From Marsupella aquatica (Eukaryota; Plantae; Marchantiophyta), in assembly GCA_973895155.1 (NCBI GenBank), contig OZ316898.1, forward strand, positions 2,914,480 through 2,978,479: 64,000 bases of DNA, given 5' to 3'. Of the stretch, positions 1 to 64,000 are shown one piece after another. How positions within the stretch are numbered: position 1 is the first letter of the stretch; every line of letters begins with the position of its first letter. Position numbers and translations under genes: made by a program. Under the pieces are notes generated by a model. It worked only from the letters and a program-made list of their open reading frames with translations, searched no databases and was not told the DNA's origin.

Positions 1-2694
1 GTTCCGGATTTGGTTGCACTTTCTCCTGATGAAATTTGAATTAAAAGGGGACTTCCAAACAATTGCCCCAACACATCAAATCTTCTTTGGGCAGAGTATT
101 CAACAGGTGGTCTATTCTATTATTTACTCCTGCGTGAGGGACACTTCATCTCCCAGCCTACTCATACAAAATCCTACCGCCCTGACACTAGGTGACAGTG
201 TTCGAGAAAGGACCAAAAGACCTCAATTATAGGACAACCACTGATTTCATCTAGGGCCACTTTACGGACAGATAACTCTTTATTTTCTCCGGGCCCAGGA
301 CCGATGAACAAACCAAGGCTGTCAATAGAGACAATGATGAGTCATGTCCTTCGTTCACATGAATATCCCAACTTCGGTTTCCGGTTTCACTGCATTGACA
401 GGGAATCATACTGACTGTGAGACTTGAGTTCATATGAGCTCATTATTCATTGTCTACCATCGCGTAGGAGCGACAGAAAATGTGAGATGGGTCATTTCGA
501 TCCCCACATCCTCTTCCTAAGAATTGCAATTCTAGGGAGCAAAACAGAGAGTTGCAGCTTACCTGGGAATCACAGAGGCACGGAACATTGGGCAGACCCA
601 CGTCGGTGCTTGGGAGTTCGGTTCTTCCAATGTGAGATAAAAGTCATCACCACCAACTAGATGAATGGTATATTGTAAACAGCTTACCTACGGGAAACCA
701 CAATTATATAAGGGATGTCTGTTAAGGTCCCTTGAGAGTGTCTTCATCCCAAATCAGCAACTCTAAAAACGAAGATACGTTGTGAATAGAATTAGTCCAG
801 GGAACCCAGAGAGGAGAGAACAGACCTGCTTTGTTTCCTTGTAGATGGTTTGGATTGAGGGGAAGTTTTCGGAGTCTCGTCCTTTAATCTGCCAAGCATG
901 GTACCTGGTTAAGGAAGCATTAAGATAAGCATTTAGAAAACATTTCCGCATTATCTTGCATGATTTTCTTTGTTCCTGCCATCGACAGGGACATTATCGA
1001 GTCTTTCTTTTGTAAGAATATGACTGACAAGCCAAAGTTCCCACGGTAAGCATATCGTTTTGTTTAGCCTATCCACTCTAATCCACCATCGCAAACCCCA
1101 AAATGCAGTTGAAACTTGTCACAAGTCAATGCAAGAGAGGTAAACCCTAAGTCATCAATCCATGGAAGAATTGGACATTGAAGGAACTGAATCCTTCATA
1201 TAGAAGGTACTCCATATTTTAGTACCTTCTGAGTTTCTCGTGTCACTGATCCAAGAGCTTTTACGAAAACCTCTGCGAGGAGCTCAGTCAGAGAATGGCT
1301 CCGAAATAGGAGGGCCTTCGTTTGGCAGGTCCACTCCAGCTTGTCGCGAGCTATTGTGCTGATGGTTTCGTGTTTAGTCTCTCCCATTTGAATTTGACCT
1401 TCCAGCTTGTGCCTCTCCAGATTTTTCTGATGAAAGACGAGGACTGAAAGAATAAGCTCAGAATAAGCGCGCGCAATAATAGATCAAAATCCAGGCGAAA
1501 GGTTAGCTTAAGCATGGTTGAGAGAACTAGGCTCACAAACGAATAGGTAGGATTGAAATGATCGTCGCTCCTCTGTTCCAGGCTTGCAACGCACAGAACT
1601 TCCTTTTTTAAATTCTCCAGAATCAACGTACTCTGTTCCAACAGTAAGGGGAAATCTGGTTAGAATTGGGCGACTAGTGTTGGGATGAAAATAAAACAGA
1701 GCGCATTGGATCTCATACGAAGAACAGGCCACTTACAGCCCAATGGAACAGCCATCACATGCAAGTAAATGAAGACCACCTCACTAGTTTCAAATTATCA
1801 CTCACAAGGGAGCTTGACTTATTAGACTCTCAACTACCAGATGTCGTCGCCACCCATGAGAACTACAATCTAAAACAAAACAAGAAACTAAATCAGACAC
1901 TAACAGAGAAATGGGAAAACCGTCACATCTCAAGTAACGTTTAAGACCAGCTAGGATCTTCAAATCATGAGTGGCAATGGAGCTGAATTTCAATGAGCTC
2001 AAATCTTAAAATTCGTCATCACCAGACACACCGCTATAATCAGAGAAATGTCTGACAAATATGAACTTGCACAATACCGGTTCTTTCTTCTGCAAGGTAT
2101 GGCCCGTCTTCCTCACAAGCAACCAGAGAGGACCATCAATGCTGTCCTTATACACGTTGTAGTTCTGCACCATCAAAATTCATGGATGTCAAGATATCGA
2201 AATACAAGGCAGTTGTCAAGCGGTGAGCGACTGAATGGCTGCGCATTGTCAAGCTGAAATCACGACAGAAATTTTCGTGAGCTGACCCGCACGGTCTAGA
2301 AAGGGAAACTCTGGGGACATTTTCATCGTTGTGGCCCGTCAGCTTTAATAGTCGTCAACTTGACAGAAAGCAAAATGAGCCAAAACAGACCTTCAACGAA
2401 CGAGCATTCCTTCTACACACAAAACGGGAAGCTCCTTGAGGATCAGATAGCATTTCTACAGGCTCCGGAGTGGAGGTGTTTTTGTAGCTGTAAGCCTGCC
2501 CCATGTGTCCTTGCTCGCTCCAGTTTCTCTAGAACACCCTGCCCGATTCGTCCCACGATTGAAGAAAAACTAAGACAATAGGTTGCAGAGACCTATCCTC
2601 CAATCTCTTGAAGTAGGGGTTGCCTCCTGGTGGGATCCTTTCCCCGGCGAAATACATCTGCGTTCCGTCAGCCAATTCTTCCCTTTCAGACGCC

Positions 2695-3097
2695 TGAAGA
2701 TGAATCCACAGAAGAACTTACACAACCTGCACAATTTCTCACAAGAATTGACAACTTTGTGTTCACATTTTCCAATTTCCACGGAGGAGATGAACCAACA
2801 GAACGATCTGCACAATCTCTCACAAGAATTGACAACTTGTGTTTACATTTTCCACTCTCCACGGAGGAGATGAACCAACAGAACTTACACGACCTGCACA
2901 ATCTCTCACACGAATTGACAACTTTGTGTTCACATTTTCCAATCTCCACGGAGAAGATGAACCAACAGAACTCTCACAAGAATTGACAACTTTGTGTTCA
3001 CAGTTTCCAATCTCCACGGAGGAGATGAACCAACAGAAGAACTTACACTACCTGCACAATCCCTCACAAAATTGACAACCTTGTGTTTCACATTTTC
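2695..3097. repeat. Degenerate tandem repeat (minisatellite), ~5 units of ~68-90 bp
   Basis: Core GGAGATGAACCAACAGAA...CTCACAAGAATTGACAACTTTGTGTTCACATTTTCCAATCTCCAC recurs at ~2695, 2786, 2866, 2953 and 3021 with indels. It explains the cluster of repetitive short ORFs in the track. Confidence 0.93.
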
Positions 3098-3279
3098 AGC
3101 CGGATGTGTGCAGGATGTGAGTAGAGACTCTCGTTGTGTGGAGACTAGCCCGATTACCCGTTTATTCTTTTATTTCAATAGAAAAAATACTGCAATAAAA
3201 TCAGAATTCTATACTGTTTCCCCTCATCTTTGGCCCAGCCCATCTGGCACATCCTGGTTTCTTTCATTTCTATTTCATT

Positions 3280-4060
3280 TTTGTCTTTATTTAGAGTCAA
3301 TGTCAATTTTGTTTATCTTTGCTCCCCTTCCTATTTTTTGTCACCCTCAAGTGTGTTGTCTTTATTAATATATTTATTAAGAGTTAGGGTCTTGTATCAT
3401 ACTCAAGTGTGTTGTCCTTATTAATTGGCTTAGGTCAGCTGGCTAGGGGATTTGCCTGGAACGAAGAGGTCCAGGTTCAATCCCCCCTCCACACACTGGG
3501 GTGTGGACGGTATGTGTGTGTGGGTGGGATGGATTTTGTGGGTAGTGGATTGGAGTTCTGATTATCTGCTTGACCCCTGGTCGTCCACTTTGTGGCCCTG
3601 ATTTAATCCTCTCTCCTTCCTGGTGTGGGTCCCTCTCGGATCTGTTGGAGCTCACCCTGCTCTGGTTCCCTACAGAAAAACTGTCACATTGGGATGGGGG
3701 GAGTCTAATTGTATTTCCTCCCCATTTCCGTTCAAGACAAAAAAGAGTTAGGGTCTTTTGTCACCCTCACATGTGTTATCCTTATTACTATCTTCATGTA
3801 GAGTTAGGGTCTAGTGGCTTCACTCTAGATTGTAGGCCTTGACAATACTTTCCCTTTGCAAATTATTAGTAACATAGCTTTGTGTAGAGAATTTGCAAAT
3901 TATTAGTAAGATAGGTCTTGTGGTACAATGGTAACCCTGGTCCTAACTAGGGTTAGTCTAACCTAGCTTATACTTGTAGTATATCCTTATATCAGTAGGC
4001 CTGGCCTTGACAATACTTTCCCTTTGCAAATTATTAGTAAGATAACTTTGTGTAGAGAGG
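3280..4060 (+). repeat. Dispersed AT-rich repeat / probable non-autonomous TE fragment (host of the SINE-like insertion)
   Basis: Repeated GAGTTAGGGTCT and TCACCCTCA.(A)TGTGTT.TC.TTATT motifs, plus a duplicated GGCCTTGACAATACTTTCCCTTTGCAAATTATTAGTAA (3835, 4003). Related GAGTTA...CTTCACT(CT)AGA...GGCC segments occur at ~21660-21710 (reverse strand) and ~53560-53780. Confidence 0.6.
3427..3744 (+). mobile_element. tRNA-derived SINE-like element, copy 1
   Basis: Pol III A-box-like TAGGTCAGCTGG (3431-3442) and B-box GGTTCAATCCC (3474-3484) at tRNA-like spacing, then a GT-rich body and a 3' end TTTCCGTTCAAGAC followed by A6. Homologous along its length to 32081-32459 (minus strand). Confidence 0.72.
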
Positions 4061-4698
4061 CGCCTTACTTCTTTACACTGTATTGTCACCTGACTTCGCT
4101 CACTTAGAGGAAATAGGGTGTTTGCCTGGCTCAACATTCTATGACACTATGCAATGAGAAATTAAAACCTACACTTGGAGAGTAGTAAGTGGCTAAGGAC
4201 CAGTGAAAGCACTACTTATAATACAATCTCAATCTCTTTAAGAGGGTAGCACAATGTGCAACCTTAACCTCTCTTTAGGAGACACTGTAGCTCTTGCACA
4301 ATGTGCAACCTTCAAACTACTGTAGTCTAACTTTGAAGTCGAGCACACGGTCTTTCCACTTGTTTTCAGGGCCCTCGAGCTTGGCTCATCTTCCGAGTTG
4401 AAAGGTTTAGGGGCTGGTAATTGAATCAGGATCTGTGCCTGTGTATCCCGAGTAATTTTAATTGGATCGTTTGAGGGCGGGATGTTTAGCTGTGAGCTCG
4501 AATCTCTTCCTCAAGCTCAAACGTTTCAGTAATCGAGACTTGCTGGGAAGGGTTTTTCAGAAGGCTTCGACCTGTGGGAAAGAAGAGGAGGACAGTTTCA
4601 GAGACTACTGTAGAGGCACGAGGTGATCAGCTTCTATTCTAATTTTTCACCAATCTCGTGTGACTCTGCACTTTTGCGCTACTTTGCTGTTCATTCTC

Positions 4699-4751
4699 CA
4701 AGAAATTGGTCGGCAATTCCATATCCCCAGAAATTGGTCGGCAATTCCATA
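4699..4751. repeat. ~30-bp tandem duplication (AGAAATTGGTCGGCAATTCCATA x2)
   Basis: Direct repeat seen in the putative RRP36 5'UTR intron. Confidence 0.85.
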
Positions 4752-4934
4752 CCTCTAATGCTCATGAACTGATGTAAAGTCCCTGTGGACGAGATTCGGG
4801 AAAGTACTGTCAAGGGTTTAGGGTGAAGCGTCCTCCAAAATTGATTGGTGATTTTGCTCTGCTTGAGCTGGGGAAGTTGGAAGTCTTTGCCTCCGTCACC
4901 TCCAGTGCTCTTATCTCACCGTCATCGTGCAGAA

Positions 4935-7306
4935 ATGGGCGACCAGTCATCTGACAGTGAAGTAGAGGAAGAGAGGACCGGAGAGGCGATTCCCAGCGGG
5001 AGCGATGAGAGTGACTCCGATGTAGATGCCGAGGTGCGTACATGGATAAATATTCACTTCCTCGGTTACTAAGCATGACCGTCCCAACATCTTCAGAGCT
5101 TGGTCACAGAACATTCGGTCACGGTTTTTGTAGGTTACATTATGGATTGATAGGTTCTCTCTTCGTTCCAGGAAGGTTTGCGAGAGCAGGTTGCTGATGT
5201 TCCTTTCGAAGAGCTTCAAAAAGCACGTTCAAACGGAGGAACATCTCTGTTTGCTCGGAATAAGCCAAAGATTGACACCAAGAGGGCCAATAAAAATAGG
5301 TGTGACTCTTCTTCTCCGTAGTGGTTCCAGTGATGTCGTCACGTGGGTCTGAAGTGAGCCTCAGATGCATCACATGAAGATAGATTTCAAGTATTTATAA
5401 TTGTATGCTGTCTCGTTTGCAAGCTAGGTTTGACGGTCTGAGTATGCGTCCTGTAAAGTTCTCTTGGCAAGGTCCTGCACTGCCTGGGTGATTATGCGAG
5501 ATTCAAGATCGTGGGTGGTAAAGTGTCCCGAGGGACATTTACATGTTGCCATGTGAGCGACTTCGGTTTAAGTTATAGGATATGAACGGCAAAGCTGATT
5601 TCCAAATTCTTTGTCGCAGACCTATGGAAATTACCAGCAGGAAACCAGTGCCAAGGTTTAGGGAGGTTATTCAGGCACCGAAAAGGGTACTCTCTTTTCC
5701 CTGTAAGACAATTATGGAATGCTGCCGAAAAAGCTTCTCATACGGATGGACCTCAAATGGCTCTCGTAATTTTCTGTTGTGTGCAGGTGATAAGAGATCC
5801 ACGTTTTGAATCACTCTGCGGGCAATTTGAAGAATCCAAGTAAGTTTAGGGTTTAGGGTTTAGGGTAAGTGGCCCGCTTCTGATATCGTCTAGATTACTG
5901 AGTTATTTGTCACCCGTGACTGTCGAACATCCCACTAAACAAGAAAATGAAGGGATTGCTGTAGTGTACATGATGATGGAGTCGAGCAGATTTCTGGGGA
6001 TAGCACAATATTTTGTGGACAATGATGACCTTCAGTTTAGGGTAGAATTGGAAGCTGTAGAATTGGAAACGAGGGATTGAAATTTGCTCTCATGCGTGTG
6101 CAGATTCAAATCAGCATACAGTTTTCTTTACAGTGAGCAACTTCCAGCCGAACGTCGGGTATAAAATTGCGACTGTGTTCCATGATAGACGAGACTATTC
6201 TGGGTCTCAGGCTGATGTTGAGAAAGAACGGAAATTATTCATTTGTATGTGTATTGTGTGCATGTTGGGAGGAGGGTGCGGGGCCTGAGTCGGTTATGTC
6301 GTCCTAAATGACGACGTCCGCTTAAAACATGTTATTCTGACCAACAGGCTTTATCTCCTCTTGTCAGGAAATTTACCTTGTCTAAATTGGTGATTCTCTC
6401 TCCATATGTTGCATAACTATATGCCGGATAACACTGCAGAAATCATATTTGTGCAGGAGCTACAAAAAACTCTTAATAAGAGAAAGGGAGATGAAGAAGC
6501 TGAAGCCCAGCTGACTTGGATTGTAAGTTTTGAAAACCACGAATATGGAGGAATATATAGCTTCCGAAGTCGTCGGTCTGTTTGTGCAACAGTTCCTGTT
6601 TCAGGTTTCAAATATTAGCCCTATTATTGGAGGTTTCTGAGGGCGCGTTATTGAATTGACAGGAAAAGCAACTGAAGGAAGAGGACGAGCGGAGAAAACA
6701 AGTAACAAAGACTGCTCAAATCAAGACGAAACAAAAGCAAGCTGTCACACAGGGAAAGAAACCATTTTATCTGAAGAAATGTATGTCTCAATCAACACAT
6801 CAATTTAATGATATCTTTTAGATGTAGATTTTATGAAATGAAAGTATGTATTACTGCCATGTTGACCTCCTCGGTACTCATTAGTTCAACTGAAATGCCT
6901 TTTGACATGTTGCAGTTGTAAGTGATGACCTTGACAGAATGTTTGCAATCAAGTGCAATATGTCTGTTTATAACTGATGCTGCTTTCTGTTGGCCCTTTG
7001 ATGGTGTCACAGCTGAGATGCGAAAGGAAGAACTGATTGACAAGTTCAAGGAGTTGAAGGTAAATAGTTTCGCAATAAATTTCGAATCACTGAAAGTCAT
7101 GGCCAAGTTCTTCGATTCACTATTGTTCTTAGGCCTTCAAGGGCATCTCAGTCTCTCATGAGGCATGTTTCGGAACAGCAAAAGCTAAATAGCCTCTTAA
7201 ATGTTTGCAGTCAAGTGGAAAATTGGAGAAGTACATGGCAAAGCGCCGGCGAAAGAACGCTGCTAAGGATCACAGATTCGTTCCCTACAGACGGAACGCT
7301 GATTGA
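4935..7306 (+). CDS. RRP36: rRNA biogenesis protein RRP36 (DUF947), 9 coding exons
   Basis: GT-AG exons join to MGDQSSDSEVEEE...DAE / EGLREQVADVPFEELQKAR...KRANKNR / PMEITSRKPVPRFREVIQAPKR / VIRDPRFESLCGQFEESK / FKSAYSFLYSEQLPAERR / ELQKTLNKRKG... / ...GKKPFYLKK / EMRKEELIDKFKELK / SSGKLEKYMAKRRRKNAAKDHRFVPYRRNAD*. The P.E.(T/S)S.KPV, RDPRF and KPFYLKK motifs are typical of RRP36. An acceptor (TGCAG, ending 4932) just before the ATG suggests a 5'UTR intron. Confidence 0.93.
5845..5865 (+). repeat. Interstitial plant telomeric repeat (TTTAGGG)3 in RRP36 intron 4
   Basis: Three perfect TTTAGGG units lie between two GTAAGT motifs (5840 and 5865). Confidence 0.9.
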
Positions 7307-7410
7307 CTTGAGATGGTTCAGGCCCGTCGTCATAGGATGCTACTGTGGTAGCCTGTTCTGCATTTCATGTGGTGTCACTACCTGCCATGGAAAAATGACG
7401 GCTGGTGCTG

Positions 7411-7501
7411 GTGCTCACCAAGCGTCATGGTCGCACAGGCATGACACTAGTTGGTAATTATGGGTCATGCCTGAGCGACCATGACACTGAGAGGTAAGCA
7501 C
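7411..7501. other. Near-perfect fold-back hairpin (miRNA-precursor-like or MITE-derived) downstream of the RRP36 stop
   Basis: GTCATGGTCGCACAGGCATGAC (7424-7445) is the reverse complement of GTCATGCCTGAGCGACCATGAC (7464-7485) with 1 mismatch. The stem extends outward (GTGCTCACC/GGTAAGCAC) and inward (TAGTT/AATTA). Confidence 0.7.
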
Positions 7502-7800
7502 TATTGGGCATGACCTTCAGCATCAGCGAACTTTCTGTTAGGCCAGTCGTTCTCTTTACCAGGAAGACAAAAAGTATACACATCCCCATCAACTGTACAC
7601 GGAGACCTTTTTCTACGATACAAATTTTAATCACCAAGTACTTGAAAATGTAGTACTCTCCATTACGGATGAAATTTCTTTTCGTACCGTAAAGAAATAA
7701 ATTTAAAAATATAATTGTCTGCAACAGGAGCGGGTGAAAACTCGTCCTCAAATGGAGTCTGAATGTTGTGCATGCATGCAAAAACACGTCGCGAGTACCA

Positions 7801-8115
7801 TACTTGAGACTCACCCTGAACTGGCCCCAGACTTCACTTAATAATAAGGGGACCTACTTTTTGAGTCTGGGAGAGTTATTTCCCTCTCTTGACTGTCTTG
7901 CACCGCTGAGCAAACCAGCAGATGAGTGAAAGAACGATTACTTGAGACTCGCCCACAGCTGGCCCCGGACTAAATTTCCTACATTTTGAGTCAGGGAGAG
8001 TTGTTTGCTTACTTGGACTGTCTTTCATCTTTGCGAAAATTAGAACATGCGTTAGAGTTGTTTTGCTTGCCTCGGACTGTCTTTCATCTATAAGAAAATT
8101 AGCAGATGAGTGAAA
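7801..8115. repeat. Degenerate tandem duplication (~140-bp unit plus a partial third copy)
   Basis: TACTTGAGACTC..CTGGCCCC.GACT...TTTTGAGTC.GGGAGAGTT...GACTGTCTT...AGCAGATGAGTGAAA is repeated (starts 7801 and ~7939). Confidence 0.75.
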
Positions 8116-9362
8116 ACGCAGCTCACTGTGTGTATCGAGACGAGCTGCAACTCAACCTCGCAACTCTACTTGTATTGTGCCTACTGTAGAAAACTCTGTT
8201 GTATAATTCTTCTTAAAGCCATATTTTACCCAATCCTTTGTGATACTAGCGGTTTTGCATAGTACGAGGCACTAAGAGTACGTTTGGAGATTTGTAAAAA
8301 ACTCAAAATGGTCTACAACTTTTTTTACTCGATTTGATGATTGCACTTTGATTTAAAGAGGGCATGGAGGCGTCTCTATAGGTAGAAGACAAATAGCAGA
8401 ACCCCAAATCTCCAATTTCGGAAGGACACATCTAAAAACAGGAAATCATAACTGAAGGAAACCCAAATTTCAAGTTCGTAAAACGGCAGAATTTCCAGTT
8501 TCACGATTTCCATTTGTTTGAAATATTCCGTGCTCCCAGTTCAGGCTCGTGTGATTAGATGGATGTAAAGAATTAGGGTATCCTGGGCGCGTTTCCTTCG
8601 GAAGAAAGCAAAACAAAAAGTAGTAGGATAGTTCTGTAGAGCTCTCACTACGTTTTCCTTCATGATCAACTTCTGTCAAGACCCTTACCCTTATAGTAGG
8701 AGGCTGGTATATTCCTAGTATAATTCATATAAGTTTGTGATTTACTGTGTACTCGCCTATTCTGTGGATATACACGTCTAGTTTTCCCCGGTTCTCGAGT
8801 TGAGCTTCGTTCTTTGAAAAACCTCCATAGAACCTAGTTACTACTCATAAATTCAAAGTTCACATTCTACTTTTGGGTCATATGATTCGTGTCTCAAGCC
8901 CCAATCAGAAATGCTCCTTGTGCAAATTTGTTTTCACAAAAGCTCGTTGCGTTGCTAGTTTTTCATCCTCCTTGTTCTTCGTATTTTCTCCCACAGAAGG
9001 GTTTGCTGTACTATTGTTCTCTCCCTCTCGATAGACGGCGTATCTATCATCTTGGGGTACCTGACCCTCCACCCTGGAGAGCTCGTTCGGCCGGGTGGCC
9101 CCAGCAACCGAAGTACGTCTTCCAACTTCTGTACAAATGGAAGGGATTGCCACCAATTCAAAAAAACAGGCAGGCCCTTTTCACCTTGCCGCTCTGCTTC
9201 GTCAAGAACAGATTCGTGGAAAGAACTCTCTAACTCCTAGTTTCCATCTCTTTTCTTCACTAAAAGCCAAAATGAATAGTACAAGGTAGTGCAGCAAGGT
9301 AAATCAACCAGGGAGCACCAATTTCGAATCTTCTGCTTTCTATTTGGCCTTCTTGTCTTGAA

Positions 9363-12300
9363 CTACGGCCAGCTTGCTTCCAGTTTGTCCATATTCCAAG
9401 CAACCTTGATTTCCCCTTGTAGGGTTTCCGCTTCCTCAAAAGTAGTCCCCGTCAGACTCGAAGGATAGGGAAGTTTTGCAGATTTTCCCACTTTAAATTC
9501 TGTAACTAATATGACACACAGATTCTGTTCTTCAAGATTTCTACCATACCATTCTCCGTCGGCTTGACGTATTAACCCCAGAGCCACTTCCTTGCCTTCT
9601 ACATCTCTCAAGCGAACATGTGTACCTACAGAATATCGTCCATTGACCGCACCCCAAGATTCACCAGGGCTTATATCCTGTACTCCTATTTCTTTATGAT
9701 CCAAGCTCGTTGGCTCCCGGGAAAGTCCTTCTGGTGGATCCTTCTTGCCTGATGAGATAGGTGATGTGCCTGATAGCTTTACCGCTGAATTCCTTTGAGT
9801 ACCGTCTCCGCTCATACTGTCAGGGGTCAGAGGAGGTGTCCCTTGCAATTGGTCTCCTGCAGCTCCTGGTGCAGACCTCGTCTGTCGAGAGTTTTCCCCC
9901 CGAACATCTCCCTCTGGGCCCCGCTCTTCACGTGCAATCCGAGCTAACCTTGCTTTTCTGTTGTTAAGCCTGTTCAAAGTACCATAAATGTGCAATTAAG
10001 CATTCATATGCAGACTTACGTATGATTGAAGTTGAAGCATCAAGGAGTTGCATGCCAATTTCGAGTTACATTTAGTAAGAAGTTCATTACCCAGAAGGTC
10101 ATTGAAAGCAGTTGCAGTTGTAACAACACGATTTGAGCAACACTTTAACCAACATGCAAAATGAGCCAGGCAAAATTATGAATTCTTAGAAGGGCGTGAA
10201 GAATGTACTAATCTTTAAAGAGGAATTTGGAGTATACTTACCAGTTCTTGAGCTGGTGCACAGCAATCTCTGGACCCTGTCAATTTCCAAACATATGACA
10301 ACTAAGCAAGCTTGTAGTACCAGAAGTCAAGCTTCCCTTGGGCCCAACTTGTGACCCGAAGAGCCTTCGTGATATCCAAAAGAGATTCTTCCAGATCCAA
10401 ACCACCATTGATAACAGTGGAATTAAGTCACTTACAATTTGATTAAGGTGACTCGTCCAATGCTGGATGAGTTTGGGAAACCGCTGCATTTCTGGCTCTG
10501 TCTTCAGAGCATCTTCTATGGTCCTGATCTGATGCTCATTCATGATATTCCGTTTCCTTTTCTTGAATACTACATTCCGTTCATCAGTATCGAGAGACTT
10601 TTTGGGTTCTCTTCGTCGCTTGGGATTCCTCACCGGTAAGGGAGTCCTAGCTCGATCATCTTCTTCGTTTTCAGGATCAAAATCAGCTTCAAGGTTGTTA
10701 GTACCTATATCCTCGACACCTTCCGTGGTTCTTTCTTCGTACTCTTGGCCACCATCCACAACATCCAGAAATGCTTCCTTCCTTAATTGTTGCAAATTGA
10801 TGGCAGCTGGAGTAACATCTCTCCTCGCGATAGAAAATGGTCTTTGGCTTCTTGAATCGGGCTGTATCTATTTTAAGACACCGCCATACGTCAGTCATAT
10901 GCCATAACAGACTATACAATATGCATTCAATTGTATGAAGCCGTCTTCGTATAAAATCCAGACTGAGCATTCCTGTCAGATCCATGTATAATGAGTGATA
11001 CAGAATCTGACTAAACACCAAGGTTCAGGATAAACGCCGAAAAGCAAATATCAGAACGAAAGAACAGAGTCAGGAATCCAAAAGGCAAGAAATAGACAAT
11101 ACGATAGCCGCAAATGAGATCAGCAGGAAGCATGAGACCGCTAAAGTCAAAATACCCTAGGAGAATCCACCTTATTGAGGCATCCACTTGAGTATATAGC
11201 AAAGATTATCGCAGGCATCATGAAGTACAGAGATTTGTTCAGAAATATGTCATTACCACTACTCCTTTGTGAGTATCAATCTCCACGCTGTCTTGAGAAG
11301 GCGCGGGTGTTTCTAAAATATCTGTAGCCGTCAACGTGGCGCTGACACCTCTCCCCAAGAGCTCCGCAGAACTTTGCTGAATCTTCTGCCACCGAGACAG
11401 CTGTTGACGCCTGGCGTGCACTATCTGTCGTTTCTTCTCATGGGCATCACGCACAAAACTTACTACTGGTGCTTCCTGTACAATATCAAAACAGAAAAAT
11501 CCTCTTAATGAAGGTAATGTTCATTCTCCAAGTTCCAAAGAGAAATGTAATAGTGGTAGCCTTTTGAACTGTCCTGCGAGCAACACAAATTTCGTGACTT
11601 AAAGAATAAACTCTTACCATTTTAAAGCTGCGGAACCCACTTTGACTTGGTGGTTTTGTAGTACGGTTGCATGTCCAATTAGATCACATCAATCCTATTC
11701 TCACTGTAAGCCGCTCAATTATGTTCTAAAACTAGCTAAAACTCGGAGATTGAACCAAGATGTCCCTTAGTCTCAAACCGATCTTACAGAGTTTAGTCAG
11801 CTTCGTATGAAAATTTCTAAAGAGTTTGTTTCTGCAGACTTGCGTGTAGCGAGTTTACCACAGAGCTCGACTCATCCGGTGGAGCTGGGCATATTGCGCC
11901 ATGTAGCGCATCTGAGAACGTGCTGCAACGCACAAAATTGAAATGAAGACCAGTGGACAATCTCGCAAAAGCTAGGATCCATACCTTTCTAGATAGCAAG
12001 AAAGAACTATCGTCAATATCCTATTGTTGTCGTTACATCCTTTCGGTAGAAAATGATCATAGTCAAGGGTGTTTACTGAATAGATGCCTCGAATATACGT
12101 CATGATTTTCGAACTTTACAGCCTTAAAAGGAGTGAAATGCAACTCTTAGACCACTGAACTGTCCTTGTTTCTTCCATTTTCTTCCAAGAGCCTTTTACA
12201 CTTCTTAGTGTCAATTAGGACTAGAAGTTGCTAGTTACGTCAGGAGCGCATTCCAAGCAGAAGACCAGCGGCGGCAAGGACAAATGACTGTTTGAAAGGA

Positions 12301-15300
12301 AAGGACAAATGACTGTCACATTTCTCCACAAGAGAGAAATGGCAAGGATTCGTCGTCACCCCAGCCAAATAAAGAGACTAAATTTAACATCAGATATACA
12401 CATCAAGGAATGGCAGGTACCTGACAAGAATCAAGTCTTCGTCATTAACAGTGTGTGAAGACGAAACCACGTGATCCAGCAAAACATCTGACACCCAATG
12501 CATGTACAACAGATGAGCCCTATTTCATCATTCAAAACTGGTTTGTGCACATGAGATGATTTGGTCCTCAATCAAAATGTGCATTTGTAAACTCGTGAAT
12601 CATGAACTCCCAAATGAGAATGAAGCCAAGCTGGGCAAAGAAGCATATCGTCACTCACGGAGATTCTCACAAATCCGAACAGCTGTTTGCTCACGTGTCA
12701 GAAAATGCGAACTGTGGGACTTGAGTAGAGGCCCTGAAGCAAGGCAGCTTACGAACAGGAGCAAAAAACGATCCTTTTCGTCCACTGCGAAAAGAGCAAG
12801 TAAAATCAACGGCTGTTCTACCACATATGATCCCAAAAACCCTGCACCTTAACTTCCCAGAAAGGATCGAGGACATCCATGAGAACAAAAATCACTCCAC
12901 TGCCTATGAGGACACTTTCATTCTCGCAGCAAAATCTAATCAGCGTAAGAGCTTGCTCAAATCAGGAGGGCACAGAAACCATAATCAAGGTTTAATAGTT
13001 CTAGAATAATTAAATTCCACAACACCAAGTTGAGACAATGTATTCGGCTACCTGAACAAACTTCAGGATTGTAGCAGTAAAGATTGGCAAAAAGCTTCAC
13101 CAACAATGCAGAGCGTTCCCGTGCGTAATGATCAGGGGAAGTACTCTCTATGGAAAGCACACACCCGGTGTCCATCTCCTTGAGTACATGTACTGAAGAT
13201 CCAGGTCCACTAGATGCAGGTGCTGTAGCGCCCTTTGCTGACGCTAGCATTGCTGCACCAGCAGCCTGAAAGGGGTCATAGATTAATGTGGCATCCATCT
13301 CTCCTTTTGCCAAGTTCACAGCGATGTCACCTTCACACCATCGTGATGCAAACATACCTGGTGGTGCCGCAAGAACTGTCCCCAAAACAGGAGCCTGCCA
13401 AAGATTCCCAGTGAGAATAAGCATTTACTGGAATAAGTAAATTGGAAACAGAGCGGAAAGTAAAGAATGTTGAATGCAGCGCATAACATACAATGTTATC
13501 CATCACAATGTTCCGGAAATTGGAGTCATCTGAGAAGAGATCAGCTAATCGCATGGCGTTGATATGCAGAGAACCCATAGGATTCTGCTCTGCTTCCGTT
13601 GCTTCAATACGCCTTGGCTCTTCAAGTAGGGCACTTCTGACCAAAGTAAGGATCTACCTAGCAAGAAAATTCCATAAAAGAGGATCAAAATGTGATTAAA
13701 TTGAAAAACGTAACAGCAATTAAAGCAAGCCTTACGTGAAAACAAAGCAACCCGTGGCTAAGCTGGACACTTGGTTTATCGAATTTTCCGTATCTTTCTA
13801 AAGAAGGATCTCTCGATTGAGAGTCCTGTCGGACAACTATTTCCAGTATGAATTAAGCTTAACCGCAAACGGAGTGAAAAACATATTTCCAATCAGGGGA
13901 GTCTGAGAATATAAAAAATATCATTCTTCTGCTCTCCTCTTCATTCTGAAAATAGCATTCATTCATAAGATCTAAGTGTCTGGGAAACTGTTGGGGTACT
14001 TCGCTTGAAATTGTTAACATGAAGGGATGACAAACAATTCCAGACCAACTTGAATCAGTCTAAGAAACTTGGAAATCCAACAATCTAAACTAGTCACCGT
14101 ACTAATTCCAAAGTCAGTTTAGTCTTCCAACAAGTACGGTGACTAATTTTTTTCATCCACAATGCATGCATTCAACCCCAATACCCGTCGATATTTTCAT
14201 ATCACGACCTAGATGCCGCAGGTGTACATATGCTGGAAATTTACTGATTTTGAACTCACCTCACCCGTAACGAGTTCAGCAAGCTGCATGCTCCGCGCAT
14301 CGGCTGCTACTTCATCCAAGAAAGATACTGACTCGGTCTCGCAAAACTTCAACAACTGGTTCCACATATAACAACGATTATGAGCATTATGTCATTACCA
14401 TTTACCAAAATTCCAACTAAAAACATTGCGATGCATATTTTTGATCTAGACTGTGCCTTTATCGTAAAATAGTCGGGAATCTCCAAAATGATAGGAAAGG
14501 ATATGCCCGGACTATAGGTCATGTAAATTTGTTGCAGTGGCTCACCATAGACAGTGATTTCGACTTCAGTCTAGAAATGAACGCAACAAGAGATCTTGAC
14601 TGCTGCAAAGAACTGGGCATTTGGAGCTTCAAAACTGCTAGTGTCAATCGTAGGACACCTCCTCTTCTGCAAAGCTCCTGAAATACCGTAACAGTCACGT
14701 AAGGGCACTTGTGTGGAAGACGGGCTAACTTCGAAATTGTTATACGAATGTGTCTAGAAAACTCAATAGCAGACACCTTTCATCCTAATTGCATCCTCAT
14801 TTCAAGGGGATATGCCGGGCAGGAACCAAACGAGACAGGGTATCTGTAGTATGCCTAACAGTCAGGGGAAGATGCACGTCACATGTAGTTACCATCTCTA
14901 CCAGATAAGACTCAAAGTAGAAAAGACATCCCAGACCCAGGTGTAAAGAAAGCAAGATATACTTACCGTATGATGAAGGAGTTGATCCCTGAAGGCCTGT
15001 GTTTGACATAGACTTTGAAGCACCTGAAGAGATGCTTCACATTGTTGTGCTGTAGCCGCACCAACCCGTTCTGCAGCAGGCAGAGTTGCTTTCTTACTTG
15101 CCAGCTTTATGTGCAAAGTTCGCAATTTACTTTGCAAAAGCCCAATGTCTCGCCTTACCACATCAAATGCTGCGTCCATAAATATTTCTACCTGTCATGC
15201 AGAGCATAACTCTCTCTGCATTAGACGACCATTTTGAATTTCATATCTATAGTGGGCACCTTGACTATCTAAGCTCATGACAGGTTCGAGCCCCAAGAAA

Positions 15301-17223
15301 TTGGTTTCATACATATTGATCATAAGGACACCTACATAGGTCCAAGGAAATTATGATGAACTATGCAGAAACTGACATATATAGAAGGAGAACTGACACC
15401 CCAGTCCTCAAATCTGACCAACAGACTAGCCAGGCACTCCGAGGAGACTACGAAGCTAAAGTTAAGCAAGGTAACCACGGATACCTTTGGATGTGCCAAC
15501 AGTACTGGGACAACATCGTGCCATTCCCTCGTCACAAATGCAGTGAGCAGGTAGAGGCAACAGGCCACTAGTGCCGCATGCAGTAGTGCTATGAAACTTC
15601 CAGCCCGAGGCTCCTGCTAACAAGCCCAACATGAAAGCATCGCATCAGCATTATAAGTCAAACTTCGATAGTTCTCCTGGAGGACTCTCTTGGTTCAGTA
15701 CTATCTCAGCTTTTCTTTCTTTCAAATGTGTACAATCAAGTCCGCATAAGGGATTTTCTAAGTATCGCCTGGACAGCGGGGAACTGATTGGAACGATAAG
15801 GAAGCTAGACGAGATAACAGTAAATAAATGTCTGAAGTTACGTAGGCTTGGAAAGGCAAAAACAAATTCAACCTCAGTATCAATCAGGTTACCTTTTACG
15901 TATAGACGACCGTGCAAAACCCAACAATATCGGGACAGGACCTCTGGAGTTCTAAGACCGTGACCTAATTAGATACCATACAGTAATTAACGATGCGTAC
16001 CTGCTCTACGCTGGCCAAAACAATAAGCATATATATCACGAAGTCCAGAACCTGCTCCCGTAGTTTCACTTCGTGAAGAAGTAGCTGCAACCGCAACGCA
16101 ATATAGGTGAGTAACCGGATGCCTATAAACCACCCCAGCTAATTTTCTCATCAAGAATAATGATCCGTCAGAAAATCCACTGCCAAGATCGTCGGATGCG
16201 CAGAGACTCGAATCTTAGCATTTAAACATTGTGTAAGAGATATTTCATGATGGACTTGATCGTTCAAGATAGTAAGACTATCGATTAGTGAACAGTCGCA
16301 ACTGTTGTAACTATGTGTACTCGTTCAGCATTGTTTAGCAGAAGGTCTATCTGCCAATTTACAGTCGCTCGAAAAAAATTGAATTTGAAAGACATGAAAC
16401 GCTTACTGGAAAACTCGAGACTATTACTGGATTGAAAAAATACATTGAATAGAAACATGTCTTGTCCAATGATACTCATAATGCTCAACCAAGTCTTGGT
16501 CGGTAATTGCATGACGTAACATATATTCGTCTTTTTCAACATCCAAATAAGTGCGAAATTAGCTTTTAGCTAGAGCATGAAAGCACCTTCAAATTTAAAA
16601 ATTCCGATTTGAACATTGAGTAGGGCAGACGAGAATGACGACTACTACGGAGAAAATAATTAGACCGAAATTGGAGGAACGAACCTGCTCGAGTTTAGGG
16701 TAACGAAGTGCCAAATCGCTAAGAGAGTGCAGAAGGCGAACGCCACGCAGCAGGTATCGAAATCGTGGCTCGGGACCAGTCGACACCACGAAAGCTAGCA
16801 AATGCAGGGGCAGGCTGGTTGCGAGCCTCTGTACATCAACCTGCAGAAAGTCGGAGAGAAAACAGAGTGTCATGATATGTCAAGGAGTGTATATTGCACT
16901 TCCACTCAGCCCATATTACAGCTTCCAATAATACTGCACGATGGTCTAGCCAGGAACAATTGAGTCGGACAAAATTCAAAAAATAAACCCCGCCCCAGGA
17001 AGGAGAGAAAGAGCAGGAGCTTAACAGTCGAAAAAATAAGAGCACCTGCAATGCTCATCCTCTCCGTCACTCACTAACTCACCCGCATGGACGAGCCTTT
17101 AGTCGTGCTGAACCGGAAGGTGAAGCTATGCGGATCCTTCAAAAGTTTGCTCATATCTCGCGCACTCAAACCGTGCAATTCGTCCACTGCCATGGACATA
17201 TCCAGCTGCAGCGATCCCATCAT
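9363..17223 (-). CDS. NDX: Nodulin homeobox (NDX) transcription factor, ~16 coding exons
   Basis: Exons give MMGSLQLDMSMAVDELHGLSARDMSKLLKD... / VDVQRLATSLPLHLL...RYLLRGVRLLHSLSDLA / LLLHEVKLREQVLD / ...VLLAHPK / VEIFMDAAFDVV / ...LADLFSDDSNFRN / ...LVKLFANLYCYNPEVC. They also give the atypical NDX homeodomain KRKRNIMNEHQIRTIEDAL...WTSHL / GPEIAVHQLKNW / LNNRKARLAR and a C-terminal domain ending IKVAWNMDKLEASWP*. All checked introns are GT-AG. Confidence 0.93.
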
Positions 17224-17342
17224 GACCAGCCTTTCCTTCTCCCTTCACCGACCTGACTGACCAGCAGCAAGAAAGCGAACCCGCGCCTTCCCCGCGTCTA
17301 CTCTATCCCCGAGCTCGTCCACAACGCAACACCACCAAAAAA

Positions 17343-17377
17343 AACAACGGCAACAACAACAACAACAGCAGCAGCAG
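17343..17377. repeat. (CAA)n(CAG)n microsatellite in the NDX 5' leader
   Basis: AACAACGGCAACAACAACAACAACAGCAGCAGCAG. Confidence 0.8.
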
Positions 17378-17867
17378 TCACCGCGATTGATGCGTAGTTA
17401 CGTGCTCCTTCCACCATGCAAAAATCTGCCCTCTACCACCGACCCTCGTCAGTGCCGCGCCTTTCATCGCTCCACACAATTCGAACTCCATCAGAATCGA
17501 CAACATTTCGATTACAGCTTCTTCACCTCTAATTAAACTGGCTCCACCTCCCGCATACCGCAATCCTTTCGCTTCCCCCGACCCTGACTAACACAACAAT
17601 GCCGACACCACGGACCTCCGAATCCGTCGAACCAAAAAGGGCGAAACACCAAAGGAAAGGCAAGCGAGCGAAGCCCTGCGGTCGTTCGCGTTCGTCCGTC
17701 GTCGAGTCTCCGTCGTGTGTTTAATTTTGAGCGGCGCGGTCTGGTCTGCCAAATGCGAATCGAAAGCTCACACGACGGCCGTAAAATACGGAGAGTCTGT
17801 TCTAATCCTTCGCATTTTTCACGACGAGCTGCTTTGTATTCCTTCTCAGGTTTTCCGCTCTAAAGTT

Positions 17868-18330
17868 GGACCCTAAAATTTTAACAGCTCCTGCCGTAAA
17901 CCATTTTTCAACTTCTACTGTAAGTACTTTGCCACTAAAATGTTCTGCTTGCCAACACTGCCGTCTTTTGGTATTTACAAAAATGGCACAGTAGAGTATA
18001 TGGATGACAATTCACCAAGGTTATATTAAAAGAGTGTCATATTTATAAGTACAAATAAAACAGTGATAATATTCTAAATTTAAATATTTTTCTGTCCTAG
18101 AGTGGGACCCTAAAATTTTAACACTCCTGCCATAAACATTTTTCAACTTTTAAGTAATTTGCTACTAAAATATTCTAATTGACAATACTGCCACCATTTT
18201 TATTTTTTTTACAAAAATACAAAAGTTTCTTATATGGATGACAATGTCACCAAGATTATATATAAAAAGAGTGGCATATTTATAAATACAAATAAAACAG
18301 GGACAGTATTCGAAATTCAAACATTTTCGT
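17868..18330. repeat. Imperfect ~237-bp tandem duplication upstream of NDX
   Basis: GGACCCTAAAATTTTAACA(G)CTCCTGCC.TAAAC...TATATGGATGACAAT...AAAAGAGTG.CATATTTATAA.TACAAATAAAACAG at ~17868 and ~18105. Confidence 0.85.
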
Positions 18331-18364
18331 GGCAAAGTACTTAAAACCTGAAACCCATTTTCTT

Positions 18365-18935
18365 GGTCACTTGTGCCATAAACTTGAATGATGAACATTG
18401 TTAAAAACAAGGTCTATGATAAACAGCCCTTCGATCACGATAATAGTGAACCTATTGTCTCATCTATGTTTTGTACCATCTCTTCCCCACTTGAAAATTT
18501 TACAACTTGTGCCATAAATTAACCTTTGTTGCTGTCAAACCTTTTCCTTACTTTTGTAATAAACTAGGTCTATGATAAAGTGCCAAAGGTCATAGTGTTT
18601 TCTACCATCTCTTCTGCAGTTTAATTTTAACAACTTGTGCCATAAACCTTCTTTTTTCCTGTCAAAACTTTTTCATAATCATGCCATATGCTGGTGCCAT
18701 AAATAACATTGTTATAACAGAGGTCTATAATAAAGAGCCCTTTGGTCACAAGAATGCTAAACATGTTGTCTTCTCTATGTTTTCTACTGTCTCTTCCCCA
18801 TTCAGAATTTTAACAACTTGTGCCGTAAACCTCTCTTAGTCTCTTTATCCTTTTTCTGAAATGTGCCCTAAACATTGTTAGAAACTGTGCCATATCTGAA
18901 CATTGTTAGACACAAGGTCCATGATAAAGAGCTAT
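18365..18935. repeat. AT-rich degenerate repeat array (ACTTGTGCCATAAA / GGTCTATGATAAA motifs)
   Basis: (A)CTTGTGCC(A/G)TAAA at ~18370, 18505, 18633 and 18816; GGTC(T/C)AT(G/A)ATAAA at ~18411, 18567, 18722 and 18916. Probably non-autonomous TE-derived. Confidence 0.7.
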
Positions 18936-19079
18936 TTAATCACAAGCTGTTCTCTTCCCAAAATCTTGGATGGTTTCATAGGTTAGTGTCAGTGGCACTT
19001 TAGTGTGGTAACAATTAACATAAAAACATGTATGAACCAGGGGGCCTTTTATACTGCAATTAGCCCATGCGTTGCACGA

Positions 19080-19470
19080 AAGATTTGAGGGGAGAGCAAG
19101 ATGTCGAGGAGAGGCAAAGATGTTGAGACGAGAACAAGATGTCAAGGAGAGGGCAAGATTTTGAGACGAGGCAAAGATGTTGAAGTGAGAAAAAGATAGG
19201 GAGGTGAGAGAAAGATGTCGCGGCAACTGAGGGCAAGATGTCAAAGAGAGGCAAAGATAAGGAGGTGAGGTAAAGATGTTGAGGTGAAAAAAGATGTCGA
19301 TAAGAGAAAGTGATGGAAAAGAAGTCAAGGTGAGAAAAGGAAGTCGAGGACAGAAAAGATGACAAAATGAGAAAAAGATGTAAAGATGAGGAAAAGATGT
19401 TGAGGGTGACAAAAAGACATTGTAAAGATGAGAAAAAGATGTCTAGGTGAGCCAATGGTAAGATGTCCCT
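19080..19470. repeat. Purine-rich low-complexity AAGATGT(C/T)GAG array (~18-19-bp degenerate period); second block at ~20420-20575
   Basis: More than 10 AAGATGT/AAAGAT motifs; the antisense S/L/F-rich ORFs in the track are a by-product of this. Confidence 0.75.
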
Positions 19471-21101
19471 TGAAGAATCACTTAGGCTAAAGAGTCTATA
19501 CCCATGCGAACACTTACATGTTACAAACCCCTTATTAGTTTTCAAATGACAAATTTAAAAGACCCTTGAAAATTTTAAGAAATAAATTTCCATACATTAA
19601 AAAAAATGTCAAGTCATTTATAAGTACTTTTGAGACTCATTAAAGAAAACCCTTTGTTTCTTTATAAAAAACACCGCTTATAAAGTACTAAGGCATGATC
19701 AAATGCACATGTATAGTGTTTGCACTTGTGGCTATGGAGTATCCATTTGACATACCTCAGGCACATTCCATTACATCCATGATCAAGTGCACATGATGGT
19801 GTCTATACTAGCCAGGCCCTACAACTACTATTGCACCTTTTCAATGTATGGACTACTATTATGCCCTACATTGCACTACAAAGAGAATTACCAGGTGCAC
19901 ATGATGTGATCATCTGCTATATAGGTTCTATGGACTAATCATGGGAGGTTCTAACTACTATGTACATTACAAAGACAATCAAGTGCATATGTGATGCACT
20001 TGTCTTATAGACTAGTGACAGTCCTTAAACTACATTACAAAGTCAATCAGTTGCAAATCATGTTCAACTATTACACCAAATATTGTGTTGTTGCACATGT
20101 TGCAAAAAAATATGACAATATATTAGAGATGAGCTTACACATTCACAAAAAATACATTGAATATAGAAGAAATTGAGACAAGTCACTTTAGTATGAGGTG
20201 CAATTTCATTCTAACTTCATACACCATTCAAATTTCTTGGTTATTGTAATATATCTATTAGGACAGCTCATCAGTTTCGGAACCAGCAGCACGTCGCCTC
20301 GACAACCAAGCTCCCCTCATCCTCCCCCGCTCACTCATATGATTGTCCTTTGTTTGCAGCAATCTTGTCTCTTGCCATACCTTCCCGCATACCTTGCAAT
20401 CATGGAGTTTGCAAAGCTTGGAAAAATGTCAAACAGATTCGGGAAGATGTCGAGTTGAGGAAAAGACGTCAAGGAGAGAAAATATGTCAAAGCTGAGCAA
20501 AAATGTCCGGGTTAGATAAAGATGTCAATGCGAAAGAAAATGGTGAGATGAGAGAAAGATGTCAAGGTAAGGTAGAGTTGTTGTGGTGGTGTTTAATAAC
20601 CTGTGTGTTGCACATAGGAATTGGAGGCGCGAGATAGCGACCACCGCATCTATTCAACCCATGTTTATTCTTTTACCCAAATTTTTCTTGGCTCATTATT
20701 TCCCCCCTCGTCCATTCTCTCCCTTGCTTTCCCCTCTTGCCCTCCTAGTGCATCATCCTTCCTCCTCCCCTTTTTCTTCCCTTTAACACCATTAGAAAGA
20801 TTAAAGAAGGAGCTGAAAATGAGGAGAAAATACAATCAACCTCCAAAAATTAAATCTCCTTTTTAAGAGCAAAAGCCAAAATATTTAATGTAAATCTATT
20901 CTACTTCCCTTTAGTGCTTGCTCCCCGCAAAAAAACCATTATCTCAAGTCAATGTATTTTTACTTGAATGCTCCACGCCAAAATGTATCTCTAAATAGAC
21001 CATGAAATAATCTACTTCCATTTCAATGCTCCATGCCAAAAAGTACTATAAGCAAGCTATAAAATAATTAAAGTTGCACAGTCAGGTATTCTATGACAGA
21101 G

Positions 21102-21164
21102 TATATCTACCTTGTATTATAACTTAGAACCAAATATCTACCTTGTATTATAACTTAGAACCAA
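21102..21164. repeat. Perfect 31-bp tandem duplication
   Basis: ATATCTACCTTGTATTATAACTTAGAACCAA x2. Confidence 0.9.
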
Positions 21165-22318
21165 TCTTAGGTACCCATTTCACTCAATCCAAGAAACTTA
21201 AATAATTCTAGAAAATATCTTAATATTGAACATTGTTTCCTTTTTTTTCACTTTTGTAACAGGACTATGGACAAAAACTGGCGGGATTCGTTATTATAGT
21301 AATATATGTTTCCGTTCAGAAAATGGTGAAGGGTGATTTGAAGATAATAGGTTTTGTGTTGCAGACACTTATAATAGGGTACAAATCAATATAAAAATGC
21401 ATGAATCAGGAGGCTTTTTATATACGTAAAAGCCAATTGCACTCCTTGTCCATGAGTAATGTCCCCTTTCAAAAAATGGTGAAGATTGATTTAAAGACAT
21501 TTTCCCAGATTGGTGAACAAATAATAATAATATATATACATATATCATCCCAAATTTGTGAAAAAATAATAATATAAATACAATATGTGGTCCCATATTT
21601 GTGAGTTAAACCCTAAACCTTATGCAGAACAAATTTTACTATAAATGCACCACCAGTCTACTATTAAGGGCCTAGGTCTAGAGTGAAGACTCTCGACCAT
21701 AACTCCCACTAGAGACAAAACTTATAAGGAGGTTCAATAAGGTCAAAATTTTAAATGAGTATCTACAAAAGTGACATTAAATCTAAAAATACAAATCTAC
21801 AATGAGTATGGACAACGATGGGTGTAAACACTAACCAAAATAGCATATAAATTTATTGAGAAAAATTTGTCTTAGTATCTATTTACATTCAAGTAAATGG
21901 TCATGGGGCTACCGTAGTTGGGTTGTAAAGCGAAACACAGTGTAATAACAGAATTGATGGAGAATGTATTTCTCTACCCACAAAGAACGACGAATTGACT
22001 CCAAACTCTCAGCCCCTCCACCTCAATCCAAACACATTGTCGCCCATCCTAAAGCATCCTCAGTCCCTTGAAACATTGTACATTCAGAAGCGCTCGATCG
22101 CCTCTCTGAACGTTTCACAATCCCCTGCGAATACACATTGAGCTGATAAATCCATCGTGCTCCCCTTTCGCTCTCGGTGAAGTCTTGAGCTATGACTCGG
22201 AAATGGACTAGGAAGTGTTTCGACTTTGCTTTCCCCATGGCCACTTTGGGATCCTGTGGACTATGAAAAATCCAGCCATTCTGTCAATCTCTCTCGCCCC
22301 CTCTGTGTGCGGAGAAGG

Positions 22319-25300
22319 ATGGCAGTAGCTGGGCTATCAACCGGCTTGCCTCCTTCGGCATCAATGGCAACAACCTATCAAGCATTGGTTCTGGCTCGCA
22401 GGGTGTACGCTTCGTCTTCGTCTTCGTCTTCTTCTTCTTCTCTCTTTGCTGGGACTTGGCGGGCGTTGGCGACATCTAGTCATCATACCGCAGCAGCAGC
22501 AGGCCGTGGGGATTCGTCACTCGACAGAGCTCCTGCCTTGGCTGCTCCTGGAATTTCCACTTCCGCAATTCGACGCCGTGGGACAGTACCAGCAGTAAGG
22601 GATGGCGACTATGTGAACGAGAAGGAGATGCTGGTTTTGGGAATTGAGACAAGCTGTGACGACACCGGTGCTGCAGTGGTACAATCACCCTCCTTTCTCC
22701 TATATTCCGGTCCATGGTCGATACGAAAATTATGGCAATTCCACCGGTGGAGAGCTAAAGGCTGTGTAAAATGCTGTTTGGCAACGAGTTCTCCATCCGC
22801 GCGCTCCATCTAGGAGGCCAAACACTGAGTCATTGACTAGGTGAATCAAATGTAGGGTTGTTGAGGAGGTCAATCGACTAGTCGTACGTTGTCTGGTAGA
22901 GAAGTCGAATGACCGCCTGTAGAATATGCGCAAGGTTTGTATCCAGGATGATAGCTCATCCAAGAAAAGTAGAAGAAGAGAGAAAAAGGCGAGATATGTC
23001 TCCGACCCTTCATCGGTGAAGGTGGCCTTATCGTTGAATTCGCTCAGAGTCTGCTTAACCTGAATTTCTTGTCATTTTCTGATAGGCGCATTGGTTCAAT
23101 ATCAGAACAGCGCCTCTCTTCGTGTCTCAAATGCAATCTATTTCTAATGCAGACAGGGGTGGCGTGCGATCTGCTCAATTCGGTTTATATTTAGATTCCT
23201 GTTTTCTCAATAGCCAGCAGATATGTGTTCAAGGTATGTGATGATTATTTTCTTTCTTCCTGGCAACAGGTTTCAGCAGACGGGAGAATTCTCGGCGAAG
23301 CCATTGCTTCACAGGTAAGAAAGCTCTTCAGTTTTGGCAGACGTGGCAACCTATGAATATCTAATAAAGTTTCTTGGAGGTCATTTCAGGTCCTTCCTTA
23401 GTTCTCTGGAGTGTCACGGTTTGCTCCGTATGCCTTCCGAGTATATCGCTACCGTTCCGGATTCTAATTTAGAGATTTATGAGAATCGAGGATGAGAGTG
23501 GGTTCCCATCTTAGCTCCTTGCTCTCCGGAGCATCTCTGTCTTTCCGTTTGGCTTCTGACTATATGAATGCAGCTCTAGATTCCAAGATAGAGAATTGTG
23601 TTTGGATATGGAGCTGACGCGTTTCTGGTTGTAATTGTGGTAAGGCAGGCAGAATTGCTAGCTCGATGGGGCGGTGTGGTACCTAAGCTTGCACAGGAAG
23701 AGCACGAAAAGTTCATCGACAAGGTTTGAGAATGACTTGGATTATTTCCTGCAAGAAAGACAGCTTTGAATCACCGTTGACTTATGCACCTGGTTCTAAT
23801 CACCTTCTTCTAACTTGTCATCGCTTTGAAACAATAAGCAGGTAGTTGCAGACGCCCTGCAGAATGCAAGAGTACAGGAGGCTGACCTGTCGGCGGTTGC
23901 TGTGACTATTGGGCCTGGATTGGGCCTTTGTCTTCGTGGTAAGACATTAGAGGCCCACTGGCACATGTTTAGTAGTTTTGTATCTTCAACCCTCCTTCGA
24001 ATCACACCTGTTAGTTTCTTTGAACAGAAGAGCGCGCAGAGAAGTCATCTACTTGAAAAGAAATAGATGCAGCCATACTGGTGCTACTGTGGAGTAGTTG
24101 TTGTCAAAAGGAAGGAAGGTCTACCCAGAACTCTAATGATTTTGAAAATCTTAAATTGAGTGTGTTTTGCTCTGCGTTGGAGTATCCTACGGAACTTTTC
24201 AGATGACTGACCGTGAGAGATTGCCTGCAGTTGGTGTCAGGAAGGCACGGACGATAGCTCGCATACATCAGCTGCCTTTGGTCGGTGTTCATCACATGGA
24301 AGCACACGCTTTGGTTGTAAGGTGTGGCTTTGGCATTGAAAATATTGCATAACGATTAAGATAATATATTGAGTAATATACTATTCTGGATCCCTTGCTT
24401 GGAGTTTAAAGATGTGTCACGAACCACACTCTTTTCGGATATTGCGTAGATATTGTGGAGGAGATTAGCTAGACGAGGAGACACGTGCTGGGCAATTACG
24501 GTAACTAGTGTACAGAAACCTTGAACGAGCGTCATTTCCAAATCTTCTCGAGAAATTTAACTCTAAACATGGGTCTCGAGTGTTTAAAGAGTTAAATTTC
24601 TGGCGATTGTTTCTTGCATATGTAACTGAACCCTAAACCCTTGTGAGCGAAATAAGTAATGAGGGACATTTCCCTGACTTCCTTTCTTTTGAACAGGGCA
24701 CTTGCAGCTCACACCTAACAAGATTAGTAATGGATATTGTCTCTTTTGGTAGATTGACTGATGGCATCTAAAGTTTGTGAAGTCTTTGCACGAACCTATC
24801 TGAATGATGGGTTGTCACCGGTTTTCTTGCGTGTAGGATAACAGAGAAGGCTGTTCAGTTCCCTTTTGTGGTTCTTCTCATCTCTGGTATTCGTTCTGTT
24901 TCTTCCTCGCGTTGTGTATCAATAATTGATCGTATTGCCTTTCAAAAGATATGATCCTTGTGTCCATTTGATACCACCGCTTCTACTGAGTTATTTTTGC
25001 AATATGGTCTGAATAAGCTTTTGTTCATTGTTGTCTCATGGGAAATGTTAGGCCTGATGCCTTGTAGCATGAAATGCAGGACAAATTGCAGTCTAAGAAT
25101 TGTGTGATTTATTACGAAACGAACTGCTGTTAAAGATCACGATATTGGAATACGATTCAGCTGGTTGAGGATAAGTGACCAAAGGTTTTGCGTGACTTGT
25201 AATCTCAGGAGGGCATAATCTCCTGTTGTTAGCTAAAAATGTTGGGGATTATGTACAACTGGGCACAACCATAGATGATGCCATCGGAGAGGTAATATTG

Positions 25301-27731
25301 ACTTCTGGCTGTTTCAATAGTTTATGCCATCAAATATAAACAGAGTTTATCGTCGTCTGAAAGTAGCGACGTCTTCCACTGACAATTTGCCTACGTTCAG
25401 GCATATGACAAGACAGCAAGGTCGCTTGGGCTAGACATGAAAAGAGGAGGAGGTCCAGCACTTGAGGAGATTGCACGTGAGGGGAACCCTAAGTCCATCC
25501 CGCTTTCAGTAAGATGCTATCTAGTCGCCTTGTGTCACCAAATATATTCTAAACTGTGTGCAATTAGTCACTGCATTCAGTTTTAGGGGTTTGGGGAAGT
25601 TCAACATCTTCATAGATGTGTGCACGTTTCTAACCTTAGGCTCTTAGCCCTGTGTTTTAAAATACTTGTCCGTGTGTCGTAATACATTCTGATACTAAGA
25701 GCGTTTTGTACCATGTACGGGGGGCCTTGACAGTGCAGAGGCCGTGATGTTGAATTTCTCTTTTGTGGTTGGTCTTGCAGGTTCCATTGAGAGGAATCAA
25801 GTATAGGGATTGCAACTTCTCGTATGCAGGACTCAAAAATCAAGTACGGATGGCTATCGAAGCCAGAAATATGTGAGTTTCTGGCTCCTGCAGCAGATAT
25901 AAACTGGTTGATCCAAGCCGTCATCCAAACTGAATATTAGGACGGTAGAAAGTAGATTCCTTACCGCAAAGCTATGCCAGACTTCATCGTTCTTCAAGAT
26001 CGATGAAAACTCGAGAATTGAAGTGACCTTGACAAACAGTCAACCAAAGCATGTGAGTAACGGGAAAGTTGTGTACTTCTTTGGGTACGATTGCACAGCG
26101 ATGGGGATCAGGTGCCACTGTCGGCTGCAAGTTCTGAGGATAGACAGCTCCGAGCAGACATTGCGGCTTCGTTTCAAGTAAGGAATAAAATGTCGTCACT
26201 GAAGCCATTGCATGTTTTCAGAAAGTGTTCCAACGAAGTTACTCTTATATTACGTCTCTTTCAAAAGCATCAAAGAGGTTGTTGGGATTATGTTCTGGGA
26301 TATCGTGGAGTTGAAACGATGAATTTTCTCGGCTTTTATCCTCTATCCCTTTCTTCCCTATGTTTCCAATTCCTGTGGAAATTCAGTGTTTCCATAGAAC
26401 TCTATGGAGCGAAATTAAACCAGAAAGTATAAATTGTAGTCGTCATAAAGCATACGAATCTCATCCCTATTTGTAAAGCCATTTGGGCATCTATGCGTGA
26501 AAATGTTAGCTAGTGTTCTTCAGAGAATTCGAGCATATCAAGTATACACTGATTAAGTCAATGGCAGAGGATTTGTTTGTTTTTCCCCTCCAAATTGCAG
26601 CGGATTGAATCTCTACTTGCTGTGAAAGACAGATGATCATATCCTTGAGGATGATATATACAAATCTGAATGGATTTTGCGAGTGATGCAGAGGGTAGCT
26701 GTCCAACATTTGGAGGACAAGTGTCGTAGAGCAATTGAATGGGCTCGCAAGATAGAACCTTCAGTCACTACCCTGGTAATAATCCCATTCCATCCTTGCT
26801 GCACGAGTACTGCTCGTTTCCATTTTAGCAACATCAGTTGAGGGTATTCTTCTGATAATGTATTCTCTATTTTAATCCAGGTTGTTTCAGGAGGTGTTGC
26901 CTCCAACCAGGAAGTACGGGGAAAGTTGAGTGACCTTGCTGAAGATATGGGCCTTCAACTTGTCTGCCCGCCACCACGGTTGTGCACGGACAATGGTTTG
27001 GTTCTACCTCATTCTTCTACTGATAGAATGTAGCGTGGTGCCCTTTTGGATGAAAATAGTGGGCAAGCATGTAATTCTCAAGAGTGATGTGGCTGGTCCG
27101 AGTGTCCAAAGATAGTTTCTTCGCTATTGCAGAGCTTGCAGTGGCTGTCAGTGACGTCTTCTGAAAGGATGAATGTGTTGCAAAGAATGTCTGAGAACTG
27201 AGTAACTGTGGAAATGTTGGCTCGTCATGGAAGCAGGTGTCATGGTAGCATGGGCTGGCATAGAACACTTGCAATTGGGAATATACGAGGAACCACCATC
27301 AGTTGACGAACCCGATGATGTTCATGTATGCAAAATTATTGCCCTACGCTGTGCTGAATTTCCTCTTATCTTTACTATGGCTCTTATGTGAATCAGCAAT
27401 CTATGTCAATCATAACCGAACTGCCCATAGCTATCTTGTAATTACAATGGCAACCACTTTGTGTGATTTTTGGTTGTATGGGAAGGTTTGGTCTAGGGCA
27501 CAACTCGCATACATTGACCTTTGTGTGGTGGTTGTAGCCCTGTCGTCAATTCTGTTGTGAAACTGAAATTTAATGACCTTCTTTTCCAATGAACAGCTTG
27601 ATCTGCGCCCTCGCTGGCAACTTGGAGAGGTTCTTGCAGAAGGATTAAGTGAATCACGTTCTTTGAAGAAAACAGGTAATCATCCCTCCTTGACAGCCCA
27701 AGTTAGGACAATTCTTGGTAGAAGGAGATAA
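22319..27731 (+). CDS. GCP1: Organellar tRNA N6-adenosine threonylcarbamoyltransferase (GCP1/OSGEPL1/Qri7/TsaD family), ~14 coding exons
   Basis: An S/A/R-rich presequence is followed by [15 protein letters not shown] / ...[13 protein letters not shown] / [14 protein letters not shown] / VGVHHMEAH (HxxxH metal site) / LLISG/GHN / [17 protein letters not shown] / GGPALE / NFSYAGLK / DIAASFQ / VVSGGVASN / [12 protein letters not shown] / LRPRW...GRRR*. Confidence 0.95.
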
Positions 27732-30700
27732 ATGAAGTCTCTTCAGATCGCATGTTTTTCCACTAGTGCATTTCACGAGGTGGATGTACATTTAGTGTAT
27801 ATCGTGAGGTAGGTTTCATCAGAGACCCCGTAGATATAATTATTTTTCTCTGGCAAAGTCAGATGAGATGTAACAGCCCAATTCCAGAGACGAGGCTTAT
27901 TTGGAAGGATATTTTCAATATAGATAGCAGTGGAATCTGGCCACCTACGGGTTCGAGGAAGGAAGTTGTAGGATAGAGGTCGAGGATGTTCCAACGTGTC
28001 AGACACTTGATCATAGAAATGTGAGATAATTTTACCCTTAGCATCATGCACACTTGAAGTCTGTAGCACCTTTGTGTCTCAACACGCTAGTAAATTATGG
28101 AAAAGCGTCTTACCACCTTTCTCAGATGTTACTTCTCTGATATAGGGAAACAAGTACTATTCTCGCATATCGGGTAGAAAAGCACTAAGCAACGAGCATC
28201 CGACCATCAGCATGTTCACGATACTTAACAGCATGAGTAACAATGCCCGTGATTTCGCAAAAACACCAAGAGTAATAATCTCACTGAGATTTGCATCTGA
28301 AACCAGCGACAACCCCTCGCTAGAGTTTTATTCACGAGGTTGGAGTGTTGGAGTTGACGAGTGAAGAGGGAAGAGGGAAGAGTGAGAGATCCCCACGGCT
28401 CTAAACCCTAAATCAAATCTTGCAGAGAATTCTGGACGATGTTCAGACTATCTTGTCTAATCAGCTGATCCACTAAATGTTATTTCTATGCTCTCGCCCA
28501 TCGCTATTATCTTTGAATACTTCCTATAGGAAGTGTGCTCAAGATACTTATTAAAGCTCTAAGTCTCCCAGAAGTAAGGTTCGGATTGCATCTCCAGAAT
28601 GTAAGCTCAAGATACTTCACGACGAGAGGGCATTTCATAACACCATAACCTCGGTTTTAAGCTCCATGCGCACTTGACTATTGGAATGCCTGAGCATGAC
28701 TGAAAAGTAAATTAAAATTAGAATATCCAAAGCCCCAACGAGAGCTTGTCATCAATCAGGTATTTAACATTGACAATCCAGTGGGAGAGTGCGTTGCACA
28801 CGAGCTTAAACCTCCAAGCCCTGAACAGGTGCAACACCCATCGGTGAAAAAACATGTCTCCTGCTATGAGACATCAGATCTCACTACTATTTACCTTCGT
28901 CATGCTGCTTCTACAATGCTCTCTTTAGAATGTGAGGTTCCTCTGCCAGACAAATGTGAAGTAAAATTAACTTGTTAAAGTTACAAATCGTTACAGCAGC
29001 CTCCCAAACCTTGAATCCAGATACCTCAGTTGTAGGAATGATTGTTGAGCATTGCAATTTGGAACGTTCTAAACTTCCATTTCCTGTCCCAGAGCCATAG
29101 AAGAGGGCTTCTTAAACGATGGGAAATTCCACCTCAGGCCACGTCACAGAAGAAAGGAAATCCCCTAGGTCTCCTGAATCCATGTGTCTACAAACCATAA
29201 ATGTGGTAGACTTTGGCAAACAATTGTCAATTTACACCAAAAAAACTACCAAGAAAGTAGTCCGTGTACATACCCCTCTCCCAGATACTTAAGGGTGCTG
29301 GGAAGATAAGTCCAACACCCTAAAACTTATTTGCAGACCCAAAAAAGAACATAGCCCAAAGAACCAAACAAACAAGTAATGTTCATGTTAAAGAGAATGT
29401 GATAGCAGAGCAGAGTCTGAGCCAATAACTATCCAAAAGAAGTTAGGCAAACATCAAATGTCCCTCCTAAAAGCTTCACTAGGTATGTTGTTTTGTTACC
29501 TCTCGTTTCATTTCATTTCTACTTTTCCATCCGGTTAAGATTTTAGGCCCTTGGTGATGAGGCTTTTGGCGTGTTGTTCAGCCCATTGACTAAAATCGCT
29601 TTTCTTCAATATTTATACGTTTTAGAAAGCTTGCATGTTGGTCTATACCATAGTATTTCATCTCTTGGCTTGCTTGACGTTTGTTTCAAGAGTGTCACGT
29701 TGTTTGATTCGCTTTTGTTTTGTGGGAGACTTCTTTGGGAATTGGGACCATACCAGTCAAAAGGCTGGTCCATGATTGTGTGATCTGGGAGGGGCTTAGC
29801 TGACTAGGGTCTTGCTTTCAAGTCCAAATTTCGCAGCAATGTGATGTTGGCTCGAGGAATATCAGGCAATCATTTGTATATCACTATATCAGCAGTCATG
29901 TGGATTGGTGCCTTGCAGCTTTTGGAATCTTTTGGGCAATCATTCATTATCCGTCAATGATCTTTCACTCACTCCGTTCTCAATCCACTAGAATCTCCAA
30001 GTGTCTGAAAGGATATTTTGGGAAGTTTCGTCTGAAGGTCCAAAGTCCAAACCCAGTTGAAAAGCACACTCAGAAAATGTCACAATCGAACACAGAGGTT
30101 GGAATAGATGGCCCTCCAAACAATGCTCATTTTCTTCACTATGGAATTATGATGAGTACTGGTTCAACAATAACAGAACTTCTTCCTCGTCACAGAAAGT
30201 AGTGGGCATGTTCGAACTTGTTGTCATCATCACTTGCATGGATAGAATGACATGATTGTGGTGTCAAGTTCTCTCTCTTTGTGAACTTATGCTCAAGTAG
30301 CCTTTCAAGCTACAGGAGGAAAAAGCATACATCGAGAAATGAATTTCTTTAGTCCATCCTCTTTAGGGAATTGTGAATGAAGGCTCCAATAGGCCATCCC
30401 GCAAGCAATACAGCTCACAGGTTCTGATATTATCTGACCTTAACTATTCTAGTTGGCTGGTGAAATGGCTTATTTTTGTTTTTCTGTGCCCATCCTATGA
30501 TGCTTCCATAATGCCTTATGGATGTCTGCTTAGAACAAAAGGTAAAGAATACTGATTTGTAAGTCCATAAGGATTGTTTCAATGACTTATAAGTAATGCA
30601 TTAACTACTGGGAACTTTGGAACTTTGAGACACCCTACTATGCCTCGTGTCTGAAAACCTGGAGGCAGTCGAGTTTGTTTGTTAGTTTTCATTCAACAAG

Positions 30701-32080
30701 TACTCTCTTTACACTACGTCTTTGGTAGAAGACAAGGAGTCCAACTTGAGGCTTAGAAAGTTTCTGTTGAGAAGGATGTTCCTGGCTGCCTATTGGGATT
30801 GGAAACTGTCAAAGGAGTTTGTTTAGGATCAACCAAAACACATGGTCAACAATCGTCTTTATGGAACTCTTATGCCTACAGCATAATAATTCTATGGCCT
30901 CCATTGTGCCGTCTCCAGATCTAAAAGATGTTCAACAGAAAGATAAAAAGGAAGGGCAATTCATTGGACCATCCATAGTTCTTCTCTGTATAAAAAAACA
31001 TTTTCTTCTTAAGAAATGGAAACTCGTCATCCTTGAGCTTGGGGAGTGTCCCATCCAAGTCTTAAAGAGGACAAGCATTTCATTCCACTCTTTTGTTTCT
31101 TGGTCATATAAAGAGTATCTAAAGTTTCCTCTTCAACCAGATGAACAACTTGAACAACTCTGAAATTCAGTTCATTCAAGCTGTGAAGCACATGTTATCC
31201 TGTCCAGTCAAACTCTTTTTGGCCTTCAAGGGGATCCTTTATTGCCAGATAAAAATCAGGAAACTTTTCCAATCAAACTCATCAACCAAACATATTGCCT
31301 TGGTGTGTTGAGCTGGGCTGGGTTAGTAAGACTGTGATACAAGCATGAACTAAATTCTTAATATTATTAAGCATGCAGTACCCTCGATATAAGGTATGAC
31401 AGTCACCCCCCTTTTAGTGGAAAATTCTGCCAAATCCCACCTCGCTAAAAAGTCTTCCTCGCCACCTTTTTTCGTGACAAAATTTGCCAAATCACCCTGT
31501 CACTAGAAAGTCTTCCTCACCTTTGACAGACATTTTGTCATTGCTTAGCCAATTTTCCACGTACCAGAAAACCCGAATAGCCAAACTCTGATGATCATCC
31601 TTGAACCTAGGGCATCTAGCGGTGTAAATTTAATATAAACAATTAAATAGGTAATATTCTTAGTATCCTCTTCACACAAGGTGACCTTTGCCAACCTGGC
31701 TAAACTGAAAAACCTTTTAAAAACTAACCTGATTACAGTACTGTACTTGCTTTGTGAGGGAGTTGGGGGGAATTGGGACAAGATTGTGGATCGTTAATTG
31801 TAGATTCAATCAATGAAGTTTGGAGGATTCTTTTGTCCTATCTATACCATTGCCCTTGCGAAGTAATGAAGTTAGGTGAACACAACTACAGTGGATTTGT
31901 ACCCTGGCAAGAATGTTGTCAATTTAGCACTTTCCAGAGATGTATCCAGCAAGACCCCTTCGCCATGATTGGACTACGTTTAACTTTATACGGGTGTTTC
32001 TGTTTCCAAGGTATCTGTTCTGTTGGCTTATGCCGCAAGGAACGAGACTGTTCTGTCATCTATAACTGAAGTGTTTTCCG

Positions 32081-32459
32081 CCCCCCCTTCGAAACGGAAA
32101 GTAGACCCCTCTACTTTAGAGGGTGCACCTGTAGTATGGTCTATACCCATGGACCATACTGGCATACTAGGAGGGACAGGGTGAAACTAGGGTCCCAAAG
32201 CAGACCCGCCAGGGGCCAAAAAGAAATTAGTACTTTCATCCTTGCACCTCACACCCATACCCTTCCTATCCCTTGTCATGTGAAGGGGGGATTAAACAAA
32301 CTAAGGTCCCCAAGCAGACCAGCCAGGGGCAAAAAACAATTAGTACAGTTTCCATCACTACACCTCACACACATACCCTCCCTACTCTTGTCATGTGAAG
32401 GGGGGATTAAACTCCGGACTTGGTTTTTTGCTAGTCCCTTAAGCCAACTGCCCTAAGCC
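32081..32459 (-). mobile_element. tRNA-derived SINE-like element, copy 2, with an internal ~115-bp tandem duplication (32184-32412)
   Basis: The reverse complement begins GGCTTAGGGCAGTTGGCT...GTTTAATCCCCCCTTCACA, matching copy 1 (GGCTTAGGTCAGCTGGCT...GTTCAATCCCCCCTCCACA). It shares GGTATGTGTGTG, CCCCTGG and the 3' TTTCCGTT(T)C(G)AAG. Confidence 0.7.
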
Positions 32460-32475
32460 AGGTGTTTCCAAAGCC

Positions 32476-32855
32476 TCATGATTGGGCTCATGTGAGATTT
32501 TTGGGCCCCTATGATTTATTCTTCCATGATCGGCAACGAGTCCAAAATACAAGTATAAAGCTTGAGTCGACCATAATTTTAGACCCATGGCTCCGTTGAC
32601 CAAGAAATATGCGACTCCATGATTTGGCCAATGCGGGGCTTCTTGGGCACCTATGGTGATCCATCTGAAAATAGTTCTTATTTCCGTGATCGACAACTGA
32701 CCCAATTACAAGTATAAAACTCAAGTCGGCCATAATTTTTGACCCCTGGGTCCGTTGACTGAGAAATACATAACCTCATGATTGGGCTCATGTGGGGCTT
32801 CTTGGGCCCCTATGGCGGTCCGTCGGAAAATAGTTTTTTCTATGATTGACAATGG
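32476..32855. repeat. Satellite-like degenerate repeat, ~140-160-bp unit, ~2.5 copies
   Basis: CATGATT(G/T)GGC.C/AATG...TTGGGC.CCTATG...TACAAGTATAAA...GTCG.CCATAATTTT.GACCC.TGG.TCCGTTGAC recurs. Confidence 0.8.
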
Positions 32856-35800
32856 GCCGTTAGAGCTATCTATGGGCGCACTTTTATCAATTCTTGTCCT
32901 CGCTATTAGTAGTCTCCTCTTTTTCAGTCGCATCCCTACTAGCCATGTTGGTAGCAAATCTTAGAGGGGCTCAACGCTTGAGCTAGGCAATGTCGGAGTG
33001 ATTATGAGTAAGTGGAAGTCGTATTCGCGACTGCAATGCAACCTGGCAAGTGTAAATTTCTTTGAGGGATGCAAGTAAGCCACATAGTTATAAAATTGCC
33101 CCTGGGATTGTTTGCTGGCGATTTGGCTAATATATCGACTTGATTTAGATGCAGAAAATACACATGATGTTGGTAAATAACACTAAATCACAAGTAGCTT
33201 GATTCGTTATTTTGTTTTTCTTGTTTATCATAGAAATTTCAGAGAGCTTGATCTTGAGCAGTGCAATCCATTGTTCCTTACTTACAATGTAACTACATGC
33301 ATTCGTTTGTGTAACCTCCCATATTTTGAATATTGGTCATTTTTCCACTCTTGATCCAAAACTCTCATTCTATCTTTTGATCTTGGTCATCACAAGTGAT
33401 TGAATGTAACACTGCAACCCAGTGAGACTACGTCTTGAGAGAAGAAAAAACCAGATCAACATGAAGCAAGTCAAGATGTCTACCTACCTTCGAATTTTTA
33501 AGTTTTGGTTTTACGAGGCAGAGAGAAATTCTGCCCGAGCATTCTCCCACCCTACCCCTGGCTAAAGGCTTGGGGGACAGGGGAACCTTGCCAAAAAAAC
33601 AGCATAACCTTGCCAAAAAAAACAGACGAACCTTGCCAAAAAAAAAAACAGCATACAACCAAGAAGGCCATCTGAATATTGGTGGAATACAAAGCCAGGA
33701 AGAATGTGTGCAGATTCTAATACCATTCAAAATGGAACAGTTGAATGACTTATTAGTGGGTCGTTGAAAAAAGTGACATCCTCATGCGGAATTATTCCTC
33801 GTTTCAAGCAATGCAATGCACGTAATGCAAGCACATGGAATGGATTGAAGTGTGAACAGGATTCAACTCCCAGCTCCAAAAGGTAGTTGCACGACCTTGC
33901 AACAAAGCCCCAACAATAATAACAACTTCTATTTTTATGGAAAACAGCAAAAGCAACAAGTACTCCAAACGGACACAATAAATCTATCTCACTGCCTCAG
34001 AACGAAAAGAGCCAAAACGGGAGACAAGAACTATTCATAGTCAGACAACTTTATATTGCCATAGAAAAACTGTGAGGCAAGTTTGTGGAGAGTTTGGATC
34101 CAGATCTAGGAGAAAAGTGGCTCCTGTTCAAATCCCAGCCAGGTGGCATGTATTGCCTCCTTTTGGGTGTCTTGTCCCAAAGTCACCATGCTAAGCTTGA
34201 AAGGCGGGTATGATGCTAAAATTTTGCCAACAGCTACAATAATTCTACAACAGCAAAACGTGTGGACAGCAAAGAGGGCAAAGAGACCTGTAGATTGAGC
34301 GAGTTAAGTCACATCCTAACAGAAATGTAGTTAGTTAGGTGGAGGAGGGGGGATCTAACATACTTGAACTTAAGGGCCAATAAGAATGCAAGACTTAGAT
34401 TGTATATCTCGTTGAGGTTCCTTTTTGTGAGAAGTTTCGTTTTGTCCCAAGACCAGTATTAAATTATTAATGCAATCCATAGTTCTCGTGTCCATCATGC
34501 TTATACAGGAACAAAGCATGGGGGCTTGTTTGAGCATCTTTCAAGTGAACTATGATGCAAAATCTTAACGAGAAGCCACGGAAAAATGGTGATACTTTAT
34601 ATGTGATGATGATCACTATGTATATAACAACAAAAAGTCTCAAAGTAGGAGACAGGAAGCAAATATGAAACCACTAGAAAAACGTGCTACCTCATGATGA
34701 TGATCACTATACATATACACTGCAAAAGAACAAAAAGCATCAAACCAAGAGGAGTATCCCAAAGCCAAGAGACCAAATATTACGGAGATAATATGAAGGT
34801 GACAAAATATGAAGACCACAGAGCCAAATATGCCAGAGAGAACTAAAAATCCTACTAAGCTGGAAACTGACAATCCTGGTATAGCTCCGGAGTAAAAATC
34901 ATAAGAGGGTCTAGAGACAATAAAACCAATTGCCTCGGTCCTACGAAAATTAGTGAATGCATGAACCCTTGATCACATGACCTAGCCTTAAATTGGGAGG
35001 AGATTTCCACCCAAACCTCTGAATTGGATGGGATCTCAAAATGCTCTTTGTATGAAAGCCAAGCAACTTTACTTTAAATTCACGTTATCCTAGGTGCCCT
35101 CCTAGGTAGAATACATATTTTCATAGATGTTATCTGAACTTAGGATCCTCATAGATCTTATCTGAACTTAGCTCTAGATCACGTAGTTGAGTGAATCTTT
35201 GAAATCTATGGGAATATTGCCAATTTTGCTGTCGAAAGTATCTTTTAGTGGGGGTTTCCGTCCTGCAAGCCAATTGACTCTGTGCCCTGCTCATGGGTTA
35301 GTCTCTTAGACCAAGAAGAACACCACTTTGCTACTTGAAGAATTGCCAACCAAGTAAAGAAACAAGAAAAGGGAAAAGCCAAGAAAGGACTCTACATGAT
35401 GTAAACCACAAACAGTGTTGACAAGGATAAATAACTAGAATCAACCAACTATTGTAGATATCTAACTTCTGAATGTTAGATATACCAAAATTTATTAGCC
35501 AAACTTGTGATTTTTTGCCCAGTTGAGTCCAGTAACAACGTATCTGCCTAAAACGATGAGATAATCACATGCCAAGCAAAAAGGACTGGAATTTGGGGAC
35601 AATGAAGACCAGAGGGGGCATAGAGCTAAGTAGAATGACTCAAAGCAACCCACTCATAAAATTGCTTTTATTTCCTAAGGCTTCACAGCAAAATGTCTGT
35701 GCATTAGCAGGACAAAATACCAAGATGGTTCATACATATTGGATCTTGGTTTGCAATAAGCAATAAACATATTGGCAAATTGAGAATAAGCTCAGTGATT

Positions 35801-38800
35801 TAGATGTGCAGAATGTTTTGAAATATTACCCCAGATGAAGTCACTTTGGAGGCGACAAAGTGGGGTGATAAATTAGCTAGTTATATGAGTTGGGGGCTAT
35901 CATGCCAAAACTTGACTCCAGAGATCCCCAGCCTAGACTCCACAGGGCAAGATTTCAAGATTGTAAAAAGGGCAAGAGAGCAACATGTCCCTTTTCGGCC
36001 ACTTGGGGGTTGCTGCCACACTGTTCACTGTTATAAAAGATTTACAATTCAAGGGAAAAATGAAAATACTCTGACACCTATGTCTTACAAAGTGAATACC
36101 TTAGCGCCATCCCGGTTTGCATTGAAAAAAGGCAAATTATTGAAATTCTGGGCCCCATTGACAAAATATTTTGGGGGTACTTGTCAAACCTCCTCTTAAT
36201 TTTGTCAATTCTAGGCATCTTGATAAAAACACCGACTATCCAGTGTTTACATTAATTTGAAATCAAAAAATTGAGAATGAAAATAATATCTGGGTTTGGC
36301 GTTATTCACGAGAAAAAAACAATCAATGCGAACGGGCCTGGCACTAAGTTAGTGGTACTGACAGGTTTTCTAATTTCTCTTCAATGACCAGCTTTTTCCT
36401 TTCGTTGTTTTTTTTTCATTTCGCAAAACGGATTGAAAGAAATACGCTGACAACTATTTTTCACAAACTGCAATTAGTAGTAATGGCATATTTTCTAATT
36501 TCTCTCGAAGACAAGCTTTTCCCACTCTTTTAGTCTTTTCTAACTACCAAAACGGCTTGCAGAGATGGCCCATCCAAGTTGGTCAGGTACTAGGCTCCTT
36601 TGCTCTCTACCTTTCAGTGGCACCTTTAAAGGTACTATTCAATTCAAGCGAGAGTCAGACTCTAAAGGAAAAATATATATAAACAGGGATTGTAAGAAAA
36701 AGAACAACAAATTCAAAAATCTCAAGGGGAAGGGAAGGGAATGAATGCAGGAGGCCCATGTGTTCTCTATCTTTGAGTGGGCACCCAACCGTGTTTCTTA
36801 GCGGCAAAAAATAGTCAAATCTATCTCACTGAAAAATCTTTGCCACTTTTGTCAGTATTTTTGGTCCTGGGTTAGCCAATTCCACACCTACAGTAGTTAC
36901 ACACTCTATTAGACTATTTCTCTAAAATTATCTGTCAGAAATTAATACAAAAAAATTAGATTAAATATATGCTACGCATCTTCTGTTCCACACAAGGTGG
37001 ACATTGGCCACCTTGGCAAAATGAGAAACCCAAGCAAGAGTTTAACTCAAGTTTTAACAAATGTAAAATATATAAAGGGGGTAGTTAAAAACAGAAAAAT
37101 ATATATAAAAATAAAAATGGAAAGGAAGGCCAAGAAGAAAGGAAAGGACAGCATTTCACACTGTCGTACCGTTTGCTCCATTCCTTCCTTTGCATTGAAT
37201 TCAGACAAGACTGGGAGAAGCTGTCTCGCCAGCGAATTCCCACTGGAGAAGAGGAATTACGGCTCTGCTACATCATAATAATCCCCCACTCATTCCAATG
37301 ATTGACGGATATGGCCTCCCTTGGCAGGCATGTAAAGGCAACCTCAGGAATGACTTCGAGGTCTTGGCGTGGATGGGTAAAAAATACCCTACTGGTAATT
37401 AGCGTAAATAATTAAAACATTTGGCACCCTGTACAAAAATGTGACATTACAAAAGTGGTGAGCTGGAAAAATATGCTAGTAGTTTTGAGGAATGGGGATG
37501 ATATGCAATTCTAGACTCTCGCTTATGCATGTTTTACAAAAAGTTTCAAAATGTAGCCTACCTGCAAATTTGCCTAGCAGGCATGACTAGTGAATCTTTC
37601 TTGACAAAAAGTGGCATGACATGACAATAGCATCATGGAACAAAAGATTTGCATGCACTTTTTTTGGCAACCAAACACATACAAAGGCATGAGTTTTACT
37701 GGTAGGTCTATTAGCTTGAAAAGCTTCATATGAGGCAAAATGCCCAAGAAAATGGTGTTATGGGTTGAAATTGGCTGCAAAGACATGTCTTGGTCTGAGC
37801 CAATGCGGGAAAAAATGGTCAGACAGAGTTTTCTTTTGGGGGGGAACTTTAATTGTCACCCGCAAAAGTCTGGGAGCAAGTAAAACTAACTTTGTGCAAT
37901 TGAGAATCACAAACCAAGTTACCATTTCTGGCAGTCCCCCACCAAGGTTTTCTTTAGTGGTGATTCTCCTCCAGGCACTCATGCTCTCAGTTTGAATGCT
38001 CCTTTCCCCACTGCCATGCCGACTGGAAACTTGACTTCAATGTCTTCATTTTTTAGATGGAAATGAAGGTTCAATGTTGTGCTTTTTGTGCTTGATCTTA
38101 ATGAGTATCTGGGAGGGTGCACAGTGTGTTGAGAGGTGGCGGCTGGGCTACAACTCCACAAATTCCTGACCTAGCAAAAGTAGGAGACCAATATGGCACA
38201 TTGGGAGATGCATGAGCAGGAATATCAATTTGAGAAGTGTGAGCTTCTCTGTGTGAGAAGTGACAACAATTTTTTGAGATGAGTTTCCTCAGCAACCAGT
38301 ATTTCCCAGAGTTGAGTGGCTACAAATACCTCAGGGCGTTTGATTTTCCAATATGTCATCAATGCTCACTTTCCGCCAAAACTTGCATCCATCAAAGTAT
38401 TCTGCTCCTTGAGCATTCGGTTTGATTGAGTTGTGAATTCTGATTGTAGCAACATCTGGTTCCTGTATTGAGTCTTGCATTTTGTTGACAATCTAATGCG
38501 TGGTTTTGCAACATAGCATTGCTGAGTCTTGCTAGCCGAGTTTGCATGCTGCAGCAACATCTTGTTGCACATTTAGTATCATGGCAATGACTTAAGCAAG
38601 ATTGGCAACAGCCACAACTCATGATGAAGTACTTTTTGAGTACTTGTTTGAAGCCTTGCAATCATTGTGGCTCACCTATCTTTCATGGCTCTAGCTTGGT
38701 CCGAGGACTGGGGTTCCTCTCCTTGATGCTGCCTTGTTTGGCTAGTCATTTCCTTTGGCAAATCAGGTTGTCATCTCTATGCCCAGCTGGTTTTGCTGCA

Positions 38801-40879
38801 AGTGACTTGGAATGCCTTTGGCCCATTGTTGTCTGTTTTAAACTAACGAGAAAGTGAGATAACAGTGATCCTGTCATTCCTTCCACTCGAGCGTATGAGT
38901 ATGAGTCAATGTATGAGAAGCAATCAAGACAGAGAAAAGCCTGCAGCAAGACAAGGGAGAAAACTACGGAGTACTGTTTTCCTGAATTAATCAGAGGGAG
39001 CCCCTTAAGAAATTGGATACAGCTACAAACCAAGCGATTCTCATGGGTATTTTGACAATGGGGTAAAGAGATCACAACATGACGTAGCTTTATCTGTAGT
39101 GTCATCAGTTTGTTGTATCCACATGAATTTAAAGTAATTCAATTTTTATAAAAATAAATAATCAAGATTCACAGAAAATTTGGCAATAAAATAGTGTAAT
39201 TGGAAGAGAGGTTGATGCTCACATGGGCTACAAATGTTTGACTTGACAACTTTTACAGACTAAGCGCTTTTTGAAGGCAGCATTTATAAGCAGGAATCTG
39301 AATAAAAATAATGTTTTAGTGCAGTCCATGGTAGTTGTGGCAATCTATGCAAGCATCTTGTCAACCAGTGTGATCTACGAAACTTCAATTTCATTGGAAG
39401 AACTTTTATCAATCTTTGTATGGAAAATTATTGATTCTCTTCTATGACATCAATGACTACAGTGCCTCATCTGATGTCAAAGCGAACTATTCACTAGCAA
39501 AGATCACTTAACCTCCCTCTTATTAAACCACCACTAGTACTACAACTCTACAAGGGGAAGACCCGGAAGAGTCCACACCTTCCCTTTCTGTAACATTTCC
39601 TCCAAAGTGCCGATATGCTCTACAATTTCATGGAAAAGAACTTAATTATAGGGAAACCTGGTATTACAAGGTTTCACTAGGGAGAGTGGTGGTTTAACCC
39701 AAACTGCCACCTAATGGATCGAGATACTTCTCTTGCTTATTTTTCTCCACACTATTTGATCTGGCCTGGTTTTAAAATTGCCAAACTTAGTGCCAATTGT
39801 ACCAAACCACAGTATTTAGCTGCTCATACTAGTTTCTAAACCAGACTATAAATCCTACTCTGCAACTTGTAGAACTGCAAAGGATAGTATATAAATGGAT
39901 GGATGAAGAAAAAGGAATGAATAAGTGACGGAGCTGAGCTTGCAAAGAACCAAGCAAACCCCCAAAAACAATCATCCTAGCTAGAAACAAAGAATCTCTA
40001 GAATGACTTCATAATTCTTGGGAATGCTAGATTTGGGATCTAGATGAAAGTTCCTTTTCCAACATTCTCTATGTCCTGTCTAGGAGGAATTTTCGTCCTC
40101 ATTTTGTCTCAAAGCCTTCATGAAATAGATTTGTTTTGCGCTGTGAAAGTCAAACCCCATCCCTGTTGGACTACCGTTTGGTATAGCCTGCTTTTGTCCT
40201 ATCCGCTTGTTCTGACTTTAAGTTTAATTTACTACCATTGTGCTGAAACAAAGAGGTAGAGGAAAGGGAGCCAAAAGTTCAAATGTCAAAAGCTGAGTGA
40301 GACTTGTCTGCCTACAGGCATTCACACCAGTTTTCAGGTCCATGCCCTAAAACCCCAAAATGGCCACTTGCAAGCTGCCATCAGACGTGCTGCCGAACAA
40401 GAAGAACCGACTTACTCATCAGCTGTATTTGCACCTCAAGGCATGATAACAGCAGAACGGCTTGGAAGGGCTAGCAAAGGAACCACGCCCTGAGTTTTCA
40501 TTTTGCCACCTGGTGCAAGAGATGCCAGTCTGTTTTGGCGGATAACATTCAATTCATGGCCCCAATTGCCTAGTATTGGCGGTTGGGAAAACTATTGCAA
40601 AATTTTTTCACAATACCATGTGCCAGTGTAAAGTCATCATTTCCCTGACTGACAATATTGCAGTCCTTTCAGAGGTATTTGCTGAATGGGACTCCAAAAT
40701 GAAAAGTGTTATTTAATTGGACCCTTGAGGCTTTTTCTGAATGTTGATTCAAGGCCTATGAATGGTCTGGATCACTCAAGGACCCTATCATGTAACACTT
40801 TTCATTTTGGGAATCCCATCAAGAAAATATCTCATCCTTTCAAGGGTGCGAGCTAGATAATGTCTGTCAGGGAAGATGG

Positions 40880-41165
40880 TCTAACTCAGGTGACCCAGGG
40901 ATGGGCTCTAGGATTGAAAGGTCCCATGGTCTAGAGTGGGGTGTGTAATAGGGTGTATAGTGGGGTGGGTGTGATGAATTCTCAGGCTGGGTTGATTTAT
41001 GATCACAGTTCCTGCTTGAATCCCTGCATTCTCCCATGGGTTGGGCTGAGTATAGCATGGCTACATCTGATCCTTCTCCTGTGGGTTGTCTCCTCACTCC
41101 TGGCAACTTTGCAAAGGCTGGGAAGCAACCACCAATGAGGGAAAAGGGGGACTGATTTTTCTTAA
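40880..41165 (+). mobile_element. Possible highly diverged third SINE-like copy
   Basis: TAACTCAGGTGA (A-box-like), GAAAGGTCCCATGGTC, a GT-rich tract and CTGCTTGAATCCCTG echo the order of motifs in copy 1. There is no clear B box. Confidence 0.3.
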
Positions 41166-43399
41166 AGTGAATGTTAAGGAGTTGACGTTTGGATAGGACA
41201 AAAATGTTTGGATCAAGCAATTTTTGATACCCTACAAGGAGAGCATTCGTGATAGTAATTGGGAACCTGGGTTCACCCGCTAGCCCGGGTGCTGCCACTA
41301 GTCTTTACACTACTCTCTTCAAATCACTAAGAACTTGTCCTTAAGTTGACGAGCCAATACCAAGGATCTATCCCAACACCTTTATTCTCACGTTGAATTG
41401 TCTCTAAGCACAGTTCCACAAAAAAATGTGTTTTCTAATGAAATTTATTCGAACATTCTGTTGCACAATAACAATGCTTTCATATTTCATCAAAACTTAT
41501 ATATTTGTTTCTATAGATTCTTTGTATGGGCATAGCTGGGATCCGGGCTCCCGCCATGTGATTCATTTATAACACCATGTGAGTAAATAGGACGTTTCAG
41601 AACAGTCCACGCAAGGTGCAACCATACATTTGAGCATTTTGTTAGAATTTATGGTGGACGAGAACTTCAATTCCAATTTACTCGCAAGTTTTGAAGAAGT
41701 CTTCTTTACTGTATAGAGAGAGAATCATCAGCACAGCCACAATTAATGGAGCGCAATTTCGTATCTCCTTCTCCACGGAATGATTCAATTACTCCTATTT
41801 CAGGTGCAAAGATGATTCAAAAAATGACAGTCAGCTCAGCTCAGCTCTGCTCTGCCCTGCTGGATTCTTTCCCGTCATCCCGTGTCTTTCTAGTCCCTCC
41901 GCCTTCCACGTGGGCACTACTTAACCCTCCAGTCCAAGGACGGTCTGCACTGTACGCTGCGTCCTAGGCTCGCCCGCCAGTCCGCCCGCCCGCCAGCAGT
42001 GACCGATCCGACCACTCCGGCTCGGCCATCCGTCCGGCCCGAGCCTGCAGGTTTGGCCGGTACGTTGGCGCAGGGATCGACGGTGGTGGGGTCGAATCCG
42101 CTAGGGAGCGTGGGGTAGGCCCGGGCCGGGCCGTAGGTGAAGGCCGAGGACGAAGGGCGCTAGGCTAGGTGTAGGGTAGGGTACAGGAGGTACATACATA
42201 CGGATACTCAAGTGGTCGTGAAGGCAGAAGGCGACTGAGCTGTACGCAAGCTGGCGAGGTGGAATATTATTATAGGGGGGCGAGGTTGCACGAGTCGCGG
42301 CCAGAGAGAAACTTCATCGGACCCGACCATGCTCCCTGTCCGCCGGGTCCTCCCTACGCCTAGGGGCAAGCGCAATTAAACCGTGGTGAAATTTAAGCTC
42401 AGGGGGATATACCCTGAGAATCTATTTCTGAGCCATCGATTTCAAAAGAACGGACGGTTCACCGTTATTGAAAGGGATTTGGGGAAGTGCGGACCGTGCT
42501 GCATCTTGGGCGGGTCCTCTGGTGGAAATCAAACGTCCCAAGGTTCGAGTCGCGGTACAGCTTCAAAGAAATTACTCGAAGGATCTGCGTCTGAACCGTG
42601 GATGCACAGAATGGACGGTCGAGTGGTCTCGAAAGGAAATAACAGCGTGGAGTAGGTTCATTTTACAATTACTAGAGCATTATTTTATTTAAGGACGTAT
42701 GTTTTTGGCCATCGATGTTTGGAATGGAGGGTTGAGATGTTGACTGGAATGGGAACCGGGGCTGAAATTCGACGACTGCGTTTTCTGAATCGCGAAGTGC
42801 TGCAATATCCTGCGGTCCGTCCCGAGATTCTGCTTCCCACGGAATGGAAGGACTGTAGACGGTAGACCTTAATATCCTGCGGTCCCTGCTAGAAAACGGG
42901 GGGTGCAAGATACGGTCTACAAAGCCCTAGAATCTTCAGTCTCGTCCTCGTCCTCGTCCCTCGCGCACTACTCGTCGTCCCTTGACTCGAGGTGACCTCG
43001 TCTGCATGCGGTGGTGCTGGGCCCGGCCGCCATAGCCAGGCCAAGGAAGCGGGAGGGAGGAAGCTTTTCTACATCATATTGCTTCCGTCACACTTCGCTC
43101 CGTCGTTTCCATTGCTGCCATGCTTCCTCGCTCGCTGTGATGAGTTGATTGATTCAGTTCCTTAATCCTCATTACCCTTTCTCTTCATGCGGCAGGCAGG
43201 CAGGGAGGCAGGCAGGCATTCCACTCGCTCTTTCATCACTTGCTCGCTTTTCCCTCTCCTCGCTTTGTGAGGGCAGCCAGCAACGCAACTGAATTTTTTG
43301 CGGAACTGCCGAGCTGAAGGAAAGCGCCCACGGAGCCTACATACGTGGGACCGACGACGGGAGTAAGGCTAGTAGGAGACTGGAGGGAGGCTAGTAGGA

Positions 43400-45941
43400 G
43401 GAGACCCTGAGTACATAGAGCCGGAGAAAAGAACTGAACCGCTGCTGCTGCTGTTGCTACTGATAAAGTGAGTGACGTAGCTTGTGGTGGATTCGGGGCT
43501 GAGTAGAGGACGAAGGAAAAAGGACGAAGAAAGAGGGAAGAGGGAGACGATGCCAGTTCGGGCACCTTAGATGGCGCGGGGAATGTGAAGAAGGTTGGAG
43601 GAAGAGGAGCAACGGAATAACGAAACAACTTATTATTGTATTTGACGGGCGGGCTCACAGGATGATTTGATTGTAGACCAGCTACAAGATATGATGATGT
43701 TGATGATGACAAGAAGAGCGAGCCGATTGGGAATGAACAAGATGGGAAGCGTCAAAGAAGAGCAAGAGGAATAGTGATAATGCCGCATATTTGACAGAGG
43801 ATTGCAGTGGAAAATCCTTCGGGGCTCTCTAGGAACTCGGTTACTGAACGACGCGTGGCTGGAGAGTCGCTTCCTTGGTACAGTGGTCGCACGACGTAGG
43901 TTTGCCTGCACTGTCTTGCTCCTTTATATTCCCTATTTTGCGCGATCCCGGTAGCTTCTTTCCGCGTCTCTCCTTTTCTCACGAGTTTTGTTCCCTACCT
44001 TCCTACAAGTACCCTCTTCTTGCGGTCGAAGGTTTTGTAAACCTATTCCACGAAAAAATTCCCTCGCTGGCTGACCGTCGACCAAAATTATATCCCGACA
44101 ATATCCCGTCGCTGAGCGGACACTGTGATACTGAACGCAGCTGAGACTGCTTTGCGCTGTAGGAATTTTCTTGTACGGCGAGAAAAGTGGATCTGAATGT
44201 ATGTCGATTCTTTGCAGTGGCGGGTGCCTGAGCCGGCTCTGTTTTCGATCGCTGCGAGCCCGGGACAGGTGAGACGTAGTGGCTAGGCTTCTCGTATTTT
44301 TGTTCCTCGACTTGGAGCTGGCATGCCCCGCAGTCGAGACTAGCCGACCTCACAACCATGTAGCTTTCAAGGCAATTCTATGATGGACATAACTGTCCGG
44401 AATTTGATTCGATCATGTGCGAAGTGCTGGCTGCGATAATCTGCACCATCTTGGCAGTCTGGCCTGTGAAGAGGAGATGGACACAGTGGACTCGGCAACT
44501 AACCCCTTGAGTAACTGAATCGAACCGTCTCTCGGTCATGAACTTTTCTTGAAACGATTCATTTACCAGTCGTCTATTTCTTCAGTCGTTGGCAGGCGAC
44601 CAGTATTTTCTCTACCTGTACTCGACGCCATTGAAGCACCATTGGATTGTTTTCGCCAACGTGGCTATACTTCGAAGCTGAATCGTGCCGCCTGGAATTA
44701 AAAGCACCTCCATCATCTGCTGCCATTTTGCATGCGGCACTTCTCTCCCACTCAAGAATCGCTGGTTGGTTCAGCTGTGCCTCAGCTCCGTGTTGCATCG
44801 AAGGGTGATCGACGCTTTGCGCCATCTTCCCGCATTGTAAATTGGTCGAGACTCCAGGGGCCCAACTCGAAATGGCCTCAGGTTCTCTTGAAGACGATTT
44901 AGATTTTTGAGGTTTCTATGCTAGAGTTTGTCTAGGAGTTGTCATTCCATGTGGTAGGCGTTATTCTTGGGGTCATTTTCGGAAGCCGTGACATTACTGG
45001 GGATCGTCCTTTGAAATTACATGGACCGGTACAGATTGAGGACAGCGATCCTGAGTGCCTCGGAAACTGCTGTGTCTGACCTTGATGTCTCACTGTGCAG
45101 GACCAACAGTCTTGTTGAGAAGTCGAAGACTAGATCCAAAGGAGACTAACGAACGGAAGAAACGGTGAAGAATCTTAAGACAAGGTAACTCACTTTCTCA
45201 GTCGCCCTGATTCTCTCCAGGTCGATGAGTGAAATATGTTTTTCCCATTTTATAGTCGCGGTGCTTCGTATTAGAACCGAGGTTCTTTTCTGCGACTCTT
45301 TGTGGGTAGTTTTGTAGACAGAAAACCAGCAGGAGGCCTGCCTTTTCACGAGGTGTGAAAACCCGTTGCTTCGAGTCGAACTATGCGTATACTCTCTTTG
45401 TGGGAATAGCCCGATGCAACGGAAGTGACGTCCAAGATTCTATACGCGCAGTCAATTGCGATAGGTGGTTCACAGAGCTGTCCTGTCTCCTCATTCTAGA
45501 CTCTTGAGCTCCGAGAAGTTGCCAACGACGTTGCTTCTAGATACCAAGGTGATATGGACGCCACGCGTTTGTCTCGCACTGCGGGTTCTGCCTGCCTTCT
45601 ATTGTGTAGCCTTTCTTTTTCCTTAGTGACGGTTTCGTCGCTGAAATACGACAGATTGCTGATTGCTCGATCACAAATGCGCAACCACATGGCCCGCACT
45701 CAACGTTGAACCTTTCTATTTGCATGTCTGCTATTGACCATCTCAGTGGCTTCGAATGATGGTTCTGGATGAAACATGCTGCTGGCCTTGCTGGCCAGTC
45801 CGTAACAAAGAGCCGACAATCCTCTGACGTCGTAATCTGTTGGGACCTGTCGTTGCAGGATATATTTGGAGAGCTTGACTTCTGTTATCGACCGAATTTT
45901 GACCTTGATTAAGGTGTCCGATTGGCACAATTTTTACACAC
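43400..45941 (+). promoter_or_regulatory. Putative long spliced 5' leader of the bZIP gene with uORFs
   Basis: Strong donor CAG|GTGAGA (44269); CTGAC branch point with TGCAG acceptor (45100); donor AAG|GTAACT (45185); CTGAC with TTGCAG acceptor (45858). An ATG-rich uORF lies at ~43691-43774. The transcription start is not determinable. Confidence 0.5.
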
Positions 45942-48014
45942 ATGGGCAGTCAGCCGAAAGATGGACGGGCCGTCAATTGGTCCTTTCCAATGAATCCCAC
46001 GCATCTGCCTCCCAAGAGTCCTACCTTTCCTGGATTCGGTAGCCTGTTTGAGTCATCCTCACTGCCTTTTCCAGGGCGATCAAGCTACCCTAGCCGGGGT
46101 GGCCCTGGGCACAAGCGTACGCCCTCCACGGGTTTTCTTCCTCAAGTTCAGCCCTCATGGCTGGATGATGTTATAGATCCTCAGGATTTGCCAGTGAAGA
46201 GGGGTGGTCATAGGCGTTCTTCGAGCGACTCGGTCGCTTTTCTGGATTCGCCCCGAAGCTATTCTTTGAAAGATGATCACATTGCTGAAGAGGACGAGTT
46301 CGATGCGAGAAGTACCGTCTCGATACCATCGGGTCGTGGTTCCCTGGATTTCGATCGATTGGATGAGGAGCAGCTCATGTCCATGTTCACCGATATCGAA
46401 CCATTTCAACAAGGTCACAGACTACCTAACCACGGCGAGAGGTCTCGGGCCCAGTCCGTTAGTAACGCTGTCCCAAGCTCCGCAGCGGCAGATAGCTGGA
46501 CATCGGAAAGGAGGACAACGAATGCATCAACTCCAGAAAATAACCCTTCAACGCCTTCCGACAGCAACAGCCTTAGTGAAGTGTCGAACGAGGGAGACAA
46601 AGGCACGGGGAAGATTAAGAGTGAACCAGAGGTGCAGAGCATGGCGGAAGGGGAGGATCATGACCAATCTTTGAGTAAAGGCGACTTACAAGGCACTTTG
46701 TCATCTCAGCTTGACCCTAATTTGGATCCCAAGCGTGCGAAGCGGTAATATTCTTAAGGCCATGGCCGGGCCTTGTGTTACACTAGGTTAGGCTTTCGAC
46801 TTCTAAGCTGTTGGGAGCTTAGATCGTCCTTTCATTAAATAGACTATGGAAACGTCAGATGCCTATGCATTCACTCTTCAACACAGTCCAGCCGGATTTG
46901 GTAGGAGGATTTCTTAGCCAAACAAGGGCCCCGTTTCTGTTGTAACGCTTTGTGTTTTTCAGAATTCTTGCGAATCGGCAGTCTGCTCAGCGGTCTCGCG
47001 TTCGGAAGTTGCAGTACATCTCAGAGCTCGAGAGGAATGTCAGTGCATTGCAGGTGATACACTTACCGCCTTTCGCTTTCGTGCTTGTCTCTCCTTGGAG
47101 ACGTTCACTATCACCTCGCTCTTCTAGACATGGGGGCAATTCAAAATTATATGAGCAAGAGGAGCCTTCAGTAAATTTGATCCGCCATTTTTTGGTCATT
47201 GCTGTGCTGCAGACGGAAGTCTCAACTCTCTCTCCTCAAGTGGCTTATCTTGATCATCAGCGAGTGATTCTGAACGTGGACAACAATACGCTGAAGCAAA
47301 AGATTGCAGCACTAGCACAAGACAAGCGTTTCAAAGACGGTGAGAAATAATATGCTTATTCTTTTCTTTTAACGTGGGGATGTCCTGGCCCACCCAACTT
47401 GCTGGTAATAAAACATGGCAGAGTCCTGCATCTAACAGCAGATGTCCTCTCTGGACAGAAACGTTGGGGCACGGGCGTAAATCGTGGAATTTTTGAATCT
47501 TGAATTGTTGTCACTGGCGTTTTGTTGAGGCAATCCTATCCCACATTGGGAGCATACGACGCCTGATTAATGTTTAATCAATGGATCTCGTGCAGCTCAC
47601 AATGAAGCTCTGAAGAAAGAAGTTCAAAGGTTGAGGCAACATTTACAGCAGCAACAACAGCAGCAGCACCACCAAATGCAGCAGCAGCAGTTGCAGCAAC
47701 AGTTGCAGCAGCAGCAACAACAGCAGCACCAGCAGCAGCTTCAGTCCGCTACTCCTACGGCGTATGAAGTACAGCAACAACAATTTAGTAAACTGGACAT
47801 TAGCTCTGCTGAGTCCAAGCATGTGGCCACCAGTGCAGTGACTGCTGCATCTGGGGCAATTTCTGCTCATCGTGGGAATGGGAGGCCAATGGTACTGAAA
47901 GGCTCACTTGGGTCTTCAAGTTGCATGGCTCCAGGAATCAACAAGGGAATGGACGGAAGGTTAATGAATGGAAGCGGACCCTTACAATCAGATTTTATGG
48001 TGCACAACCCTTGA
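45942..48014 (+). CDS. bZIP transcription factor (group E, bZIP34/61-like) with polyglutamine tract; exons 45942-46744, 46963-47053, 47213-47339, 47596-48014
   Basis: LPPKSP, QPSWLDD, HRRSSSDSVAFLD, FDRLDEEQLMSMF; basic region DPKRAKR/ILANRQSAQRSRVRKLQYISELER; zipper EVSTLSPQVAYLDHQRVILNVDNNTLKQKIAALAQDKRFKD/AHNEALKKEVQRLRQ. Confidence 0.93.
47646..47745 (+). repeat. CAG/CAA polyglutamine-coding repeat
   Basis: QQQQQQQHHQMQQQQLQQQLQQQQQQQHQQQLQ in the bZIP last exon. Confidence 0.9.
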
Positions 48015-51000
48015 TAATGTCAAAAACTGGTACCCGTTGAGAGGCCAGGTGCAGTATCATTTTTAGGACTCGGAAGAATTAAGGATGAACCAGGGCATTC
48101 TTCCCCCTCATGACAATGATGGGATTTCTAGAAAGCTGCTCACTAGAACACAGTTTGACAGCCCTTCTTTCAGTCTCCCAGAGTCGCACTTTGAAGGTGT
48201 GTTACAAATTGGCCAAGAGTGTTTTGTGATTTGGTCATGTGCCAAGGACATAGCTTAGGCAAACCTTAAAGAGCAATCCTTCAGGATCAGTGCTAATACT
48301 GTATAAAGGCAGAGAATGTGCCTAGTTTGCGGAATCGGACACCTCTCAACAGCTGCGGAACCTAGAAATGTTGAGAACCGGGAAAGAGCTCGTAGGTAGG
48401 AGTGCCACATTTAGCAGGGGAGGCCTGGGACAGTGTGTAGCGTAGTTGTAGAACCTTTTCGCAATCAAATGAAGTGGTACAGAGAGTCATTGTTGGTTAG
48501 TTCGGGGTCCCGACATTCATTGTGCCCTGCTTACTCCGCTGTGTACAAAACATTTAACCCTTCTGTTCTCTTACAACCTGGGGTCATGAGCTGTTCAGCG
48601 GTTTGATTTATAGGATCAGTGTATATCCACACCACCCAAGCCATTTTTTGCAGGTAGCTACTCATGACGGTTTCTGTCCCTCAAAGCTATCGAGAGACTG
48701 TTCTGTCCGAAGCCTACCTTGATCTACCTTTGTTCCAACCCTAGTGCAGATTGCTTCTCAACCGCATGTCTCCCATTTTACTCCACGGGCTTTCTCAGGC
48801 TTCATTCTGGCCTCACTCCAACTCGGCAGTCTGGCCCCGAATGTGTATACATTGGTGTACAACAGCATAGGAAAGCCAGTGGAGGGAAGCCCTATTTAGT
48901 GTTCGACTAGTCTAGTGTTCTCTACAAATTTTGAGGATCATGTTGGACTATGTATCAGGCAAAACTGTCGGGATCAAATTAAAGTGTACATCGTCATTTC
49001 ATTGACGTTATCGGGGCATACGATGCTTGTGCTGTGTTTCACTGTGTTTCACTGTGTTGCCTACTTGCATGCAACTCTTGTATACGAGATCTGGAGATGA
49101 TCGAAATCAAAGCTTCTGTCTGCTTCACTTTCACAACGTCGGTCTCCGTTCCTTCTTCTTCTATGCAAGGGACAGTAGACATCTTTGCTGCCTTTCACTC
49201 TCAGCTACAGTGCGTTCTATCTTTGTGTCGTTCTATCTTTGTTTCTCATCAAAGACCAAGTTCCAGTTGCTTGAGCGTTCCCCACTCCCACTTGAAGTCC
49301 AGACTAAATTGGGTTCATTGGACCCAGAAGCCCAATTGGTCATACCAGTCTTTACGGCTAGGGGGAGCACCTTCTGTATAAATTGCTTTGACTTGGTTTT
49401 TCATCATCTAGTTGAGTTAGATCTACGTGTGAATCGAGGTGAACTGTATCTTACTGTAAATCAAGTTTGTCTGAAATAGATGGATCAGCGTCCCGTCTGC
49501 GCTGAATAGTTGAATCTGTGTTGACAGTTGAATCTCTTTATCGAGTAGCAGGCTACCGTGCAGCTTAGGCATTTCAACTGACAACAACATTCGCAGACGG
49601 GGAATCGTTCAGAAGATAATGTTAACGGACGGGCTTTTCAGTTATTCTTGTTGTAGCTATATAAGACTCTGGGACCTAAATGAAGTGGACGTCGAGCATA
49701 TATTTTTCAAAGTTCCCTTTGCGGCAAAAGGTTCTCGGTCTGGTGCTAATCTTTGAAGTTGGTCATTCTGCTGATGTTACTACTACAGTCCCCAAAGCCT
49801 CCCGAGAATCGAAAAGAAGACTTGGACTGTTTGAACAATCATGCAACAATGAGCATTTCGTAAAAGGTGCGTCATCGTCCTCAACAGAGCCTTCCGTAGA
49901 GCATTACGGTCTGGTGGGACATGATTATATATATGTCACACTGCCAAACAAGAAAGCGCCTACACAGCCATGATTACCGTGGCGCCAACACATGATTACC
50001 GTGTACATGATTACCGTCAGTCGAAACACAAGTGTATTTTCCTCCAAGACGGGAAGATCTTCCTGTAGTACAGCTGTTGGTCAATGATCACAAGTGGTAA
50101 CATTCCGCTACGTGGAGGAAAATCCGGCTCCCTACATTCTTGGAAGCTTGAACCAATCAAACCTGCATGACTCCGCGACGTGGAACAAAAGTTCCAACTG
50201 GCTACTGTCACGAACTCTAATCAATCCAATAATGAGCAAGTTTGTCCGAGTGCGTGTGTCGGAAGAGAGAGAAATGTCGGCAGCCTTTCTAGGATGCATC
50301 TGGCAGCTGTGGGCTGTGCTATGCACGATCCATCCACTCTGGACTGGTAATACAGTAAGCAGGTTGCCACCTTCGAACAAAAGCAGCTCAGCCCGGTCGT
50401 CATGTGGGGTGTGGGGACCACCGCAGCCAGATCTAAATCCGTCTTGGAAAGGTCCTTCTGTTGTTATTAGGGGTTACGGTCTGTGGCTCTGGAAGCTTGA
50501 CGTGAGTTGGGTCTGACTTCCATCCAACACACCATTGGCCCCGGCCCCAGCATTTGTGGAGGAATGTTGGGGTTTGGGACTCCCGGAATACGGCAGAAAT
50601 AGGTCTAGCAATTCTTTACCCGAATCCAACTCCTTCATTATTCAAACCCCGCCAGCCACTATCACCCAACGTCCTCATCCCACCATAGAGCAGTATATAG
50701 ATCAGAAAGCTACGCATCATACTCCATAGATCTGAAGACGGGCGGTTGTAAGTCAAGTGGGGTAGTAGTTGCAAGAGTGGGTTGAGAGCTTGATCACAGA
50801 TGGGATCCAGCTCTCCTTGTAAATTAACACTGTTTTTGTCCCCAAATTTGCGGAGGAGTGGCGGGAACTTGGTGGGTGCCGTCGTAGTAGTACTTCGAGA
50901 TTTGGCTGAGAACTTCAGGTGGAATCATGGAATCCAGCTCGTCTTCCGACCGTACTGACAAGCCTTAAAAGTCTAGCTTTCCAATTATTAGTAGAATTTT

Positions 51001-51210
51001 GCCTCTACCGTGGACAAAATCTGCACTCTCGAGTAGGAATCTCAATGCCATGTCCAGCTGTCTTACATCAGATGGCTTTCCACAAATAAATCTCGTCGAA
51101 GTATTGGACATCTGCTCGGCACCAAGTCAACTACTAGAAGAGCGCTTCACGACAATGGATAAGCCCGATGCCTTTCTGCAGACAAATCTCGTTGAAGTAC
51201 CTCAGCACCA

Positions 51211-51522
51211 AGTCATCTGATAGAAGAAAGCCTGGCGTCAATAAAGTTATGGATATACACCTTTGGAGTTTGGTTGTAAGTAGCGCAACACATCGACTCC
51301 TTAACGACAGTCATGTCCCGCATGCCGCCATGCCAATTGAACTCGGTCTAAATGCAACTACTGTAGTCATCTGATAGAAGAAAGCCTGGCGTCAATAAAG
51401 TTATGGATATACACCTTTGGAGTTTGGTTGTAAGTAGCGCAACACATCGACTCCTTAACGACAGTCATGTCTCGCATGCCGCCATGCCAATTGAACTCGG
51501 TCTAAATGCAACTACTGTAGTC
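51211..51522. repeat. Near-perfect 154-bp tandem duplication
   Basis: The unit starting AGTCATCTGATAGAAGAAAGCC occurs at 51211 and 51365; I see one difference (GTCCCGC vs GTCTCGC). Confidence 0.95.
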
Positions 51523-52689
51523 GACTCCTTTCATGACAATTATATATTATACCGTTCATTTGTCATTGCGGGTAACTACTCTCCCCAATCGGGTAAAATT
51601 TAGTCGACTCTTCGAAAATGGACACCGTGATTATCGTTCGCATTAGTGCAGGTCTTTAGTCATGACACAGTATTCGATTGGAGGAAGGAATTAGTAAGAC
51701 CCTTATTAGATTAACCACGAGGTTTAGGTCCGTGGTGAAACTCGCTGGGAGCGCGAAAATGGAGGAATGGGAAACAGGAAAAATGCAAAAATGTGGCAGC
51801 TTTGGAGAGTGGAGATCCTCTTCAATGACGGTCCCAGGCCGAAACCTGCTAAAAGCACGGGACTGGGTAAGACTTCGACCCTCCAACAAATACACGAGAA
51901 ACACGGCCAAACAAAGAAGACACGCTTGATTGGAAAAGAACATGCTCAGTGCTAGATGACGTGGCTCATGAGCACATGCTCGAAGAAATTAGTCAGTCAA
52001 CAGAGACGCCTCCGGCAATGTACTTGTAGCAAACAAGTAGGCCGCGGCACCTCCTGCTGTCCTTCCTCTTTTTAATCCTTGCCAAAAAAGAAAAGAAACG
52101 AGGCTCGAATCACAATACAAAGCTTCCAATCGACAGTCCGGTAGGTTAAAAATACTGCCAGACCTAAAAAGGAATAGGCTAACGAGGAAGAAAAGCGGAC
52201 ATATTCGGAATAGATCAATCAGTTGTCCAAAAACCAAAAAAGGAGAAAAGAGGATTTAGGGTTGCGTTGGAACTGAGCACAGATAAGCGGAAGTTTGCGC
52301 AACAAAAGCTAGACAAAACGTTCTCTGCCCCACATGGAGGGAATGCTCGAGACAGACAAGTTGCGGGAATGAGGACCTCTCTTCGGAATACATAAATGAA
52401 GAAACAGTAGCTCAGATATATTAGACACATCTTCTTGCCTCCATCGCGCTTCTTGACAAAACCGAGGTGGCAGTCAGCTGTTTACTCTATACATTTCATC
52501 ATTGCTAGGGTAAATGGCGGCGAGAGGATGGAATGGATCCGCACGCAGACACAAAGATTTCAAATCAGCGCCGCACTGCCGGGCAGTAGAAGAAATGCAT
52601 GCTCCTTCAGAAGTTCTTCTCGGTTCCAGATTCGTCGTCATCGCCCTCTCCATCGCGGCAAGCCGCCCTCAGACTTATCTCCCTCCGTT

Positions 52690-52806
52690 TTTCTCTCTCT
52701 TTCTCTCTCTCTCCCTCTCTCTCTCTCGGTATGCCCAATCGCTCTACATCACATTTCATCGCCTCTCGGTATGCCCAATCGCTCTACATCACATTTCATC
52801 GCCTCT
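52690..52806. repeat. (CT)n tract followed by a 41-bp tandem duplication
   Basis: CT-rich run, then CTCTCGGTATGCCCAATCGCTCTACATCACATTTCATCGC x2. Confidence 0.9.
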
Positions 52807-54199
52807 ATCCGTAACACCTATCAAACACTAAACCACGTTTGATCGCCTCTATTCGTAACACCTATGCAGTCAAGCAATCTTCAATTCGGCATCAACCTCA
52901 CAAACAGAGGAGCTGAGTAATTTTCCAGAAGTACGAACTAGATCAAAATCACCAACCACCCACTTTAATAAAGTGCCAACAGCGGCAAATTGCAGAGAAA
53001 CAAGTCCAGAGAACCAAAGCAAATGCGTCGGCGGCATGAATGCGATCGAGAGCGAGAGAGTGAGAAAGGAAAGGAGAAAGTCTGAGGGAGCAAGCTGTGC
53101 GAACAATTGGGGGCTCAGATTTGGCTAAACATCATCACCACATGCAACCCTCCTACCACCTACGGCGTGCCACACGGAATCGACACTTCAATCCTTCGAA
53201 CGTCATCTCCAGTTTTCTCCGCCCGCCATTTTCCCTCTTCGCCGAATAGCTCTTCGAAGCTCGAAGATATGGAGTTTCTCATCGATACAGTCTGAACGGT
53301 TTCGAAGCTTCGTCCTTCCCCCACTTCTCTGCGTGAGGGGGCGGTTCCATGGCTGGCTGAGGACGGCGGAAAGTATCCTCGCTCCCAAGACTCCACCATC
53401 TCGACCCACCCCAAGAATAGTACCGTAGGTATATATCAACAATGCAAAAAAAACAAGGGAGACCCCAAGACACTATCAAAAAGGCAAGAGACCTGTTTAG
53501 GAGTGTGACACAATACAAACTAGTTAGTCTGAGTAGCCTTATTGACGACAAAAACAAAGATAGTGTACTTCATGTTTGCCTCCATCTGTTTTTTTTTGCC
53601 CTCACTACTATTTTATCTTTATTGAGAGTCACTATTAGTTGTGTCCTTATTTAGAGTCAAGGGTCAGTTTTATTAATCTTTGCTCCCATCCATTTCTTTT
53701 CCATTTTACTTTTTTGGTTTTGTATTATCGAGAGTTATAGGGGCTTCACTAGATAGTGGCCTTGAAAGTAGCTTTGCATTGTGCTTTATTACTAAGATTT
53801 GAGTGGCCATGTCTATTGTGACAAAAATAATTGTAATTGTGTATCTTTCTTTTCTCACCATGAATAGTGAGTATTGTTGGATGGCCCACTGCAAAACCTG
53901 GTGGATCCAGGTTATTAAAATAAGTCCAAAACGTTTACAAAAAAGTAAAAAATTACACTGTTTTGTTCTCCCCAAACCTGATCTCCAGTGGTGGTGTAAA
54001 TGTTTAGACTCATATTTATGACTGTCACACAGTTGCACATGGAAGAGCTACTGGTAACCCATAGCTCTCAGTTTGAGTATGAATGGAAGGATGGGAGGAT
54101 TGTTGGGGTGAGCTTTGGGGAGCAATCTGGGAACAGGTTCAATCTAGAACCCTGGCCCAGGCAGTCCTTATATGCGTGAGTACAGTCCAGAATAAAGTT

Positions 54200-54368
54200 A
54201 ACAGGCAAGACTTTCTGTACATGACATTATGGATATACAGAGGCCTCCAGAAATCCTTAGACACAAGTAAGTTTGATTCATAAAGGAAGAATAAATTTAT
54301 GGGGCAAGGTTTTCTGGACATGACATTATGGATAATTATAGAGAGGCCTCGAGAAACCCTTACACATC
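54200..54368. repeat. ~100-bp imperfect tandem duplication
   Basis: GGCAAG..TTTCTG.ACATGACATTATGGATA...AGAGGCCTC.AGAAA.CCTTA.ACA x2. Confidence 0.75.
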
Positions 54369-55959
54369 CATAACTTTGATTCAGAATGGAAATCTGGGCA
54401 GGTGTCCTATTTGGAACCCTGCTCCAGAACAGCTTAGAAAAGCTTCCAGCCTCCCTCACTTTCTGGTCACACTTTCCTCACTTTCCTCACTAATAGGGTA
54501 ATGCAGGTCTGGGCGCAGGGTTACTAGGCTCCCGCCGGTCACGCCTGTGTCAGAACCCAGTCGCCCCATTACACCCCAGTAATGGTCGACCGAATCATCG
54601 TTACCCTATACGTAACTCCTGCCCGGAAAGAGGTTACAGGCTCAACTTTTCAGGACAGCAGATTATGACTATAGCAGGCCCCTGCAGAAATGGTTACACA
54701 CGAGTAACCTCTTCCCCCCCACGAATTACATTTTGGCTAGTAACCGCCTGTAACCCCCGGTCAGGTCTTGTAACATGGTTATAGGGTAAACCCTAAACCC
54801 CTGACGAGAGCGCCTTTATCCTAGGCATAATCACGTACGTCCTATGATGACATCCATATAAAATGTGAAGAGAGATCCTTTCGTGAAACGAAATTCAGTA
54901 GATGGAATCTTCATTCTGGCTACTCACGTCAATTCTGCTACTCGGTGAATGCCTTGTTCCAATTCGAGGTCGAAAGCGACTGATGTGAACGAACTCTTTC
55001 CTGACGTAGTTGTTTTATGGTCGAAGATGTGGGGAGCGTTACTCTTTGAAGCGCTCAATTGTTGTCGCACTACATTAGAGAACCACCACATTTGCCTCCG
55101 AGTTCAAAACAAGCTGATTTGGGGGAACGCTTTCTCACATCTCCGTTCCATGGTCTATGACGCGCGGTAAGATTTGCATTGAAATGTTCAAATGGCTTTT
55201 GCATCGGCAGCCAATAAATTGTCATTCGGGTTCAGAAGAGGCTGAACCTGGAGCTCAAATCTGGAGACCACAGTAGAGGCAGTATTCGACGTTGATTCTG
55301 GAAAATCGGTCGTGATAGCGTTCATTGACAGTGTTGCAATATCTTGATGAACCAACCTTGATTTGTGATAGACTCAATCACAATCACGGTATACCAATCT
55401 GGATGCTCTTCAGATCAAAGGGCTTACTCTGTAACATGCGTACGCAGCAATAAGGCGGCATTTGTCTCGAGAATGGTATCTTTCAGACATAACAATGAGG
55501 CGGGCAATCATTCCTAGGGACATTGAACTGGGGGCTCATTATATGAGTATTTGCCTGGGCACACCTCAATGAGCTTCTTGAAAACGCAAACAAAAAAAGA
55601 GACCGATCAGGACAATTGATCGATCATTTCCGTCTCGTATCTCCTTACACCCTTCTAAGTCTGTATTTGACTCCCAAGTACTGCGAGAAGTCCCATAAAA
55701 TCGTGCTCCAGCCACTGCTTCTACCTCCTGTTCTCCTCGGAACTAGTTCAGATGTTCTCGTCATTGACTAATATTCTCGTCGAGGTCTCAGGTCCAGTTT
55801 CGGGTCTGCCTGTCTGCCATGTGCTTCACTGACTTGAACTTGGAAGCGTTCATTGCTATGCAGAGTAGGACAGACATTTTGACAAAAGTTTCTGATCCGG
55901 TTATCATTGTGCGAAGGAGAAACTGGCAAATTCCAAACATCAAGCCTGGTATCCTCAAA

Positions 55960-58119
55960 TCAGAAGACGAGCAAATGCGGCTTTACTCCTGATTTGAGAC
56001 TGAACCTGGAGCTCAAGTAAGACTTCAGGTCGGGCACCTTTTCGATGATGGGAATCAGGTGAGCGTCCACATCAATCTGGTCACTCTTCCGCTCCTCAGA
56101 CAATGGTTGCTGCTCTTCTCCCTAAGATTGAGTTCCAACAAAATCTCGTGAGGCTTCGATGAGGTCGTGGCTCACTTCTAAAGGAATTTGATGTTCAACT
56201 ATGCAGGAATGTGCAGTTCCTGAGATATGAGCTCCAAAGCATAAAGAGGACTGATTCCGCTTACCTCGTCCTCGGCTCGGAAGAACGCGCTCTCTCCTTT
56301 CCTCTTCTTCACGACCTCTCGCTTGAAATAAGCATCGCTAAATTTCTCGAGGTCGTAATGCCCAATGGTGATTTTTGTTGAAGTGGAGATGACATACGAC
56401 TGGTTGACTCTTTTCAAAGGGACACCGTTCACCTTGAATGGCCCTGCGGATACAAAATAGAATGCAAACAGATTTTTCATCTCATTCAAAGACGAGCGAA
56501 CGAAATCCTCATAGCAGTCATAGGTCCGGTCGTAAGCGAGTCTAGGCACATCGTTGGACAAAGCAAGAGAGTGAATGGATGAATTCTTCTGTAGATTCCT
56601 GAAAGGACTTAGCCTTCCGAAGGTCCCTCATAACCGGAAATCTTAGCAATCCAGAAGAGCAACAAGGCGCCAGAAACAGGAGAAGAAATCGAGAAGATTT
56701 GAAATGACCGGAGACAAAAATCTGGCTGCAGTCGACAGCAAGAAAAAACAAATAGGACCGCCCGTCTGCTCATTCGATGACGGAAGCAGGAGTAGGAATG
56801 TCCTCATTTTCGTTCTTTTACTTCGAAAGTGCCTTTGGGAGGGATGGATTCAAATCAATTGTTTAAAAGTGGCAGATGGCCAGCAGTAAGGAGTAACCAG
56901 GCAAACTCACTACAGTAGCATTGCATCACAGAGAGAAAGAGAAAGAGAGAAAGAGAGAAAGAGAGCGTACCAGTGACTAGCAGCAGACCAGAATCCATCT
57001 GTTTTAGGAAAACTACCCTCTTGCCCTTGAAGTGTCCGGCTAAGAGGATCAACACAGTCCCGGGAGTAATATTAGGCCTGCACACGAACGAGTTTGCAAG
57101 CTTAGAATGACACATTTTGGCTCCAAGAGGAGTAACCATTGAGACAGAACGGAATAGTATTTTTCGATGTCGCAAGGTCCCGAACGCTTCTCGGCTTGAA
57201 CGGACGAAGGAATGTCTAATCACCCGCTAGAGAGGCATACAAGAGAGTATACACAGGGGCAAGATGCTCAACTGAGCTTGTAAATTTAGCCCGGATGCTC
57301 AGAAAGCAATATGCTAATCTTTTCGCTATCAAGTTCTCTCTTGCGTCTATTGTATGAGCACGCGTACAAATTTCCGGGTGGAGGTTTTCGATTCATATGG
57401 AAGGAGCTGCTGAAATCATACGGACCCAAGTACTATCGAAGTGTCAGACCCTTTGAGAGATAGAAGGCATTTCAACCGAGGGAGAAGAAAACTACTCTCC
57501 AGTCAGCAGCCCGCCAGGATGCTATTCTCTTCTCTCTCTTATAAATGTCATACCTGTATCGACATCGCCTGTAATGAGTCATAGCTTGGAGGGCAAGAAC
57601 TCTCTCAATGTCTACACAAATATCGAGAGAGAGGGATACGCACCGGAGCTTTGGAAAATTGACGACAGAATTCCTGTGCAGGGGCTTCGGGGCGTCGTCT
57701 GCCGGGTAGAACTTGGGATCCTTCTTCGCGGCGACTTGCTTGGGAGCTCGCTTGGGATGAGATGGGAGGTTTCCACCATTCTTAGCCTTGACAGCCCAAA
57801 CTCCTTTCTTGTGATACATTTCGGAGCGCGAGTAGCGTCCAATTCCTCGGACGACCTCATGATTCCTACTTCCTCGACTGAACCGGTTCAATCCCCTCAC
57901 CAAGGGCTTCATCCAAGTCGCTGCAGGAGAGAAGCTCTCTTTCCCGGCTTTCTCCAAGGGATTTTTCTGCTTCTTCTTATCCGCTGCTGCTTGTTCTCGA
58001 GCTTGCTTTTCGGCTCTCAACTTTTTGTTGGACCTCTCTTGCTCGAAGAAGGAGGAAGATAGTGCCTCGAGCACAGAGGCTCTTCGCTCCACCACCTTTG
58101 CTCCCTGTTCCCCAAGCAT
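55960..58119 (-). CDS. RPL6: 60S ribosomal protein L6 (eL6), divergent with N-terminal extension; exons 58119-57644, 57077-56971, 56443-56265, 56121-55960
   Basis: [117 protein letters not shown]. Intron phases are consistent. Confidence 0.93.
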
Positions 58120-60031
58120 GGCTGCAAAAATCAGCTCGCAAACTACAGACTGCAGAATCTCGTAAACACCAACAGTTCTTCCTTGTCAGCAAAATTCAGA
58201 GGATTGATAGTGCTTCTAGACTCGGCTTGAATGCGAGAAGCACTCGTTTAAGTCTCAGGATGAAGGGAGGGCACCCCTGAGAGCAAGGGACACTTCAGGC
58301 GGGCAAGCGTTCAATCCACAGAGCTCAGTAGCTCACTCAGGCGAAATCTTACTGCTACACTGACAGAACAAACTGACAGACAATTTGGGCGGTAAGTTTG
58401 GCGTCATCCTCCAGCACGAAACTTCATCGTCATCCACGAGAAGTCAGCACGTGCCTGAATTGGCCCAGCTTCCGTTACCCACGGTACACAAGTCAGGGAC
58501 CACGGTTTCTCCATTGAGCGCAAAACACATAAACAAGAGTAACGCAAGTGTTTTATTATTATTGCTTGTTTTCTGACCGACTGCAACAACAATTCTCGTA
58601 CCATTGTACTCCCTGGAGAACCACGAGTTATCGCATTGTACAAGCAGAGAAATGCCCGTATACGACCGTATTACAATCGTTCTCGCTAAAGCACCGCGCT
58701 ACAAGTCTGTACTCTTCGCCCCACTTGACAAAGAGGACTACTGGACATGACGAGTTCACGCATTGGGATGTCAGATCCTCGCAAGAATTGATCATAAAAA
58801 GATGCGATTTTCTGGCCCCAATTTCCAGCTTATCTCGCGATGTGTGTATCAAAATGCACTATAGGTTGGTACGTCAAGCTGCCTATCAAATGATCAAGCT
58901 CTATGCCAGAAAGGAGATTAAAAATCCGCGTTTCGGTTTAGCTTGATCAAGAGTATTTTTACCCTCAGACTGCATTATCGACTTGGATTGACAATATAAT
59001 GAACATCAGCTGGCGAGCTTGACAACTAGGCGAGACGTTCCTTTGCGTTTACGAAAACTCATCTCATACACGTTTTACAGAGACCCTCCGTTGCCTAAAA
59101 AGGGAGTCTCTGTACTTATGCAAGGTTATGGCAAGTGTTGTGATAATCACAGATATTGATAGTCCTCGTGATCGTCGTTCGCGCTTCTTACCAAACAAAT
59201 GTCCAGCTCTGTCTCTCTTCGTGAATGTTGACTAAATAGATCAGACTTTGGTTGACATGAGCTCTGGCTATCAAGCGAGTTTGAAACTTTTCGATCTCCT
59301 TCGGAAGAAGGTCTGCTCCGTTAATAGTCTCCATTGTTCGACTTCTACTGTAGTTTTCAGTGCTGGCCTGCTATCGAAATTCAGTGCGAACCATGCGCAG
59401 GCGTGCTTTTATGGGATCGAATTGGATGTCACTGCTTCCGTAGGAGGCTGCAAGTGTGTATGTTGTGCAGGTGACAGTTTGTTCAATGCATACTTCGTCA
59501 CCATAAAAGCCCACTGCAGCAAAGATTGATAATGGCAATCGAGGTCTTCAACATTGAGTTCGCAAGCGCCAAGACCCGTATCGAAGAAGTGGCATTTAAT
59601 CCCCTCTTGATCCCTCCCTCAACTTGGCACAATGTCGTCGATGGATGCTGTTTCTTGGAATAGATTTCTTTCTAATTGCTCGAGGCAAAAAAAGCCTTTG
59701 CTGATGGCTCTCTAAGGTTCCACAGAAAACTTGCACGTGCTCGTTTTCCTATAGATTGATGAGTAAACGAGCTCCAATGCCTTCGTTGCAACCGCTGAAG
59801 TCTTACAAAAAGCAGATGTATCATTAACCAGTCCTAGAGGTGTGGACCGTTAGGCATGTGTGCAAAATTTATTCGGAACTTCTGTGCGGTTATGGCCAGA
59901 TGGCAATGAGCCGACTCAGAAAACAGACAAATTGGAATTCTGAATAGGATGCCTATCACGAATCGTGACATGACAGTAATCAATTATGCTAAAGTACACA
60001 TATTACAGCAAGAGCCTTCCAGCTGAAACGA

Positions 60032-63000
60032 TCATTGCCAGGGCCATTTGAAGCTCCCAGCTGATGCAGTCTCGAGGACTTTTGTTACACCATCTAGCAC
60101 TTCTTGCTCCTCCGATGGCGTAGACTCTGAGACAAGGCTCTCTACAGGCTTGTCCTCTAAGATGCCACTCGGAGGTGACGGTGTAGTTGGTGGCTTCAGA
60201 TCCGGGTACCTGGTGACGGCCAGACGACGGTCAGCGACGACATCGATTTTAAGAGAAGAAATGATCCCAAAGGGAACTGAGAGATGTTCAGAGCAATGCC
60301 AAGCTGGAAGCAGTGGAAAGTATCTGGAGCGAGTGGCCTGCGCAAAAGGCAGCGAGAGAAGAGCTGCATTCGGCTCTGGCAATGGCAATGAGGGTTACGT
60401 AAGACATGGTAGCGTGATCTTTACCTCCAGTATGGGGATAACGGCCTTGACGTTCGTGGCAAATCAGTAGAGCTCAATTGCGGCATAAGCGTGTTTTCTA
60501 CGACTGCTGTTGTCAAGGTTGTAACAGGCTCTGCCATAGGCTCAGGCAGCGGAGCCTCCTCCACCAACTCATTGAATGGCTCTGGCTCCGCCGTGGCTTC
60601 GTCGGCTTTTGAGGGGTTATTTTGTTCTCCCACTGCCGCTTCACTTGTTAGCACAGAACCGTTTCCTTCAACGCTTGAACTCGGAGGTTTAGGGTCGACA
60701 AATCTACAAGGTTCCACCACATCCAGCTCCCGAAGTCAGGACAGTATCACGTCACTGAGACATCCAATTGTAGGGGTCACGATACATGAAACCTCTTTGC
60801 GTAATAATTTGTCTCTGTTATGATCCAGGATGCCTTATTTTGCGAATATTGGATTCTTTCAGTTGGATGACGATCCTAATGAGGCTCCAAATTCTTCGGT
60901 TGAAGAAACAACAATTCAACAACTAATATCCTTCACTAATTCTTCATCTGATTTTCGTACGATGTCTCAGAGTTCATCTCCAGACCGAAGCTGGTCCTTC
61001 CATTGTCTCCTCGCCCAAAAAATCCTCAATAGAATTATTCCCGCACAAACAGAAACTCAACGCGCTCTAGCTGTCGATGAATCTAATCTTTCGATTCTAT
61101 CCTACATCTTGCATAAAGTCGGGCAATTCTTTACACCTTGTTGGCGAAGGGTTGCTCACCCGTTGTTCGAAGCGAGCTCCTCTGTGACCGATTTAGATAC
61201 AGTAACTGGAGCCGAAGGTGTAGGGGAAGACGGAGGCTTGAGGCCTGGATATCTGCACAGTCATGAACATCCAATATTCAGTCGAATGAGGAAAACAGGA
61301 ACGCAAGGTAGAATTGTTCTACTCTTCCAAGTTACAAAATCACCAATGTTTCCGACAGTCTTATATTCACCTGGTGTAAGGAGAAAGCGGTCTATTAGCA
61401 CGAGGGAGCTCGTCCTGGACGCTGGTACTCGAGAAGGAAACCATAGGAGCTTCAGTTGCAGTCTGATTCACGGGCTTTTGCCAGGGCCACAGGAAGGTTG
61501 CTGTTGCTGCTCTAGCTTTCTCCAAAGCGGCCTCCTCACGGGTCTTGGCATCTGCGGCTGCTTGAGCAGCTAACCGCTTCAGTTCTTCTTCTCCTGCTTG
61601 TCCAGCCTTTCCGTTGTCCGGAATTGAAGCTACGGGAGCCTTCTCTACCTCCCCATTTGCAAAATCAACAACCGCTTCAGCTACGTTTTCAAAAGCGTCG
61701 ATGAATTTAATTTCAGCTTCAATTGCTCGAACTTGAAAACCAGGAACTGGCTTCAGTTCTTCTTCACCTGCTTGTCCAGCCTTTCCATCCTCCGGAATTG
61801 AAGCTACGGGAGCCTTCTCCACCTTCCCTTTTGCAATATCAACAACCGCTTCAGCTACGTTTTCAAAAGCGTCGATGGCTTTAATTTCAGCTTCAATCGC
61901 TCGATTTTCAAAACCAGGAGGTGGCGGAGTTGGAGATGTTGGAGGCTTCAAGTCTGGGTACCTGCAGGATCACAATCGCAGCCAGTCAGTACTTCAGAGA
62001 AGATCGTACAATGGCATGGATTCGAGCACAACCAAGCATAAACTGACATATGAAAGGAGCAATCGTGCTGAAGAAACAGTGAAGACATCCACGCAGCTGA
62101 GCTATTTGAACTGCGGAAACTTAGTGTGAGTAATAATCCACACACAGCTGAGCAAATGGAACTAAATGCTTACTTTGCGTAAGGTGACAATGGTGTTGGA
62201 GTTCGGGGCAATTCGTCTGCTGTCTTTTCGACCGTTTCTTCACTCACTTCTGTCTCAGATTCTTTCTGCCATGGCCATCGGAAAGGTTTTGGGGCCTTCT
62301 TTTCGGTAAACACGTCCCCAGACGCTACCACCTGCACTTCCTTTACCTTTTCCTCTTCTGCGGCAATATTGGCTTTGGCTCCGGCCTCTTCCTTAGCCTT
62401 TGCTTCAGTTTGAGTTTCAGCTTTGAGCTTCTCTTCCTCTTCCTTTGCCTTTGCTTCAGCTGCCGCCTTGACCTTTTCTTCCTCTTCCTTCAGCTTTAAC
62501 CGTTCTTCCTCTCCCTTCTTCTCTGCAGCCTCTATCTTTGCACTTTCTTCTGCAGCTGCTTTGGCTTTAGCCGCATCCTTTGCTTTGTCCTCTGCCTCAA
62601 CCTTCGCCTTTTTCTCTGCTTCGGCCTTCGCCTTCCTGTCTGCCTCAGCCTTTGCCGTCAGTTCGGCTTCAGCCTTAGCTGCCCGTTCTGCTTTACCAGC
62701 GACCTCTGCTTCTTCAGCCTTCCGTTTCTCCTTAGCTTCAACCTTCTTAGCTTCTGCTTCTCTGATCGCCTTTATTTCTGCTTCCTTTTTGGCCTTTTCT
62801 TCCGCAGCCTTGGCCTTCGCTTCTGCTACTTTCTTGGCCTGCGCTTCCGCTCTTATTGCGGCAATAATGTCCTTTCTCTCATTGTCGCTTAAGCTGCATA
62901 TCCAAGTTCACTAGTTAGTGCATACTTTTCCAGGCTTGTGCCAGACTAATTACGGTCTTTACAACGAGGAAAACGGTGGAGTTGGCAAGTCTGAATCTGC

Positions 63001-63900
63001 CTGACGGAGAGAAATGAACTCACACTGCCACACAAAGAAGAGAGCAGCTATTCGACAGTTTCAGCTGCTAAAGGTAACAGTACAGAAATTTGTAAGACAA
63101 GAAAACTGCATCATCGTCGTTATCTCCTTATTGACGATTACGCTACGGGTGAGGTATGCGTTGGAGTGTGATAAGAACTGTTTTTAAATTGGATGGTGCA
63201 TTTGTTGAATATGAGTTTTCACTTTGAGGAATAAATGAGTTAAAGTTTGTTTTGATGACAATTGCTCAGCTAATGAGGGCAGTGTGATGAGAGAAGCGAA
63301 GGTCCGAAACATCAGGTAGAATTTAAGTCGTAAAGTTTCATCGTACGGGTAAAGTTTCAGATTGTATAGCGATTACAAATGCGAAAATCAGCCTCAACGA
63401 CAAAGATAAGCTGTTTCCTCACGCACACTCACGTCTTTCCTTCCCGAACGGCTACGAGAACGGCACCCTCGACAGCCTTCGCTTCTTTCGCAGCTTGGGC
63501 AGCTGCTTCGGCTCTGTAACGCAGTTCAGCCACTCTTTTTTCAAGTTCCTGTGTCTCTAACCGTGCCTCCTCTGCACTTTTCTTCGCTTCTTCTTCTCGT
63601 TCCTTAGCTGCAGTATATTCTCTTTGGAGTTTTTCCCGAATGGCTTGTGTCTTTGCTTGTTCTGCCGCGCGCTTCTCCTCAGCTGCTATACGCTCCTGCA
63701 GTATCATTTACTTATAATCAATTCAGGAAGGCGCAGGTACGATTTGCTACCAATCCACTTTACCAATCTTCAACAACTTCTTCCACTTATGAGTCCATTG
63801 CTAAAAAACAACACATTTGTAATCAAAGAGCCCTGGCTATAGTAACCTCTTCCTCCCGCTGTTTTGCTGCTTTCGCTTCATCTCTCTTTGCCAACTTCTC
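60032..63900 (-). CDS. 3' part of a Tic62/TROL-type FNR-tethering chloroplast protein (A/E/K-rich helical stalk plus 3 FNR-binding motifs); 5' end lies beyond the window. Exons 63900-63847, 63695-63433, 62893-62174, 61961-61371, 61252-61160, 60703-60425, 60209-60032
   Basis: Splicing restores LPRTPTPLSPYAK|YPDLKPPTSPTPP, LPRANRPLSPYTR|YPGLKPPSSPTPS and LPRTSRPLSPYWR|YPDLKPPTTPSPP, matching the S/P-rich PLSPY..Y.DLKPP.SP.P FNR-binding motif of Tic62 and TROL. The N-terminal domain (NAD(P)-binding vs rhodanese) is not visible, so no symbol is given. Confidence 0.8.
61577..61917 (-). repeat. Intra-exonic 174-bp (58-aa period) tandem duplication
   Basis: GFENRAIEAEIKAIDAFENVAEAVVDIAKGKVEKAPVASIPEDGKAGQAGEEELK and GFQVRAIEAEIKFIDAFENVAEAVVDFANGEVEKAPVASIPDNGKAGQAGEEELK; CTTCAGTTCTTCTTC occurs at 61577 and 61751. 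Confidence 0.95.
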
Positions 63901-64000
63901 CTGTAATATGGCAACCACAACAGTCTCATAAGGCAAAGCCCGGAAAACAGGTTGCAAAAAATATTTGGCAAAAACGCCGCTCGAGCTCAAAGATAGCAAA

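What the first reader, a model, noticed from the sequence alone, without database searches (positions are those of the whole stretch)
60032..62230. FNR-binding motifs built across identical phase-2 splice junctions: a modular exon cassette that could tune FNR-docking valency
Seen: three PLSPYx(K/R)|YPxLKPP(T/S)xP motifs, each cut by an intron at exactly the same phase-2 position. The internal exons (591, 93 and 279 nt) are all multiples of 3 and phase 2-2, so any left half-motif can join any right half-motif in frame. One exon begins with a degenerate half (FVDPKPPSSS). Established: this Ser/Pro-rich motif is how Tic62 and TROL tether ferredoxin-NADP+ reductase to chloroplast membranes. Inference: exon duplication built the array, and exon skipping could give isoforms with 1-3 functional sites or a crippled one, providing a splice-controlled rheostat for FNR tethering.
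Basis: partly seen in the sequence, partly recalled or inferred. Interest (0 to 1): 0.8.

Follow-up and report, generated by a model that had tools for sequence, protein, structure and literature searches.

The report
Intron-split FNR-docking motifs in liverwort TIC62
The stretch is the 3' half of a liverwort TIC62 gene whose three docking motifs for the photosynthetic enzyme FNR are each cut by an intron at the same spot; nine green-lineage species share this layout, which explains how the motif number changes, but splicing control of the number is untested here.

Summary
On the minus strand, three motifs (PLSPYx[K/R]|YPxLKPP[T/S][S/T]P) are each interrupted by a GT-AG phase-2 intron at the same codon position. 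The internal exons are 591, 93 and 279 nt. One junction joins a decayed right half (FVDPKPPSSS) to an exon end with no left half.

The gene is the orthologue of a Calypogeia fissa (liverwort) protein: 75% identity, shared RPL6e neighbour. That protein has the TIC62-type NAD(P)-binding domain, an Ala/Glu/Lys stalk and the same motifs.

The split is not special to this window. 32 of 33 TIC62 motifs in nine species (a Closterium alga, Sphagnum, two liverworts, two lycophytes, three angiosperms) carry the intron at this site. TROL carries it 1 nt downstream, in phase 0. Exon duplication as the builder of the array is well supported.

The "splice rheostat" is untested for this species. Annotated isoforms of Impatiens and Trifolium, checked against their loci, skip exactly such exons; a potato isoform has a deletion with the same borders. 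The symmetric phases are equally explained as a by-product of duplication.

The motif's presence in bryophytes and an alga contradicts published statements that it is exclusive to vascular plants.

The parts
63847..63900 (-). 54-nt phase 0-0 mini-exon of the Ala/Glu/Lys stalk (EKLAKRDEAKAAKQREEE). This is the first exon of the gene inside the window; the NAD(P)-binding domain lies beyond 64000.
   Evidence: Acceptor TTACAG|GAG and donor GAG|GTTACT were read. It aligns to the 54-nt exons of the Calypogeia orthologue.
63433..63695 (-). Stalk exon (ERIAAEEK...VREGK). It ends in a phase-2 donor at REGK[T]|LSD.
   Evidence: It is 88% identical in DNA to L001. The same phase-2 intron is present in Calypogeia, Diphasiastrum, Closterium and Selaginella.
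62174..62893 (-). Exon a: rest of the stalk, FRWPWQ (62283-62266), and left half of motif 1 (PLSPYA, 62193-62176, plus 2 nt of the split Lys codon).
61962..62173 (-). Intron 1, phase 2, GTAAGC...CTGCAG. It splits motif 1.
   Evidence: The orthologous Calypogeia intron is also 212 nt. The intron is 70% identical to L001, against 83-90% for the exons.
61371..61961 (-). Exon b (591 nt, phase 2-2). It holds the right half of motif 1 (YPDLKPPTSPTP, 61960-61925), a 174-nt in-frame tandem duplication (61576-61923), FLWPWQ (61495-61478), and the left half of motif 2 (PLSPYT, 61390-61373).
61253..61370 (-). Intron 2, phase 2, GTGAAT...GTGCAG. It splits motif 2.
61160..61252 (-). Exon c (93 nt, phase 2-2). 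It holds the right half of motif 2 (YPGLKPPSSPTP) and ends in ...ELASNNG with no left half. It is the most conserved exon, 90% identical in DNA to Calypogeia.
60704..61159 (-). Intron 3, phase 2, GTGAGC...TTGTAG.
60425..60703 (-). Exon d (279 nt, phase 2-2). It starts with the relic right half FVDPKPPSSS (60702-60673), where Calypogeia has LVNLKPPSSPTPSP. It has lost the WPW element by a 10-residue deletion. It ends with the left half of motif 3 (PLSPYW, 60444-60427).
60210..60424 (-). Intron 4, phase 2, GTAAAG...CACCAG. It splits motif 3.
60032..60209 (-). Last coding exon. It holds the right half of motif 3 (YPDLKPPTTPSP, 60208-60173), the C-terminal FKWPWQ (60052-60035) and the stop TGA (60034-60032).

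Best explanation
This is the 3' part of the TIC62 gene of a leafy liverwort related to Calypogeia. The encoded C-terminus is the FNR-docking module known from vascular-plant TIC62: three Ser/Pro-rich motifs (PLSPYxxYPxLKPPxxPxP). By homology, each is expected to form a polyproline-II stretch that holds ferredoxin-NADP+ reductase at chloroplast membranes.

Each motif is encoded across an exon junction. The left half ends one exon and the right half starts the next, with a phase-2 intron inside the codon before the second Tyr. The unit of evolution is therefore an internal 2-2 exon (right half, spacer, left half). Tandem duplication or loss of such an exon adds or removes exactly one motif in frame. 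This layout is older than land plants.

The default product here most likely contains all exons, giving three intact motifs plus one decaying relic. Skipping of 2-2 exons is mechanically possible and would change the number of sites, but it is not shown for this species.

Shown: the anatomy, the orthology, the conservation of the intron position, and exon-wise copy-number change. Inferred: FNR binding in liverworts and constitutive splicing.
For: Anatomy:
- Junctions, phases and exon sizes were read directly.

Orthology:
- A search with exon b alone against 1.84 billion representatives gave 4 hits. Two are full-length proteins with Pfam NAD_binding_10/NmrA domains and the same C-terminal motifs: Calypogeia fissa CAM6086535.1 and Diphasiastrum complanatum KAJ7570684.1.
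- The locally spliced model is 75.6% identical to the Calypogeia protein over 627 columns.
- The Calypogeia locus has RPL6e downstream, as in the window.

Intron position, mapped by exact protein-to-genome chaining (window). Motifs split at SPYx[x]|Y in phase 2:
- Window 3/3, Calypogeia 3/3, Sphagnum 2/2, Closterium 3/4.
- Diphasiastrum 3/3, Selaginella 3/3.
- Arabidopsis lyrata 4/4, Impatiens 6/6, Trifolium 5/5.
- TROL of Lolium (2/2) and Tarenaya (1/1) is split 1 nt downstream, in phase 0.

Age of the copies:
- The three right halves are 60-70% alike in DNA, and no intron similarity between units was detected, so the copies are old.
- All three motifs are nearly invariant between the two liverworts, while the relic has a 7-residue deletion.

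Motif identity:
- It matches the consensus in PMC1847441 and the TIC62 peptide KTEQPLSPYTAYDDLKPPSSPSPTKP of PDB 3MHP.
Against: - The N-terminal NAD(P)-binding domain and the transit peptide lie outside the window, so full TIC62 architecture is known only through the orthologue.
- No FNR-binding test was possible.
- Motif 2 has Gly where the consensus has Asp/Glu.
- No transcript evidence for this species was available, so 'constitutive' is an assumption. It rests on the single annotated product in Calypogeia and on purifying selection on all three motifs.
- Annotated exon-skipping isoforms in angiosperms show that the default-only view may be incomplete.
Confidence: 0.75

Rival explanations
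1. One reading: the 2-2 exons are cassette exons. Regulated skipping produces isoforms with one to three intact FNR sites, or a crippled chimera such as PLSPYTR|FVDPKPPSSS. This would tune how much FNR is tethered.
For: - All internal exons are 2-2 and multiples of 3, so every skip is in frame.
- Annotated isoforms skip exactly such exons, as checked against their loci. Impatiens X5 lacks one 120-nt exon, joining RPLSPYYS to YDDLKPP. Impatiens X6 lacks two exons (87 residues). Trifolium repens variant 2 lacks two exons (158 residues, five motifs down to three with the wider pattern) in both homeologues.
- Potato M1AEX8 lacks 174 residues with the same kind of borders, but no potato locus was fetched to check the exons.
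- Solanum X2 isoforms lack seven residues that hold the left half of one motif, as an alternative donor would give.
Against: - There are no transcript data for this species.
- The only annotated product of the Calypogeia gene at the syntenic locus (P0001) holds all exons.
- Introns are only 70-77% identical between the two liverworts, with no sign of the extra conservation often seen around regulated exons.
- Symmetric phase is required for any tandem exon duplication to survive, so it is expected without regulation.
- Isoform models in near-identical repeat arrays can come from mis-mapped reads.
- From general knowledge, intron retention rather than exon skipping dominates plant alternative splicing.
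- No paper in the searchable library links TIC62 to alternative splicing.
Confidence: 0.12
2. The motifs in non-vascular plants do not dock FNR. They serve another partner or act as a generic proline-rich linker, and FNR docking was acquired later in vascular plants, as the literature assumes.
For: - Published statements say the FNR-binding motif is exclusive to vascular plants (PMC1847441; PMC5296341).
- Non-seed versions carry an extra WPW element and a long stalk that angiosperm TIC62 lacks, so the module is not identical.
Against: - The core of the motif is nearly the same from Closterium to pea.
- It has been kept under selection in three copies between the two liverworts.
- Such conservation of a 17-20-residue linear motif across the green lineage is most simply explained by the same partner.
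Confidence: 0.1
3. The window gene is not TIC62 but a separate stalk-plus-motif protein without a dehydrogenase domain.
For: No NAD(P)-binding domain lies inside the window, and Pfam finds nothing in the exons present.
Against: - DNA upstream of the stalk (window 63987-63762) still aligns with Calypogeia locus positions 6782-6999. That stretch lies downstream of the exons for the NAD(P)-binding domain in the same gene.
- Every full-length relative found has the domain.
Confidence: 0.03

Closest known systems
TIC62 of vascular plants (pea, Arabidopsis At3g18890)
   Same: - The same C-terminal repeated motif: S-P-Y-x2-Y-x-[D/E]-L-K-P-P-[S/T]-[S/T]-P-[S/T]-P.
- The same phase-2 intron inside every motif (A. 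lyrata 4/4, Trifolium 5/5, Impatiens 6/6).
- The orthologue carries the NAD_binding_10/NmrA domain, with several shared intron positions in that domain.
   Different: - The organism is a liverwort, a group the literature says lacks the module.
- A stalk of more than 300 Ala/Glu/Lys-rich residues lies between the domain and the motifs.
- A WPW(Q/E) element accompanies the motifs and ends the protein.
- Angiosperm TIC62 has neither of these two features.
TROL (thylakoid rhodanese-like protein)
   Same: It carries the same FNR-binding motif near its C-terminus. The motif is also split by an intron between the two halves, and grasses have two copies separated by a symmetric exon.
   Different: - TROL has a rhodanese domain and membrane helices, not an NAD(P)-binding domain.
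- Its intron is phase 0 (PLSPYAS|YPDLKPP), 1 nt downstream of the TIC62 site.
- The window gene has phase-2 introns and a TIC62 orthologue, so it is not TROL.
Long-form TIC62 of non-seed streptophytes (Calypogeia P0001/P0021, Sphagnum P0006/P0042, Diphasiastrum P0004, Selaginella P0116, ferns P0076/P0077/P0080, Closterium P0067)
   Same: The architecture is identical: domain, charged stalk with a conserved phase-2 intron at EG[K/R]x|L[S/T], then two to four units of WPW, linker and split motif. In most of them a WPW also sits at or next to the C-terminus (C-terminus of Selaginella X1).
   Different: - These are unnamed database proteins ('unnamed protein product', 'titin homolog'), and I found no description of them in the searchable papers.
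- The window copy has its own 174-nt in-frame duplication, and it has lost one WPW.
Repeat arrays built from symmetric exons (general principle of exon duplication and shuffling; my own knowledge)
   Same: Internal exons of one phase class, with lengths that are multiples of 3, allow in-frame duplication, loss and skipping.
   Different: Here the functional unit (a short linear docking motif) is not inside an exon. It is created at the exon junction, so each exon carries the end of one site and the start of the next.

Membership tests
TIC62 | C-terminal repeats matching S-P-Y-x(2)-Y-x-[D/E]-L-K-P(2)-[S/T/A]-[S/T]-P-[S/T]-P | tested here: met
   Motifs 1 and 3 match every position. Motif 2 has Gly at the D/E position (consensus from PMC1847441; peptide of PDB 3MHP).
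TIC62 | N-terminal NAD(P)-binding (extended SDR, NmrA-like) domain | tested here: inconclusive
   The domain lies beyond the window edge. The syntenic orthologue, 75% identical, has NAD_binding_10 at E=2.5e-27. DNA collinearity continues upstream to the window edge.
TIC62 | Orthology to recognised TIC62 genes | tested here: met
   [quoted passage not shown] The motif introns are shared; the introns shared within the NAD(P)-binding domain were mapped in the Calypogeia orthologue, not in the window.
TIC62 | Binding of leaf-type FNR by the motif (polyproline-II, pH dependent) | not testable with these tools
Only bacterial, archaeal and phage references are allowed.
TIC62 | Chloroplast transit peptide and inner-envelope or thylakoid association | not testable with these tools
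   The N-terminus lies outside the window.
TROL | Rhodanese-like domain with membrane helices | tested here: not met
   No Pfam hit in any window exon. The orthologue has an NAD(P)-binding domain instead.
TROL | Motif intron in phase 0 (as seen in the two TROL genes examined) | tested here: not met
   The window introns are phase 2. Lolium and Tarenaya TROL introns are phase 0.
Regulated cassette-exon array | Transcripts with and without the exon in the same species | not testable with these tools
   No transcript data for this species. Only annotated isoforms in Impatiens, Trifolium and Solanum.
Regulated cassette-exon array | Symmetric phase and length divisible by 3 | tested here: met
   591, 93 and 279 nt, all 2-2.

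The most novel reading that the evidence does not exclude
Placing the docking motif on a splice junction is functional, not just historical. Streptophytes would set the number of FNR sites on TIC62 by skipping 2-2 exons, or by retaining the motif introns. Because the donors read GTAA or GTGA in phase 2, a retained intron gives a stop codon right after the left half. FNR tethering would then be adjusted post-transcriptionally, and this control would be as old as the module itself (before land plants).
Probability: 0.12. Interest if true: 0.75.

Novelty: new variant of a known kind. Interest (0 to 1): 0.5.

Why it matters
FNR tethering by TIC62 and TROL is treated in the literature as an invention of vascular plants. 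Here the same motif array sits in a liverwort gene. Relatives with the array occur in Sphagnum and in a zygnematophyte alga, so the module probably predates land plants and was lost in some mosses such as Physcomitrella.

The conserved intron inside the motif gives a simple genetic explanation for why motif number varies from two to six or more among species: one exon gained or lost equals one site. The TROL intron lies 1 nt away from the TIC62 site, which raises the possibility, not tested here, that the two families acquired the module in a related way.

It also defines a clean, testable set of splice junctions and chimeric peptides for asking whether the number of FNR sites is regulated. 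The WPW element and the charged stalk are unexplained parts of the ancestral module that angiosperm work has never had to consider.

Tried and rejected
- Pfam on each exon translation gave nothing above threshold.
- The word-index protein search with exon b found nothing, because only proteins of 108-343 residues were candidates. This says nothing about relatives.
- The protein atlas gave no usable hit.
- My first protein-to-genome mapper, based on ungapped tblastn with 100% identity, lost most exons. I replaced it with exact-match chaining.
- My first model of the 5'-most exon in the window (64000-63847, 'LLSLSSSG...') was wrong. Alignment to the Calypogeia protein shows that only 63900-63847 is exon.
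- The loci of Impatiens isoform X4 and the Ceratopteris protein are not on record.
- Two paper searches were too loose and returned only general bryophyte or alga papers.
- I considered whether the stop codon overlapping the donor of the 93-nt exon is a special 'dual-use' design and rejected it. Any phase-2 intron with a GTAA or GTGA donor gives TAA or TGA in frame. This holds for 20 of 25 motif introns in the other species.
- I looked for extra intron conservation near the exons as a sign of regulated splicing and found none.
- The joined (spliced) protein was never sent to any database, fold or complex tool. Searches were done exon by exon by reference. The joined model was assembled only inside local scripts, to check the reading frame and to align it with proteins already fetched.
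Full report
**1. What is in the sequence**

The gene lies on the minus strand.
- Donors are at 62174 (AA|GTAAGC), 61371 (AG|GTGAAT), 61160 (GG|GTGAGC) and 60425 (AG|GTAAAG).
- Acceptors are at 61961, 61252, 60703 and 60209, each preceded by AG.
- All four introns are phase 2. The internal exons are 591, 93 and 279 nt.

Joined in a local script, the junctions read:
- ...LPRTPTPLSPYA[K]YPDLKPPTSPTPPPP
- ...LPRANRPLSPYT[R]YPGLKPPSSPTPSAP
- ...ELASNN[G]FVDPKPPSSS
- ...LPRTSRPLSPYW[R]YPDLKPPTTPSPPSG

The protein ends with FKWPWQ and the stop codon at 60034-60032.

The half motifs are far above chance. PLSPY occurs 4 times in the six-frame translation of the window against 0.07 in shuffles. [YF]..LKPP occurs 3 times against 0.1. 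The three pairs lie in order in this gene.

Upstream in the window the gene continues with Ala/Glu/Lys-rich exons at 62893-62174, 63695-63433 and 63900-63847. The start of the gene is beyond position 64000.

**2. What gene it is**

Pfam finds nothing in the exons. The length-restricted word search with exon b was blank.

The exhaustive search with exon b alone (window:61373-61960:-) found four proteins.
- Two are full-length. P0001 is Calypogeia fissa CAM6086535.1, a leafy liverwort. P0004 is Diphasiastrum complanatum KAJ7570684.1, a lycophyte.
- Both have the NAD_binding_10/NmrA domain of TIC62, a charged stalk and the same motifs.
- The other two hits (P0002, P0003) are single-exon ORFs from short contigs. 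They end or begin exactly at the motif junction.

The locally spliced window model is 75.6% identical to P0001 over 627 columns. The Calypogeia locus has RPL6e just downstream, as the window has at about 57.5-58.1 kb. DNA is alignable through introns at about 70% identity. The window therefore comes from a liverwort fairly close to Calypogeia, and the gene is its TIC62 orthologue.

The joined protein was not sent to any search, fold or complex tool. It was used only in local scripts.

**3. The motif**

The published consensus is S-P-Y-x(2)-Y-x-[D/E]-L-K-P(2)-[S/T/A]-[S/T]-P-[S/T]-P (PMC1847441). The peptide deposited as 'TIC62_peptide' in PDB entry 3MHP is KTEQPLSPYTAYDDLKPPSSPSPTKP. From my own knowledge, that entry is the complex with FNR. 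Motifs 1 and 3 fit the consensus at every position. Motif 2 has Gly for Asp/Glu.

All three motifs are almost unchanged between the two liverworts, whereas the linkers vary and carry indels. This argues that all three are under selection.

The fourth junction is a relic.
- Calypogeia still reads NG|LVNLKPPSSPTPSP.
- The window has FVDPKPPSS followed by a 7-residue deletion.
- The window has also lost the FFWPWH element of that unit through a 10-residue deletion.

**4. The intron is a family character, not a local curiosity**

I mapped annotated proteins onto their genomic loci by exact-match chaining and junction solving.

| Species | Motifs split at SPYx[x]\|Y, phase 2 |
|---|---|
| Window | 3/3 |
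| Calypogeia | 3/3 |
| Sphagnum compactum | 2/2 |
| Closterium sp. (Zygnematophyceae) | 3/4 (the last, divergent motif is unsplit) |
| Diphasiastrum | 3/3 |
| Selaginella | 3/3 |
| Arabidopsis lyrata | 4/4 |
| Impatiens glandulifera | 6/6 |
| Trifolium repens | 5/5 |

That makes 32 of 33 motifs.

In Selaginella and Impatiens the other introns of the C-terminal region, apart from three phase-1 introns in Impatiens, are also phase 2. Some of these follow degenerate left halves such as DESPTT[I].

TROL, found with a 45-residue motif query, is also split between the halves. There the intron is phase 0, 1 nt downstream (PLSPYAS|YPDLKPP). This holds in Lolium (two motifs, with a 180-nt 0-0 exon between them) and in Tarenaya.

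So the unit that duplicates is an exon carrying 'right half, spacer, left half'. Copy-number differences between species come in whole exons. In the window the three right halves are only 60-70% alike in DNA, and no intron similarity between units was detected. The copies are therefore old. The only recent duplication is a 174-nt in-frame repeat inside exon b, which Calypogeia lacks.

**5. The splicing idea**

The arithmetic is right: every skip of exons b, c and d, alone or together, stays in frame.
- Skipping b gives L1-R2.
- Skipping c gives the crippled PLSPYTR|FVDPKPPSSS.
- Skipping c and d gives L2-R3.
- Skipping b, c and d gives a single site.

I could not reach any transcript data for this species.

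Indirect evidence for the idea comes from annotated isoforms elsewhere, which differ by exactly such exons (checked against the loci).
- Impatiens X5 lacks the 120-nt exon between the first two motifs.
- Impatiens X6 lacks two exons (261 nt).
- Trifolium repens 'variant 2' lacks two exons (474 nt) in both homeologues.
- Potato M1AEX8 lacks 174 residues with the same borders; no potato locus was fetched, so its exons were not checked.
- Solanum X2 isoforms lack seven residues that hold the left half of one motif, as an alternative donor would give.

Evidence against, or neutral:
- The only annotated product of the Calypogeia gene at the syntenic locus holds all exons.
- Intron identity between the liverworts (70-77%) shows no extra conservation.
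- Symmetric phase is a precondition for surviving duplication.
- Isoform models in repeat arrays are error-prone.
- No searchable paper connects TIC62 with alternative splicing.

I therefore rate regulated valency control in this species at about 0.12.

A side observation concerns intron retention. Because the introns are phase 2 and the donors read GTAA or GTGA, retention of any of the four puts TAA or TGA directly after the split codon. This is true of 20 of 25 motif introns in the other species as well. It is a by-product of the donor consensus rather than a special design.

**6. Comparison with the literature**

Balsera et al. 2007 (PMC1847441) state that the FNR-binding module is found only in vascular plants. 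They found only a short TIC62 in Physcomitrella. A 2017 review repeats that the motif is exclusive to vascular plants (PMC5296341). A 2026 preprint still describes TIC62/TROL tethering as a higher-plant strategy.

The data here show the module in several non-vascular lineages.
- Two liverworts: the window and Calypogeia.
- Sphagnum: the genome model P0042, plus longer JGI sequences P0006 and P0122 with the stalk.
- Closterium, on a 3.9-Mb contig with typical short introns.

I found no paper in the searchable library that reports this, or that reports the intron position. Subscription journals are not covered, so earlier reports cannot be excluded.

**7. Verdict**

The gene is a TIC62 orthologue of the ancestral long form, and exon duplication is the well-supported origin of the array. 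The splice-rheostat idea remains a reasonable but unsupported hypothesis for this species, with database precedent in angiosperms. FNR binding in liverworts is inferred, not tested.

Noticed in passing
window 62283-62266, 61495-61478, 60052-60035 (minus strand); also P0001, P0004, P0006, P0042, P0067, P0005, P0010, P0076, P0077, P0080: A conserved F/L-x-W-P-W-(Q/E/H/K) element lies about 30-45 residues upstream of most FNR motifs and, in most of these proteins, at or next to the C-terminus in non-seed streptophytes. None of about 60 angiosperm TIC62 hits has it. Its function is unknown.
   Followed up: partly
window 63900-62300 (minus strand): A stalk of more than 300 Ala/Glu/Lys-rich residues precedes the motifs. 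Its phase-2 intron at REGK[T]|LSD (donor 63433, acceptor 62893) is conserved in Calypogeia, Diphasiastrum, Selaginella and Closterium. Angiosperm TIC62 has no stalk.
   Followed up: partly
window 61576-61923: A 174-nt (58-codon) in-frame tandem duplication lies inside exon b, with 91% identity between copies. It is absent from the Calypogeia orthologue, so it is recent and specific to this lineage. It does not include a motif.
   Followed up: yes
window 63847-63900; L001 6872-6925 and 7133-7186: The 54-nt 0-0 mini-exon (EKLAK..AAKQREEE) is present twice in Calypogeia but apparently once in the window part. This is another exon-level copy-number change in the same gene.
   Followed up: partly
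L006 (Lolium TROL) 3587-3670 and 3851-3967; L007 (Tarenaya TROL) 2443-2718: TROL motifs are split by a phase-0 intron 1 nt downstream of the TIC62 phase-2 site. Grass TROL has two motifs separated by a 180-nt 0-0 exon.
   Followed up: yes
window donors 62174, 61371, 61160, 60425: Retention of any of these introns gives an in-frame TAA or TGA immediately after the split codon. This is a generic result of phase 2 combined with GTAA or GTGA donors, and it is seen at 20 of 25 motif introns in other species.
   Followed up: yes
L003 (Sphagnum compactum) 4899-7068; P0006, P0122: The annotated Sphagnum model jumps over about 490 residues of stalk that the JGI sequences P0006 and P0122 contain. This is either an annotation gap or a stalk-less isoform.
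   Followed up: partly
L004 (Closterium), residue 1029 of P0067: The fourth, divergent motif (PLSPYTMFPDLRPPSSP) is the only one of 33 examined that is not split by an intron.
   Followed up: no
window 56199-58119 (minus strand): A 60S ribosomal protein L6e gene lies downstream of TIC62 on the same strand, as in Calypogeia fissa (L001 13610 onward). DNA identity is about 79%.
   Followed up: partly
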